A stretch of 64,000 nt of DNA from Trichosphaerium sp. ATCC 40318 (GCA_038496445.1 JALMLS010000253.1:62001-126000); one strand, 5' to 3'. Numbered from the stretch's first letter, positions 1 through 64,000 are shown. Program-made: numbers and translations. The notes: a model not told the origin generated them from the sequence alone.

Positions 1-730
1 GCCTGTTCTTGATCCAAGCGATCTCCTTGGTGCATCAAGACGAACCGTAAATCAGTCAGTTGCATTTTACCTTTATGGGTACGTTAGAGATCATTAAACG
101 AAGAAAACGATGAAAAACGCGAAAACTACAAAAAAATAAAATGAAGCATTACCCGATCCGTCCTTGTCGAATACTTTAAATGCCTCTATCGGTGACAGTA
201 TTAGAAATGATTATAATGGTATTTCGAGCTATGAATTTCTTTTTGGTTTGAAATTTTGACAAAATGACGCCAAGTGGTACCTAGTACGTCATCTTTGGTA
301 TTTTCTCTAACCATTGTGGATGCCATTTTGTCCAAAAATTGATTGAAGGAAAGCGAACCACCTATAGCGCGTTAACGAGTTAGTGTTCGTGTTTGAATTG
401 GTATAGTTACCTTGTTGGGTGAGCTGTTGTTGAAGTTCCATTGGGGAGAGGTTTTGGCCAAGTGCTCGCATTAACGCACCGTATTTATTAATGTCATTAA
501 CAAGAACCGCTAGGTACAGGGTGTTAGCGTTTTTTTTACAAATTTTTGTAGTTATAAAATAATTGGGGTCTTTTTTTATAGCGTGGGCATGATAAATAAG
601 CACTAACCTGTATTGCCAACTGATCCAGTCCAAATATCAGTAAAGTCTTGCTTTATGTCAGCCTCCAAATTACCCTAGCACATTAAGAAAGTGTAAAAAA
701 TCAATGGTAAAACTGCTATCGTACAGCCAT
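1..730 (-). CDS. Calmodulin-like / myosin light chain EF-hand protein (3' end runs off the window)
   Basis: Spliced model: MA|GNLEADIKQDFTDIWTGSVGNT|AVLVNDINKYGALMRALGQNLSPMELQQQLTQQ|GGSLSFNQFLDKMASTMVRENTKDDVL|EAFKVFDKDGS|GKMQLTDLRFVLMHQGDRLDQEQA. The MRALGQN and EAFKVFDKDGSG motifs are CaM/MLC hallmarks. GT-AG phases are consistent. Confidence 0.85.
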
Positions 731-821
731 TGTGATTAAACAGAATTTTGTATTGAATTGTGGAGAAAACGTTCAAGTGTTTTGTAAAAAAAGTCAACAC
801 CACATTTGCACGCGTCAAAGA

Positions 822-2408
822 ATGGAACTACCAACAGAAGTGACTTTACAAGTGTTTTTATCTTTGGACATAGAATCCTTGATTGCGTGCAGTTTTGTAT
901 GTAGGAGTACGCATAAATAACATGTCATGATGCCCTACGGTGCTAACAATAGAAGTTTGGAGTACTATTTCCCGTGATAACCACGTTTGGTACCAACAAT
1001 GTAAAGTAGTCGGCGTGTACGCTTTTAACGCGTAAAAAACAACGTTTAACATACTTCTCTACCAGATTAAGCGATGACGCTGTCAAAATGAATCACAACG
1101 TATCCTACAAGGAAGAGTACAAGGTCAATTACGCTTTAAACTCATTATTGTAAACTAATTATTTAAATAGTTTTATAGTCGCCCAAAGTATGGCATAGTA
1201 GTATTAGATGGTCACCAGTTGCAATGTATAGGGATTACAAGGGATAAAGCGAGAGTAAGTGTTAGTTTAAGAAATAAATTAAATAAAATTCAACAAAACT
1301 TTCAGGTTGTTGCAAGTCTCGTTATCGATCTTCCTTTAATCGATTTTCGGAACCTAACAGGTACCCTCAAGCTTACTACATTGCTTTGAGTATAAATTTG
1401 ATGAATGTTAACGAATATTAGATGCTTCTCTGCTAGTAGAACTGGATGATTACTTCACACAAGCAGTTGCTTTAATAAATAAAGTTTTTAGTAGTTTAAA
1501 GGTACCATTACGTATGACTTGTCCTTTTATAATTTTTATATCATCACGTGATTATATTGACATTGTTCATTTTTATTATAGCGTGTACATGGGATCTCAT
1601 CTGGAGTACATAATGTCCTATCAGTTAAAACATCTGTTGCAATTCTTGAGCGAAATATTACAAATCATAATGTGTGTATAGAAGTTGACAAAGAGGGTTA
1701 TGATGGTCTCCAATTAGTACTGACATTTTCGGTATTCAAGCGTATTAATTACATGTATAGGTTCTTGCTTCATCTAAGGTCCAAGAATTCTTACCTCCAT
1801 GGATAAAAGACGAAGTGATACAATTGAACAACTTTTTTGAATGTTATGAAAAACCTGCTCGATGTTGTTGTTTTGGCATTGAGGTATTGTCGAGGTTTTT
1901 ACAAACACTATGACCTTATTTATGTTATAATAGGATACATTAGATGCTATGAGAGAAGGTAAGCAATATAAAACAAGTGTAGTAGGAGTGTAACGTTTGT
2001 ATTAGGGAAATTAGCAACTATTCTAGTACACTGTAATATTAAGCTTACAACTGTTGTTTTGGACAATCCTGAGGGTACACTTTTTGGAGTTTTTGACAGT
2101 AGTGTTGTTATATTGACGCGCATTTAGATGCTGGAAATGGTGAAAGGAGTGTAGTACATTTGCATACTGCCTATGCTTGGAAACATATAAAAGAAGGGAA
2201 CTATGTAAGAAGAGATGAGATAACACCAATCAAGAGTCAAATGCCTTTTATTGTTTGGTTATCACGTGAAAAACAAGATAATGTTTTAATCCAAATAATC
2301 ACAGATCGTTTTAAGAATAGTAAAAAGTTTGTAACTGCTATGCACGGGATTGGTGGTATATTTAAAAGAAAAGAAGAACATATAAGAAATGAACTAACTA
2401 ATAAATGA
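822..2408 (+). CDS. F-box protein fused to eRF1-like M and C domains, lacking the N domain and GGQ (~351 aa, 11 exons)
   Basis: Exons 822-906, 956(or 953)-1016, 1066-1123, 1171-1254, 1306-1360, 1422-1501, 1582-1716, 1761-1883, 1934-1958, 2006-2074 and 2128-2408 join in frame. The N-terminus MELPTEVTLQVFLSLDIESLIACSFVCRIWSTISRDNHVW is an F-box. KYGIVVLDG..VIDLP, CCCFGIEDTLDAMREG, MPFIVWL and IITDR..KKFV..HGIGGIF align with eRF1 KFGFIVIDG..VDLP, YCFGVEDTLKALEMG, MPLLEWF and IVTDK..SQFV..GGIGGIL. Confidence 0.85.
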
Positions 2409-2720
2409 TTGCTCCAACAAGAAATAAGTAACAACGTGATATGTCTTGTATTGCTAGAGCTGAAACCCTTCCAAGAATTTTGGTGAGCATTCTTTTTAAC
2501 TGTTTTGCTTCTACATAAACAGTTTTGCAAGTAGGGATCAGGCGAATAAAGTGACCAAATAAGATCCTCAATGTGAAGATCTAAGCGATGCTCAGAACAC
2601 CAGACATACGACAATGTAATTGGTGCAGCAGATGAAAAAGCACGTGATTGATTGAACACGGACATAAGTTCAGAGAATAAAAGCTTCCTTTTACGTCATA
2701 TCCAGCAACGGCATACAGGT

Positions 2721-3200
2721 ATGAGCGCACTTCCTAAACCGCAACCAGGACAACGTAGGATAGTTGTATCTACAATAATAGATCTACCACCAAAACAAGT
2801 GTGGGCACATGCGAAAAACATGGCAGCTATAATGAAAATATGTGTTCCGCGTAATAGAGTGTGGTGGGAAAAGAAAGAAAGCGAAAAAACTCTTCACGGT
2901 AATTTAAGGTTCATAATGAAACGTAAGGAAGGTTCTCTGGACGTAACACATATTGATGAAGATGATATGACAGTATACTATAAAATCAATCCACCAGTAC
3001 TTTTCTTTGCTTATTACTTGGGTGCTCTTTCTGTTGTGCCTATAACGTCCCAAAAGAACAAATGTCTTTTATTCCTTGTTCGCAATATCTCGTACGTTGA
3101 AGGGATGGGACTTGATGTACACGAAACGTTTATAAAGGCTACAAACATGGAGTTTGCCATGATAAAAAAGGCTATCGAAGCTATGCACTCTAAATTATAG
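2721..3200 (+). CDS. SRPBCC/START-like (polyketide cyclase-like) protein with peroxisomal PTS1
   Basis: Intronless ORF. IVVSTIIDLPPKQVW resembles the SRPBCC N-terminal motif. The protein ends in -SKL*. Confidence 0.65.
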   Translation: MSALPKPQPGQRRIVVSTIIDLPPKQVWAHAKNMAAIMKICVPRNRVWWEKKESEKTLHGNLRFIMKRKEGSLDVTHIDEDDMTVYYKINPPVLFFAYYLGALSVVPITSQKNKCLLFLVRNISYVEGMGLDVHETFIKATNMEFAMIKKAIEAMHSKL

Positions 3201-3696
3201 TCAGTCAATTGTAATTTGAGCTATTGTCCTACATCAGTACAACCGATAATAGAAGAGCAAAATTGCTTACTCAAATGACCACATAATAAAGTTCGTTAGT
3301 TGGAATGGATCTGAGATTTTCTTCATTATTTTTTGTGCCAAGATACGCACGTGATACTGTCACGTTCTTGCGCGTCTATGGTATGTTGCTTAGGGTACAA
3401 GGGTGTGCTTGCGGATTAAGAAAAAAAAAGGCAGATGTGTCAGGAAAAAAGTTGTAGTCGCATATTACGCTAGTTTTGGCGCCAGACAATATTCAAGAAG
3501 ACCTCCAGACCAAAAGTGGTTCTGTCTGTTTTAAGTAGTTATTCTTGTTTGTACATTTATGTAGCGATAGTGGTAATGGGTAGTTTACACATCTACTGGT
3601 TGTTTTACAAACCTGGTAGCCATAATAGGCTGATTTGTTGAATACTAAAGAAATTTCGATAGAAAAAGACCTTAAACTTCTTATTCTTTACTAACG

Positions 3697-6102
3697 ATGC
3701 GCGTCTTTATCGTACTATGTATAATACTTCAAGTTGTTATAGCAGGGACACCTTCTGAGTGGAAACAACGCACAATTTTTCAAGTACGTTTAAAATAGGC
3801 CTACAACCCTTATAAAGCGTTTAGGTTCTTACAGATAGGTTTTCACGCTCAAATGGAGACAACAGTCCATGTGATAACCTCTCTGATTACTGTGGTGGAA
3901 CTTTTCAAGGTTTTTTTTCATAAAACTGTCTGTTAATGTGTTAATACGCTTAAGGTATCATCAACCATCTTGATTACATCACTGGTATGGGATTTGATGC
4001 GATTTGGATATCTCCAGTCGTAACAAACACTCCAAAGGGATATCATGGCTACTGGGCAAAGGTAAATAAACGTTACATCTGTGTACATTACTTTCTTGAG
4101 AAGATTATCCGCTAGTTGTGGAAGTCATGAAAACTTTTACCTCATTTCCTTTTTTTATCAAAAAAGGTTAAAACATGTTATTTAGGACTTGTACGGCATA
4201 AATCCAAACTTTGGAACACCTGATGATCTTAAAAAACTTGTACAAGCTTGCCATGCTAAGGGTGTATGGGTCATGGTTGATGTAGTAGGCAACCACGTCG
4301 GTACGAAATCAGACACTACTTTTCTTTTTTTTCTTTTTTCTCTTCCTCCTTGGTTTGAAGCACGTGGTTTTAATTTACATTAATGTAGGCGAGGTTGGAT
4401 ACAACTATGGCGGTATAAATCCGTTTAACAAATCAGAACACTATCACAGTTGTTCACCTTGTCCGTCGTCTTGCAATATTGAAAACTTTAATGATCAAAA
4501 TCAGGTACATTTACCTTCGTTGTTGGCTATGAGAACTGTTCCCATATTGGCCAAAATAAGTCATGTTATGACCTACAAGTCACGTGAGCGAATATAGCTT
4601 CGAGCCAAATATTGGTCGATACCAGTTCTCATACGATATTAATTGAACTAGAGTTTTCTTACTTGCTCACCTTCCTTTTTTTATTCAGGTGGAACTGTGT
4701 CGGTTGGCAGGTCTTCCAGATTTGAACCAAACTGTTCCTTTTGTACACGATGGTCTTGTTAACTGGATTGAATATCTAATCAAAACGTATGACCTTGATG
4801 GGCTTCGTATTGATACTATTCCTGAAGTTGCCAAAAGCTTCTGGGTTGATTTCCAAGTAAGTACTTTTCTACATTTTTTTGTTGGTTCTCCTCTCTTCGT
4901 AGCTAATGATACAAAAAAAGAAAGCTGCTGGTGTGTACGCTGTTGGTGAAGTGTTTAACGGGGATATTGAGTATGTAGCACCATACCAAGGTGAGTACCC
5001 GAGAATTTTGATTCGGAGTTTTGTTGACTTGTTCTAGATGCTATTGATGCTACATTAAGTTATCCTTTGTTTTTCACTCTACGTAACGTATTTGTCTCTA
5101 AACAATCTATGAACCAATTACAGACATCAGTGAAACAATACTCACAGAACTTTAAAGATCCAACAATTCTTGGTAAGCGAGAGAATGCCCTGAACTTAAA
5201 GTCTACTCAAGCCAGAATTTAGGCTAACTTTTCTCAAAGGTACCTTCTCTGACAACCACGACAATACCCGATTTTTACATGAGCAATCAGATGTTCAACT
5301 ATATAAAAACGCATTGACATACGTTATAATGTCCGAAGGTAAGCTTCATTTGTGTTTGAAGAACAAACATTTTTTGTTTAAAAAAGATAGCTCAATACTA
5401 AGAAAAAATCCTTGTACCTTATTTTCGTTTTGCAGGTATTCCAATCGTATACTATGGATCAGAACAAAGCTTTAACGGTGGTAATGATCCCGCTAATCGT
5501 GAGGCATTATGGACTACAAACTTTAACACAAACTCTGAGTTATACAAATTCATATCAACAGTTGTTCACACAAGGTAATAGACAAGCGCTAACGCAAGTA
5601 CCAGCGTATATTCTTACAGTATTTTTTAACAATCACATGATAACCACAAACTTGCTTTTAGCCTCTTGGCCTTTTTCAAAAAACCTTCCTACGTAGTTGT
5701 AGATACAGTCAATTTACTCTTTTTACAGGAAGGAACAAAAGATTCAAGATCAACCTCAAATACAACGTTATTCAGATGATAACTTCTACGCTTTTACACG
5801 TGGTCAAATATTTGTAGCTATGACAAACGGCGGAAGTGGTGCTTCTAAACTAGAAGTAAATATCACATACCACCCATACGCCAATGGTGTCACTTTATGC
5901 AATGTGTACGTATAGGAAAAAAACAAATCTTCTTCGTTCGGCACAAAACTATTTCAGCGAGTGCTTCCATGGACTTTTGGCATTCTGACTCCTTTTTGTT
6001 TCTTTTAGGTTCTATCCAACTGCTGATTGTGTTAAAGTACAAAACGGAGCATTCCCTGTTTACCTTGATAACGGTGAATCTAAGATATATATACCACAGT
6101 AA
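3697..6102 (+). CDS. Secreted alpha-amylase, GH13 (fungal Taka-amylase-like)
   Basis: Signal peptide [16 protein letters not shown]. Motifs: [52 protein letters not shown] (nucleophile Asp), GEVF (acid/base Glu) and FSDNHD. Multi-exon. Confidence 0.95.
4528..4633. mobile_element. MITE-like inverted-repeat element in an amylase intron
   Basis: TATGAGAACTG (4528-4538) and CAGTTCTCATA (4623-4633) form a perfect 11-bp inverted repeat with TA at both outer ends and weaker internal symmetry. The host intron is longer than most nearby introns. Confidence 0.4.
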
Positions 6103-6199
6103 AAAAAATAAATAGCACATTGCTTATAAAATAAAAGTCATTGGATTCATCAACAAACTAATAATGGCAGGTTAAATGAAACTTGTTTATTACAATTAA

Positions 6200-8590
6200 T
6201 TAACTTTCAACAGATGTAACTTTTGCTCTGTTTGTTTTACGTAATGAGTATGGTACAATTGCATGTCTCAACTTTGGAACAAAGAAAATGGTAAGAAGAC
6301 TAATGATCACCTATCACGAAGTCAGAGTTGTATCTGTGCTTTAAACTAAATAACATACCAATACAAGACCACCAAAAGTAATCCCTAGCACCACGCCAAC
6401 ATTCACTGTCTCTGTTCTGTTTCCGCATCTGTCAGGTCTTGATGCAATTACAAATATGCTATCGTAAAAAACTTGTTATTCAGATTACTCAAAAAGTAGG
6501 CATAGTCATACGATGAAGGAGTCCTGTCAAGTGTTGCGCTTAAACACACCTTCTCTGGGGGTGGAACAAGTGTAACACTACCACTTATTGTGCCAATATT
6601 ACTTCTCATTACTTCTATTCTCTTGTAATCAATTACTGTATCATTAAAAAAAGTGAAATCAATAATAAATGTAGTGTTTGGTGGTATCACAATAGATCCT
6701 ACACTTGATAAGACATCAAATTTGGAAAACTGAATCACGTGTTGTTAATACCTTCAACTTCAAGAAAGCCTCCTGGAGTAATTGTAGCAGTCCCCGAGTG
6801 GATGAAGTCTCCATCTATTACCAAAAGACTAGTTAATACAATTTTGTTTGGCAGAGTTCCTGTTGTAGGTGTGGTTGTTGGAGATACTGTCGGATCAAGT
6901 GTTGGCGATACTGTTGGGTTAACTCTTGTAGTAACTAGACAGTATCAATGTAAGAAGAAAAATAAAGGGCTTTTTTTAATCTTACCATCACAGTACTCTC
7001 CGTTGTCGCATGTAACTATTAAACTGTCAAAAACTATAAGCATGAACGCCGTTCTTACCATTGGTGTTGCACTCTCCAAAGAATGTACTACTGTAGCACT
7101 TGTGTCCACAAGTGAAATTGCTCGGTGTCAAGTCACAAGAAAATACAGTGGTGCTTTCTATACAGGATTAAAACAAGTAATTGGTCATGCTTACCGTTAC
7201 GATCATTAGCAAATCTTGTATTGCTACACAAAGGTAAGCACCAGTAATTTATATGTATAGTGTTCACCTTATTATAATGTTGGAATCAGAACCAACAAAT
7301 GAAGGAGCACTTAGAATTGCTGAAGTATTCATTCTAAACAAGTATTATAAAAGGCAAGAAAAACCAGATGTGTACATGCAAGTATTATTCTCAAACACAC
7401 TGGAATCTATAACCAACCTAGCGGAGTACACATTCACGGACTCTATTCCAAAGAATGGTTATTGCTCATAATTGCAAGTACGATAGTACGTACCCCTACA
7501 GCCGATTGCAGATGGTATGCTCACTTTGTTTCTCACAAAACTAGAGTTTGAGATTTCTGCTTCATATGAATCTAAGTATAAAATTGTAGTATCAATCAAG
7601 TTATTGTCCTCAACCAAACAAGACTCGATTACAACCTAATCGTCTTGTAAGATTGGAAAAAATAAATGTTTGATTTTGTACTCTTGTAACATTTAAATCA
7701 ATCAAATCTATGGTAGTGTTAATAGAAAAGTAACAACATAATTGGTCTTTTTGAGTACATGGCTGGAATCTAGTGTTGCTAATCTGTGAAAAAACACAGT
7801 CTTGCAAATAAGTTGTTCCAAGATCAATACGTAGCACTTCACTTACAAATGTGATAATATCTCTAAATATCACGTTTTGAAGTGTCGCTTCACTATTGTA
7901 AGGTTGTAAGAAAGTATATGCGAAGACATGAAACAGCTACTGGAACTCTTGGATTAAAATTGTTGATTGATTGGCAGTATATTTCAACTGCTCTTCTGTG
8001 TTAAATGCAAAACAACTCGATAATGTTGTACCTGCGAGCAACAATCGATAAGCGTGTATCACGTCCGGTAAATGTCATATTTCTACGTGAGTATTAACAT
8101 TACTTTAGACTTTGTTTACTCCATGTACGTAAGTGTAACATTCACATAAAAATTAACAAGATCGTGAAGACTGAAACGGCAATCTCTTATTGTAAATCCT
8201 GATAATGAGATACTGATATTATGTTTAGGACGTGGATACAACAACATCGATATGTTACAAGTGACATTTACATTATACAAACCTAAAAGCACTTAACACG
8301 TGGACAGTAGAACCAACAACTTACTATAAATATCAACGCTTTTTGTAATGAAAAAACCAGCGTAGTTACCAAAATCCAAGTTTGTTGAATTAAGAATGAG
8401 CTCTGTAGGTCCTTGCGCAAGATAGCAGCGAAGATCATTGCCACAAAAGTGTTCACTTGAAGTTATGACTAAAACATAAAATTACTATAAATCACAACGC
8501 ACTAGTAGTACTATACATACTTGTTTGGACATGAGTCATAGCGACAAATGCGACGCTCAATAACACAGCGTAGAAATAGAGCAAATCCAT
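6200..8590 (-). CDS. Type I membrane surface protein (signal peptide, probable beta-helix/pectin-lyase-like ectodomain, Pro/Thr stalk, TM, short tail)
   Basis: The N-terminus MDLLYFYAVLLSVAFVA is a signal peptide. It is followed by an Asn/Ser/Ile-rich ectodomain, PTVSPT repeats, the TM segment VGVVLGITFVV..IISLLTIFFV and the tail PKLRHAIVPYSLRKTNRAKVTSVES*. Internal exons are approximate. Confidence 0.65.
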
Positions 8591-9450
8591 AAGAATGATA
8601 ACGATATAGTGCGCACGTGATGGTATGAAGAAAACAGTTTTAAAAAATGTATAACGCAAGTAGGTGTGATCTGTTCTCATTGTTGTTCAACTGTAATGAC
8701 GACGACAACACCAATGCATGCTTCTTGATGATCATAACTTTGTGCATATTGTTTTGTTTTCGATATTGTCAAAATCAAACAATATTCTGACGCGGGTATA
8801 CAAGCACAGTGGCGTGGTACATAGTATTTATCAATATTAGATCCAAAGTACTCATAAATCCTTTTAACAGCGAAATGAAGTTATGCAGTAGTTACAATAA
8901 AAAGTGCAACATCAATAGCTAGTACCTTCTAGTAAGCACCTACTCGGTATATGAGTGCCGTAAGCAAACATTTTATGGCAGATATTTTAATATAATTGCA
9001 CGTGATTACGCAGATTCTGTGCTTGGCAAGTCAGTCTGTGTGGGCTTATCGGCAAATAACCTCATCAACTATTTTAAATTTTTATCGGTGCTAATAACAA
9101 CAAAAAAAAAACTGTACAGATAACTAGGCGTTATTGTTTTCTTGTTAAGTACAAAATAATTTCTGATTAACACCACGATATACTTGGATTCTGGAGGTAA
9201 TCGAGTACGTTTTTTTGGTTTGCACATTACGTTGGGGGTGTAGTTTTTCTGTAAGTCTTTTTTTTATTTTTTTTGTTACATGCTTTTTTATTGTTATTTT
9301 TAGCTACAGTTCAGTGTCATATATACAAAGGAAAGGGAAACTACGTCCCTGTAGGCTACTATTTTTCTACCACACTTTCTTTTTTGTTATAACTTATTCA
9401 CGTTCTAACAAATGAAAGTGGGTGAGCGATAAAAACAGCAAACCAATCTT

Positions 9451-12400
9451 CTAATAATACTCCAACAACTTGACTGCTTTTGGCTTTGTTTTCTTTCTAA
9501 TATTCACAACTATGGCGAACATATCACTACACGACTTTGAAACAGCGTGAGTAACATATTGACACCTACGACACCTCATTACAGTCCAGTCCTTCTCATA
9601 CACTACAACAAAATCAGGAACAACTCAAAATCTAAAGAGTCGAAGACCAAAAGAAGAAAAAAACCACAAACCTCACAAATACTTTTGTTTCAAAACATCT
9701 ATGTTATAGAGGTACCCATAAAATGGTATTTTAAGCTATCGAAGGGAAAAAAATTGGGGGTGGTGTAAAATAAATAGACCGTGATTTTGAAAAAAACCTG
9801 ACGTATGGACTTTTAACGTACTTGGTTTAACATTTTGTACAATGTACTCTTCAGTCTCCTCAGCGTTTATATTCACACATTCCTTTGTAGTGAATCCCCA
9901 TTTAACATGAGGTTGAGACCAGCCTTGATTAACAGCCATCTCTTCCATATAGCCACTGCACGAGACACAAGGGCAGTCAGACTCTCCGTTCTTTAAGATA
10001 AAAAAAATGAGCAATAAATCCAACAGACAACAATCAATTACCTGACAAGCACACCACATAGGATTTTGGAACTCAGTCTTATCAAAAGGCTGAAGCAATG
10101 TCCATTGAACTCCACCACGTTGACACAGACACTGGTATCTATTTTATGATTTAAGCTTAAATGAAGTTGGATGATTTTCAAAGGCGTACTGTGGTTTAGC
10201 GTCACCAGGAAGCATAGCCTTCTCAAGTACTTGACCCAATAGAATAACTTGAGGTAACAAATGAGGCGCTATAGACGCCGTGTATCGGCGTTCTTGTAAC
10301 CACACAAAGGCTTGAACGAACGAAATTTGTCTAATTGAGGAAATAAATTATTGACGATATTGAAGATACCAAAAACTCATGTGCATGCACGTGAGTTAAA
10401 ATTAATATAAACGTACTTATTTTCCATGAGAAAACTGACAACCAAAGCACTAGAGAATGACATACCATCAGAGCACACAACAAGTACCTACACGGAAGGA
10501 AAAAAAGAAGTTAATATTCAACCCAGTGGTGAAGTAGTTTCGTTCAAACGTACCTTTCCTTTCTCTTTAGCAACTGACCTTATAAATGTGAACAAGTTAT
10601 TTTCTTCTCTTGTGAAGTATCTCACAATATCAGCATCCTTATTCTCACAAGGACAATCAAGATAAACAAAATGATCTTCATAAAGATTTGGCAAGTCAGA
10701 AGCATTAACAATATGTGTAATACCTAAAGATAGAACAAAAAAGATAAGTAACACAAACTAATGATTTTTTTTGTAAAATTCCTTGAGTGTAGTACGCACC
10801 AACAGAATGCTTTAATCTCTCTTTCTCTTTTATACAAGCATGTGAACCAATATAAAGATAAGTTTCAATCTCAGATGGATGTCTTGTGAAATGATCAAGC
10901 TCCTCTTTGGCGTATTGAATGACAGGGAGAGGGGCAAGCATTTTTTTCTGTTGAAAAATTTAGTTATGATGTTCAAGCCATGCATTATATAAATATTAAC
11001 GTACAGCCTCTTGAGCTCTTCCTTTGCCTAAACTGCTATGACTAACATCAGAACCACGAAGACGTCCCATAAGAGAAGCAGTAGATGTTGCTGAAGAGTC
11101 CTCAGGATCAGAGTAGTCATACGATTCACTACCGCTATCACCCTTACGACGTAATTCCTCTTCAGATGAAGCAACTGTAGACCGCCTATTATTAAGCGCA
11201 GCCATCTAAAACAAGAATAATAAGCAAAACGAAACAAGAAACAAACATCACTCAAAAAACAAACAAGATCACAGAGCTCTCTCTGAGACAACAAAAAAAA
11301 ACAAATCAAAAAGTTTTTTGTACCCATTTGCTTCTGCCCGATAGAGAATCAGAATCTTGTGCTGATTCTTCTGAGCTACGTCTTTGACGTTGTCTAAAGG
11401 TTATGATTAATCATAAGAATGAGGGTAATAGGTACATACATCTCAGTAATGATAGTACGCTTAACATCTTTAAACTGACGTTCAACATCAAAGATAGAAG
11501 GCCTGTAGTATTGATCACGAACAAGTACAAACTCTAAGAATGGAATAATATCCTTATCATTATCAATAAGGTTCATTTTCTCCTTTGGAAGCAATTGCTA
11601 ATAGAGGAAAAAAACAATAAGAACAAAGTCCGACAACAAAAAAAAGAGAAAAAACTCTCAAATCAATTCGTACTTGGTCCTTGTCTGTGACACAAATATA
11701 GAACCGAACCCAATCCTCATCATAGAACAATAGTTCACCTGTGAGTAACTCATAAAATAGGCATCCTATAGACCACACATCACTCCGTATACCAGCACCT
11801 ACCGGTTTACGTCTATCATAATCTTCTCCTTCGATTTTACTTGCATAAGCAAGTTTTAACATCTCAGGACTCTTTATATATTCTGTGCCCTTGTTAACAA
11901 GGGTAAATCCCTCTCTAACTTCTGTGTATACAAGGGACTCTCCAAAATCTATAAAGCAAGTAAGATAAATGCAAACAAATGAAGAAAGAAACTAAAAGAA
12001 TTTCACTAAACCAAAAACGCCACGAATTCGCTTCAATGGTCCTGTGTACATACCAGCCAAACAAGGCGTAAAATTCGGAATTTCTGACTTCTGGTTGATA
12101 AGCTGTTCTCTTGTAGTATCTTTATCAATTGGCTGAATCAAAAAATTGTCAAGCTTAATGTCATAATGGTTGACCTCTAATAAAGAAGAAAAAAATTAGT
12201 CAATAAAGCAAAAAAAAAAATAAAACTACAAAAAGAGCACGTACGATTCTCAGCAAGGAAACGGCACGTTGATAAGATATTCATAAAAATATTAAGGTAT
12301 AGTATCAAGTTCTCTTTAAAAGGTTTTGTCTGCTTAAGCCTCCAATCACGAAGTGATATTGGGTATCTTTTCATTACAAGCCAATAATGATCATTATCAA

Positions 12401-15400
12401 CACCATAATCAATTAGACTACAAATACGCTCATCCGCATTCCATTTATCCAGAATTAAAAATTCAGTAAAAATATCATGTAGTACACAACGATCATGAAT
12501 TTTTTTAGGAACCTGGAGTAACATCAAAAAAGAGAAGAAGAACAGTTTGTTGTTTGTTACAAATAAGAAAAAAACAAGAAAAAAAACCACCACGTACTTC
12601 CATTCGCTTTACAGCGACTTCTTGGCCCAAATACTTACAACTATATACTATTCCAAAAGCACCTATATTATGTTATATAAATAAGATATACTCACGGATG
12701 AAAGTAAAAAGAGCATACCCTCCGCAATCTTTTCCAAATTAGTAAAATTTCTTGCACTGAAAAACTGCGTTGAGAGAAGCTTGAGGAGTAGGAAAGCAGA
12801 TGCACTGTTTTTCATCTTCATTATTTTACTCAACAAAGCCCCAACAACATTTCTATTACCAACATGGTTGAGATCAAGGCGAGTCAAAGTCAAACAACAG
12901 TAAACAAGAACAAAAAAAAGGTTTGAAAAAGCAAAATAGTCAATAGGATACGAAGATGAAGCAAGTAAGGAATATTAATGTGTAAGCCATCTCTGACCAT
13001 AGGATATTGATCGGCATATAGTGGCTCCAATGCAAATCCGCTATTAAAATACTTAGATTCCATACACAAAACGAGCAAAAAACAACTTACTTTGGCGATA
13101 GTAAAAGAGCAAAGATTAGCTGTAACAAACTTGTATGAAGCTTGACATCGCCGTATAATTTTCTAGTCCAAGTTTCTCTATTGTACATATGTTTTTCCAT
13201 CTCTTCAATACTCTGAATCGCACTTTCTTGCTACAAAAAAGTCACGTTTTTTCGTTCCGCCGAAAAAAAAGAGCGTACTGTTTGCTTGCTTGTGTTACTA
13301 GCTGGTACTTCTTTATCTTTCGTAGAACTAGTAGTCAAATTCAACTTGAACTTCATTCCATTTCCTCCTTCAGATGCTGTAGTACCAGTTGCAGAACCCT
13401 TTTGTAAACTATGTTAGAAATCTACAAATCCGCAGCCAATTTGGACGTACAGTTGACCCGCTCATTGGAAGAGAAAGATCAAAGTTAATTTTCTTCGATT
13501 CAGTAGCATTGCCACTCAAGGAAAGGTTTAATCCTGGTAAACCAATACCATTTGTCTTTTTAGGGCTGCAAAGAGATCCAGAAGAGCTACAAGAATCCAA
13601 AGTTAGTACCGATAGTTTTTTCCTGTAATTAGCCAAGACAGGTACCTAAAACTTGAAGAGTATGTGTCATCAGTAGAGTAATCGCCACTAGAGGATAACT
13701 AAAAGGAGGTTTAACGAGAAATCAAGGGTATACGAGGAAGTAAAAATAAAAAAAGAAGCTCGTACATCATTATCTTCCTCATCGGTTGCAACGTTCTCTG
13801 ATTCTGTGGCGGATCTAGCTGTTGCTTCACTAGGATCACTGCTAGCAGAACTCGTAGGACTCGTATTACCACTAGAAGTGGGGCTAGAATCGCTACGTGT
13901 AGTACTCATTGAAGATGAAGGCGAGTCCACTATTTCATAGTAAATAATCATAACGTAAGGAAAGGTGTAACTTACTGTTAATTTCAGTGGATTTCTTAAC
14001 AAAAGGTAGAGGTTTCGCTCCTTTCTTAGGTAACCCTCCAAAGTTTAGAACTGGTAAACTAGGCCTAGAACCATCACTTGTAGGGGTAGAGCTGTTACTT
14101 TTGGTGGACACAAGCTATGAACAGATTAGTATGAAAGGGCTTTTTTACTGAAAACGTACAACTTTGTTTTGATTCTGTAAGTGTTGTTGTCGTATCCTTT
14201 CTTCTTGTTCTTCCTCTCTACGTTTTTGTGCTAATTCAGCATGAACACGCTGACTCTTAACACGGACTTCATACTCAAGGTTGATTTCCCTTAACAACAT
14301 TGTAAGTCGAAATAAAACAAAATTCCTTTTGTACCTTGCTAAGAAGTCCATTGCTCGGAGCTGATAGAACTTCATCTGTACGTTAGGGTCCTTCTGTGCA
14401 GCAAAGACAATGAGGATCTTAAGATGCTGTCTACACAACTCTAACGTTTCCTTATCAAGAGCATAATTATTGTAAAGTTTTATAAACTTCAAATACGAGT
14501 GGCCAATATAATAGTCAATATACATTGACCACGAAGTATCTTTTTGGACAAAAGAACGTCTTATAGAGAGCGCTTTATGTATTAAACGAAGCATCTCAGA
14601 CTTGAGTGAAAGATTCAAAGGTAGATCAGCAGCTATGAAGTCAAAGTTAGTCATGGAAAAAATTATGAAAACCACAATTTACCTTTCTTAGAAAGAAACA
14701 ATGGTACAATGCCAGGTTGACTTGGATGTATCAAAAAATCAAACTTATTGATTGGATCCATCAACGATTGATTATACATATCAGTACCCTCGTCAATATG
14801 AGGATTCTTTACCATAGCCAACAAACCCTTTAAAACAAACATCAGCAAGGTTAAAAAAAAGGAGAAAAAGTGAGCTTCACTCTGCACTCTACCTTCGTTT
14901 TAATCATTGCTAACAATCCCTACGACATTCAAATAAGCAAATAATCACAGTACTAAAAGAACTATCTAATGACATACTCTATAATACTTGATTGCATGAA
15001 CTCGATACTCAACCAACTCCTCTTCCTTGTTGGCACTGCAAAGATTTAGTAAACAAAAAGGATAAAATTATTTTGTATTTCAAACGAATAGACGTACGCC
15101 TTCATTCTGCTCTCGAACTTGTGATCAAAAAGCATAATTGTATACTCTCTAACAAAGTCGAAACCTTCATTCTTATGAACCAAGATAGCAAGCAATAAAT
15201 CATTCAAAGGTAAGAACTTATTCTTAGATCCAAGTTCTGCAAATACGCGTAATAATTGCTGTATGAGTTTAATGTACTGCAAAGAAGGCTTTTCATTAAT
15301 AATCCGATTAATAACAAACATTGTTTCCTAAACCAAGTAAGAATACAACAACAAAACAAAAACTTAAACTCTTGGAAAGAAAGAAAAAGAAGCAAAAAAA

Positions 15401-18400
15401 AAGACAACTGTCTTTGTTACTAACCTTGATTTTTAACAAGTTTGCCAAACAAACATCAGCCACTTGGTTAGGCATTACCCTAAAACAGAAAGTCAATACA
15501 AGGGCAATCCCGCAGGAAACTATCAGTTAAAGAAGAGATGTACCTTGTATTACAGTAGTGCATATAATCTGCGAGCATTGACAAACTAGTTGCAACGCTA
15601 GAGAAGTTGGATGCAGCTAGAGTCCATTCTATCCGTTTGTTTATACGCCAAATGAACTTATCTAGTTTCATTCTAAAATTGCGCTTACGATCAGCTGACA
15701 TAGTCTACAAAATAGGTTAGAAACATCAACTGCAAGTCGGTGTTTAAAAAAAATAAGACAAAAAAGCTGGTATACATACATCTGTCATATCAGCCCAACG
15801 CCTAGTATGTGCAATCTCAATCTCATCCGCATGACGCCTCAGTACAGCATATATCTTTTCTCGTGCCTCACGATCATCTTTTAGAGGATCATGCTTATGG
15901 GACGCCAACAACTTTAAAAGAAAGAAAGTTAGCCATGTGACAGTACTTTTTGTTAAATGGTTCATAGCTTACCTCAAGGAATAATAAATTAACAGGTACT
16001 GGATTATGATCTACAAATGACTTTTGTTTGCTTAAAGTAACCATAACTTCAAGTATATTCTGTTTAACAACATAAAACGGATTCTTTCTAAAATTAGCTA
16101 TTTCGCTGCCAAGCTTAGACCTCTCTTCCTCTTCGTCACTCTTTTTGTTTTCCCTTATATTCCTAAACATACTTTCAATAACGTAGAGTAAAGACATCAA
16201 AAAAAAACGAACATAATCAGCAAAAAAACGAGTCCTTTGGAAGCAAGAAATTTAACAAATTTGGTTTGATGTTTAGTTTGTAGCAAAAAAATAACTGTAC
16301 CTTGTCTCACGCTTATAACAAAGCAAAGCAGATAAATCAGCAGCCATATATGTTTCACCCAAGTTTCTAGCAAGCTGTCTAAACTCTTCCTTCACAGGAC
16401 GTAACCTGTTAAACACCTCACGATTAGCAAAAGAATAAGAATAAAAAGTCAAAAAAAAAAATATCAAAAAACGTGTAACATTCACGTACTTTCGGCCAGG
16501 AGTGGAGGTAGCAGGTCTCTATAAAATAAACATATCAAAAACAAGTTTCTAAATAACAAAAGGAAGTAAAGAAGCAGAAAACCATACGTTAGAAGCAACA
16601 CCTGGACCAGGAGAAAAATAAGTTTTTTCGCTTTCTACACCACCAGCTGTATTTGGATGTGGCGGTAAATTAAGCTTTGGTACAGCAGGTAATGGCTTTG
16701 ATATACCCTCTTTTATAGGTTTAGGAGATGAAGTAGTTGTTATAGATTGTTGTTGGTGTTTTGTCTTTGCAACAGTTCTCTTAAGGTTTTGTAACTCTTC
16801 AGCAATACTCTTAGAGAAATCCGAGCTCGCAGATGATTCGCCTAAGTCACTAGAGCCTAACAACCGGTTATCAATACTAAACCTTTCTTAACAAGTGAAC
16901 TACGTACGTTTCTTTGTCTTAGCCTTTGGAGGTAGTGGTGGAGGCTTAAGGTTTAGGTTAGTAATGAGCCAAACATTGTTCATGTACCTTTGATTTGGAG
17001 ACAGATTTTCTCCTCTCACTTCGCCTCTTAGTTCGACGATCACTACGTCTCTTCTCGCTCCTGCGTTTCTCTTTCCATCCAAAATCAGAGGCTATTGATG
17101 GCTTGTCTTTTCTAACAATACCAATCGGTTGAGGCATCTTTAAGCCAAGTTTCTGTGATGTAAGTTCAAAAAGCTCCAACAATTTCGAAACACCTGGCTT
17201 CTCTTCAATCCAAACCCTTTTAAAACACGTGTTAACTAACTTTCACTAATATCACTAGCAATATTATTACCTCATAAGTTCTGGAACCGTTATTAATTGG
17301 CACAGAGCAGTTGTTAATGATTCTAGACTGGCTCCAGACAATGACTTTACGTATTTCCAATACTCATCATGGAAATACTTACTTGCAGTAGTATCACCTT
17401 CAATTGCACACCTAGACGACACATCATAGTTAGCTAAATGCCGCAACACATACAACAATAATCTTATCAAACAACGTACCAAATAATTACAATAGCTTTA
17501 GAATGATACTCTTCAGTAGGTGGGCAGAATTCAATGAGTGTGAACATAGTTTTGAATAAATCCTGTCTCATCCACTCCATCTTCTCCTCAGACATATTTA
17601 CTCTATTTGATTTTGCAGGACCATGCAATTGCCTTTAAACAAAACACAGTTAATAAAGTTTAAGAACAAATTTAAGCTAGAAAGTTACATACATCAATGA
17701 AGTATGAATAGAATTTAATGCAAGACTGACATCTTCATCCCAAGATACCTCCTAAAACAACCATTATTACACAACGGTGCTTCAAGCTCAAGAAAGAAAA
17801 AAAATTATAAAGAAATGAAATTACTCCGTACGTGTCTATGCTGAGATCTTACGGAAAGTAACACAGTGGTAAGTAGAGTGCCCTTATCCTCTTTGAAAAA
17901 AAAAGTTAATACCAATAACAGTTCTTTCAATTGAAATAAACGTACTTTTACCACTAGTTTTAACACCACGCAATATCTACAAAGCCAGTTAGCACCAATA
18001 CAAGAATTCCTTTCAAAAAAAAAAGTGTGACCAGAAAACTACTCACGTATTGACTGCTTGCTCTTATCATCTCTCCTTTAAATAGCTCATCTGGGTTATA
18101 CCCAAGAGCACCACGAACAAGGAAAGAATCTTCTACATTGATATTCAAGAACTCTAGACGCAAAAAACGTTAAAAATGACGGTTTTTTTTTTCTTTGTTT
18201 TTTTGTACCAAGTAATACATCATTAAACGTCTCAACATGAACAATACCTTTTGTTTTAATGCAAAAGAATATTAAATCTCTAAAATTAAGACTAACAGTT
18301 ATAGACTTTAACTGCTTTTTACCGACTTTACTGTGCTTCGTAATAATAAAGCTATGGCCGTTCAAAAACACCACATATTCTCGTAGCTTTAACTCTGCAG

Positions 18401-19145
18401 AAAGCTGTGATTTATGGCTTTGTTCAAGTTCCTCCTCTAGACAAAAATAAAAACAAGCCTGGATGCTGCTAATACGACGTATATGTAGTCTCTGTAGCGA
18501 ATAAAAGCGAAAAAGGTGATTATTAAGGCGTTTTGTTCTTTTTACGTACCAATGTAATTTTTGTTTGCAACCACTTGTCTAAGAAACGTAGAGAACTTTA
18601 TCATGAACTCATTTAAGCGACGCAAAGCCTTTAAAATCTTCTCATCAACTTTGCACTTTATGACACCGTCTTTTTTTCTAGCACGAAGTTCTATTGCGTC
18701 TAGATGTTGGTGCCATGTTTTCTTTTCGCATCGGTACGATAACACCAACCTAATATTGAAATTTGAACCGACAAGCTTTAGTTGTTTTTGAAACTTTTTT
18801 TTTTCCGTTTCTTTGTAAGCAATGGTGTTGTAGCGCTCAAGAGAGGGTTTTATTGAAATTGGTTATTAGGCGTACGGTTTTGATTTTCCATGTTTTAAAG
18901 CGTCTGAATGCAATCTAAGGAAACAAGACGCTGGAGCAGACCCGACTAGGGCCAATTCTATTTTAAATATTACAAATCACTTCTTTTTTTATCTTATTGA
19001 AGGTACCTGCTTCTTTATCGCTTATAAACAAAATACCAGGTATATTGGGGTCATATTTTATAGGCTTGTCAGAGCTAAGGACCAGACGAACTCTAGTAGC
19101 GCCAGCTATCGTAAGCGTAGGCGATTGGTCGAATGAAAGTGCCAT
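9451..19145 (-). CDS. Large Ser/Thr kinase with C-terminal dual-specificity-phosphatase-like domain and Cys-rich tail
   Basis: Kinase motifs: IAEGAFGIVY, VAVK, HYDIKLDN, DFG, SPE and DVWSIGCLFYELLTG. DSP fold: LYIGS, GITHIVNAS, KVLVVCSDGMSFSSALVVSFLM. Cys-rich C-terminus: CLC, CAC, CPCVSC, CRRC. Long helical N-terminal region across many exons. The first exons (from 19145) join in frame. Confidence 0.8.
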
Positions 19146-19225
19146 TCACCCCGCTGGCATTTAGGTATTTCCAAAAAACTGTTTTTTTTTGAAAACAAAG
19201 TCGACACAAGTCATAAAGCAGTAGG

Positions 19226-20703
19226 ATGGCAACTGAGGCGACTGACGCGCCAAAAGAGAAAGCGCCACCGTCACGGCCTAACTATGAACTGATGCAGCAG
19301 TTTGAGCACCCAGATTTTGTTACTACGGTGGCATTTAGCGGTATGCATACCAACACGATTGTAACTGGTTGTACGTGTTTTCAACATTCTATTTTATTTT
19401 TTGAGCGCGAGACTATCACCATTGGTGATGTTTACTCAAATAGCTTAGGCCAGGATGGTAATGTCAGGATTTTTAAAGAGACAGAAGAAACAGACAAGTG
19501 GGCGCAATACAAAATGGTCGAGACGTGCCACAAAACCGTACAAACCATTTATTTAATAATACAAGACACGTAACGCTATCTAAACAGGGTATTAATTACA
19601 TATCATGGCCAAGAGGGGTAGAGTACTTTGGAACGTGTGGTGATACCAAGGTAGGTATTAATCTGCTGCCTGGAAGAAAAAAAAAGCCGTTAAAAGAGTC
19701 AAAGTGCTAACGTTTTACTAAAAGGCCGCCGTGTGGGACAAGGAAGGTAATAAGATTTGCGAAACAACACCACATCCAAAGATGGTCATGAGTATTGCCT
19801 TCTGTACAGCCCTTGAAGTATTTTATACAAGTTGCTTTGATGGGAAGGTGAGAGAATGGTTCGTTATTTTAGACATAAAATTCCTTTGTCAAGAAATTAA
19901 ATTTATTTTTTTAGGAGCTCCTCAGGAGAACTAAGACACACTTTTGAAGACCACAAACACGCTGCCATATTCTGTAGTTGCAATCATAAAGGTGACCAGC
20001 TCGCCACATCTGGATTCGACGGCAAATGCTTCATTTACGATACTCCATCTCGCAAGCTTCTGGTAACAGTAGACGGCACCCCAGATGATCCTGTGTACGG
20101 TTTATTTCTTGCTACATACTTCACATCATGATCGTAGGCAAAGTATCCTTATTTAACTGATACGTGCGTAGGTGCTTCTCACAGTTTAGTGCCAATGGCA
20201 AATTCCTTCTTGTTGGTTATATGGGAACAAATACTGTTAAATTGGTTCAAGTATCAACAGGGATAACAAAACGCGTTTATTCTGCTAATTTTAATGAGTA
20301 TGCATCTGTTGGTGAGCTTAATGGAAGCTTATTGTTCTTTGGATCACATGACGGGACTTTAAATACAGTTATTGTTTCGGCACAAGATAAGCTACAGAAA
20401 CTAAAACATCATAGTGGTTAGTTAATAATTCCTCCTTTCCAGTATGATGAATTCTTTTTATTCTTATGTATTGTTTAGCTCCTATACTACAAGCAACTTG
20501 TAAGAAAGGTGCTCTTTGGGTTGCTGATGGTACGTTATTTGTAAAGTTTAAACAAATCAAGTATTTACCTCTTTTTTTTTTGAAATTTCGAAAAACTTTT
20601 GTTTGATCATCCTGATTACTTAAGACGTCTTGGTTTAATTTAAATTAATAAAGATCCCTTAGGTTCTATGGATAAATTTTGTAACTTGTACAAGAAGAAC
20701 TAA
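19226..20703 (+). CDS. WD40-repeat protein
   Basis: Repeats HPDFVTTVAFS..GQDGNVRIF, HPKMVMSIAF..FDGKVREW, HKHAAIFCS..SGFDGKCFIYD and ..GSMDKFCNLY*. Confidence 0.85.
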
Positions 20704-20978
20704 ACATGTATGACTTTTGAGCACTTGTTTTGCGATGATTTGCTCAAAACAAAACATAAATGTATAAATCAATTTCTGGATACCTTGTGGGAAGTTTTTT
20801 TTTGCGCAATGTGGCAAGTGTACTGGAAAGCTATATCAAAGGTTTTTGTTGAAATGCTGTCTGTGCAATGTTCTTTGTTTGGCATTTTTCAAAACCTCAT
20901 CTCTTCTCACGTCTATGTATCACCTGTCAAAGTGTCACATTTTTCTTCTTATTTCTACAAATCCTTACATTTTTGAAG

Positions 20979-22627
20979 ATGGAAGCACCTCAAGAAGGCG
21001 AAGAACTTTATGGCGAGCATCATTTAATGCGTACGCATACTGTTCGGGTACCTAATAATCTCTCCAACAACGTTTAGAGCATTTAGCTTCGCACATGCCA
21101 GAACACATTAAAAAATTATCAAAGGTATCTCTCGATAACCCATGCGTGGATATTAGTTGTTTGACAGCGTACTAAGGAAAAACAAATTGAATGGCTGGAA
21201 TTGCAGCTTAATAGCTTCAGAAAACACCAAGAGGCCGAAGAGGAGGCAAAGGCAGTACTAAAGGCGTACAGAAAACGCGTTAAAGAAGAGTATAAACATA
21301 AACACCCACATTTGCTACAACTGGACGGATGGAAGTTTACTACGTCGTTCATTGACGCTATGAATGGTTCAGACGATCAAAAAATGCGTATAATGGACGA
21401 AGTAAACAAGGGTATAGCAAGAATACATCACTATACGCGTACTTATACTCGTTAGAGCTTTACTCAATTGATATGCTTCAACAAAAAACTTGTGTTGAAA
21501 TTCTTGAAGAAATAGAGCATTTTGAGGCTTGGTGCGATAAAGTAAGGCACTACATTCAAGGTTGAATGTCAACCGACAATTTCTTGGGCGTTGAGTTCTT
21601 TTCACAAAAAATCGTTGCCTTTTCCTGTTTTGACGTGAAAGTCAGTGTTGCTGATGATGGCCCTAGAATGGCTTGTGTGTACATAGACCCAATTCTATGA
21701 ATAACTATGGAGCTATCCTGGATGATTTTGGGTTTACAGATGTACTGTCGGCTCTGATGAAGACTTATATTAATCCTCTTTCTCGTTTGAAATGGGGATA
21801 CATTGGTAAGCTTTTGTAATGTTGTCATGCTGTCATTGTTGTCAGTTGACTAAATGTTATGTAAAGGTGATACACTAGATGAACATCACGGGTTTATTGT
21901 TGAGTATAAGATAGGAAAAGACACAGATCTAGGTGAGACAACAACGATGATTTTTTGATTTTTTTTTTGGTAATGTTGACGGTTTTTTTGTTAAGGTTTT
22001 CATGTTGATGATAGTGATGTTACTTTAAATCTTTGCCTTGGCAAGAATTTTACTGGTGGTGATTTATACTTTGGTGGTGTACGGTAAGACAAGTCTTTAA
22101 GGGTTTTTGTGAATAGCTAATAAGAGTTTGTTTTAAAGGTGTAATCATCATCAACAGACTGCTCCTAAACAAAATGAAAATATCACATTTGCACATAAGA
22201 AAGGCTTTGGATTACTACATCTAGGCAAACACAGACATGCCGCTGGTCATATAAACGATGGTACGCTTGAGCTTGCGTGAAAGAAACCCGAAAGTCCACA
22301 TTGTTGCCGCTTGTCTAAAGTTGTGGCTTCTTCACGGATACCCGAGATTAAAGCCAATAGGCGTGGCTTTAATCCATACCTTAGCGCTGCCATGGTTGCT
22401 GTTAGGATATCGGAAGTGTTCGAACCCTAACTTCAAATTTACTCTTTTTACAAATTTCTTGTCAGAATTTTTTCCTCAGCTTTTGATTGACGGTGTTTTA
22501 TTTTAAAGGTGAACGGTTTAATTTAATTCTTTGGTGCAGATCTACTAAATTCAGAGAAAAATTATCACAGCTTCTTAGTTGTCCTTCATGGTGTGGTGAA
22601 CATGTTAAAGAAAAAACAAAAAAATAA
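20979..22627 (+). CDS. 2OG-Fe(II) dioxygenase, OGFOD2/ICU11-like
   Basis: RPNSMNNYG, HHGFIVEY, GFHVDDSDVTLNLCLG (HxD), GGDLYF, HLGKHRHAA (distal His) and GERFNLILWCRS. Confidence 0.9.
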
Positions 22628-22657
22628 AAGTTTAGATGTAAAAGGAGGTATAAAATT

Positions 22658-22765
22658 TTATTTTATATTATTGAAGTGAGAACAAGTGATTGACGTAGAT
22701 GCAGAGGAACGCTTAGTACAAAAGGGATTTGGGCAAGGAGTCACAGGGCCAGAAGGAGTCAAGGG
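22658..22765 (-). pseudogene. Relic or alternative 3' segment of the GPI surface gene family
   Basis: Translates as PLTPSGPVTPCPNPFCTKRSSASTSITCSHFNNIK*, which matches PSPTPSSTKRSSASKKRASITFSH of the 38365-39344 gene. It is preceded in frame by TAG, which is also a possible splice acceptor. Confidence 0.5.
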
Positions 22766-23038
22766 CTAGCTAACGGAACTTATGGGAAATGTGAACTACT
22801 GTAACAACGAGCTTGCCTACAAGGTTTTTTATCACGTGTTTTTCGTCGTGTTTATGACAACACATTGGAATAAAATGACACACAGAAATCAACATAAAAC
22901 ACAACAAACTTATTACCATCACAAAGCATTTATTTTGGATCACCAGCACCATGTTTTATTCAAAGGGGGAATAAAAATAGTGTACATTGTAATAGTCTCG
23001 GTATTAACCGCTACCAAGTACGCGTCACTGCTCACTTG

Positions 23039-23966
23039 TTACCATGTTAACAACTTGTACAACAGAGGAACAATAGCGTATAACAAAGTGTGAGAGTACC
23101 TTTGCTTCGCAGCACTTCTTTGAGACGCTGTACGCTTTACAGAAGATGAAGTTGGTTCAGTACACACAAGACTCTGTGATATTCCCACTTTACCGCTTAC
23201 AGAACAGCCACTTTCCTGAATATTAGACCTGAATAATCTATTAGAACATCCTGAGCCATAGTATTTCGTCTGGGCCAAATAACCCTAATGTAGTAGTTTA
23301 GTTAAAAGGTACATTGTTGCCCTGGCGTACATCAATGCACCTCATAGTAAATGAGTTTCCCTCAACATCACTGACGCATTCTCCACTTGTATAGTTATTT
23401 GAGTATGCAGACTGACCACTGCAGTCAGTGTTTAAGTATCCCAAAGAAGATATCGACAACGGTGGAGGTGGTGACTATCGTAGAAGTTTGTACTTAATTG
23501 TTGTTTTATGCTACGTACTGGGTTGGTAGTGCATTTAATTTTGTACGAGAATGGTGGAGCTACATAGCACCGCGAATCTGCAGATAGCTCACTCTCTTGG
23601 TGGAAATCTTTGCAGTCATCCTTGTACGAACGGTAGATGAGCTAAACATAAAATTAAGTTAATGGTTAATAGCTAGCTCTTCGTACAGTAGAATTGTTTG
23701 GGCAGTCAGTGTATTGGATTCCGGTACGATTTACACCAGTAGGCAGAATAGTAATTTCCTCATAACACGTGTTGAAACTACGCTCGACCGTTTTGAAAGG
23801 TGTGCCAGAACAGAGAATGTTTGAATAAACCTAGCAAGTGATCAGAATGAAGTAGGTTGTCTTCAAGCCACAAACGTGCCTCCATACTGATTTGAGATGC
23901 AACACTGTTTACGAACAGAAAGACAAGAATAGCAATACAATGCGTTTTGAAAGAATAGTGGTCCAT
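23039..23966 (-). CDS. Cys-rich secreted, probably GPI-anchored surface protein (paralog A)
   Basis: Signal peptide MDHYSFKTHCIAILVFLFVNSVAS, several Cys-rich exons, a Ser/Thr linker and the hydrophobic C-terminus HTLLYAIVPLLYKLLTW*. Confidence 0.75.
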
Positions 23967-24173
23967 GTCACTGGAATTCTTAACTATGATTCAAGCGATA
24001 GACATACCTTAAACTCATAGTGTTACATAGTGAGATGATAAACTTCATAAACTATTGAGCACGCGACAATTTCGTTACAGTATTCTCGTGTAATGAATTT
24101 AAACGTGAACTACCAACTATTTGCTTGTTTAACAATATCGGGTATGCCTGCTCTTCATTCCTTGAATACACAT
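23875..24173. repeat. Inverted repeat copy 1 (promoter plus signal-peptide exon); partner at about 38158-38456
   Basis: Near-identical reverse complement over about 300 bp, e.g. GATAAACTTCATAAACTATTGAGCACGCGACAATTTCGTTACAGTATTCTCGTG versus CACGAGAATACTGTAACGAAATTGTCGCGTGCTCAATAGTTTATGAAGTTTATC. Confidence 0.9.
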
Positions 24174-24679
24174 AAAGCCTTGAGTCAAACGACTGGCAAC
24201 TGATGCATTGAAATCCTATTATTACGCGAACAACAACACCAAATTACAACAAAATCTGAAAAAGATGTTCTTTAGATTGTATAGCACGTGCAGTGTGCAA
24301 ATTTTCACATGGACTGTTGCAATATCTGGGGTTTTGGGCTTTGACACGCGACTTCTCGAACAAAACAAGTATCACTGACAGCCCTTAGACCATTGCTGAT
24401 ACGCCTAATCTACTGTAGCCACTATACTATTCGTGTCACATGTTATCCTATTGCACTCCTTGAACCAGACAAGACACTGCTAACCAAGAATCAAAATTGA
24501 GATAGTAAGCTCTCAAAAATCTTTGTTTATGTCATAATGTTTGTGCTCGAAAATACAAAATCAAGTTGAATTAAAGTAGTGTAGTAATGATGTTCGAAGT
24601 TATTTCCGAAGGTTTTTTTGAAAGCAGAAAATGCGTAAATTGCAATGAAATCTCGCTGATTTTTCAAGTTCCACAATGA

Positions 24680-26630
24680 TTTGCGTACTTACGCACGTTG
24701 TGTAAAGGTACTGGTTTGCTCTTTTACGCCTTTCATCGCCAACATTACCAGTTCTGTCTCTATTGTGGTTTGCAGGCGCAAGGCAGTAGTGTGCGTAAAG
24801 CTAAAAATTGTCCTCTACATTGGTAGTACCATCTTCAATTCCTTTACCAGAGTATAAAGCGACAACGTGCTGTAAGGGCATCGTTGTTATCACACGCGTC
24901 GCCTGTCTGCACATTTTAGGTGTTTAATGCAGTTTTAAGACAGTCGCACTCCGCATGCTTTTACCGAGGCTTCTTTGCCCAGCTCCAACCCTGACCGTGA
25001 ACGAACACAAGAAGAATAAAGAACTACTAGTAAATCAGCGCATAAAGTACTAGGCACGTATGAAATTTTACCTACTGGATTGTAACCACAGCAAACCTCA
25101 ACTGATATTTATGTATGATGTAAACTAATTGCACGCTATTTTGATCTTAAATGGCGGCGAACGAAGGTTAATAACAGTTTAAGGCCCTCGTGAATGTTTA
25201 AGGAAATTCTAAAACAAACGCTTAAAAAATGCGCTGGTCAGCGGTTTTAATTTCACGTGTATTTTTAGCGTGAAGAATAGAGTGAGAGAAACGTGTACTC
25301 AATCCCAGATACACACTCACAACAGTATGTCTTATCGAGAAACTATTCCTGCAATAGATTTTACGTTTTGGTTGCGTTTTGTAGATAACAAAAAAAAGGT
25401 GCGTCAATGATACTTGAAGTGCATTGGACGCTTCGGGGGCACTGATAAACTGCGTCAACCACATTACGGTAAGACTGTCTACTCACACCACGCGAAATGT
25501 ATTTCAAAACAGCTCTGGAAGCTCTGTAACACTGGCACTAAAGAACACTGGTAAAGTATGCATGATGTCTTTCGGCTGTTCTTTTCCTCGTCTCAGCGGT
25601 TTTTTAGACCTCCTAACGATGATATGCCATAAAAAACGCGTAAGTAAAGTAAAGGCGCCGTGTCTCAGTTTCTAAATCGATAGTATTCTGATTTTGGTTT
25701 GTGCAATTCCATCTTGTTCTAAATATGCTTAGCGTTATTTACGTGGTCTAAGAAATGTATACCCTGGTGCTGTATGTATTTGCGTGTGAAATAATCATTT
25801 CAAATTGGGCGTATATTCGGTATATCACGTCGTCTTAGTACGTACTAGCGGTGTAAGTTATCATTCACGATAGTAAATACTTGCAACAAAAATAAATGTC
25901 CTTTTTTGTTAAAATCGCAAGTCTGAAATTTCACTGATTTACGTAGCCACAGACATCCTAATACCAGTCCTAACTAGGTGCAAAGTAGCGTAGCTAATGT
26001 TGTGAGGTGATTTCTAGTGATCTAGAGTAAGTTTCAAGAAAGTTCGGAAGATCCGAATACTACAATACTTCACACAATTAAATGCGTTTTCAACTCCTCG
26101 TTTCGCTACCCAACAGCGTCCAACGTGTCTTTAGTACCGTTTAGACGATATTTGATCGGTTTTCGAGCGTACCACAATTTATTTTTGATCAAAATATCCA
26201 ACCATAAAATGATTTTCGATTTTTTTGTTAGTGTGGAAGACGGGTGTATACCTCAATTCCACAACCGCCAGCGGGACGGATTTCCTGTAGTAGAAGGCGT
26301 GCAATTGTGTCACGGTGTGAGGGCGATCACATCGTAATGGGATTCATAAGAGCTATGAGTCGCCAGGGGAAGGCTTTAAAAATTACTCTGTACGGGTGCG
26401 TTACATAAACCCACTACCGTTGAAACGGACCTCAAAGTACCGACATTCCGTATGAGTGATGATCCCTTAATTTTTTTGTTTTTCTATTACTTCTCACCTC
26501 AAAAACAAATTTTTATTGCGGCCTCATCTTCTCATACGGTGTTGCCTTCGTGGCTGTTGAAATAGAGCTGGTTTATCGTCTACTATTTCGAGGTACGAGC
26601 GTTCTGTCGGACTTCTAACCAGACATATTG
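24680..26630 (+). ncRNA. Candidate large structured non-coding RNA (or cluster of structured RNAs), family unassigned
   Basis: No credible spliced ORF. More than 15 stems found by eye, many nested, with G-U wobbles that pair only on the + strand. See the finding for coordinates. Boundaries are approximate. Confidence 0.55.
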
Positions 26631-26762
26631 TATATTCGTTTTAAATATAATTTACTAAGGCGTGACTACTCGCAATCACGCTAAATACGCGCGGGTAGTA
26701 CAACGTATTAAAACCTGCTTTTATGATGTTTCTCTTTTATTTTCTTTTTTTCAACTTTTGGT

Positions 26763-28131
26763 TCAATGACGATACTCCCAGCTTCCTCTCATGAACACAT
26801 GATGATCTCCATATATTCTCACGTATTTGAAAGTGTATAGAGGATGAGTAGCAACTGTGTAATTGACACTTTTATCTAAATAATGTAATCTTTGTTTTCC
26901 AACAGAGTTCATCGCTCCAAAAATGCACCCAGAGTATGTAAACCTTGTCTCATCTATAGCTTTGCTATAGGGAAATATTATTAAACCATCAAGATGCACA
27001 TAAAAACACAACAAACGAAATTACGCAAGAAAACTGGCAAAAACAAGATACTTACTGTTTATAGAACTGAGCAAGGAGAGTTGATCCGACTGGGCAAGCC
27101 TAAACAATAAATTAGAAAATTGACACTAGCAATATTTGAAAGTAGATTGCGGGTGACTGTTCCTCAACAGAAAAAACAAGAAACTTATTTCACATTTGTA
27201 AGAAAAAAAGAGGAAAAAATATTGAATGCGAAGATAAAAAAAAATTTAAACCATCATGCTTACCATATATTCAATATGCTCCTCAACGCGCATGTACTTG
27301 CAAAAAACAGGTATGTCAACACCGCCATCTTCGTTAGCCTCAAGAACTTTGATTCGCGTGTTGTTCATTGCTACTAGTTTTTTCAATACTTCATCTTGAC
27401 TCAACTTATCACCCTAATTTGGAGGGTTAACAAAACGCAAATAATATATACAACACACTTTCACATAAGTCGTCACATTCTGGATGAGTTTTTTGAAACC
27501 AACAGCTGTGGTGACGATCAATGTTTCTAAGTTTTCGCCTGTGTATTTTGGTACAGAAAGATCCAAGTCACCTACTAAACCGTTAGCTATTTGATAGTGG
27601 AGAGGGTCAATGCCTTTTGAGGTGAGAACAACTTGTAGTGGTAAAGGGCGGACTTTTTTGAGTACATTTAACCTAAATGTCCGCAAATCTTCAAAACCGA
27701 TATTGAACTGAGTATTTGGCTCGGTGCGAGTCATAATAACGGCATCAGCATAGGTCCAGCCTGTATACACTTAAAACTCTTCATAAAAATAGTATCGTAC
27801 CAGCGACAAGCAAGCGCCAGTCTGCAACGCGTCCAGGCACACTATTGGAAATTAGAAAGGCCAAAGGCTATGCACTCAACTTTAAATGACTCAACGCTAT
27901 GGCATTAGCTTGAGTAGTATCAGGCTCTTCTATGCTGTAACAGTTATCAATTTAGGTTCGTTCAAGAAAGATTACATGCCCGCTGATACCGTCTAAGGAC
28001 ATGACAGATGACGTCCACATATATGGTCTGTCTTTTGGGGGTTTACAATCCCGTACACTCAAATAGGCGTCTATTTCATCTAGAGGGACTTCGGCGCTCG
28101 AAAATTCCGCTACACGCGTAGATTTACTCAT
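26763..28131 (-). CDS. RibD C-terminal / DHFR-like reductase family protein
   Basis: DRPYMWTSSVMSLDG, ADWRLL..ADAVIM, PLQVVLTSKG and IDETRFTYSG match the RibD_C pattern. Multi-exon. Confidence 0.75.
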
Positions 28132-28474
28132 AATTAGTTGCGAAAAGAGTTTTAAACGCAGCAAATTTGAACGTTCAAATTTTCTTTGACTGACACCAGA
28201 CCGCGTTCTTTACGAACCAATTGGATTTAATGGTTAGTGTTTCAAGCAGGAAGAGCAACAACTGTCAAAAACCTACACCTCAGACCAGAGTAACTCGTAT
28301 CATTTGAACACGTGTAGAGGGCTATGAGCAACTTTTCTCTGTTTTGTAGTGCTGACGATTCAAAGAGAAAGTCAAAAACTTTTTTGACTGCCAAATTCTT
28401 TATCTTGCTCGCACAGATACGCTGCACTTGATCTAGAGAAGCTTTTTTTATTTCTCAACAGTGTTATAGTAGTC

Positions 28475-29555
28475 ATGCCAAGGCTGACAGCTCAATTAGT
28501 TTGGTCTTCACCAGCTTTTGTTAATCCGCTTAAAGACCGTGAATTAGACTTACGGGGTATCCTGAATGGCTTAGAGAAGTCTATATTTTGGTTTGTATTT
28601 TTTCTGCATACAAGCGCGTTTTTTTATTGTTCTTGCCGCTGCTACTAATCCTTAACTCACTAAAGGTAACGGTATAGCGCAAATTGAAAATTTAGGTGCA
28701 ACAGAGGTGAGCATTTCAAAACAACAAAATCAAAACTCAAATTGCGTTTTTATTCCACTCAACAACGACCTCATCGATTATTCAGAACCAATTCGATACA
28801 ATAGACCTATCAGACAACCAAATTACGCTACTAGATGGCTTTCCTCTCTTGAGTAGGTTAACGTCCATTTTTATGAACAACAACAAGGTAGCAAGAGTAG
28901 CAGCAGGCCTTGGAGAGTGTACGCAAGAAAAAAGAAGCAAAATTGTGACACTGACAACAAATGTAGCAATCCCAGCGCTTGAAACTTTGGTACTCACAAA
29001 TAACAGTGTCGTCAATTTGGCGGACTTGGATGCTTTGGCAGAGTTTAAAAAATTAGAGATGTTAAGTCTGCTTCAGAACCCCGTACAGCAGAAAAAACAC
29101 TATAGATTATATTTAATACATAAAATACCATCATTGCGTGTATTAGATTTCAGAAAAGTGCGACAAAGGGTGCGTAAAATAAAAATCAAAAAAAAATTCA
29201 AAAAAAAAGCAGTTTGTTGAGCTTCAACCGCTCTCTTTTTATTTCTCTTTATTGCGTGTTAATATTATTCAGGAGCGAGAAGCTGCTGCATCACTATTTG
29301 GTGGCGAAGATGGCGGTGACCTTGAACAAGCCATTCAAAAGAATAAAACAGCTATTGATGCTGATGCTCTAACGCCTGCTCTACGCAAAAAGATTCAAGT
29401 GCGTTTTATTGTACGACTTGTTGTAGTATTAAACCGTTTTTTCTTTTCAGGAACGTATTAAGAGTGTTAAAACAATGGCTGAGATGTCTGAGCTTGAACA
29501 CGCTTTAAAGACAGGAAAATTAACAAAAGAGCTCAAGAAGCAACTAGAACAATAA
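28475..29555 (+). CDS. SNRPA1: U2 snRNP protein A' (LRR)
   Basis: MPRLTAQLV..FVNPLKDRELDLRG..IENLGATENQFDTIDLSDN..GFPLLSRL..NNN and NPVQQKKHYRLYLIHKIPSLRVLDFRKV. Confidence 0.95.
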
Positions 29556-29626
29556 TATTCTTTAGCCTACGCGCACATAGAAGCAATTTTAGTTTTGCTC
29601 AATTAAAACTGTCAACAATCCGAAAA

Positions 29627-32600
29627 ATGCTAAGCGACAACAAAGTATTCTCGTCCTCTGTATTATGGGTTTGTTGCACAGTATGTAAATTGACAACAAC
29701 AACATAAAAAGAATAAATAAAAAAAAGCGGTTGTCTACTTAGCGTCGTTTGCAAAATAAACTGTGTGACTTAATTTTTTTTGGTTGTTACAGTGAATAGA
29801 AAACCGGGATACAATGCTATTAATTGTTATTCCACTAATTGGTGCTACGACACCTAAATTTAACTGCTCAGTATGCATGTTGTAAAGAGACCCACTATGG
29901 AATCTTTTTTACCCTTAGGGCTTAAAGAAAAGGAAGACCCATACTTTGGGTGCGTATTTACGTATGAATTTCTGTTTAAATTAAAACACCGTTAGGGTCG
30001 AAGATAACTTCGATACACTGCTAGATTTTACACCAAACGTTAATAGCGTGTGCATTGGCAACAGATTTTCTGTTTCTTCCACGGAAACAAATGTTACATT
30101 CTCTATTCACAACAAAGAAGCTGTTAGAACAGATCAGCAAACACCTCTCAACATTGAAATGCCATTAGATATTTCGCGTACGACCAAAAACCACAAAACA
30201 ACACTAACACTAAACCGCTTTTGTAGACTTCAATATAGCAAAGAAACAGACCGTTATTTGTCCTACAAGGAATGATCTTGCTAATGTTTTACAAACATCA
30301 CTCAATGTCAATGATTGCCCTGAAGGACTATCTGTATTCGTCGTAGCGGCACCAAACATGAGCAGGTACCTATTTTTTTTTTCGGTTTGTGACACTTACC
30401 TCCGAAAACCGATTCGGTTTTGGCATTTTTACCTTCTTATACTTTTTGCCTAGATTTAACGCTAATATGTCGCCTAAAGCTATGAAGCTTGGTAAAGTAA
30501 CAAAAAAAGGAGCTTCACTGGTAGTCAAGGTCCGCAGTTTGTTGCACGTTTTTTTTGTGGTTTTATTTTTTGGTTTTGACAAACTTTTGAGAAAAAGTGT
30601 CTAACAGCGTTTTAATTAGGTTCAATTTACTTCAGCCATGCGATCTCAGCGTTCAATTGGTGTACGACAAGAAGGGTTCAGGATTATTTTGAAAGTGATT
30701 GTTGTACTTGGCGGGTACATGAGGCAGGTATACACAGGCATCGATGATTTCAGGTACTGTTGTTTTTTTGTAGAGTGATTTGCGGTTTTAACTTGTTTAT
30801 TAGATTTCGTTCCGGTGGCAAAGTATACGCACATAAACGCACTGATACATCACTAACAAATAGTGTATCTCAATCTACACCACCTACATCTCCATCACAG
30901 CCTGTGTTTGTGTCAGATCCTAATTTTGGTGTAAGAGCACTATTTTTTTCTTATTCCTTTCTCCGTTTTTTTATTATTATCAACTACTCACATCTTATTC
31001 ATAGACAATTGTACATTCGCCAACTACTATGCCTTCTCCAGTAAATAGTCCAATGTCTATAAAGATAGAATCAATAGTAAATTCTATACAACCGACATAC
31101 TGTTACGCCTTTGAAGTGCTACAAAATTGGAATAAAGAAAAATGGTTTTTGGTATGTACCATTTTGCTCCAAAGTTTTTTCGTTCAGAAAACCCGTTCCT
31201 TGTGACTACAGGTTTGTAGATTACTTATAAATAATCATAGGTACAAGGAGATAACTTACCAACGCCTATGGATGTAGTATTTAGACCTATTGATCAAGCG
31301 GATTATTTTACTCGTTCACAACAAGTACCACCAGAGCAAGCTATATCTCCTAATATACCACAATTCCTTGTTTGTCCACTGAGGTTCGTTTTTCGATTTG
31401 GCCCAAAACACTACTCGATTTTCAAGAAAGACATTGGTTTTTATCTAAACCTTGTTTAGTAACGTTGTTGGTGCTACTAATTTTGATTTGGCTGGTGATT
31501 ATGTAGTTGGAGTAGAATTCTATACAGCCGCTATGCAACTACCGTCTACGCAACAGTTTACTTATAAGGCTGGTCGATTATATTATGCTAATTTACAAGG
31601 GTTTGCTGTTGATACGCCTGACACTGGTGGAAATAACTTTAATATGCAAGAAGTTGAGCCTGAAAACCATTGGATAAACTTTTTTCAAGCTAATGGTATA
31701 TCTACAACAAAGGTTGATGGTGTTGGACGTACTGTACGTATTTTTGACGTTTGCATGTTTTTGTAGAATCGTTGGTTGACGAGAGTTTACTTTTTTTTTT
31801 TCTTCTTTTTCTCAAGTCTCTTTTAGGTTCTTCATTATGCTGCTTTATTGGGTTACTCTAATGTTGTATATATGGCTCTTACTAAGAAAGTTGATGTTAA
31901 TATACAAGATAATTATGGTTGTACAGCATTACATCTAGCTACGTTTGGAGGTCATATTGATACAGCTATTGTATGTCTATTTTTCTTTCCGTTGAAAAAA
32001 CCTCGATGTTGTTTTTAATGTTTTACTTTTTAGCTTCTCCTTGAGAATGGTGCCAATATATCTTTACGTGATGATGAAGGACAAACACCGTTACATATTG
32101 CAATGAAATGGCGAAAGTTTTACTTGATACCAAAACTTATTGGTGGTCTGTCTATCGATGTCTTAAAGGTACTTTTTCTTCGGATTTTTTTTTTTGCCTT
32201 TTGGCTCAAAGTTCGCTGTGTCACGTGTTTTTTCTTTTTTTGGTTTTGAGGCTCATAATTTCTTTGTAGGAAAACACAAACGCTCAAGATATATTGAACC
32301 TTCTTAAACAATGCCAAAACAAATGGATATCTTGGCAACCTTGTGTTCTACCTTTCCTATCAGCTCCAACAATCAAAACATGTCTTCTTATTAAGCACAT
32401 TATAAATTTCTATCCAAACCTCATAAAGTACAACGCAGGTACGTCCTATTTCTCCCCTTTTTGATAGCCCAAATTATATCAAATACCTGTACTAACTCTT
32501 ATCACCTACAGGAAATGATACGTATAAATTCCAAGTAACAGATGAACTCCTTCAAGTTGTACGACAAGTGTTTGATATGCCTCCTGAACCAGTGTCTACA

Positions 32601-34055
32601 AACCCACCAGCTCAAGTCCCAAACACCGACGTGTTTCCTGGTATTGCTATGCGCACAGGTGCTAGTCTTGCTTCTAAAAATGCCGCAATGGCTGGTACGC
32701 AAAAGTTTTACAATGCCGCCTTGTAAGCTAATAGTATACTTTTAGCCTACCAAGGTTATGATTTGATGGCATCCGAGAGTATAAAGGCAGAAAGTCCTAG
32801 GAGTCCTAAATCGCGTACAGGGCTAAGATCTAGTGCTAGTAGCCTTACAGCAAAGAATCCAAGTAAAGCAAGACCTCCAGAGGCTCGTTTAGTTGATTCT
32901 TCATCATCTGCAAGCATTAAGCTATCTCGTTCGAGTTTAGAAGGACTTGGTAATATGGAACTGCCTGTATATGGTCTAGCAAGGGCCGCATTGACTGCTT
33001 CACCAGCAGGTAATGATGGTTTGAAGGTGACACCACCTCCAGACGCCTTCGGCATGTCAAAGGTATGTGGATTGTTTTTTCGTGAAATGTTTTTGTGACG
33101 TTTCAATAGGATAAGACAATCATGCATGCACTCGCCGATGATGACGATGATGAAGATAGTAGCACTGAATCCTTTGGTATGTATGGTGATGATCCTGATG
33201 CTATTGATAATGAGAAAGATCTTGCAAAGCATGCTGGGGTTATCGCTGCTTCGCGAAATGATGATAGTGTAAGATTTTCGTTTGTTTTTTTGGTTTAGCT
33301 AAAAAGTCTTTTAGGCTAGCTCTATTGACTCCAGTTCGGATTCCCGTTCGAGGAGTTATAGCATGGAAAGTGAAGATAACTTGTATGTTGATCGCAATAC
33401 GTCTACAATGACTGCAGCAGCCTCACCGAGTCCAATGGCGTCTCAAATCTCTGGCGCTGGAAATTTACAACCTCTGGCAAATCAAGCCGGCCACGCTAGT
33501 CAATACCAACAAAAGCCAGTGTCGTCTTATGCTAAAAAGGAAACAAAACAAAGGCGTAAGAGTAAAAAGGCTCTAAATCGTAAGGCATCAATGACATTGA
33601 TATCACCAAATGTTGGTGCTTCTGAGTCAATGGAGAAGGTCCCAGGTAAGGCAAAGCCACCTACACCAAAAGGAGAGAAGGAGGTTACAGATAAAGGTAA
33701 AAGTTCGTGGTTTGGTTGGAAGAAGAGGTTAGTACAGCATGCTTTTTTTTATTATCTTTCTTACTACCACTGCCTGTTATCATTTATTCCTAACTCTGAA
33801 ATTAGCCCTCGAAAGGATAAAAAAGAAAGTGTTGCGGCTACATACAGTGATGACGACGTAATGCGTATGTTCTTTTTTCTTTTCTTCTTTTTCGAAAAAT
33901 TTATTCAAATGAAAGTATTGATTTTTCTAATGGTGGTGTGGTTCTGACGATTTGCTTTAGCTGACATGAGCAAGTTGAGTATATCTGAAGGGAGAAAGAA
34001 ATCAAAAGCAGGCAAACGCAGAAGTATCAAAAGTATTAAAGAACAAAAGCAATGA
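29627..34055 (+). CDS. Ankyrin-repeat protein with N-terminal beta-rich (possibly IPT/TIG-like) region and long low-complexity C-terminus
   Basis: ANK repeats GRTVLHYAA, GCTALHLAT and GQTPLHIAM. Ser/Asp/Lys-rich disordered tail. The start codon is uncertain. Confidence 0.7.
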
Positions 34056-34519
34056 GAACCAAACAAAAGAATACTAAATATTTTTTTGGCGAATACACAT
34101 GCATCTGTGATTTTTTTTGGCTTTATGGAGCGGCAAAATATTGGATTAGTTACCACCACGTGATAAATTGGCTTGATTCTACAAGAGAAAAGAAAAAACT
34201 TTTAGACTTCCCGCGAACTGTGAATCTTTTTTTTTATGGTTGGGTATATAAACTAAGAGATAAAGAAAAATATACGCGTTATGGATATGATAATAACACT
34301 TGTAAAAATTGTACAACAGAATAGATTATTCTTGATTTTATTTTTTCCCAGCGTTTTTTGAGTTTGGCATTTTGGTTCGAAGATCTAAAACTTTCAGTAG
34401 TTCTGTGAAAGCTGGAAGATAAAAACATCATCCAGGGTTTTCAACCAGGGCACAATTTGTTCATTTTTTTTCGAATTAAAAGACGTCCAACCAAACACGA
34501 CAATAACCCGCCAAAAAAG

Positions 34520-35203
34520 ATGATGATACAGACGTTCACGAAGGGTTTAATGAAGATGAAAGGAAAAGGAAGGTGTCAGGGGTGCGACAAATCGTTTATT
34601 CATACAAAAGCTCAAAACCACGTCGAATCATGCCAAGATGCGTATTCTCTTCCAGAACGATCATCTGGCGTTAAAGGATTTCTTATTCGAATAATTGATT
34701 GCGACAATCGAGCATCTGCCTTCTGGCTTTACATTACAATACCCTCAAACGCAACCTTTAAGAAACTGGACGATTATCTGCGAGATACTTGGGTTGAATG
34801 CTGTGGTCACTTGAGTAGCTTCGAAGTAGACGACACACCGATAGAAACACATGTTGATCTTCGCATTGACGCAAGAGCTCGACCTATGACGACAAAGCTG
34901 TCTACACTTCTACGCGAAGGTCTCAGGTTCTGTTATGTGTACGATTATGGGACTCCTACCAAACTTATCCTTGAGGTGCTATCTGTAGATGCTCAATGTA
35001 ATCCTGACAGGGTTGTAACTCTTATGAGAAACATTTTACCTTCGTATAAATGCTATGAATGTAGAAAAAAAGCAACAATTATTTGTCAAGTTTGCTACGA
35101 GAATATCTGCAAGTCTTGCTTAGATGATCATGATTGTGATGAAGAACAGTTTATAGAGATATGTAATTCACCACGTTCTGGTGTTTGTGGTTATGAGGGA
35201 TGA
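34520..35203 (+). CDS. Intronless pRiA4b ORF3-like (TnpR-like) protein with Cys-rich Zn-binding ends
   Basis: ATFKKLDDYLRDTWVECCGHLSSF, YVYDYGTPT, MRN, CYEC..CQVC..CKSC and NSPRSGVCGYEG match the prokaryotic family pattern. Single exon. Confidence 0.8.
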   Translation: MMIQTFTKGLMKMKGKGRCQGCDKSFIHTKAQNHVESCQDAYSLPERSSGVKGFLIRIIDCDNRASAFWLYITIPSNATFKKLDDYLRDTWVECCGHLSSFEVDDTPIETHVDLRIDARARPMTTKLSTLLREGLRFCYVYDYGTPTKLILEVLSVDAQCNPDRVVTLMRNILPSYKCYECRKKATIICQVCYENICKSCLDDHDCDEEQFIEICNSPRSGVCGYEG

Positions 35204-35766
35204 AGTATAGACGAGGAACACTTTCGAGAAAAAAACGTGAGAATTCCCGGGAATAGTGGTTGTCGCTTACAGATTGGGATGCAGTTGTATTTTTTCTTTC
35301 TTCAATAAATTTTTTTGTAGTGTATTTAGTGCTAAGTAGTAAAGGAAGTGTGATTACTTGTTCTTGTTACATATCTTAAATGTGTGCAACGATAGACAAG
35401 TAAAGATAATTATAGTGGAGTTTTTCTTAGTTCTTCCTTGTAAAATACAAACCTCTTTTCTGCGATTTGTCCATCCATCACTGTTTACAGCACAGTGACT
35501 AACCTACATAATTCAACGAGAGGTTTCCAATTTGAACAACCATTGCATCAAACTGTGATAGTCCCCTGCTAAACAGATTCCGAGTGTTTTTTTTCAAAAT
35601 TTCTAAAGTACACATTTTGTGCATTCTTTCAACCTTTTGCGGACCTGTCTAACATTTTCTAGACAAAGCCATGGTCGAACTGATTTAATGACCTAAAAGA
35701 TTCACAATCGTTTCTTCGCTTAACAAAATAAAAACTTGTGAACAGTTTCCAGCACGTGCTAAAGTC

Positions 35767-37559
35767 ATGGCCAAAATACTATTTTTCGCTGCGCTATGTA
35801 TTGCTACTACTATTAACGCACTGTGCGTATCTCCAGACCTAAGTTTCTCAAGTTGGTGGAGGTTTGAGTCGATTGTAAACAATACATTTGACACAATAGA
35901 TTCACGCATTGGTACCATTACAGGGGTTCCTGGTGCTGACTTTTCTCAAGCAGAAGTACGGAACTTCTCTTATTTTATTTTCTTTCAGATTGGCTTAAAT
36001 ACCTCCGTAAGGGTCGTGTCGGTAGTGGATTACGATTGGGCGGTACCTCTTCGATAGTAGCTGAGAATGATGGCATATTTAGCGCAGATCAAGGTATTGA
36101 AATTAGCAACAACTTATAACACCAATCCGCCTCACAGGAAGCTTCAGTGTTGAGATGTGGGTATATGTAGAACCTCCAGGAAGACAACAGTATCTTATTC
36201 ATCACGAATCTGACAAATCAGGCTTCAGCTTATATCTCCTTGACACCAATGAATTGGTATTAGGTGCTTTTTTTTGTATGTGCCTAGCAAGAATACTAAT
36301 GACAGCTTTACTTACGCTCTACTCAGATAATCAGGCTCCATTTAGTGCCAGTATTATTCCGTTAAATACTAGCACTTGGAGTCACGTGGGCGTCTCCTTT
36401 GATTGGTATTTTCTTCGTTCTTTTAGTGTAAACTAATTATCATACTTTATAGGAACAAAAGCACTAATCGAGGAGAATACTTTGGGTACTTGAGTGCGAC
36501 CACAAGTTAATAGTCGGAACTTAATCTTATGTATAGATGGCATTGAGTATAGGGTAGCTTCATCTAGCGGTATTCGAATTATAACAAACAGCAGTACAAT
36601 GTTCTTTCTTGGTTCCAATAATAAAGCCGAAGAACGATTCAATGGTACCATGGATGAGGTATTGCTGAATGTCTTTATACTCATATAATAGGTTTGTCTA
36701 GGTTACTTTTTATAAAGGTATTGCACTAAACGAGACACAAATGCAAGAGATCTATAGCGCAGGTGAGAAGACAGTTAACAACACTTAATTTGACTATTTG
36801 TTGAGGAGTAAACGGAAAGTGCTTACCAACCTCACCTCCAACTGAAACACCAACAACGAATCCTGATGAGCCAAGTACGGAACCAATTACAACTACAGAT
36901 GTACCAACTATACCAGAAGTGCCTACAGAGCAAGGCACGTGGTAGCTAGAGACTATCATCTTTCCTGATATTGGTAGTGTGCAATGGCGACAAGCTTCTA
37001 GGTGCTGAGTGTAACAATACTGATGGTGTTTGGGTTGTCGATAAGGATATTGTGATTCAGTCTACAACGAATATTCGTATTGATAGTTCAATTATATTTC
37101 AAGGTAATCAATCACATTTTTGACTTTTGCACATGATTAATCAAATAAATCAAAGGCAACGTAAATGTGGCGGATACTATAACATTCCTCATTTCTTCAA
37201 TGGTAACGCTCGTATTTCAAAAATGTCCAACTTTCAATGACACCCTCAACATCATCGTCACAGAAGTATCTGAATCCGTTCATACACTCCTCACAATTCC
37301 ATCGAATTGTGATGTAACGATCATTGAACAAACAACAGTGACAACTGATGTTGAAGATGAATGTAATGACTTTTCGCGTATAGAAACAAAAACAAAGCTG
37401 TCTATACTGTGGTCAGTCAATGATGGATGTAATGATAGCGGTCTGAGCGGTGGTGTTATTGCTGGTATTGCTGTTGCTGTTGTTTTTATTGTTGTGGCTA
37501 TAACTGCAAGTTTAATATACTTTCTTACATTCCACAAGAAGAGATCCTTTGTCATTTAA
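35767..37559 (+). CDS. Type I membrane protein with LamG/concanavalin-A-like domain
   Basis: Signal peptide; SWWRFE, FSVEMWV, TWSHVGVSFD, FNGTMDEV and EIYSAGVNGKC motifs; Pro/Thr stalk; TM GVIAGIAVAVVFIVVAITASLIYFL. Confidence 0.85.
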
Positions 37560-38157
37560 CCACTTAAAATAAACCTCAATTGTATTAATAACAATACTTA
37601 TGGCAGCAATAAATTCTCCTTTTTGCTAAACATAAATAGCATTACGCTCAACAATGGTCTAAGGTCTGTCAGTGATACTTATTTCGTGTTGAGAAGTCGC
37701 GTGTCAAAGCACTTTCTCGTGCATGTGACATACAATCTAAACTACCTTATGATAGCGTGCAGGAATACCTTTTTCGCTCTTTGCTGTAATTGGGTATTGT
37801 GCGAAATGATAGGATTTTTAGCTATAATTTTTTCAAATAGTACACAAACGCAACAAAAACACCTTGGATGCAAACAAGGTTTGGTGGAGAGGAATGTAAA
37901 TTCAATGTCAGCCAACTGTAACGTGGCCTAGAAAATTCAAGTTCTACTAGGCTGCTCAATCTTCTTAACTTTTGCATTGTTTGCGAAGAGGAAGACTACA
38001 AAGTCTAGTGACTCTAGTACAGCCGTTGATGTTGTTTACCAGCTAAAAATCGCCGTTAACACTGAAATTGAACATAAGATGTGACCCAAGCGCCGCTATG
38101 CACATGTATGTTCTGTAATTGTGTTTTTTGTAATGCTAGGTTTTCTTGACGCGATGC

Positions 38158-38456
38158 ATGTGTATTCAAAGAATGAAGAGCATGGCATACGATATTGTTA
38201 AACAAGCAATAGTTGGTTGTTCACGTTTAAAGTTCAATACACGAGAATACTGTAACGAAATTGTCGCGTGCTCAATAGTTTATGAAGTTTATCATCTCAC
38301 TATGTAACACTATGAGTTTAAGGTATATCTATCGCTTGAATCATAGTTTGAGAATTCCAGTGACATGGACCGCTATTCCTTCAAAACGCACTGTATTGCT
38401 ATTCTTGTCTTTCTGTTCGTAAACAGTGTTGCATCTCAAATCAGTATAGAGGCACG
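38158..38456. repeat. Inverted repeat copy 2 (partner of 23875-24173)
   Basis: Reverse complement of the paralog A promoter and first exon. Confidence 0.9.
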
Positions 38457-39344
38457 TGTTTCTGTTTGATTTTCAAAACACATCCATTAATTATCGTGTT
38501 TGGTTTGGACCAACTTCTCGCTAGGTTTACGCAAACCTTTTCTGTTCCGGCGAACCGTTTAAAAAAATCGAACCTACCTACAACACGTGCTATGATGAAC
38601 TTAGTGCTGTACTTAATAGTAACATTTCAGGTATAAAATACACTAACTGCCTAAGCAATTCATTGGTATGCTGTTCTTTAGTTACGCTGTGAGCTTAATA
38701 ATATTTAGCTCATCTACCGTGTATATAAGGACAAAGACAAATGTCAAGATTTCTTAGCAGAGAGAGAGCTATTTGCAGATTCACAGTGCAGAATAGAATC
38801 ACCATTTTCATACAAAGTCAAATGCACATCCAATCCAGTACGTTGCGCTGTGGTGTTCCTTTGAAACAATATAAACCGTATTCTACTTTAGTCACCACCT
38901 CCGCCGTTGTCAATATTTTCTTTGGGATACTTAAACCCAGATTGCAGTGGTCAGTTCACATACTCAGCAAACTATACTAACAGAGAGTGCTTCATTGATG
39001 ATGATGGAAACTCTTATTCTTTCGATTGTGAAGAGGTACCGTGCGAAGTTGGTTTTCTGTTTAGCTAACTGCAAGTGTAGGGTAGATTGAGACGGAACCT
39101 GTACGACGATGGCTGCGGAAGCTCTAGAAATTCAAGGACGACTATTCAGACAGTTGGCTGCCAGGTGAACGATGCACTGGGAATATCCAAGCAGCTTGTA
39201 TGTTCCGAACAATCTACCTATAACCCTTCACCAACTCCGTCTTCAACAAAGCGATCCTCTGCATCTAAGAAAAGGGCTTCTATTACTTTTTCTCACACTT
39301 TATTATACGCAATCGCTCCATTGTACAAGCTGTTAACATGGTAA
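38365..39344 (+). CDS. Cys-rich secreted, probably GPI-anchored surface protein (paralog B)
   Basis: MDRYSFKTHCIAILVFLFVNSVASQISIE... ending HTLLYAIAPLYKLLTW*. Exon layout parallels 23039-23966. Confidence 0.75.
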
Positions 39345-39624
39345 CAAGTTGTGTGATCAATAAATTGTTAATTTGTTTAACAGATTTATGTTTATCTTAT
39401 TGTCTGGTTCATGCATGTGATATGCTCGGTAAACTATAGTTTACGACTTTTTTAGTGACAGCCAAAAGCACGTGGAGAATTGGCATAAAAGCCAAGTACG
39501 ATAGGGTTGATTGTGACGAACTTTGATTGAAGATGAAGTGTGAAATAAGTTAGTTATGCTCGATTTAATTGTTTATTATGTTTGTACATTGGTTTTGTAT
39601 ATTTACATTGGTTATCCAGGCATT

Positions 39625-41516
39625 TCAAGGCTTTGACAGAGATTTCATCATGTGACAAAGACCGACCACTAACTCACTTGAAGTGGAATCAACAGTTATT
39701 CCTCCAACCTTAAAACAAGATATCCTCAATTCTCCATTTCTATACCATTCCTTGTAAGTCCCAGTCTCTTTTCCGTTATATTTTGAAGCTACTCTATGTA
39801 CATTTCCGTTATCAAACCACTCTGTTGTTAATCCATGTTCATGACCTTTCTTCATATAACATTCAAGCTTTTTTTTACCATCCTCGTACCACTCTTTATA
39901 CTCTCCATCAAAAAGGTTATCATAACAGTGTGTATCAATCATGATCTGTCCATTTTTATGGTACTTTTTATAACGTCCATTGTGCTTGTCATTTGACATT
40001 TTGGTTGAGTCAACTTTGATATTACCATTCTTGTACCACTGTCTGTATTTTCCTCTGTATTTACCACGTTTCTTTGTGTACTCATACTTTAACTGTCCGT
40101 TGTCATGCCACTCTTTATACAGTCCGTTATGAACACCTTTTATCAATGAACATTGACAACAAAGTTGTCCGTTATCATGCCATTCTTCATAGAAACCATC
40201 ATTCAGTCCATCAATCTGAAAACAGCGTTTTGACATTACACCATTTGAATAGTACTCCAGATAAGTTCCATTGGTCTTATCATTTCTTTTTGTTGTATCT
40301 TCATTTAACTGTCCATTATCGTAATATGATTTAAACTCTCCTTCTTGGATACCATCCTTCATATAACAGTCAAAATGAAGTACTCCATTTTCGTAGTATT
40401 CAAGATAATGTCCATTCGTCTTATTTTCTTTCTTTGTTGTATCTATCTTTATTTGATCCCCTTCTTTGTAGTATTCTTTAAAATAACCATTCTCTTTACC
40501 CTCACGCATCATACAGTCGAAATGGAGGTGTCCGTTATCATGAAACTGTAAATACTTTCCATCTTCTTTACCGTCTTTTGTCTCGTACTTGAAATGTACT
40601 TTTCCATTTTCAAACCATTCAATGTACTCTCCGCTTGTTTCACCTTTTTTCATAAACGCCTTTATCTTAGGTTGGCCACAGTCATACCACTCTAAGTAAA
40701 GACCGTGCATTTTACCATGCTTCATGTAACACAAGATTTTTTTTCTTCCATTTTCATGCCAATGTCTTCCAATACCTTCAGAAAAACAGTTAGACGGTGA
40801 TAATACAATAGTTAAGAAGCACGTGAAAATAGATATTAGTCAAAAAACTGATGATACTGCCAACCACTGACATACGACACAACGCTAATAGCGCCGTATC
40901 GTATGCTGTGCATGAAAAGTGAAAAACGGACTTTTTTTGGCTGATCTTTGAGAAGAAAACGCTTTTTTTAGGCTTTAAAAGCTTTGGGAGTAAAAATGAA
41001 TGGTGTCTTACCTTGCTCTCTTTGTTTGCGCATAGTATAAACCGATAACAGTTGACCGTTCTTGTAATACTCGTAGAACTCGTCTTCTTGTAGGTTATCC
41101 TTCATAAACCACTTGTACTCTAGTTCGCCTGTTTTGTACCAGTTTCTAACGACTCCTTCTGCGGACCCGTTAACATAGTAACGAATACCGCGTAGTTGGC
41201 CGTTTTTATGCCATCTACGCCATTCGCCGTGTTTTTCCAAGCGATTATTAAAGTGGGTTTTTACAGCGGCTGTTTTACATAGCGTGTGCCTATTAACGTG
41301 TGACTACTGCGTTTAGGGTGCATAGTTTCAATGACATACCATTTGGTGAATATCTCAGCGTCAAATGAGCTTATAACCCTTTGTACATCTTGAGGTAAGT
41401 CCATTAATGCTGTTAATTGCGAAATACAAGGTACTATATCATATGAGTTATGTACTTTGAAATAAAAGTAATTTTCAAAAAAAAAAAAAAAATCGAATCG
41501 TACACTCTTTGCACAT
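39625..41516 (-). CDS. MORN-variant (YwqK-like) repeat protein with degenerate N-terminal F-box-like segment
   Basis: Many ~24-aa repeats of the form G.Y.EW(Y/H)(D/E)NGQL. The spliced N-terminus reads MCKELHNSYDIVPCISQLTALMDLPQDVQRVISSFDAEIFTKWHTLCK. Confidence 0.85.
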
Positions 41517-42358
41517 TTTGTAACTGTTGTTCTTGTATGATAGCAGTTTGCTGTTGTTATTTGTATGATGGGATGTTATAAATGTTGTAATTTAGTGTTT
41601 TGACTACCAAGCAACACTTACAAGAACCAGAAAACACAGAGTTTTTTTGCCTTTTCGCATAATAGAAATAAATTTGATAACTGCGTTCTTGTTTCTTTGA
41701 ATTGGATCAATCTTGCAGAGCAAGGAAGAAAAAAATAGGATGGATAAACAATAAAAGCTAGTACATGAAAATGTACTAAAACAGAAAACTCCGCTCGATT
41801 GCCTAAATTAGTAACAATGTCGCAGGAGCTATTTGTTTAAAAGTGCTATTGAAGCTTCTTTCTTCAACTCTCTGGCGTGGTTGCAAGTAGCCATTAGTTC
41901 TTAAAATCAAGTGAAGTACAAGCACTTGAGAACACATAAAACTCCACAAAATATCAACTTTATTTTATGCACACAGTTCGCTCTTTTACAAATCAGTGAA
42001 TAAGGAATACAAAGTACAAAGTACTTGAAGATATAAAACACAATTATGCTTGTATGATCAAGTAATTACGTAGTAAACAAATGAAAAAAAAAACTACAAA
42101 AAACAGAAACTTTTCGTTAATTATTTTAGTATTATGGTTAGAAATTGTAACCGTAAGTATAAGAAAGTCTAGCTTTACAGCTACACCAAAAGGCGGTGAA
42201 GACCACTTTCCTACATAAGTATAAGTAATCCTTGTATATCCTCCTTTTACGTCAGCGTGTAGCGCTAGCCCTAACACAAAATAGGTGAAGAGTTGAAAAA
42301 AAGTAGTCAGGCGCGTTACAACAACGTGGACCGTTTGTGGACTCATAACCGATATCTC

Positions 42359-45300
42359 ATGCATCCTTTAATTGTTCTTTTAATACTGGCAATGTGTACT
42401 TGTGCTTTTTCACTCTAATGTCAATTAGATCACTTGGTATAATTTGAGTACAGAATTGACTTTAAATAAGTTCTCGTATAGATTACCATAAGACAAAAAG
42501 GATGCTATACCACATGTTGACTTGGTAGTACACTACAGTTACAAACCTTTAGCAATTTACCTCAAAATTTCTTTTTGAATGGGGTACTTGCAGGATTCTG
42601 TATCTCGTTGAAACGTAGTCATAAAATGAGGTAATGAGATTGAATTACAAACCTTAAGAAAGTCAAAATACTCTTGAATGAGTACTCCTGAAATTTGCTT
42701 TTATACCCTTCAGTTATTTGTACTTCCCTATAATAGCGATGCTACATGTACTTCTGTAGAGTTGAGTCATGGGAAGTGACAACAATACCCGAAATTACCT
42801 GACAACCCAATACCCATGGGTATTAAAAGACTTTCTCTGAATAAAGTTAAGCGGGGTTTTTTTAAAGCCGGAGTTTGACTTGACGTAGCAACACTGACTT
42901 CCCAATCAAATCAAAGTTGCAGCAGATGCACCTTCACGTCGTGGTAATATCAACAGTGTTGCTTTCAAGCGCCTACGCTCAAATTGGTACAACTGCAAAC
43001 CGAAGTTCTTCACTGTTGTCTTTTTCTCGCCTAACGCTCACATAGTCAACGGAGATACTGGGAGATGCTTCTGGAGAAATAAAATGGATGATTTCCCTAT
43101 TCTCGCAAATGATTCAGATGTCTCGGGGCCAAGCTTACCCGGCTTCGTTGTAGGAGGAGGCAGCGACTATGTAATAACCAAAACGCCAGAATCGGCGGTA
43201 GTTACGCTAAGTATACTACCAGGCATTTTCTCGCTTGTAGTAGATGTAGGCGTTGGTGGTGGTATTTTGATGCCACCAAGCGCAATCAGCTGCAATTTTA
43301 CTACTGGAAACGTTCAAGGTAAGTCCTTTTTTTTTTTTGTTTTTGCAAGTTGTTTTTCGATCCATCACTTCCTCGCATTCAACCTATGAATATAGTATTA
43401 ACACGCTCTAGTATTTGAACTACAAAATCAGAACTATCCCCTCCCATTAGCAAACTTTACGTTCTCACCATCCTCGTTTTCGTATGAAACTTTTTTCATG
43501 ACTTCACAAGAAATCCACATGTGAAACAATTTGTATTTTGTCGAGTTGCTAATGCGCTTTTAGGTTTGATTTACCTGAGCAAAACCTAACTGGGGCATTC
43601 TTATATAATGCTACATTTAAAACTTCAAGTAGCGGACCGCCTGTAGCTCCTTTTAATATGCCAACATTTCCTGTCTATGTTTCTGAAGTGATGACAAAAC
43701 CATCAGCTTCGAAAGGGCAGTACATTGAGATTTTTAATGGAGCTCTTGATAAGACATTCTCACCTGATGGATGTGTACTTGAATATACATCAGATATGGG
43801 ACCTCAGTCTGTATCGATAACTGCAACAACAGTTATGAATGTTGGAGATTTCTTTGTTCTTGGAAATTCAGATGATTCTGCAACGAATGGTGGGATTACT
43901 GTGGACTTTGTTTATTCACAACCTATTGTATTTGATCAACAAGGACATGGTAGTTTTAATATAACTTGCTCTGGACCTCAAATAGTTGATATAAGAATGA
44001 ATATCGATTCTTCTTTTCCAACTCCTGTAATGGGCACGTGAAAGAAATTTTTGATTTGATTTTTTTCTTTCTTTTACTCACTTGCTTTTTTAATACGTCG
44101 TCACTTGTTCGTATTCAAATCATTACGTTATATACATTACATACTTAATCCGTCAATTTGGTTTCTCTTGATTGGCTCATAAAATAGCTGTTACGACTTT
44201 GTCGTTCCTATTTTCTTCTGTTTATTTTTTTTCTACACCCTTGTGGTTTTACTTTATTGATTGCCATAGGCACTTCAATTCAATATGATGGTGAGTTCTT
44301 GAACTCTATGTCTCCTCCAGAATACGAAATGGGAACAGCTTGGTGTAAAAGCTTTATCCAGCAGACAAATATATTTGGTACTCCGGGTGCTACAAACGGA
44401 TTTTGTTCAGCTGCACCCACTGCTGGAGTAATTCCAACAACAATGGCCCCTACTGTGATAGAAACAATTGCTCCTACTGTAGCCCCTACTGTAGCACCAA
44501 TACCGAATGTACATGAAAACTTATGACAAGAAAACGTTTAAACCAAAAAAAGTCAAACTAAACATGTTGCTAGATTACCCCAAGGGTCGATTGTGTCATG
44601 GGAACACTTGACCCGAACAAGTTTGTAGCGATCCTAGGATGGAGTACTGAGGTATAATACGCCACTTAGTGTTCCTATTGTATTAATGTATGCACTATAG
44701 GGTGTATTCAACATCCCTATTGGCGAAAACAATATGCTTTCTCGCACCATTGGAAACCCCTCAGACCAACCTACTTTCTTTAACAGTAATCCTCCTTTCT
44801 TTCCTGCTACGGGACAATTCCGTGCAGAATTCGATGGGCAAGAAACTAGTTGGACACTTGGAAGAGGTATAGTTACATTCATTGGAAACGATCCAGCAAC
44901 AACGTGTATCGATGATGGTGCGTTATTAATTTTCTCAAAAAATTCTCAGTTTTTGTTTTCTTATTCATAAAAAAAAGACTTTCACAAGCTTCATAAACTC
45001 TGTATATCCTGTTCTATTTGTTATGGTAGAGTTGAATGATAAAGTTTTTGGAAACGGAGAACGTTGTGTTGAAGAAATGTTGATTTTTCTTCTTGGCATA
45101 GCTGTTTGCTGATTTTGTTATTTAGAAGTTACCATAGACGCACAAACAGATCAACTTGTCAGTAGCATGACTGTACTAACACAGATTGGTAATTTTATAG
45201 CTACAGAAGCTGGTTTTTTAATAAGTGATGTTAATTCTGTTACGCAAAGAACAACGAAAAAACGTCAAGCATCAACAACTGTCAGTGTTTTTATTGCAAC

Positions 45301-45824
45301 AACAAGTATGTTTAAACTTTATTTTTTTGTTGTGTGTAACATTACTGCCTGTTGTATGGCGTCAAGTTAAAACACCTATTCTACTCCCTCCCCTTTTATA
45401 TGTGTAGTACACCTTGAAAACCAAAAGAGGTGACATGCTAGCATTAAAAAGATGAAACCCCAACACTTCAACAACCCTAATATTTCGTTCTAATCAACTT
45501 ACTTATTCTTTTTTTAGGACCTACTGTTAATGTTAACGCTGTAGTCCAGAATTACCTCTCTAATAGTACTAGAGTACAAAACACTATACAAGGTCTTGGT
45601 AGTCTAGGTGTTACTGCATCCGTACGATTTTTTTTTTAAGTTTAAAGGAATAGGTTTTATTAACGATTTTATGTTAGACAATAACAACTGCTCCACCATC
45701 TACTCTTCAAAACGCTCAAATAAGACCTACAACATCAGCACCAAGCAGTTCTACAAGAAGTATTAGTAGTAGTGTAATGTATATTACATGTACTTGCTTG
45801 ATTATTTTGTCTCTTCTCGTTTGA
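42359..45824 (+). CDS. Secreted/GPI-anchored protein with bacterial-type lamin-tail domain (LTD)
   Basis: VYVSEVMTKP..GQYIEIFNG..GDFFVLG..NGGITVDFVY..AWC..GTPGATN is an LTD. It is followed by an APT stalk, a second module (RVDCV..IPIGENN..DQPTFF..FDG..SWTLG) and the hydrophobic C-terminus YITCTCLIILSLLV*. The 5' exons and start codon are uncertain. Confidence 0.7.
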
Positions 45825-46073
45825 TAAAGACACTTTTTTTGCAACAGATGTAAAACTGTTTAATAAAAACTTAAGACATTCTTATTGCCTTTAAGCGCAG
45901 TATCACACTGCAATATAAAAAATAGTTACGGCATAATGTAGAAAAACAAGTAGTTGTAGGGTGAAGTGAAGTACCATTGTTTTTTTTTGCTTGCTTTTTT
46001 TTTTCACGTGTTGTCTTTTTTAATAACGTTTCATATATTTATTTTTCAGTACAACATGCTCCCCACACAAAAT

Positions 46074-49000
46074 TCAAGCGTAGTAATGATTAAAATCAAG
46101 AGCACAGGATAAAAAGTGTAAATGTGAATCATTTGTTCCTTTACCTTTCAATAAAGTAGCAAAAATATCCAATAAAAACTTACATCCAGCATGGAATTGA
46201 TTATTCATTTGCTTTAAACCATTCTTCAAAATTTTATTCAAATCGTTTGTCTTCAAAGCAGAACAAAACATAAAGATAACCTACCAAAGAAGTCAATGAA
46301 AAAAAAAAAAAATGGGTCATAAAAAAGAAACAATTTTTTCGTCTTTGTTGTTGGTTAAATACACGTGATTCAACACGTGATTTTTAATTAAAAATATATA
46401 GAAGCGTACATCTATTATTTTATACAATTGAACCAATAGTGGCTTAGCATCACGTTGAAGAAGTGTTCTATTAAGAGCTTGAAATAAGAATTGTTGGTGT
46501 TCCAAATGAAAAGCAAAGGTCTCTTTTGCATGTCCATCAAGACTCTTAAGTAATGGTTCAAGTAATGAACCTAACTGTACATGCATATATCCATCAAAAA
46601 CATCAATAAATAAATGCATTTGGTGCCTACAATTAAGTCAGCAAAACGAACACGGTTATGTTGGATATTGGAGTTTTTCCGAAGCTTATGACAAGCGTAC
46701 CTTAATATAGCTATAGGTACTATATATTTCTTCTTTCTGTTCTTTGCAGACGATAGAAGCTTCCAACTTTCTACCAAGGCAATACGTGCTTGATCCAATC
46801 GAAGTAAAAGGCGAAAAATCTTATTATAAGTTTTGATGTTTTCGTTTGTTACCATGACCGATAGTGGAAATTGAATAGGATAGAAAACTTCAAAAGCGTC
46901 GATACCTATAGTAATAAGACATAACGAATAAGTAGGACCTCTATAAATTGAGGTAATAGTGCTTGACGGCAGTCAGAACGAGTTTAAAAAATACAAAAAA
47001 ACCATCGCTCGAATGAGCACTGTTCTTGCAATCATCGTAAAAAATTTCTTACTCTCTTGTACTGTGCTATAGGTTTTATCAGGATATACAGCCATAATAC
47101 GCAATGAGCGAATATTAAGCTCCTACAAAAGAAAAAAAGTGTAAGAAAACACGTGGTGTCAAAAAGCAAAGAGACATTAACAATTCTTTGTACCTTCATT
47201 ATATGTGTTGCAATTACACTACCCTTTACTTTACTTTCATTCTCAAAGAACTAAATAACGTTTTCATTACTAAATGGTGACTACTAGTAATAAAAACAAA
47301 CAACAAGTACCTTAACAAGACATTCCGTGAGTGTTCTTAAGAACGATCCAAAGAAAAAATTGGTTAAGGATTGGAAACTCTGTTTCAACTTAACATCCTT
47401 GCATAAAAACGAAATAGCTTCACTATTCATACGATCGCACCTTGCATAACATATTAGCAATAAATTTTATAGGAAGTAACTGAGTTTAAAGAAGATTAAG
47501 TAACAAACTGAGCCTGAAAAAAAAAAAGAGAGAACTCAAGGTTCATAAGCCAATAGGCTTTCATTATATGTTGTATAAATATAACCCAACTACGTACTGA
47601 TCACGAATTCTTTGTGCTAGACGACTTCTAATAACAAGATTAAAGGGCAACCCTGAATCTTTGTTTTGGAATTTCTCTGAATCCTCACTAAAGTCAAAAC
47701 TGGTAAGATAATAATCGAACAGAACTTTGCTTGCGTACAATGACAACGATGGTGTTTTTGGGTATGCACAAACATTGATTACCCTCTCGAATTCTCCACA
47801 TTGTGATGATGCTGTTAGTATATCACTTTGAGCCGTGGCTTTGAACGATGGAGGTGATAATGTACAAGGAGAAAAACACTTTGCAAGTTTGTCTGGTTGT
47901 CCGATGATTCTTTTGCCGTGTTAGTAGTCTTTATAATATAGAGATACAAGACGTACTGTAGGGTGTATTGAGGCTTTTTTGATTCGTTTAGTGTTAGTAT
48001 TGTTGTATCATGTGAAGGATTAGGCTTTCTGTGCTTCAGAAAATGAACTATTAATCCAGAAAGAATAATATCTCTTTTATGTCTTTCGAGGAATACTGGC
48101 ACTTCCATATCCTGTTCCCATGATGACCAGTCACCCTATAAAAGAAATATAATTAAGCGACAGTATTACTACAAACGAGTACTGAAAGAAATGGCAAATG
48201 TAGCATACCTGTGAATGAAAAACAATCTTTTCCGCATGAATCTGATGAGGAACAGAAAAATCAACATCATCGTGTCTATTACCACGGAATATCCAATCGC
48301 TCACATGTCGTAACCAAGATGAAATAGATTTATCAAATACTCGTTTAGAAATATCTATAGATGTAGGACAACAAGCTATATTATAGAGCCAAGAAAGGAC
48401 AGTAGGTCCAGAAAACGTTTCGATATTTTCTTTTTTTCCCTACAAAGAAAACGAGTTATGACTTGTTATTCGGTGTCGTGATGAACCGTACGTATCTAAC
48501 TGCTTCTGATAGGAACCTAAACTCTTCACAAACACCTTTAGTTTGAATAACAAACTGAAATAAAGATGCTCCCTTCTTTCTAAACAGGTAATGTATTAGC
48601 TAATATGCAACAATCAGGTGTGTTTAACTCTTGGTCGTACACATTGGTATCATGGATTTTAATTAGTTTTTTATGAAGGGCACCAAGTTCATTACGTAGT
48701 GTAGTACCAAACGATTGTAGTATAAGACCTCTGAGAGCACAACAGTTAGGAAAATGCAGAAATTTGTGTAAAGAATAAAATGGTTTGTATTTGTTCATGC
48801 TTACTTTCCAACAGCTGTCAGCGCCCTATACGATGCCTTAAGGCATTTTGTCCATTTTCCCATCATAATAAAATCTTTCATACAACTAGTAATAACATTT
48901 GTGCTCAATCCACGTGACCTAAATGCCTATTAGAATCATTCAAAATTAGGTAACAATCGCTTATTACCTTATATTTTGTGGCGGTGTTGATACACCCAGA

Positions 49001-50424
49001 GCAGCGTATAAAGCTTCCTAATTTGTTATAAATCATCAAATAATATATCTCATACATGTCCTTACACGTAATAAGCGTCCTTGAGTAACAACAATAATAT
49101 CCTCTGCTGATTTTTGTTCACGTTTTGAAATGTACATTTCAAGCTCATCTGGTTTTACATCATTGTCTTTCCTGGGCACTTTAGAATCTTCAACTTCGAT
49201 TTCTTTTTGTTTAACTACTGTAGGTGACTTGTTTGAAACTTGTTTCTTTGGTTTTATATCAGGTACAGGCGCCATAACCTCATTGGGAGGTGGCTTCTTT
49301 GAATCAAAAAGAGAAGGTATTGAAAGTGAGGACAATATTGAAGAAGCTCCTTCAGTCATAAATGACGGTCCTGTAATGCCACTTGAAGAATTATTTGACA
49401 TGCTAAAAGTATCCTTTGGTAGTGATGGAAGTAAAGGCAAAGGAGAAATCTGCATAGAAATATCAGGTTTTCTTTCAGTCCCAAGAGACAAGATTGTTGC
49501 TTTTAATCAAGTTAGTTAAGGAAAAAAAAGGCGCAGAAATTTTTTTCTTTGATTGTTTTTGACGTACTTGGCGCACGTGTGAACATCTCATAAGAATCTT
49601 TCGATTTTATTTTGAATCCAGTAGAAGGAATTTGCTTGATTTCACTATTGTTAGGCATAGGAAATGATATACTACCTTGGGAACAAAATGTTAACTTTGA
49701 AACTTTTTTGGTTCATAACAAAAAAGCTGCATAGGTTCGTACTTTGACCTGGTATGCTTCCGAAAAGCGTTTCACTATCTGGATAGTATAATGATCGTCT
49801 GTTTTGTTGATATTATGTAAGCATTAAACAAGTTGATGGTGAACACTGATTGGTTTTTTGATAAAAGAATTTTTTGTTGAAGTACGAGAATAGTATCCTG
49901 TTTGGTTTTTGCGTACTTTGATTTGTTTTCTTTTATAATTTGAATTGATTTGGCGCCCATAGTTGGCGGTTTATTTTTCGGTGATGCTAGCAATTGCAGG
50001 AATAGTAGCATTGACGCCTTGGTATCTTTTGAGAGCGTATTAAAGCTGAAAAAATCATTAGAGCTTTACAAGCTATTACATTTAAATAAACAAGTTAAAA
50101 CGGCGTTAAATGGAACGCAGCAAGCGTTGAACGCAAAATTAATCTACATACGCATTAAAACGTTGACTGAGCAAATTCAACGCATTTGCAGTATCATTGT
50201 CGCCATTTAAACGCAGTTCATACACTGTAGACGAAATAAAGAGCGGATCAAAGTGTTTTTTCGCTTTCTACCATATTATCAGCGCTTTACGTTGTAGGCA
50301 ACCAACGCACCACACCACTTTGTTCTAATAGAGTTTCTAGAGCTTGAGCACGTGCTTTTGATGGATTGGAAGGATTAGCAGCCACATGCTGCACCAGTGC
50401 TGAAAACTGTGCTAGTAACGCCAT
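46074..50424 (-). CDS. TUBGCP6: Gamma-tubulin complex component, GCP6-like
   Basis: GRIP2 motifs YPIQFPLSVMVT..YNKIFRLLLRL, RHQMHLFI and LDFNHYY*. The N-terminal segments YELRLNG..TANAL and LLFLQLLA resemble the GCP6 N-terminal domain. Confidence 0.75.
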
Positions 50425-50504
50425 GGGCTTGTCATTAATACATTGTAGGCGGAGATAATGGAATTACACGGTCAAACGAGTTCATTTTGTCGCGTGTAGC
50501 GCAG

Positions 50505-51301
50505 ATGGAGTCAAAAGCGCCTGTTGTCAAAGTAGAAATACGAGACAATTCTAAACAAGTTGTTTTCGAAACACCAGAGCGTATCTCTGTGAAGGAACTC
50601 TACAATAAGTCATTAACGCCGGGAGCTCCTTTATCCATTGCTAAGGTACGTGAAAACGTTCTTTTACGCCCGCGACATTATTTTACAACCGGTGTAACCC
50701 TAATGAAGGTTTTCGTTGATCCTGGGATTACTACACAGCTTCATAGCCTTAGTGGTACGTACAAAGTGTCAAAATTACCTAACACAATGTAGTCAATGAA
50801 CACTACATCATTCTCAAAGGTGCGAAAACACGAAAAATTTATGTACCAATTTAGTGATCAGAGGTGTTCTCATTAACATATCAGAAGCGCCAGAAACGTT
50901 ACCAAGGCTGTGGTTTGGTGATCTTCACAACTAAGAGGCTTGAAACCTTGCTCTGAATTGTTATAAGCTTGTAACGTTTCTGGTGTTTTCAAAGCTTTTG
51001 GGCAGTTTATTGAACTCTCATTTTCTTGTCTGACTGTTTTTGCAGGACAAGGAAAATTACAATTAGGTGACATGTTACAAGATGTAAAAGCTGATGATGT
51101 TGCTACTATACCGGCTGGATGTCCACAAAGGGTAACAGATATCTGTCTCTGTTTAACAAAAAAACTTATCAATTTTTTTTAAAACAGATTACAAATACTG
51201 GTAAGGAAGAACTTGTCTTTCACTGTATTTGTATGCCATCGTTTGATGTAGCATGCTACAAAAACTTAGAAGAGGATGCTAAACAAGAACCAAGTAAGTG
51301 A
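50505..51301 (+). CDS. Cupin_2 domain protein
   Basis: LSIAKVFVDPGITTQLHSL..EHYIILKGQG..IPAGCPQRITNTG..VFHCICMPSF..YKNLE. Confidence 0.85.
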
Positions 51302-51573
51302 TGACATTGCCACACCTTGTGATCTGCTGGTATACCCTCAACCTTGTAGAGGAATGACATAGATAAATAAACTCTGCTCTTGAGATATCTTCAGGGACAG
51401 GTGTTCCCCGCCTACGACTGTCTTCGTTGTTTATTGGTGGCTCAAGGACTGGTCTAAGTATACCTAATATTCGAGACAAAGACACAGAATGTAATGTAGT
51501 GACAACCTTGACAGGCTGTGAGTAATTCTTAATTACTGGAATTAATAATCGTTTAATTTTTTTTTCTGTTGTT

Positions 51574-54500
51574 CTATGTTTGTACAATGCTTGCTAAATC
51601 TTTACATAGCTCCTTATATTTATAGCTAATATTATTACGTGGTACGTAAAGCTTATTACTCCTTAGTTTCTTATAATGAGTTTGAATAATTGTAGAGAAT
51701 AGCATATAATTATCAAGTAATTTCTTTAATGCTTCACGGAAGATTGACATGCCTAATATGATATTATTAGTAAGTCACATACAGATAACACACAGATAAA
51801 CTTTTGAAAGCATTGTGAAGGAAAAGCAACTCAACTTAGAGTCATGGTAAACCATGAAAGTAAATTTTTTTTTCAGAACAAGAATGAATTTCTGACTTGA
51901 AAGTCCGTACCCAGTCGGAAATTAGAGTAACTTCTCATTATTTTCACGTTGATAGTTTGAATCGCTTGTTCCCATGTCTTTGAAAATTTTTCCATTACTT
52001 GCAATACTTGTGCTGCAACAACAGTTAAAAAGATACAATAAAAAAATGGATTAAAACAGGTAATATTTTTTTTCCGTTTAAAAGTACAGCAACATACCTT
52101 CTGATGCTTTAGGTTTAACAATTTGCCGAGTACCTAACACACCAATTTAGTTAACTACTTACATAACAACCATCACTGTACCTTTATCATCTTCAACAGT
52201 GTTATCTTTTACAAACTTGAAAAGCTGAGCGAAGTGTTTCTCTGAACAGAAGTCACAAATGAGTTAAAAAAAAATAGAGTAGTGGCTTCGTACGTAGCAC
52301 GATATCAATATATTTCTTCGTATAGTTGTCTCTTATTTGCATATAATGAAGACTCTCCTCTGAGTGCTCACTACGCTCCTAAAAAATAAAGAGTGAGCAA
52401 GTTGGTGGACCAGGTAAGTAAAAAAAAAAGTGTTCAAACGTACTATGATTACTGTAATGATGAGGTCATAGTTATTAGTTAGGAATATAATCTTTTCTGC
52501 TGTAGTCTGGAAGTTTGTTGCCAAATGTTTAAGAAGGTTTCCAAAGGCAGTACGCAATCTTTTCAAGAGAGCAGCAGGCGCAAAAACCTATTGACAAAAT
52601 GAGTAATCTTCCAAAAAAAAAAATTTGATTTAGGCATCAAGAAGTCTTACCTTTACGCCTTGTCTAGGTGCTGTCAAGAAAATAATTGATGCAATAAATT
52701 CAGCAAATCGACGTGTTATCTAAAGAATAATTAGTATAATAAGTACTATGGTTTTCAGGAGGCGCACATAGTGAGATCTAATGTCCTTAAGCTCATTGCT
52801 TAAGTTTTTTAGATTAGCATTATTAATGCTTTCAACGTTCATGTTTGCTACTTCTATGAATCTACAACGAACATCAAAAAATATAAAGGACTGAGTAGTT
52901 GATTGTAAGGAGTAAAAGTAGTACCGGCTGAAAAGGATGGAGCTCATAGAGTCAAAGTACTTATTCAAAGCATCTTCTTTTCTTTCAGTCATTATATTTT
53001 GATAACATCTTGTAACACATAGGTTTGTTAAAATACCAATAGCATCGTAACTGTGGCTTATTACAGACGTAACACTATTCTATACAAAAAGTTAGATACA
53101 ACTAAAAAACAAGACTAACAAGTGAGCACTTTCTGGTTTTCATACAACTAAAAAACAAGACTAACAAGTGAGCACTTTCTGGTTTTCCAGAAAAAAAAGT
53201 TTGAACAGCAAAAAAAAAGTTTCCTCTATTCTTCATTATCACGTGCGTGATAAATTATGTTTACGCCTGAATTAAAAGAAAAAATAGTTTAAAAAACGTA
53301 CACTGAATAAATCAATAGTGCCAGCAAAAATTCGATTACAAACGCCACTTGAAGAAAAGAAGTCCTAAAGAAAAAAGTTAACCAAACACTAACAAAAGGT
53401 AAGTACGTACTCTTGTAAAACTAGTTTCATCTGAAGCTATGGTAACTAGCAAGTGATTTGTAGCACTGAACAGTTCTTCATATGTGAATTTTAGCTTATT
53501 GGCATAAGCATGTGTTACATCTGGGAAAGGAAGACCGGCACCCAAGTTACTAAGAACCTTAAACAACAACATGAGTATCAAAAACAAACAAGAAGTGGTA
53601 CTGTACCTTTTGTCTTGAAGCAAGAGAAAACACACTAGCTCTATTCTTACTAATCTTTTGTGTAAAAAAACCTTTAAGGTATCGTTAAGGCTTATAATTG
53701 CTCCAGGAGGGCGAACTCCAAAAAAAAACGTTTTGAAGCATTTTGTTTAAAGGATACTGCGGATCTTGCTTTCGGTTACAGCAATAAGGTCATGCTTTCC
53801 TGCCAGTTCAAGCTTAAGGCATATTATTAGCAAGTTTTAACAACAGTAAATTAAATGTATAAGTACATGAAGCTTAGAGATGTGACGAATGTAGTTTGTC
53901 TTAAAATACTGAGTGTATATCTTATCAGTAATAGCAATGTACTCCGACAATATCTATTGAAGAAATTAAACCAGGAAACAAGGGACGAAATACAAAAACA
54001 AGTAAAGCTTCAGGGCGAGTTTCATAGACTTAGAGAGCGCCTTTTGGAAACGCGAAAAAATTAGGAAAAACACCTCTAAAAAAAAACGTACAGCAGAAGC
54101 TGCCACTTTCTTGTGTCGTGCAAGGAACTTAAAAATATAATTCATCTCTGATAAGTTTGCTTGTGCTCTCCTTAATTCCTCCAAGTTTGTTGTACCTTGT
54201 AACAAATTTTGTCTGACCCACTTTTCAATACGTATACAAGTCTACAAAAAAAGTAAACAAAAAAAAACAGAAGCAAACCTTTCAAAACTTATTGGATTTT
54301 TTTCTCAGCATCACGTGACTGTTTAGTAAAAATTGTAAACGGTATCATTTACGACGTTGTTAGTAATGAGTCACGATTTAACGAACCTTTTCTGTGAGTA
54401 TTGTAATACGCCTAGATAGGCCATCTACAGAGCGTATTTTTTTACCTTTAATAGCTTTATAATAAGATACTTTTTGTGCAAATAAAACTAGCCATTGACT

Positions 54501-55770
54501 AAACTCTGCATTGATAGGAAAATTCTCAACAGCGCTAAATACAACATGTTAATTACACAGACATTCATATATTTAAAAAAAAAACAACAATTGTGTGCTA
54601 CGCACTTCAGTAGATTCTCTGGCATATTGATCTCATTAACAAATCTACTGATATCTTTTTGAACCTCCTAGAAATGTATACATTATGACAAGGTAATCGT
54701 AAATAACGTTGATAAAATACAAATAGTTGCATAAGTACTGTCAAGCGTAGTTCTACAACGGATTGACGCCAAAACAGTAAAAATCAAATATTGTACTTAA
54801 AACAGAATAAAAAAATCAGATTTGAATATTCACCGTACTTGTCTATTACTCAAACGTTTCTCACTTTCTCTTGCGCTTTCTTGCATATATTTTATATCCG
54901 CAGATATTGTGCTAAGATCTTTTTGAAAACCAGCTGTCACGTGTCAAAATGTCATAAAAATACAAAAAAAAAAATGAATGCTCAAAAACGCTGTGTTTTA
55001 ACCCTAGTTTTCAAATAAAACACCAAGCTTTACTTACCCATAATTGTTTCCATCTGACCAAGTATATCGTCACAGTCACCCATATCAATATACAACTTCG
55101 CCATTTCCTCTCTCTGTGAGAAATCTAGTTGTTAAGGCTAGTAACAAAGACAATTCGTCCGATTTTTTGGAATGCTTGAAAAAAGAAATTTGGTTGTTTT
55201 GGATACAGTCATCAACCGATTGTTTTTGTGTTTGTGCCAAACGATCAGATATTTGTTGTGTGTACGATTTAAGGTCGTTTATCTAAAAACAATGAGCGGA
55301 CATTTTAGAAAATAGCCAAACCTCGTTTAACGCCTCTTTTACGAGTGGGTCATTCATAAACTGAGCGATATAGCCACCGTCAAGATCTACGTGTTAACAA
55401 AACAGTTAGATACTAGAAAATTTTCTCTCTGTCAACCTTTAAGGTCATCTGCGATATTTGTACTCGTAAAATCGAGGTTGCCAAACTCTAACTCGTTTAT
55501 ATCCTAAAAACCACGTCAATCGAAGGCATAAGCGTGTATTTGTACGATTTGGTCCTTTTGACTGGTTTCGCGTCTTAATTCAGTTTCTTCGTCACTATCG
55601 TCGTTTGCGAGCACTGAATCTTTACCAATTAGCTTAGACAACTGCTCACTGAGATGTTTCTGCTGATTGGGTGAAGTGCCAAGTAACATGTTTCTAGCCA
55701 CATCTTCTTCCTTGTTATGAGGTAGATCAATCTCCTCATCTGTTGTATTATTATCAGTAAATGCGCTCAT
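51574..55770 (-). CDS. VPS52: GARP complex subunit Vps52
   Basis: YEELF..HLLV, YDAIGI, LNKYFD, HYITRRFAEF, IFLTNNYDLII and IMRSYSNF motifs, plus an acidic N-terminus. Confidence 0.9.
53096..53187. repeat. Perfect 46-bp tandem duplication in a VPS52 intron
   Basis: ATACAACTAAAAAACAAGACTAACAAGTGAGCACTTTCTGGTTTTC occurs at 53096-53141 and again at 53142-53187. Confidence 0.9.
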
Positions 55771-55980
55771 GGCGTTGAGGCCAAACGAGGAAACAATAGC
55801 TCAAACTTAATCGCTAGTTAAGTTAAGGCACAACTGTGGTTGGAATCTCTCACCTATATTATACAAGTTAACAATACTTGATATTCGTAGTTGGTTGTTA
55901 TTTGTATTTGATTATTTTTCTTTTGACAACACGTGCAACAAGTTAAGTAGCAAAGTCAGATATGATTGCTTGTTTCTTTA

Positions 55981-58900
55981 TTAGCAAGGTCTGAAAATTG
56001 CACAAGGAAGAACACTGGCCTCTTGGAATAATACAATCTCATCGAAAATTACCTTTTCTTTTTCGTCAACAGGAGGTTTAAACTTTGATGTGATAGGAAC
56101 CTACAACATGTGGTTAGAATAGATTCCTCTAATATATTACTAACCCAGTGAGAATCATGACTTCCAACATTAGACTTTCCCATTAATCCGTCATCCTTGA
56201 AGTCCTTATGTATTACAGGATAAGGATGACCTAATGCGCATATTGCAAGAAGCAATACAGGGTTTTCTTTAAGCAGTCAGTACAATGATTGTTCATTTTA
56301 GCTTACTATGGTTTTTTCTGTATACCCTCCATGCATATTCTGCTTGAGGAGTACCGTACATGCCTTTACCATACCAACCTTCATCTAACCGCTGCAGAGA
56401 AGCGAATCCTGTACTACAAATTTTAAGAGCAATGTCAAGTGAAGTACAATGCCAGAAAGGTACAAGAGTTGCATTAGTTGCTACGAAACAAAGTAAGCAT
56501 AAACCAATCTAACGTTGTCCTACCTTTTGCGCTACTTGATCGCATGTGCCATTTACGTAACCTCTCTATGGCAGTTGTACGAGCCACAAGTTCTTCTGGT
56601 GTTGATTCGTCGGGCCTAATAAGATATCAGCCAAGTAAGTATGTTCAACAAGCTAACCATTTTGGCTTAAAAGCATCTTTGAAATGTCTTCCATGTAGCT
56701 TTTTAAGCTCGCTTTTGAATTGTTTAAGGTGTTCACCATTTATAACAGCGATGATGTCTTTCACAGCAAAGAGTTCTTCTCCTAGAGTAGTACGGAGTAG
56801 TTTCATTAAGCTGTCATATTCCTTCACATACATTAATAGTTTTTTTAATTCTCTATTACCTCTGTAAATGTACTACGCTTTATGACCATACTCTTGAAGC
56901 TCTGACTTTCATCTAGGGCCCATTTTATACTCTTCATTCTTGATGAAAACTCGTAAGGGCAGTGCTTGTTCCCTAAATGACATCCAACTTCCACATTGCC
57001 ACAACGAGGACAACTAACTATTTCCACTTGTTCAAGAAAGAATCCACCAGTTCGGCATTTGCTACAAATAAGTGGAAGCCTTTATTGCGAAGAGTCAACA
57101 TGGAGAAACGACTGTTTAGGCGGACGTACTTGGCATTGACAAGGTTATTATCTTCCAAGTGTTTAATCACCTTATACCATTTGTTATTACTACTCATGAC
57201 ACGTGCGTTTCCGAAAATATACAGCCCACATTTGGCCCTAGATAGACCAACACACATACGTTGCTCAGAGGATAAGTATCCCAAAGCCTTGCTGCGTACC
57301 TAACAAAAACGTTCACTCATTAGGAACAAAGAAGAAAACGTACCAAAGACACAATAATGTACTCGTTTTCTTCTCCCTGGAACCTATCAATCGTTTGAAC
57401 GTTTATATCATTCAGCTTCATATTGTTGCGTTTGAGCCTCAAAATCCTGACCTAAAAGCAGTGTTGGAAGAATCCAGTATTAAGACTAACCTGTCCAAGG
57501 TATGCTCCCAAAATTGTGATTGATGTTTGTTTTACACCATTACCAACCATCCAATTTGCAAGAGTGAGAACTAACTCAGCTTCCTTTACGTTTTCTTGGC
57601 TACGACTTCCAGTTGAGTTTTTTTCTTTATGATTGTGTGATAAAAAGAACAGAGAAGGCTCAACACACGTGCTCCTTGAGTTAGTTGAAACCTGTCGCCA
57701 GTCAGATGAGTTTTAAGAGAGCATTAGTACCCTTGGGCTGTCCTTCAAGTGCGGATATATTCCTGCAACACGAAGTAGTTCTGCAAACTCAGGACGCATT
57801 CTATTTTGTTGTCCAAGTACAACAAGAGGAGCTAAATTGTTTACTAGACGCTCAAAAATAGATACATCAAAGTTGTTATTTCTCTTCAAATGATGCTCTT
57901 CTAAGTTTGGTCTCAATTGCTTGTGATCACCTGTTATTAAAGTTAATGCAGTTACCACGTGAACAAATGAGAGTTAATTACCAATTAATATTATGTGCTC
58001 AAGTGTAGGTTGCAGAGTAGCAATGAAGTTTGACTCTAACACTTCTGCTGCTTCTTCAACAATCAATACTTTTGGCTCTATCATAGCCATCAATTCGACA
58101 TTCAATGCAAATCCCGTAGTTGTCATTCCAATAATAGAAGAATCTTCAAGGATTTGCTCGTGAATTTGTCTCTTCAATTGTGCATGATCTTCTTGAGCTT
58201 CTTCGTATGCTTTGATTAACTTAGTAGATTTTTCTTTGGCTTTTTGCAGAAACCTAAAAAGCGAGTTAAGTCAATAAACTTAAGCGATGTTCCTTACCTT
58301 GCTTTCCATATTGTAAATAGACGAATTCGTTGCTCCATATGCAAGTCTGTTAGATCATCTGTTGTTAATAATATTGAGTCTTTTGCACCATTGCTTTTAA
58401 CGTTCACAGATAGATTCGAGAGTCTTACACGTCTGTAGTCAACATGAGTTCTACGAGCAAGTTGCCTGTGTTTTTCGATTTCTTCAACTTCTTCTTCATC
58501 TATTTCTTCATGATCTTCCTTAGTTTTGAGATCATTCATATTAGAACTAATATACATCATTGTTTGAGTCGAAAAACCGTTTTAGTAAGACGCACTTTGG
58601 AGTCACGTGTGGTGATTGACTTTTTAAAATTTTCTTCAAACGTTTTGCAGGAATCCATTGTTTGAAGCCTTCAAACAAAGCGTTTCGCGTATTTTTCGTC
58701 AGATGATCTCTATCAACATCACCTACACTTAACTGCACAGTTGCGAGACTTCGTTTTTGTGCTATCGAAGCAGAAACCATAAAAATATCAAAATTTGAAG
58801 GGCTGGATAGCTTGTTAAAGTTAGTGGCAATCTTGGTCTCCAAAGTTCGTAGTGTATCTTTTGTGTTCATATAATCGCTGTAAATATCACGATCCACTTT

Positions 58901-61373
58901 TCTAGAACTGAACAGAGATGTTTCCTTCTTGTATAGCATGTACGGTTCAAGAATCGGAAGCTGACAACTAAGCAAACATAAGTATTTTCAAAAGTAGAAC
59001 TCATACCGTCCTCCAATACGCGTCATTGCCTTACAAAACTTTAAGCACGATGAAAGAAATTGATCCAAGCAGTGATTCTTGTAAGTTACAACAACAACAG
59101 GGCCATCAGGATTAGCACTTAAGATCATCTCTGTCAACTTCAACGCAACATATGTCTACATAAAGAATAAACATTCTTGTAGCACGTAACCAAAAATTTT
59201 AGTACTACCTTTCCAGCGCCTGGAGGACCTTGTATGAGAGCGATAGGATTTTTCATTACATTGGCTATAGCTTCAAACTGTGTATCATCTACCAACGTGC
59301 TAAACTACTTGTTAAATCTATTACATTAATAAAGTTATACCAAACGTGTTTATAGCTTGGAAGCTGAGATGAACGAATAATCATTGAATGCCCAGTGAGA
59401 GGTTTTATGTCTACTACACCTAAGTACTCAGGTATCTTTTCGTAAAATACACCTATGGGATTTATTATTTTCTAGTAGTACTACTTGAAACAACTTACCA
59501 TCTACAAGAGACTCTGAGAAAGGTAAACTATCAGAGGAGAAATCAAGCAATCTTTTCAGTACGGGCTGATATGCTCTGTAATATGCTGGACTTTCTACCA
59601 TAACAGCATTCTTCCATTTTGACATAGTTTCCAGGGCTTCATACGTGTCCATTTCTTCCACTTTGACTAGTATCGTATCCTTTTCTATCACGCAATTGAC
59701 ATTAGATTTTCCTACAAGAACAAAGAAAAGTACGTACTTGGGTCTGGTTCCTTGTTTATTACTGTAGCATAGACGACATTATCATCAAAAGTTCCACTTC
59801 CAGAAAAACATAACAGGTTCCCTTGCATCAAGCTTCTTCCCTTTCTCCAATCTTTGCGTGCTTTGTGCGCTTTAGCTGTTAAGGCAATACCATATCCGCG
59901 ACAATGAGGAGCAAAATATACACCAGCAAGGTTTACGTTTGTAAATACTTTAATATCACGTGGATCATATTCCTATTTTTTAGCGTAAGTATATACCTGT
60001 ATACTACTAATGTCAAGTCATACGGCAGCAAGAATATTCTTCATGCCACGTGCAAGTGCAGTGAAGCAATCAGCTCGAAGTAATCGAAAATATGTATCCA
60101 AATATTCATCGGCGTCGTCATAAGGCCCACTTGTTTTCACAATAGGTAGAGGCGTTTCTAAGATCGTCTCTTTGCCAATAAATTCTTCTAATAGTTGGAG
60201 TTAACACCACAACGGATAACAAAAGGACAGCTGAAATACCTTGAGCTGGAAATAACGACAGCTCGTGCCATTCCAAAAGTGACACGTGTTGAGTTGGAAG
60301 AATAGCCGAAACTAAATATTCAAGAACCTTGTTACCGCTTTCAGTATCAAGGCTCACCAACATCTCAAACAAAGGCATCACATTCCTGACATACTTGGGA
60401 CAGTACTTTGCGAAAAGACCAAGAAATTCCCATAAATATTCTAACTCGCCACCCTGCTCTAATAAAGCAGCGTATGGATATACTGAGGATTGACTAAGCA
60501 GTGAACTATCTACTGTCGCTAGACCTTCAAAGAGTTTACTTCGTCTAAAAAATAATAGTGGTGAGCCTGATTCAACCAGCTGTACAAGTACCTTGATGTG
60601 TCCTTTATTATTTGGAGCATTATAAAACATTTTCTTAGTACTATTGCAGTGACGGCAGAGTTCCATGATTTTGATACCATAAAGCCTTTCCAGACGTGCG
60701 GGAACTAGTGACATTAACAAAGAAAAAGAGGATACGGTGCATAAGAGGTGGTTACCTGAGTGATTAATGAAAAAACTTGAAGAGGTGTCTTTTTCATGAG
60801 GATATTACCGAAAGCTCTACAATCTTCAGCGGCCTGGCAACGCACCCAAGTAAGAGATTTAGCCCAAAAAGAGCCCTTGTGTTCTCGGTAACTACCGCTG
60901 ATGATATTTCCTTTTTGGAGTAACTCACGTAATAAAGCTAAAGCGACAGGATCCAAAACATTAAAATTAGAAGCCCTGGAAATAAAAAAAAATAATTAAA
61001 AAACACCAAACAAACCTTTGTCAAGAAAAAAAATCACGTGCCTGAACTTAATTTCGACTGTACTATCGTTCAAAAGAACGAGTTTGCCGAATAAGTCGTC
61101 ATTTTGTTTGTTCAAGACGATGACTCTCCCTTTATTGAAATCTACGTTCGTCGACCTCTTGAAAGGTGATTTAAGCAATGGAGGATCGAACTTGTTCTGT
61201 TTCACTTTGTGATATGCGTTCGGCTTTTTTCCTTGCTTGGCGCTGTTCCCTTTAATACCTTTCTTGGCGTTTCTTTGCTTATTGGAAGCCTTTGGAGCCT
61301 TTGAACGCTTTGCGTTACGCTTACGATTATTGCGCTTCTTTGGAGGCGGTTTATTAGGTTGTCGCTCTGCCAT
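55981..61373 (-). CDS. ZNFX1-like Upf1-family SF1 helicase with C-terminal PARP-like ADP-ribosyltransferase domain
   Basis: ZNFX1-type motifs: YLDTYFRLLRAD, LMQGNLLCF, MVESPAYY, QGPPGAGKT, TYKNHCLDQFL, GMTTTG, EEAAEVLE, GDHKQLRP, DRFQGEEN and RMCVGLSRAK. Then a short Cys cluster and ART motifs FWHCTS, GWYGKGMYGT..AEYA and FDEIVLF..SVLP. Splice phases are continuous from helicase motif VI to the stop codon. Confidence 0.85.
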
Positions 61374-61588
61374 GAGATAACCTTGCTCTCAGAGACTTAA
61401 CTACACTACGGCGTCAAAAACAATCAAGAATAGTTTTGACATTTTGAAGCTGTCAAAACCAAGCCTGATAATTTTTTGTCTGATACTAATCTATCCGTAA
61501 GTGTACTTTTTCTGTTACTTACTTCTTTGCATTCCCTTTATATATCTTAATGATTGCAACAACAGAAATTAAACCAACGCTGAAGAGC

Positions 61589-62440
61589 ATGAAACCAACC
61601 AAAAAGCAAAAAACAGCCAAAACACTGAAGTTAGCTCAATATTTTTATTAGAGCTAGCCTTGCTTTATATGTAGTTTACTTGTTCTTTAACTACTTCTTG
61701 CAATTTCAGAGAAACGCTCCAACTTAAAGTGCTAGCGAATAACAGCCTAATATACTGGAAAACCAGATTTCTTACCATGTAAACAAAGGTCAACTATTTT
61801 CAACAAATTAAGAGAAGAATTGGAATGTAAACAACCTCAGATTACAATGTTTGGTAAGAAGGTTAATATACCTCGCTTACAGCAATGGGTGGCCGATCCA
61901 GGTAATACTTCATTGTCAGCAAGAAATACCACGAGGCTCAGTTTTTCCTCTTTTTTTCGTTCTTTTTGATTGATAGTTTTCTATAGGTGTTAAAGCGGAG
62001 TTATTTCTGAAAACAACACAACTACCTTGGTTTCCAGAGATTTTAGAAATCAAGAAACAAATTGAAGGCATTCTAGACTTTAAATTCGATTGTTGTTTGA
62101 TACAACTGTACAAAAATGGAAAAGATAGCAATGGATACCACAGTGATCGTGAAGCAAATCATAAAGTAACTTACAATACCTCTATAATAACAACTTCATA
62201 AATATGGTATTGTATTAATCATACGTTTAGGGAAAGAATGTAATTGCATCTGTATCTGTGGCCACAAGACGTTTTGTTTATAAGGATAATTATGATAAAA
62301 AGAATTAAGTTGAGTATAAGCTTATATCAAGTAGCTTGATTGTTATGGCAGGTGATACACAAAAGCACTGGAAGAACGCTATCCTCAAACAACCTAAAAT
62401 AACAGAACCAAGGAATAATCTAACGTTCAGAAAGTCTTAA
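61589..62440 (+). pseudogene. AlkB-family (ALKBH2/3-like) dioxygenase, probable pseudogene
   Basis: IPRLQQW, LYKNGKDSNGYHSD, IASVS and RNNLTFR are present. There is an in-frame TAA at 62306-62308, the distal Fe-ligand His is changed (WKH to WKN), and the Gly is missing from the SxGA motif. Confidence 0.75.
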
Positions 62441-62713
62441 CATATTCAATGTACATTAGGTATGCTATTTAATAAAAGTATGCTTATACGCTTTGAGGTT
62501 TCTCGTGGACGACAAACATTCTGGAGAAGTCATGTTGTTGCTGTACTAGGCGAAAGAAATTGGTATCAAAAGTGCAAAATGACAGCTAAAACACGTGCTT
62601 AAAATACTAGACAGTCATGATGGCATTCAGGTTTCACTTGTAGCGATTTATGATAAAGGTACATTTTATTTCTACATTGCAAAGCACGTGATGTGCATTG
62701 TTGGTTATACGTT

Positions 62714-64000
62714 TTAGCACTGGCTATTTCCTATGATTGTAATGATAGTTACAAGAGGGAATCCAGAATCACCTGATCCATTTTGTTGACTGAAAGGTGT
62801 TGATACAATAGTAAGATCCACTTCATCGTTTTGAGAGTCACAAATAGGATTAGCGTCCAAAGGCAAAGATATACTCGCAGGCACATTAACATTTCTATTG
62901 TATCAAACGTCAGAGTGAGCAAAAACCATTAAAATGAATCGAATCGTGGACTTACACTGAAATTGGTGATCCTGCTCCGCTTATGTCAAACTTAACTGAT
63001 CCAACTGGACCTACTACAGATGCTTCGATAGTTATACTTGCTGTTTGAACAGCAGTAACGTTGATAATATTCCCATTGAATAATGCTTCTTTCAAAACAG
63101 TTGTTCCACTTAACAATTTGATACTTGGTACTGTAGAGCAAGAAGCATCTCCAGAAACTGGTGCAGAAAAAGCATCATCTGGTACAGAACCATCCGTATT
63201 CCGCCTGATAATCTCGGCCATTGTAACTTGACGTACTTCCTCAAGTTCCTCTAGAGAAAAGGTTGTTAGATTATCAAACCGCTATAGGGTCTTCTGTAAC
63301 TTGGTTTCGTACGTTGAGTAAGACCAGGCTCATTTACACCTGGTAGATTGCCAAAAGAAGGTAGTCCCTCATACCAGAACCTATCGCCATCTCTAGCACG
63401 TCTGAACTGATCAAGAAGAATTCTTGATGATGTACGACCAAGTACTGATCCTATTTCTCTCTTTTCAGCCATCGAAGCAAACCATGGATCCAAAGCAGAA
63501 AGTTTCTTGTATATCTTTAAAAAGTAGTAAGTACGGCATGCTTCAATCGTCTCATTCATCGATGCGTACCTCTCTTGTGTTTGTGGCTAAGTTTGGTACG
63601 TCAGGGAATTGATCAAGCCATGATTCGAAACAAGCAAGATCGTCAATTTCTGACTGAGGAGTGGAATTACAAGTATCATATAAACTCTTTGTCCCAGGAA
63701 CCAATGGATTCCAGCTCTTGAATACAGTTTCGAAATCTGGTACACCATTATCACGTGCACGTGCCATGTTCAAAGATACAACATCTGAAATAATCATTAG
63801 TAGAGCAAGACGGTGTTGAAGCGGCGTAAAAAACTGTAACGTGTTGCGTACCAATGCCGGTATTTGATTCTGTTGGAATGTTGAAGTTTCGTAAAATATC
63901 TGAGACCATGTGATCAACTTCCTCTATTGGTGTGTACAAGATAGCACGTGCAATATTATCTAAAGTGCCACCAGCACAAGCCTTTCAAACAAACAGTGAA
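62714..64000 (-). CDS. Animal-type heme peroxidase (peroxidase-cyclooxygenase superfamily), 3' part, with C-terminal beta-sandwich
   Basis: DVVSLNMARARDNGVP, LDPWFASMAE, DQFRRARDGDRFWYE and VTMAEIIRRNT. The 5' end lies outside the window. Confidence 0.9.

Follow-up and report, generated by a model that had tools for sequence, protein, structure and literature searches.

The question raised by the plus-strand locus at positions 822-2408 is what can be encoded by a gene that begins like an F-box protein and ends like the eukaryotic release factor eRF1, and what such a protein could still do. The locus lies in a stretch of 64,000 nucleotides from Trichosphaerium sp. ATCC 40318, which was analysed over its whole length and is referred to below as the window. 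The initial annotation had read the gene as an F-box fused to an eRF1 that has lost both decoding and catalysis. There is little doubt that this architecture, an F-box followed by degenerate eRF1 M and C domains, is real and unusual.

Gene model, transcripts and genomic setting

The gene model comprises the following features.

822-2408, plus strand: whole gene, 11 exons with a 351-aa open reading frame, ending in TGA at 2406-2408; splice model free of stop codons
822-906, 953-1016, 1066-1123, 1171-1254, 1306-1360 and 1422-1501, plus strand: exons 1-6
1582-1731, 1779-1883, 1934-1958, 2006-2074 and 2128-2408, plus strand: exons 7-11
1959-2127, plus strand: introns 9 (1959-2005) and 10 (2075-2127), removed in one assembled contig from run X1
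2400-2405, plus strand: AATAAA, read from the sequence, abutting the stop codon on its 5' side

The start codon at 822 is the first ATG past an in-frame stop at 708-710, and the joined coding sequence of 1056 nt gives 351 codons. All ten introns of the splice model (46-80 nt) have GT..AG borders, and the claim that the 11 exons join without a stop was borne out. The AATAAA hexamer is likely to be the poly(A) signal. Half of the donors between 907 and 2127 (5 of 10) begin with GTAC (GTACGC twice, GTACCC, GTACCA and GTACAC) rather than reading GTAAGT or GTATGT; none of the ten introns has a U12-type appearance. An antisense ATG-initiated open reading frame of 142 aa (2237-2665, minus strand) lies opposite exon 11 and the 3' flank and is probably spurious, because the plus strand holds the eRF1-homologous coding sequence.

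A variant genetic code can be rejected, as reassignment of any stop codon produced no abnormal lengthening of open reading frames across the window, and TAG and TGA both terminate genes. Under the standard code the gene at 822-2408 ends in TGA and its neighbour ends in TAG at 3198-3200.

The run search returned one run with a weak match to the gene stretch, and four runs yielded two low-depth contigs of about 150 nt, both from run X1. The first contig (151 nt) aligns to 1939-1956, 2004-2073 and 2127-2189. Intron 10 is removed in it exactly at GT..AG, with 53 nt skipped and at least 63 nt aligned on each side, and intron 9 is removed with weak support, only 18 nt lying on its 5' side. The second contig covers 2263-2414, ending just beyond the stop codon, and its listed differences are 2354 T>C, which is synonymous, and 2358 A>G, an Ile-to-Val change that turns GIGGI into GIGGV. 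The type of run X1 was guessed, and the splicing suggests that it is RNA. With so few contigs, expression is low or rare. RNA confirmation had been called for at the junctions between the F-box and the eRF1-like exons (906-1171). What the RNA contigs confirm is the exon 10-11 junction and, weakly, the exon 9-10 junction; none of the four runs gave a contig over 822-1938, which holds exons 1-8 and the joins of the F-box to the eRF1 part. That join rests on the splice model, because the RNA contigs start only at 1939.

The draft genome of Trichosphaerium has 37.7% GC, 8.7 introns per gene and a mean intron length of 75 bp (Tekle et al. 2023, PMC10521059). The window, with about 36% GC, and the gene at 822-2408, with its ten short introns, fit that published genome well. 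The gene is an apparently intact, lineage-restricted gene of an intron-rich, AT-rich eukaryote.

Several other genes and matches were seen in the window. Directly downstream lies a single-exon gene of 159 aa (2721-3200, plus strand) with a borderline Polyketide_cyc2/SRPBCC match (26.9 bits, cut-off 27.4). No homologue of it was present in a collection of 5.8 billion proteins, nor was there an exact record, which makes it an orphan gene of the lipid-binding fold. An intron-less gene at 39625-40734 (minus strand) encodes a 368-aa protein of MORN_2 (YwqK-type) repeats whose best relatives are bacterial (Bacteroidales, Porphyromonas) and distant, at 29-40% identity. It is a candidate for lateral transfer; MORN repeats are reported to be common among the transferred genes of Trichosphaerium, and F-box and MORN are the commonest domains among its giant-virus-derived genes (PMC10521059). 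A 248-aa open reading frame at 34457-35203 (plus strand) matches PRiA4_ORF3 (plasmid pRiA4b ORF-3-like) with 26.9 bits against a cut-off of 26.6, another bacterial-type domain in a eukaryotic window. The exon at 28849-29220 (plus strand) matches LRR_9 strongly, with 107.8 bits over profile positions 84-165 of 175; the gene it belongs to is probably a housekeeping LRR gene, U2 snRNP A'-like or related. Two further plus-strand stretches match weakly and below threshold: 37167-37559 resembles Giardia VSP (19 bits), and 43658-44041 the Lamin Tail Domain (20 bits).

Domain architecture of the predicted protein

The spliced protein is divided as follows.

822-906 and 953-1016, plus strand: F-box, aa 1-49, exons 1-2, identified with Pfam, exon 2 adding the W...VW end of the motif
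1066-1123, plus strand: linker of about 20 aa at the place of the eRF1 N domain, exon 3
1171-1814, plus strand: M-like region, strongly diverged, aa 70-204, exons 4-7 and the start of exon 8
1327-1429, plus strand, across the intron at 1361-1421: degenerate catalytic loop DLPLIDFRNLTDAS, aa 105-118, located by the alignments
1815-2378, plus strand: eRF1 C (Pelota-type) domain including the minidomain, aa 205-342, exons 8-11, identified by local HMM, hhalign and PDB matches
2346-2360, plus strand: GIGGI motif, aa 332-336, aligned to GIGGI in the GFGGIGGILRY block of eRF1

The N domain of eRF1 carries the NIKS and YxCxxxF stop-codon recognition motifs (eRF1_1). Here the corresponding place is taken by an F-box, as had been claimed. 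The 28 aa of exon 1 alone exceed the curated Pfam gathering scores of both F-box families, with 32.0 bits (E=1e-7, cut-off 24.3) against PF12937 and 27.4 bits (cut-off 20.5) against PF00646, and the W...VW end of the motif was read from the sequence of exon 2. Neither the spliced protein nor any frame of 700-2700 matched the eRF1 N domain (HMM positions 1-139), and hhalign gave a probability of 0.1% for aa 1-70 against eRF1. Exon 3 begins (1066-1080) with LSDD, which is identical to the end of the N-M linker of eRF1 (..ALLSDDSKFGF..), although hhalign did not place the two opposite each other; it may mark the fusion breakpoint or be a coincidence.

For comparison with eRF1, a degenerate DNA pattern for HGRGGQSAxRF was used to obtain giant-virus eRF1 genes, one of which served as query for a set of 120 eRF1 proteins; a local profile HMM was built from 110 of these. 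The whole spliced protein scores 46.2 bits against this HMM (E=4e-12, Z=20000), the best of 200 shuffles scoring 6.0 bits, and hhalign gives 97% against eRF1 over aa 15-349.

Most of this similarity can be located in the C-terminal part. Residues 205-342 score 43.3 bits against HMM positions 282-415, a match that spans the entire C domain and minidomain of eRF1, and hhalign gives 97.5% for the C part alone. When exon 11 was compared with all PDB sequences, the 17 best matches were all eRF1 (E 0.004-0.03), and no Pelota, Dom34 or aRF1 chain was among the matches at E up to 10. Exons 1, 4, 7 and 8, too short as queries, gave no eRF1 or F-box match in the PDB. The Pfam eRF1_3 score of exon 11 alone, which holds under half of the domain, is 15.2 bits and thus below the cut-off of 25.8, and an AlphaFold2 model of the same exon alone has a pLDDT of 45. 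Identity of the C domain to eRF1 is low (median 24%, maximum 27%), and 11 of the 35 near-invariant C-domain columns (at least 95% conserved) are kept; the kept positions include F212, C223, G225, T229, L230, G236, V243, W302, G332 and G334. The C-domain core is the best-conserved part: it keeps FGIEDTL and GIGGI, and part of a hydrophobic patch. Judged from these comparisons the C domain is clearly derived from eRF1, and the claim that it is retained together with GIGGI holds.

The M region had been described as recognisable, which needs qualification. It matches the M domain of eRF1 in length and order, and a global alignment to the M domain of a vertebrate eRF1 has a score of 15, where shuffles give -36 +/- 12.6 (z=4.06; none of 3000 shuffles reached the score). 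When only the M region was compared by hhalign, aa 71-112 aligned with P=0.003, a better result than any of 60 shuffles. A free-end-gap pairwise alignment (z=2.1) was a poor test, and the true global alignment was used instead. In the HMMER comparison with the local eRF1 HMM, however, the region scores only 0.9 bits, which is not significant, although the match falls at the collinear start (SKFGFIVLDG...VDLP in eRF1, PKYGIVVLDG...IDLP here). Residues 70-204 are weakly identifiable as a strongly diverged eRF1 M domain, almost beyond recognition. The expectation that domain profiles would find an F-box, eRF1_2 and eRF1_3 but not eRF1_1 was correct for the F-box and for the missing eRF1_1, and the C domain was found by the local HMM; in the exon-wise Pfam search, however, eRF1_2 had no match on single exons and eRF1_3 stayed below threshold.

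Within the M region, hhalign and the global alignment both place DLPLIDFRNLTDAS where eRF1 has DLPKKHGRGGQSALRF. The loop reads LIDFRNLTDA and has neither Gly-Gly-Gln nor any Gln at all. Neither a hidden GGQ exon nor a remnant of the N domain occurs in any frame of 700-2700, so that the reported loss of GGQ was upheld. The helix that follows the loop has a net charge of -3, against +5 in eRF1. In eRF1 this basic helix lies on rRNA and on the switch region of eRF3. With no stop-codon-reading domain, no GGQ and an acidic helix, the predicted protein therefore cannot terminate translation: both stop-codon decoding and peptide release would be impossible for it, and placement in the peptidyl-transferase centre in the manner of eRF1 or Dom34 is unlikely.

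In eRF1, eRF3 is contacted by Arg192 and Arg203 of the M domain and by Phe291, Ile294, Tyr301, Phe303 and Phe406 of the C domain (Mantsyzov et al., PMC2909394). The equivalents of both arginines, as mapped by alignment, are replaced. Two of the five hydrophobic C-domain contacts are identical (F291 and F303), two are changed conservatively (I294 to Y and F406 to M), and Y301 is changed to C. As judged from the aligned residues, coupling of the M domain to the GTPase is lost and much of the surface character of the C domain is kept.

Relatives, origin and comparison with known systems

Exon 11 was compared exhaustively by phmmer with 1.84 billion representative proteins, and none matched at E<=0.001; this query is short, and eRF1 itself scores about 19 bits with it. 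Viral contigs and metagenome contigs scanned with the same exon held no relative, and tblastn of the spliced protein against the 64-kb window revealed no paralogue. An Atlas feature search with exon 11 returned unnamed clusters only, and a search there for eRF1-like clusters that lack an N domain gave truncated eRF1s, Pelota, and families from archaea and bacteria, all of them devoid of an F-box.

In pairwise phmmer comparisons, cellular eRF1s match the C domain with 38-48 bits, the eRF1s of marseillevirus and the other giant viruses sampled with only 7-18 bits. A giant-virus origin of the eRF1 part is rejected for the viruses sampled, and the viral link raised in the initial annotation is not supported, the domain being far nearer to cellular eRF1. 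The module is therefore taken to come from a cellular-type eRF1 and to have evolved fast afterwards. The ancestor of the C-terminal 280 residues appears to have been a cellular eRF1 whose N domain was lost.

No account of a protein that joins an F-box to eRF1 M and C domains turned up in literature searches, in agreement with the earlier statement that the architecture was undescribed; a related one, however, is known. In Naegleria and some ciliates an F-box is fused to a domain of the VLRF-1 (Vms1-like) clade (Burroughs and Aravind 2019, PMC6514570), and fusion of an F-box to a release-factor-type domain therefore has a precedent. Both are protist proteins with the F-box N-terminal to a domain of the archaeo-eukaryotic release-factor superfamily. 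The VLRF-1 clade, in contrast, derives from bacterial bVLRF-1, is predicted to be active and has a GxuQ-type loop, whereas the gene described here is a derivative of classical eRF1 with a Pelota-type C domain and without the catalytic Gln. Membership in VLRF-1 is not indicated, as the loop holds no Gln (GxuQ/GGxSQ) and the VLRF1 and baeRF Pfam families had no match on any exon, searched exon by exon at E up to 10.

With classical eRF1 (ETF1/Sup45) the predicted protein shares collinear M and C regions, FG(I/V)EDTL, the length of the minidomain and GIGGI. It differs in that the NIKS/YxCxxxF N domain, GGQ, Arg192, Arg203 and the basic helix are all absent, that C-domain identity is 24-27%, and that an F-box stands at the N terminus. 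Dom34/Pelota is likewise a catalytically dead paralogue of the eRF1 superfamily in which the N domain is replaced and the M and C core is kept (PMC6514570), but it has Hbs1 as its partner and probes the A site with an Sm-like N domain, whereas here there are an F-box and a short linker. The F-box at the N terminus and the PDB matches of exon 11, which are to eRF1 with no Pelota or Dom34, place the protein outside Pelota. Generic SCF F-box receptors also have an N-terminal F-box followed by a variable protein-interaction domain; eRF1 M and C domains in the place of the variable domain are found in no literature description.

Possible role and competing explanations

The account preferred here is that of a real, lineage-restricted gene in which a relic of cellular eRF1 has become the recognition module of an SCF receptor; taken as a whole, it is put at an even chance. 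The predicted F-box would dock on Skp1 and Cullin-1, and the eRF1-derived M and C module would recognise the substrates of an SCF ubiquitin ligase. This role as an SCF substrate receptor is considered somewhat probable when taken by itself. The clients would be proteins that normally grip the C domain of eRF1, first of all a GTPase of the eRF3/Hbs1 family and then ABCE1. Such C-domain binders are the most plausible clients because the C-domain core is best conserved; that the client is eRF3, Hbs1 or ABCE1 is speculative and rather unlikely.

A different explanation is that the gene is a by-product: part of eRF1 was duplicated behind an F-box exon pair, and the result is a young chimera of low transcription, without a selected function or already decaying. 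The extreme divergence of the M region would be expected of such a gene, as would a C domain at 24-27% identity that has lost most of the invariant eRF1 positions; there are no relatives in any collection searched, the RNA evidence is very thin, and the F-box is reported to be among the domains most often expanded in the genome of Trichosphaerium (PMC10521059). It is harder to reconcile with an open reading frame of 351 codons that stays open over 11 exons and ten intact introns, when a stop calculated from the composition is expected about every 14 codons. Conservation is uneven, the C core being kept and the catalytic parts gone, which looks more like a change of function than like uniform decay, and the listed differences of the RNA contigs amount to one synonymous and one Ile-to-Val change. 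A functionless by-product is judged unlikely, though it keeps real weight.

The idea of a release-factor mimic, advanced in the initial annotation, is a narrower form of the receptor role. The C domain would capture a free eRF3/Hbs1 GTPase or ABCE1, or the protein would be carried to ribosomes by the GTPase, and the bound partner would be ubiquitylated. The evidence on it is mixed: both M-domain arginines that contact eRF3 are lost, which weakens the idea, and the C-domain contacts set out above are partly kept. It is regarded as unlikely. If true, the mimic would amount to direct proteolytic control of translation termination or ribosome rescue in an amoeba.

A binder of the Dom34 type is improbable. 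In stalled or terminating ribosomes the M and C domains would enter the A site, perhaps delivered by a GTPase of the eRF3/Hbs1 type, and recruit SCF there; as a ribosome quality-control adaptor, it would lead SCF to ubiquitylate ribosomal proteins or nascent chains. The pattern of loss, with no catalytic Gln and a replaced N domain, is shared with Dom34, F-box-VLRF-1 joins an F-box to the Vms1 family, which acts in ribosome quality control in other eukaryotes (PMC6514570), and the C domain and minidomain are of full length. Yet no domain stands in for the N domain that probes the A site, only the linker of about 20 aa; the helix that is basic and binds rRNA in eRF1 is acidic here (-3 against +5); and Arg192 and Arg203, which are needed for coupling to the GTPase, are lost.

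Least probable is a wrong gene model without any fusion, in which exons 1-2 form a tiny F-box gene of their own and Met58 is the first residue of the eRF1-like protein: an in-frame ATG does lie in exon 3 at aa 58 and 822-1938 is without an RNA contig, but the gap between exons 2 and 3 is only 49 nt, with the same GTACGC donor as intron 1, an AG acceptor and the frame kept, and exons 1-2 left unspliced would give a 56-aa peptide with no space for a terminator and a new promoter.

If the gene is non-functional, it would be a clear example of the chimeric genes that arise from F-box expansion in amoebae. If, as in the preferred account, it is functional, a core translation factor stripped of decoding and catalysis would have found a new use in target recognition by a ubiquitin ligase, which would open a new route for proteolytic regulation of termination or ribosome-rescue factors. 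It would also be the second, independent fusion of an F-box to the release-factor superfamily, after F-box-VLRF-1, and a second case would suggest a recurrent coupling of SCF ligases to mimics of A-site factors in protists.
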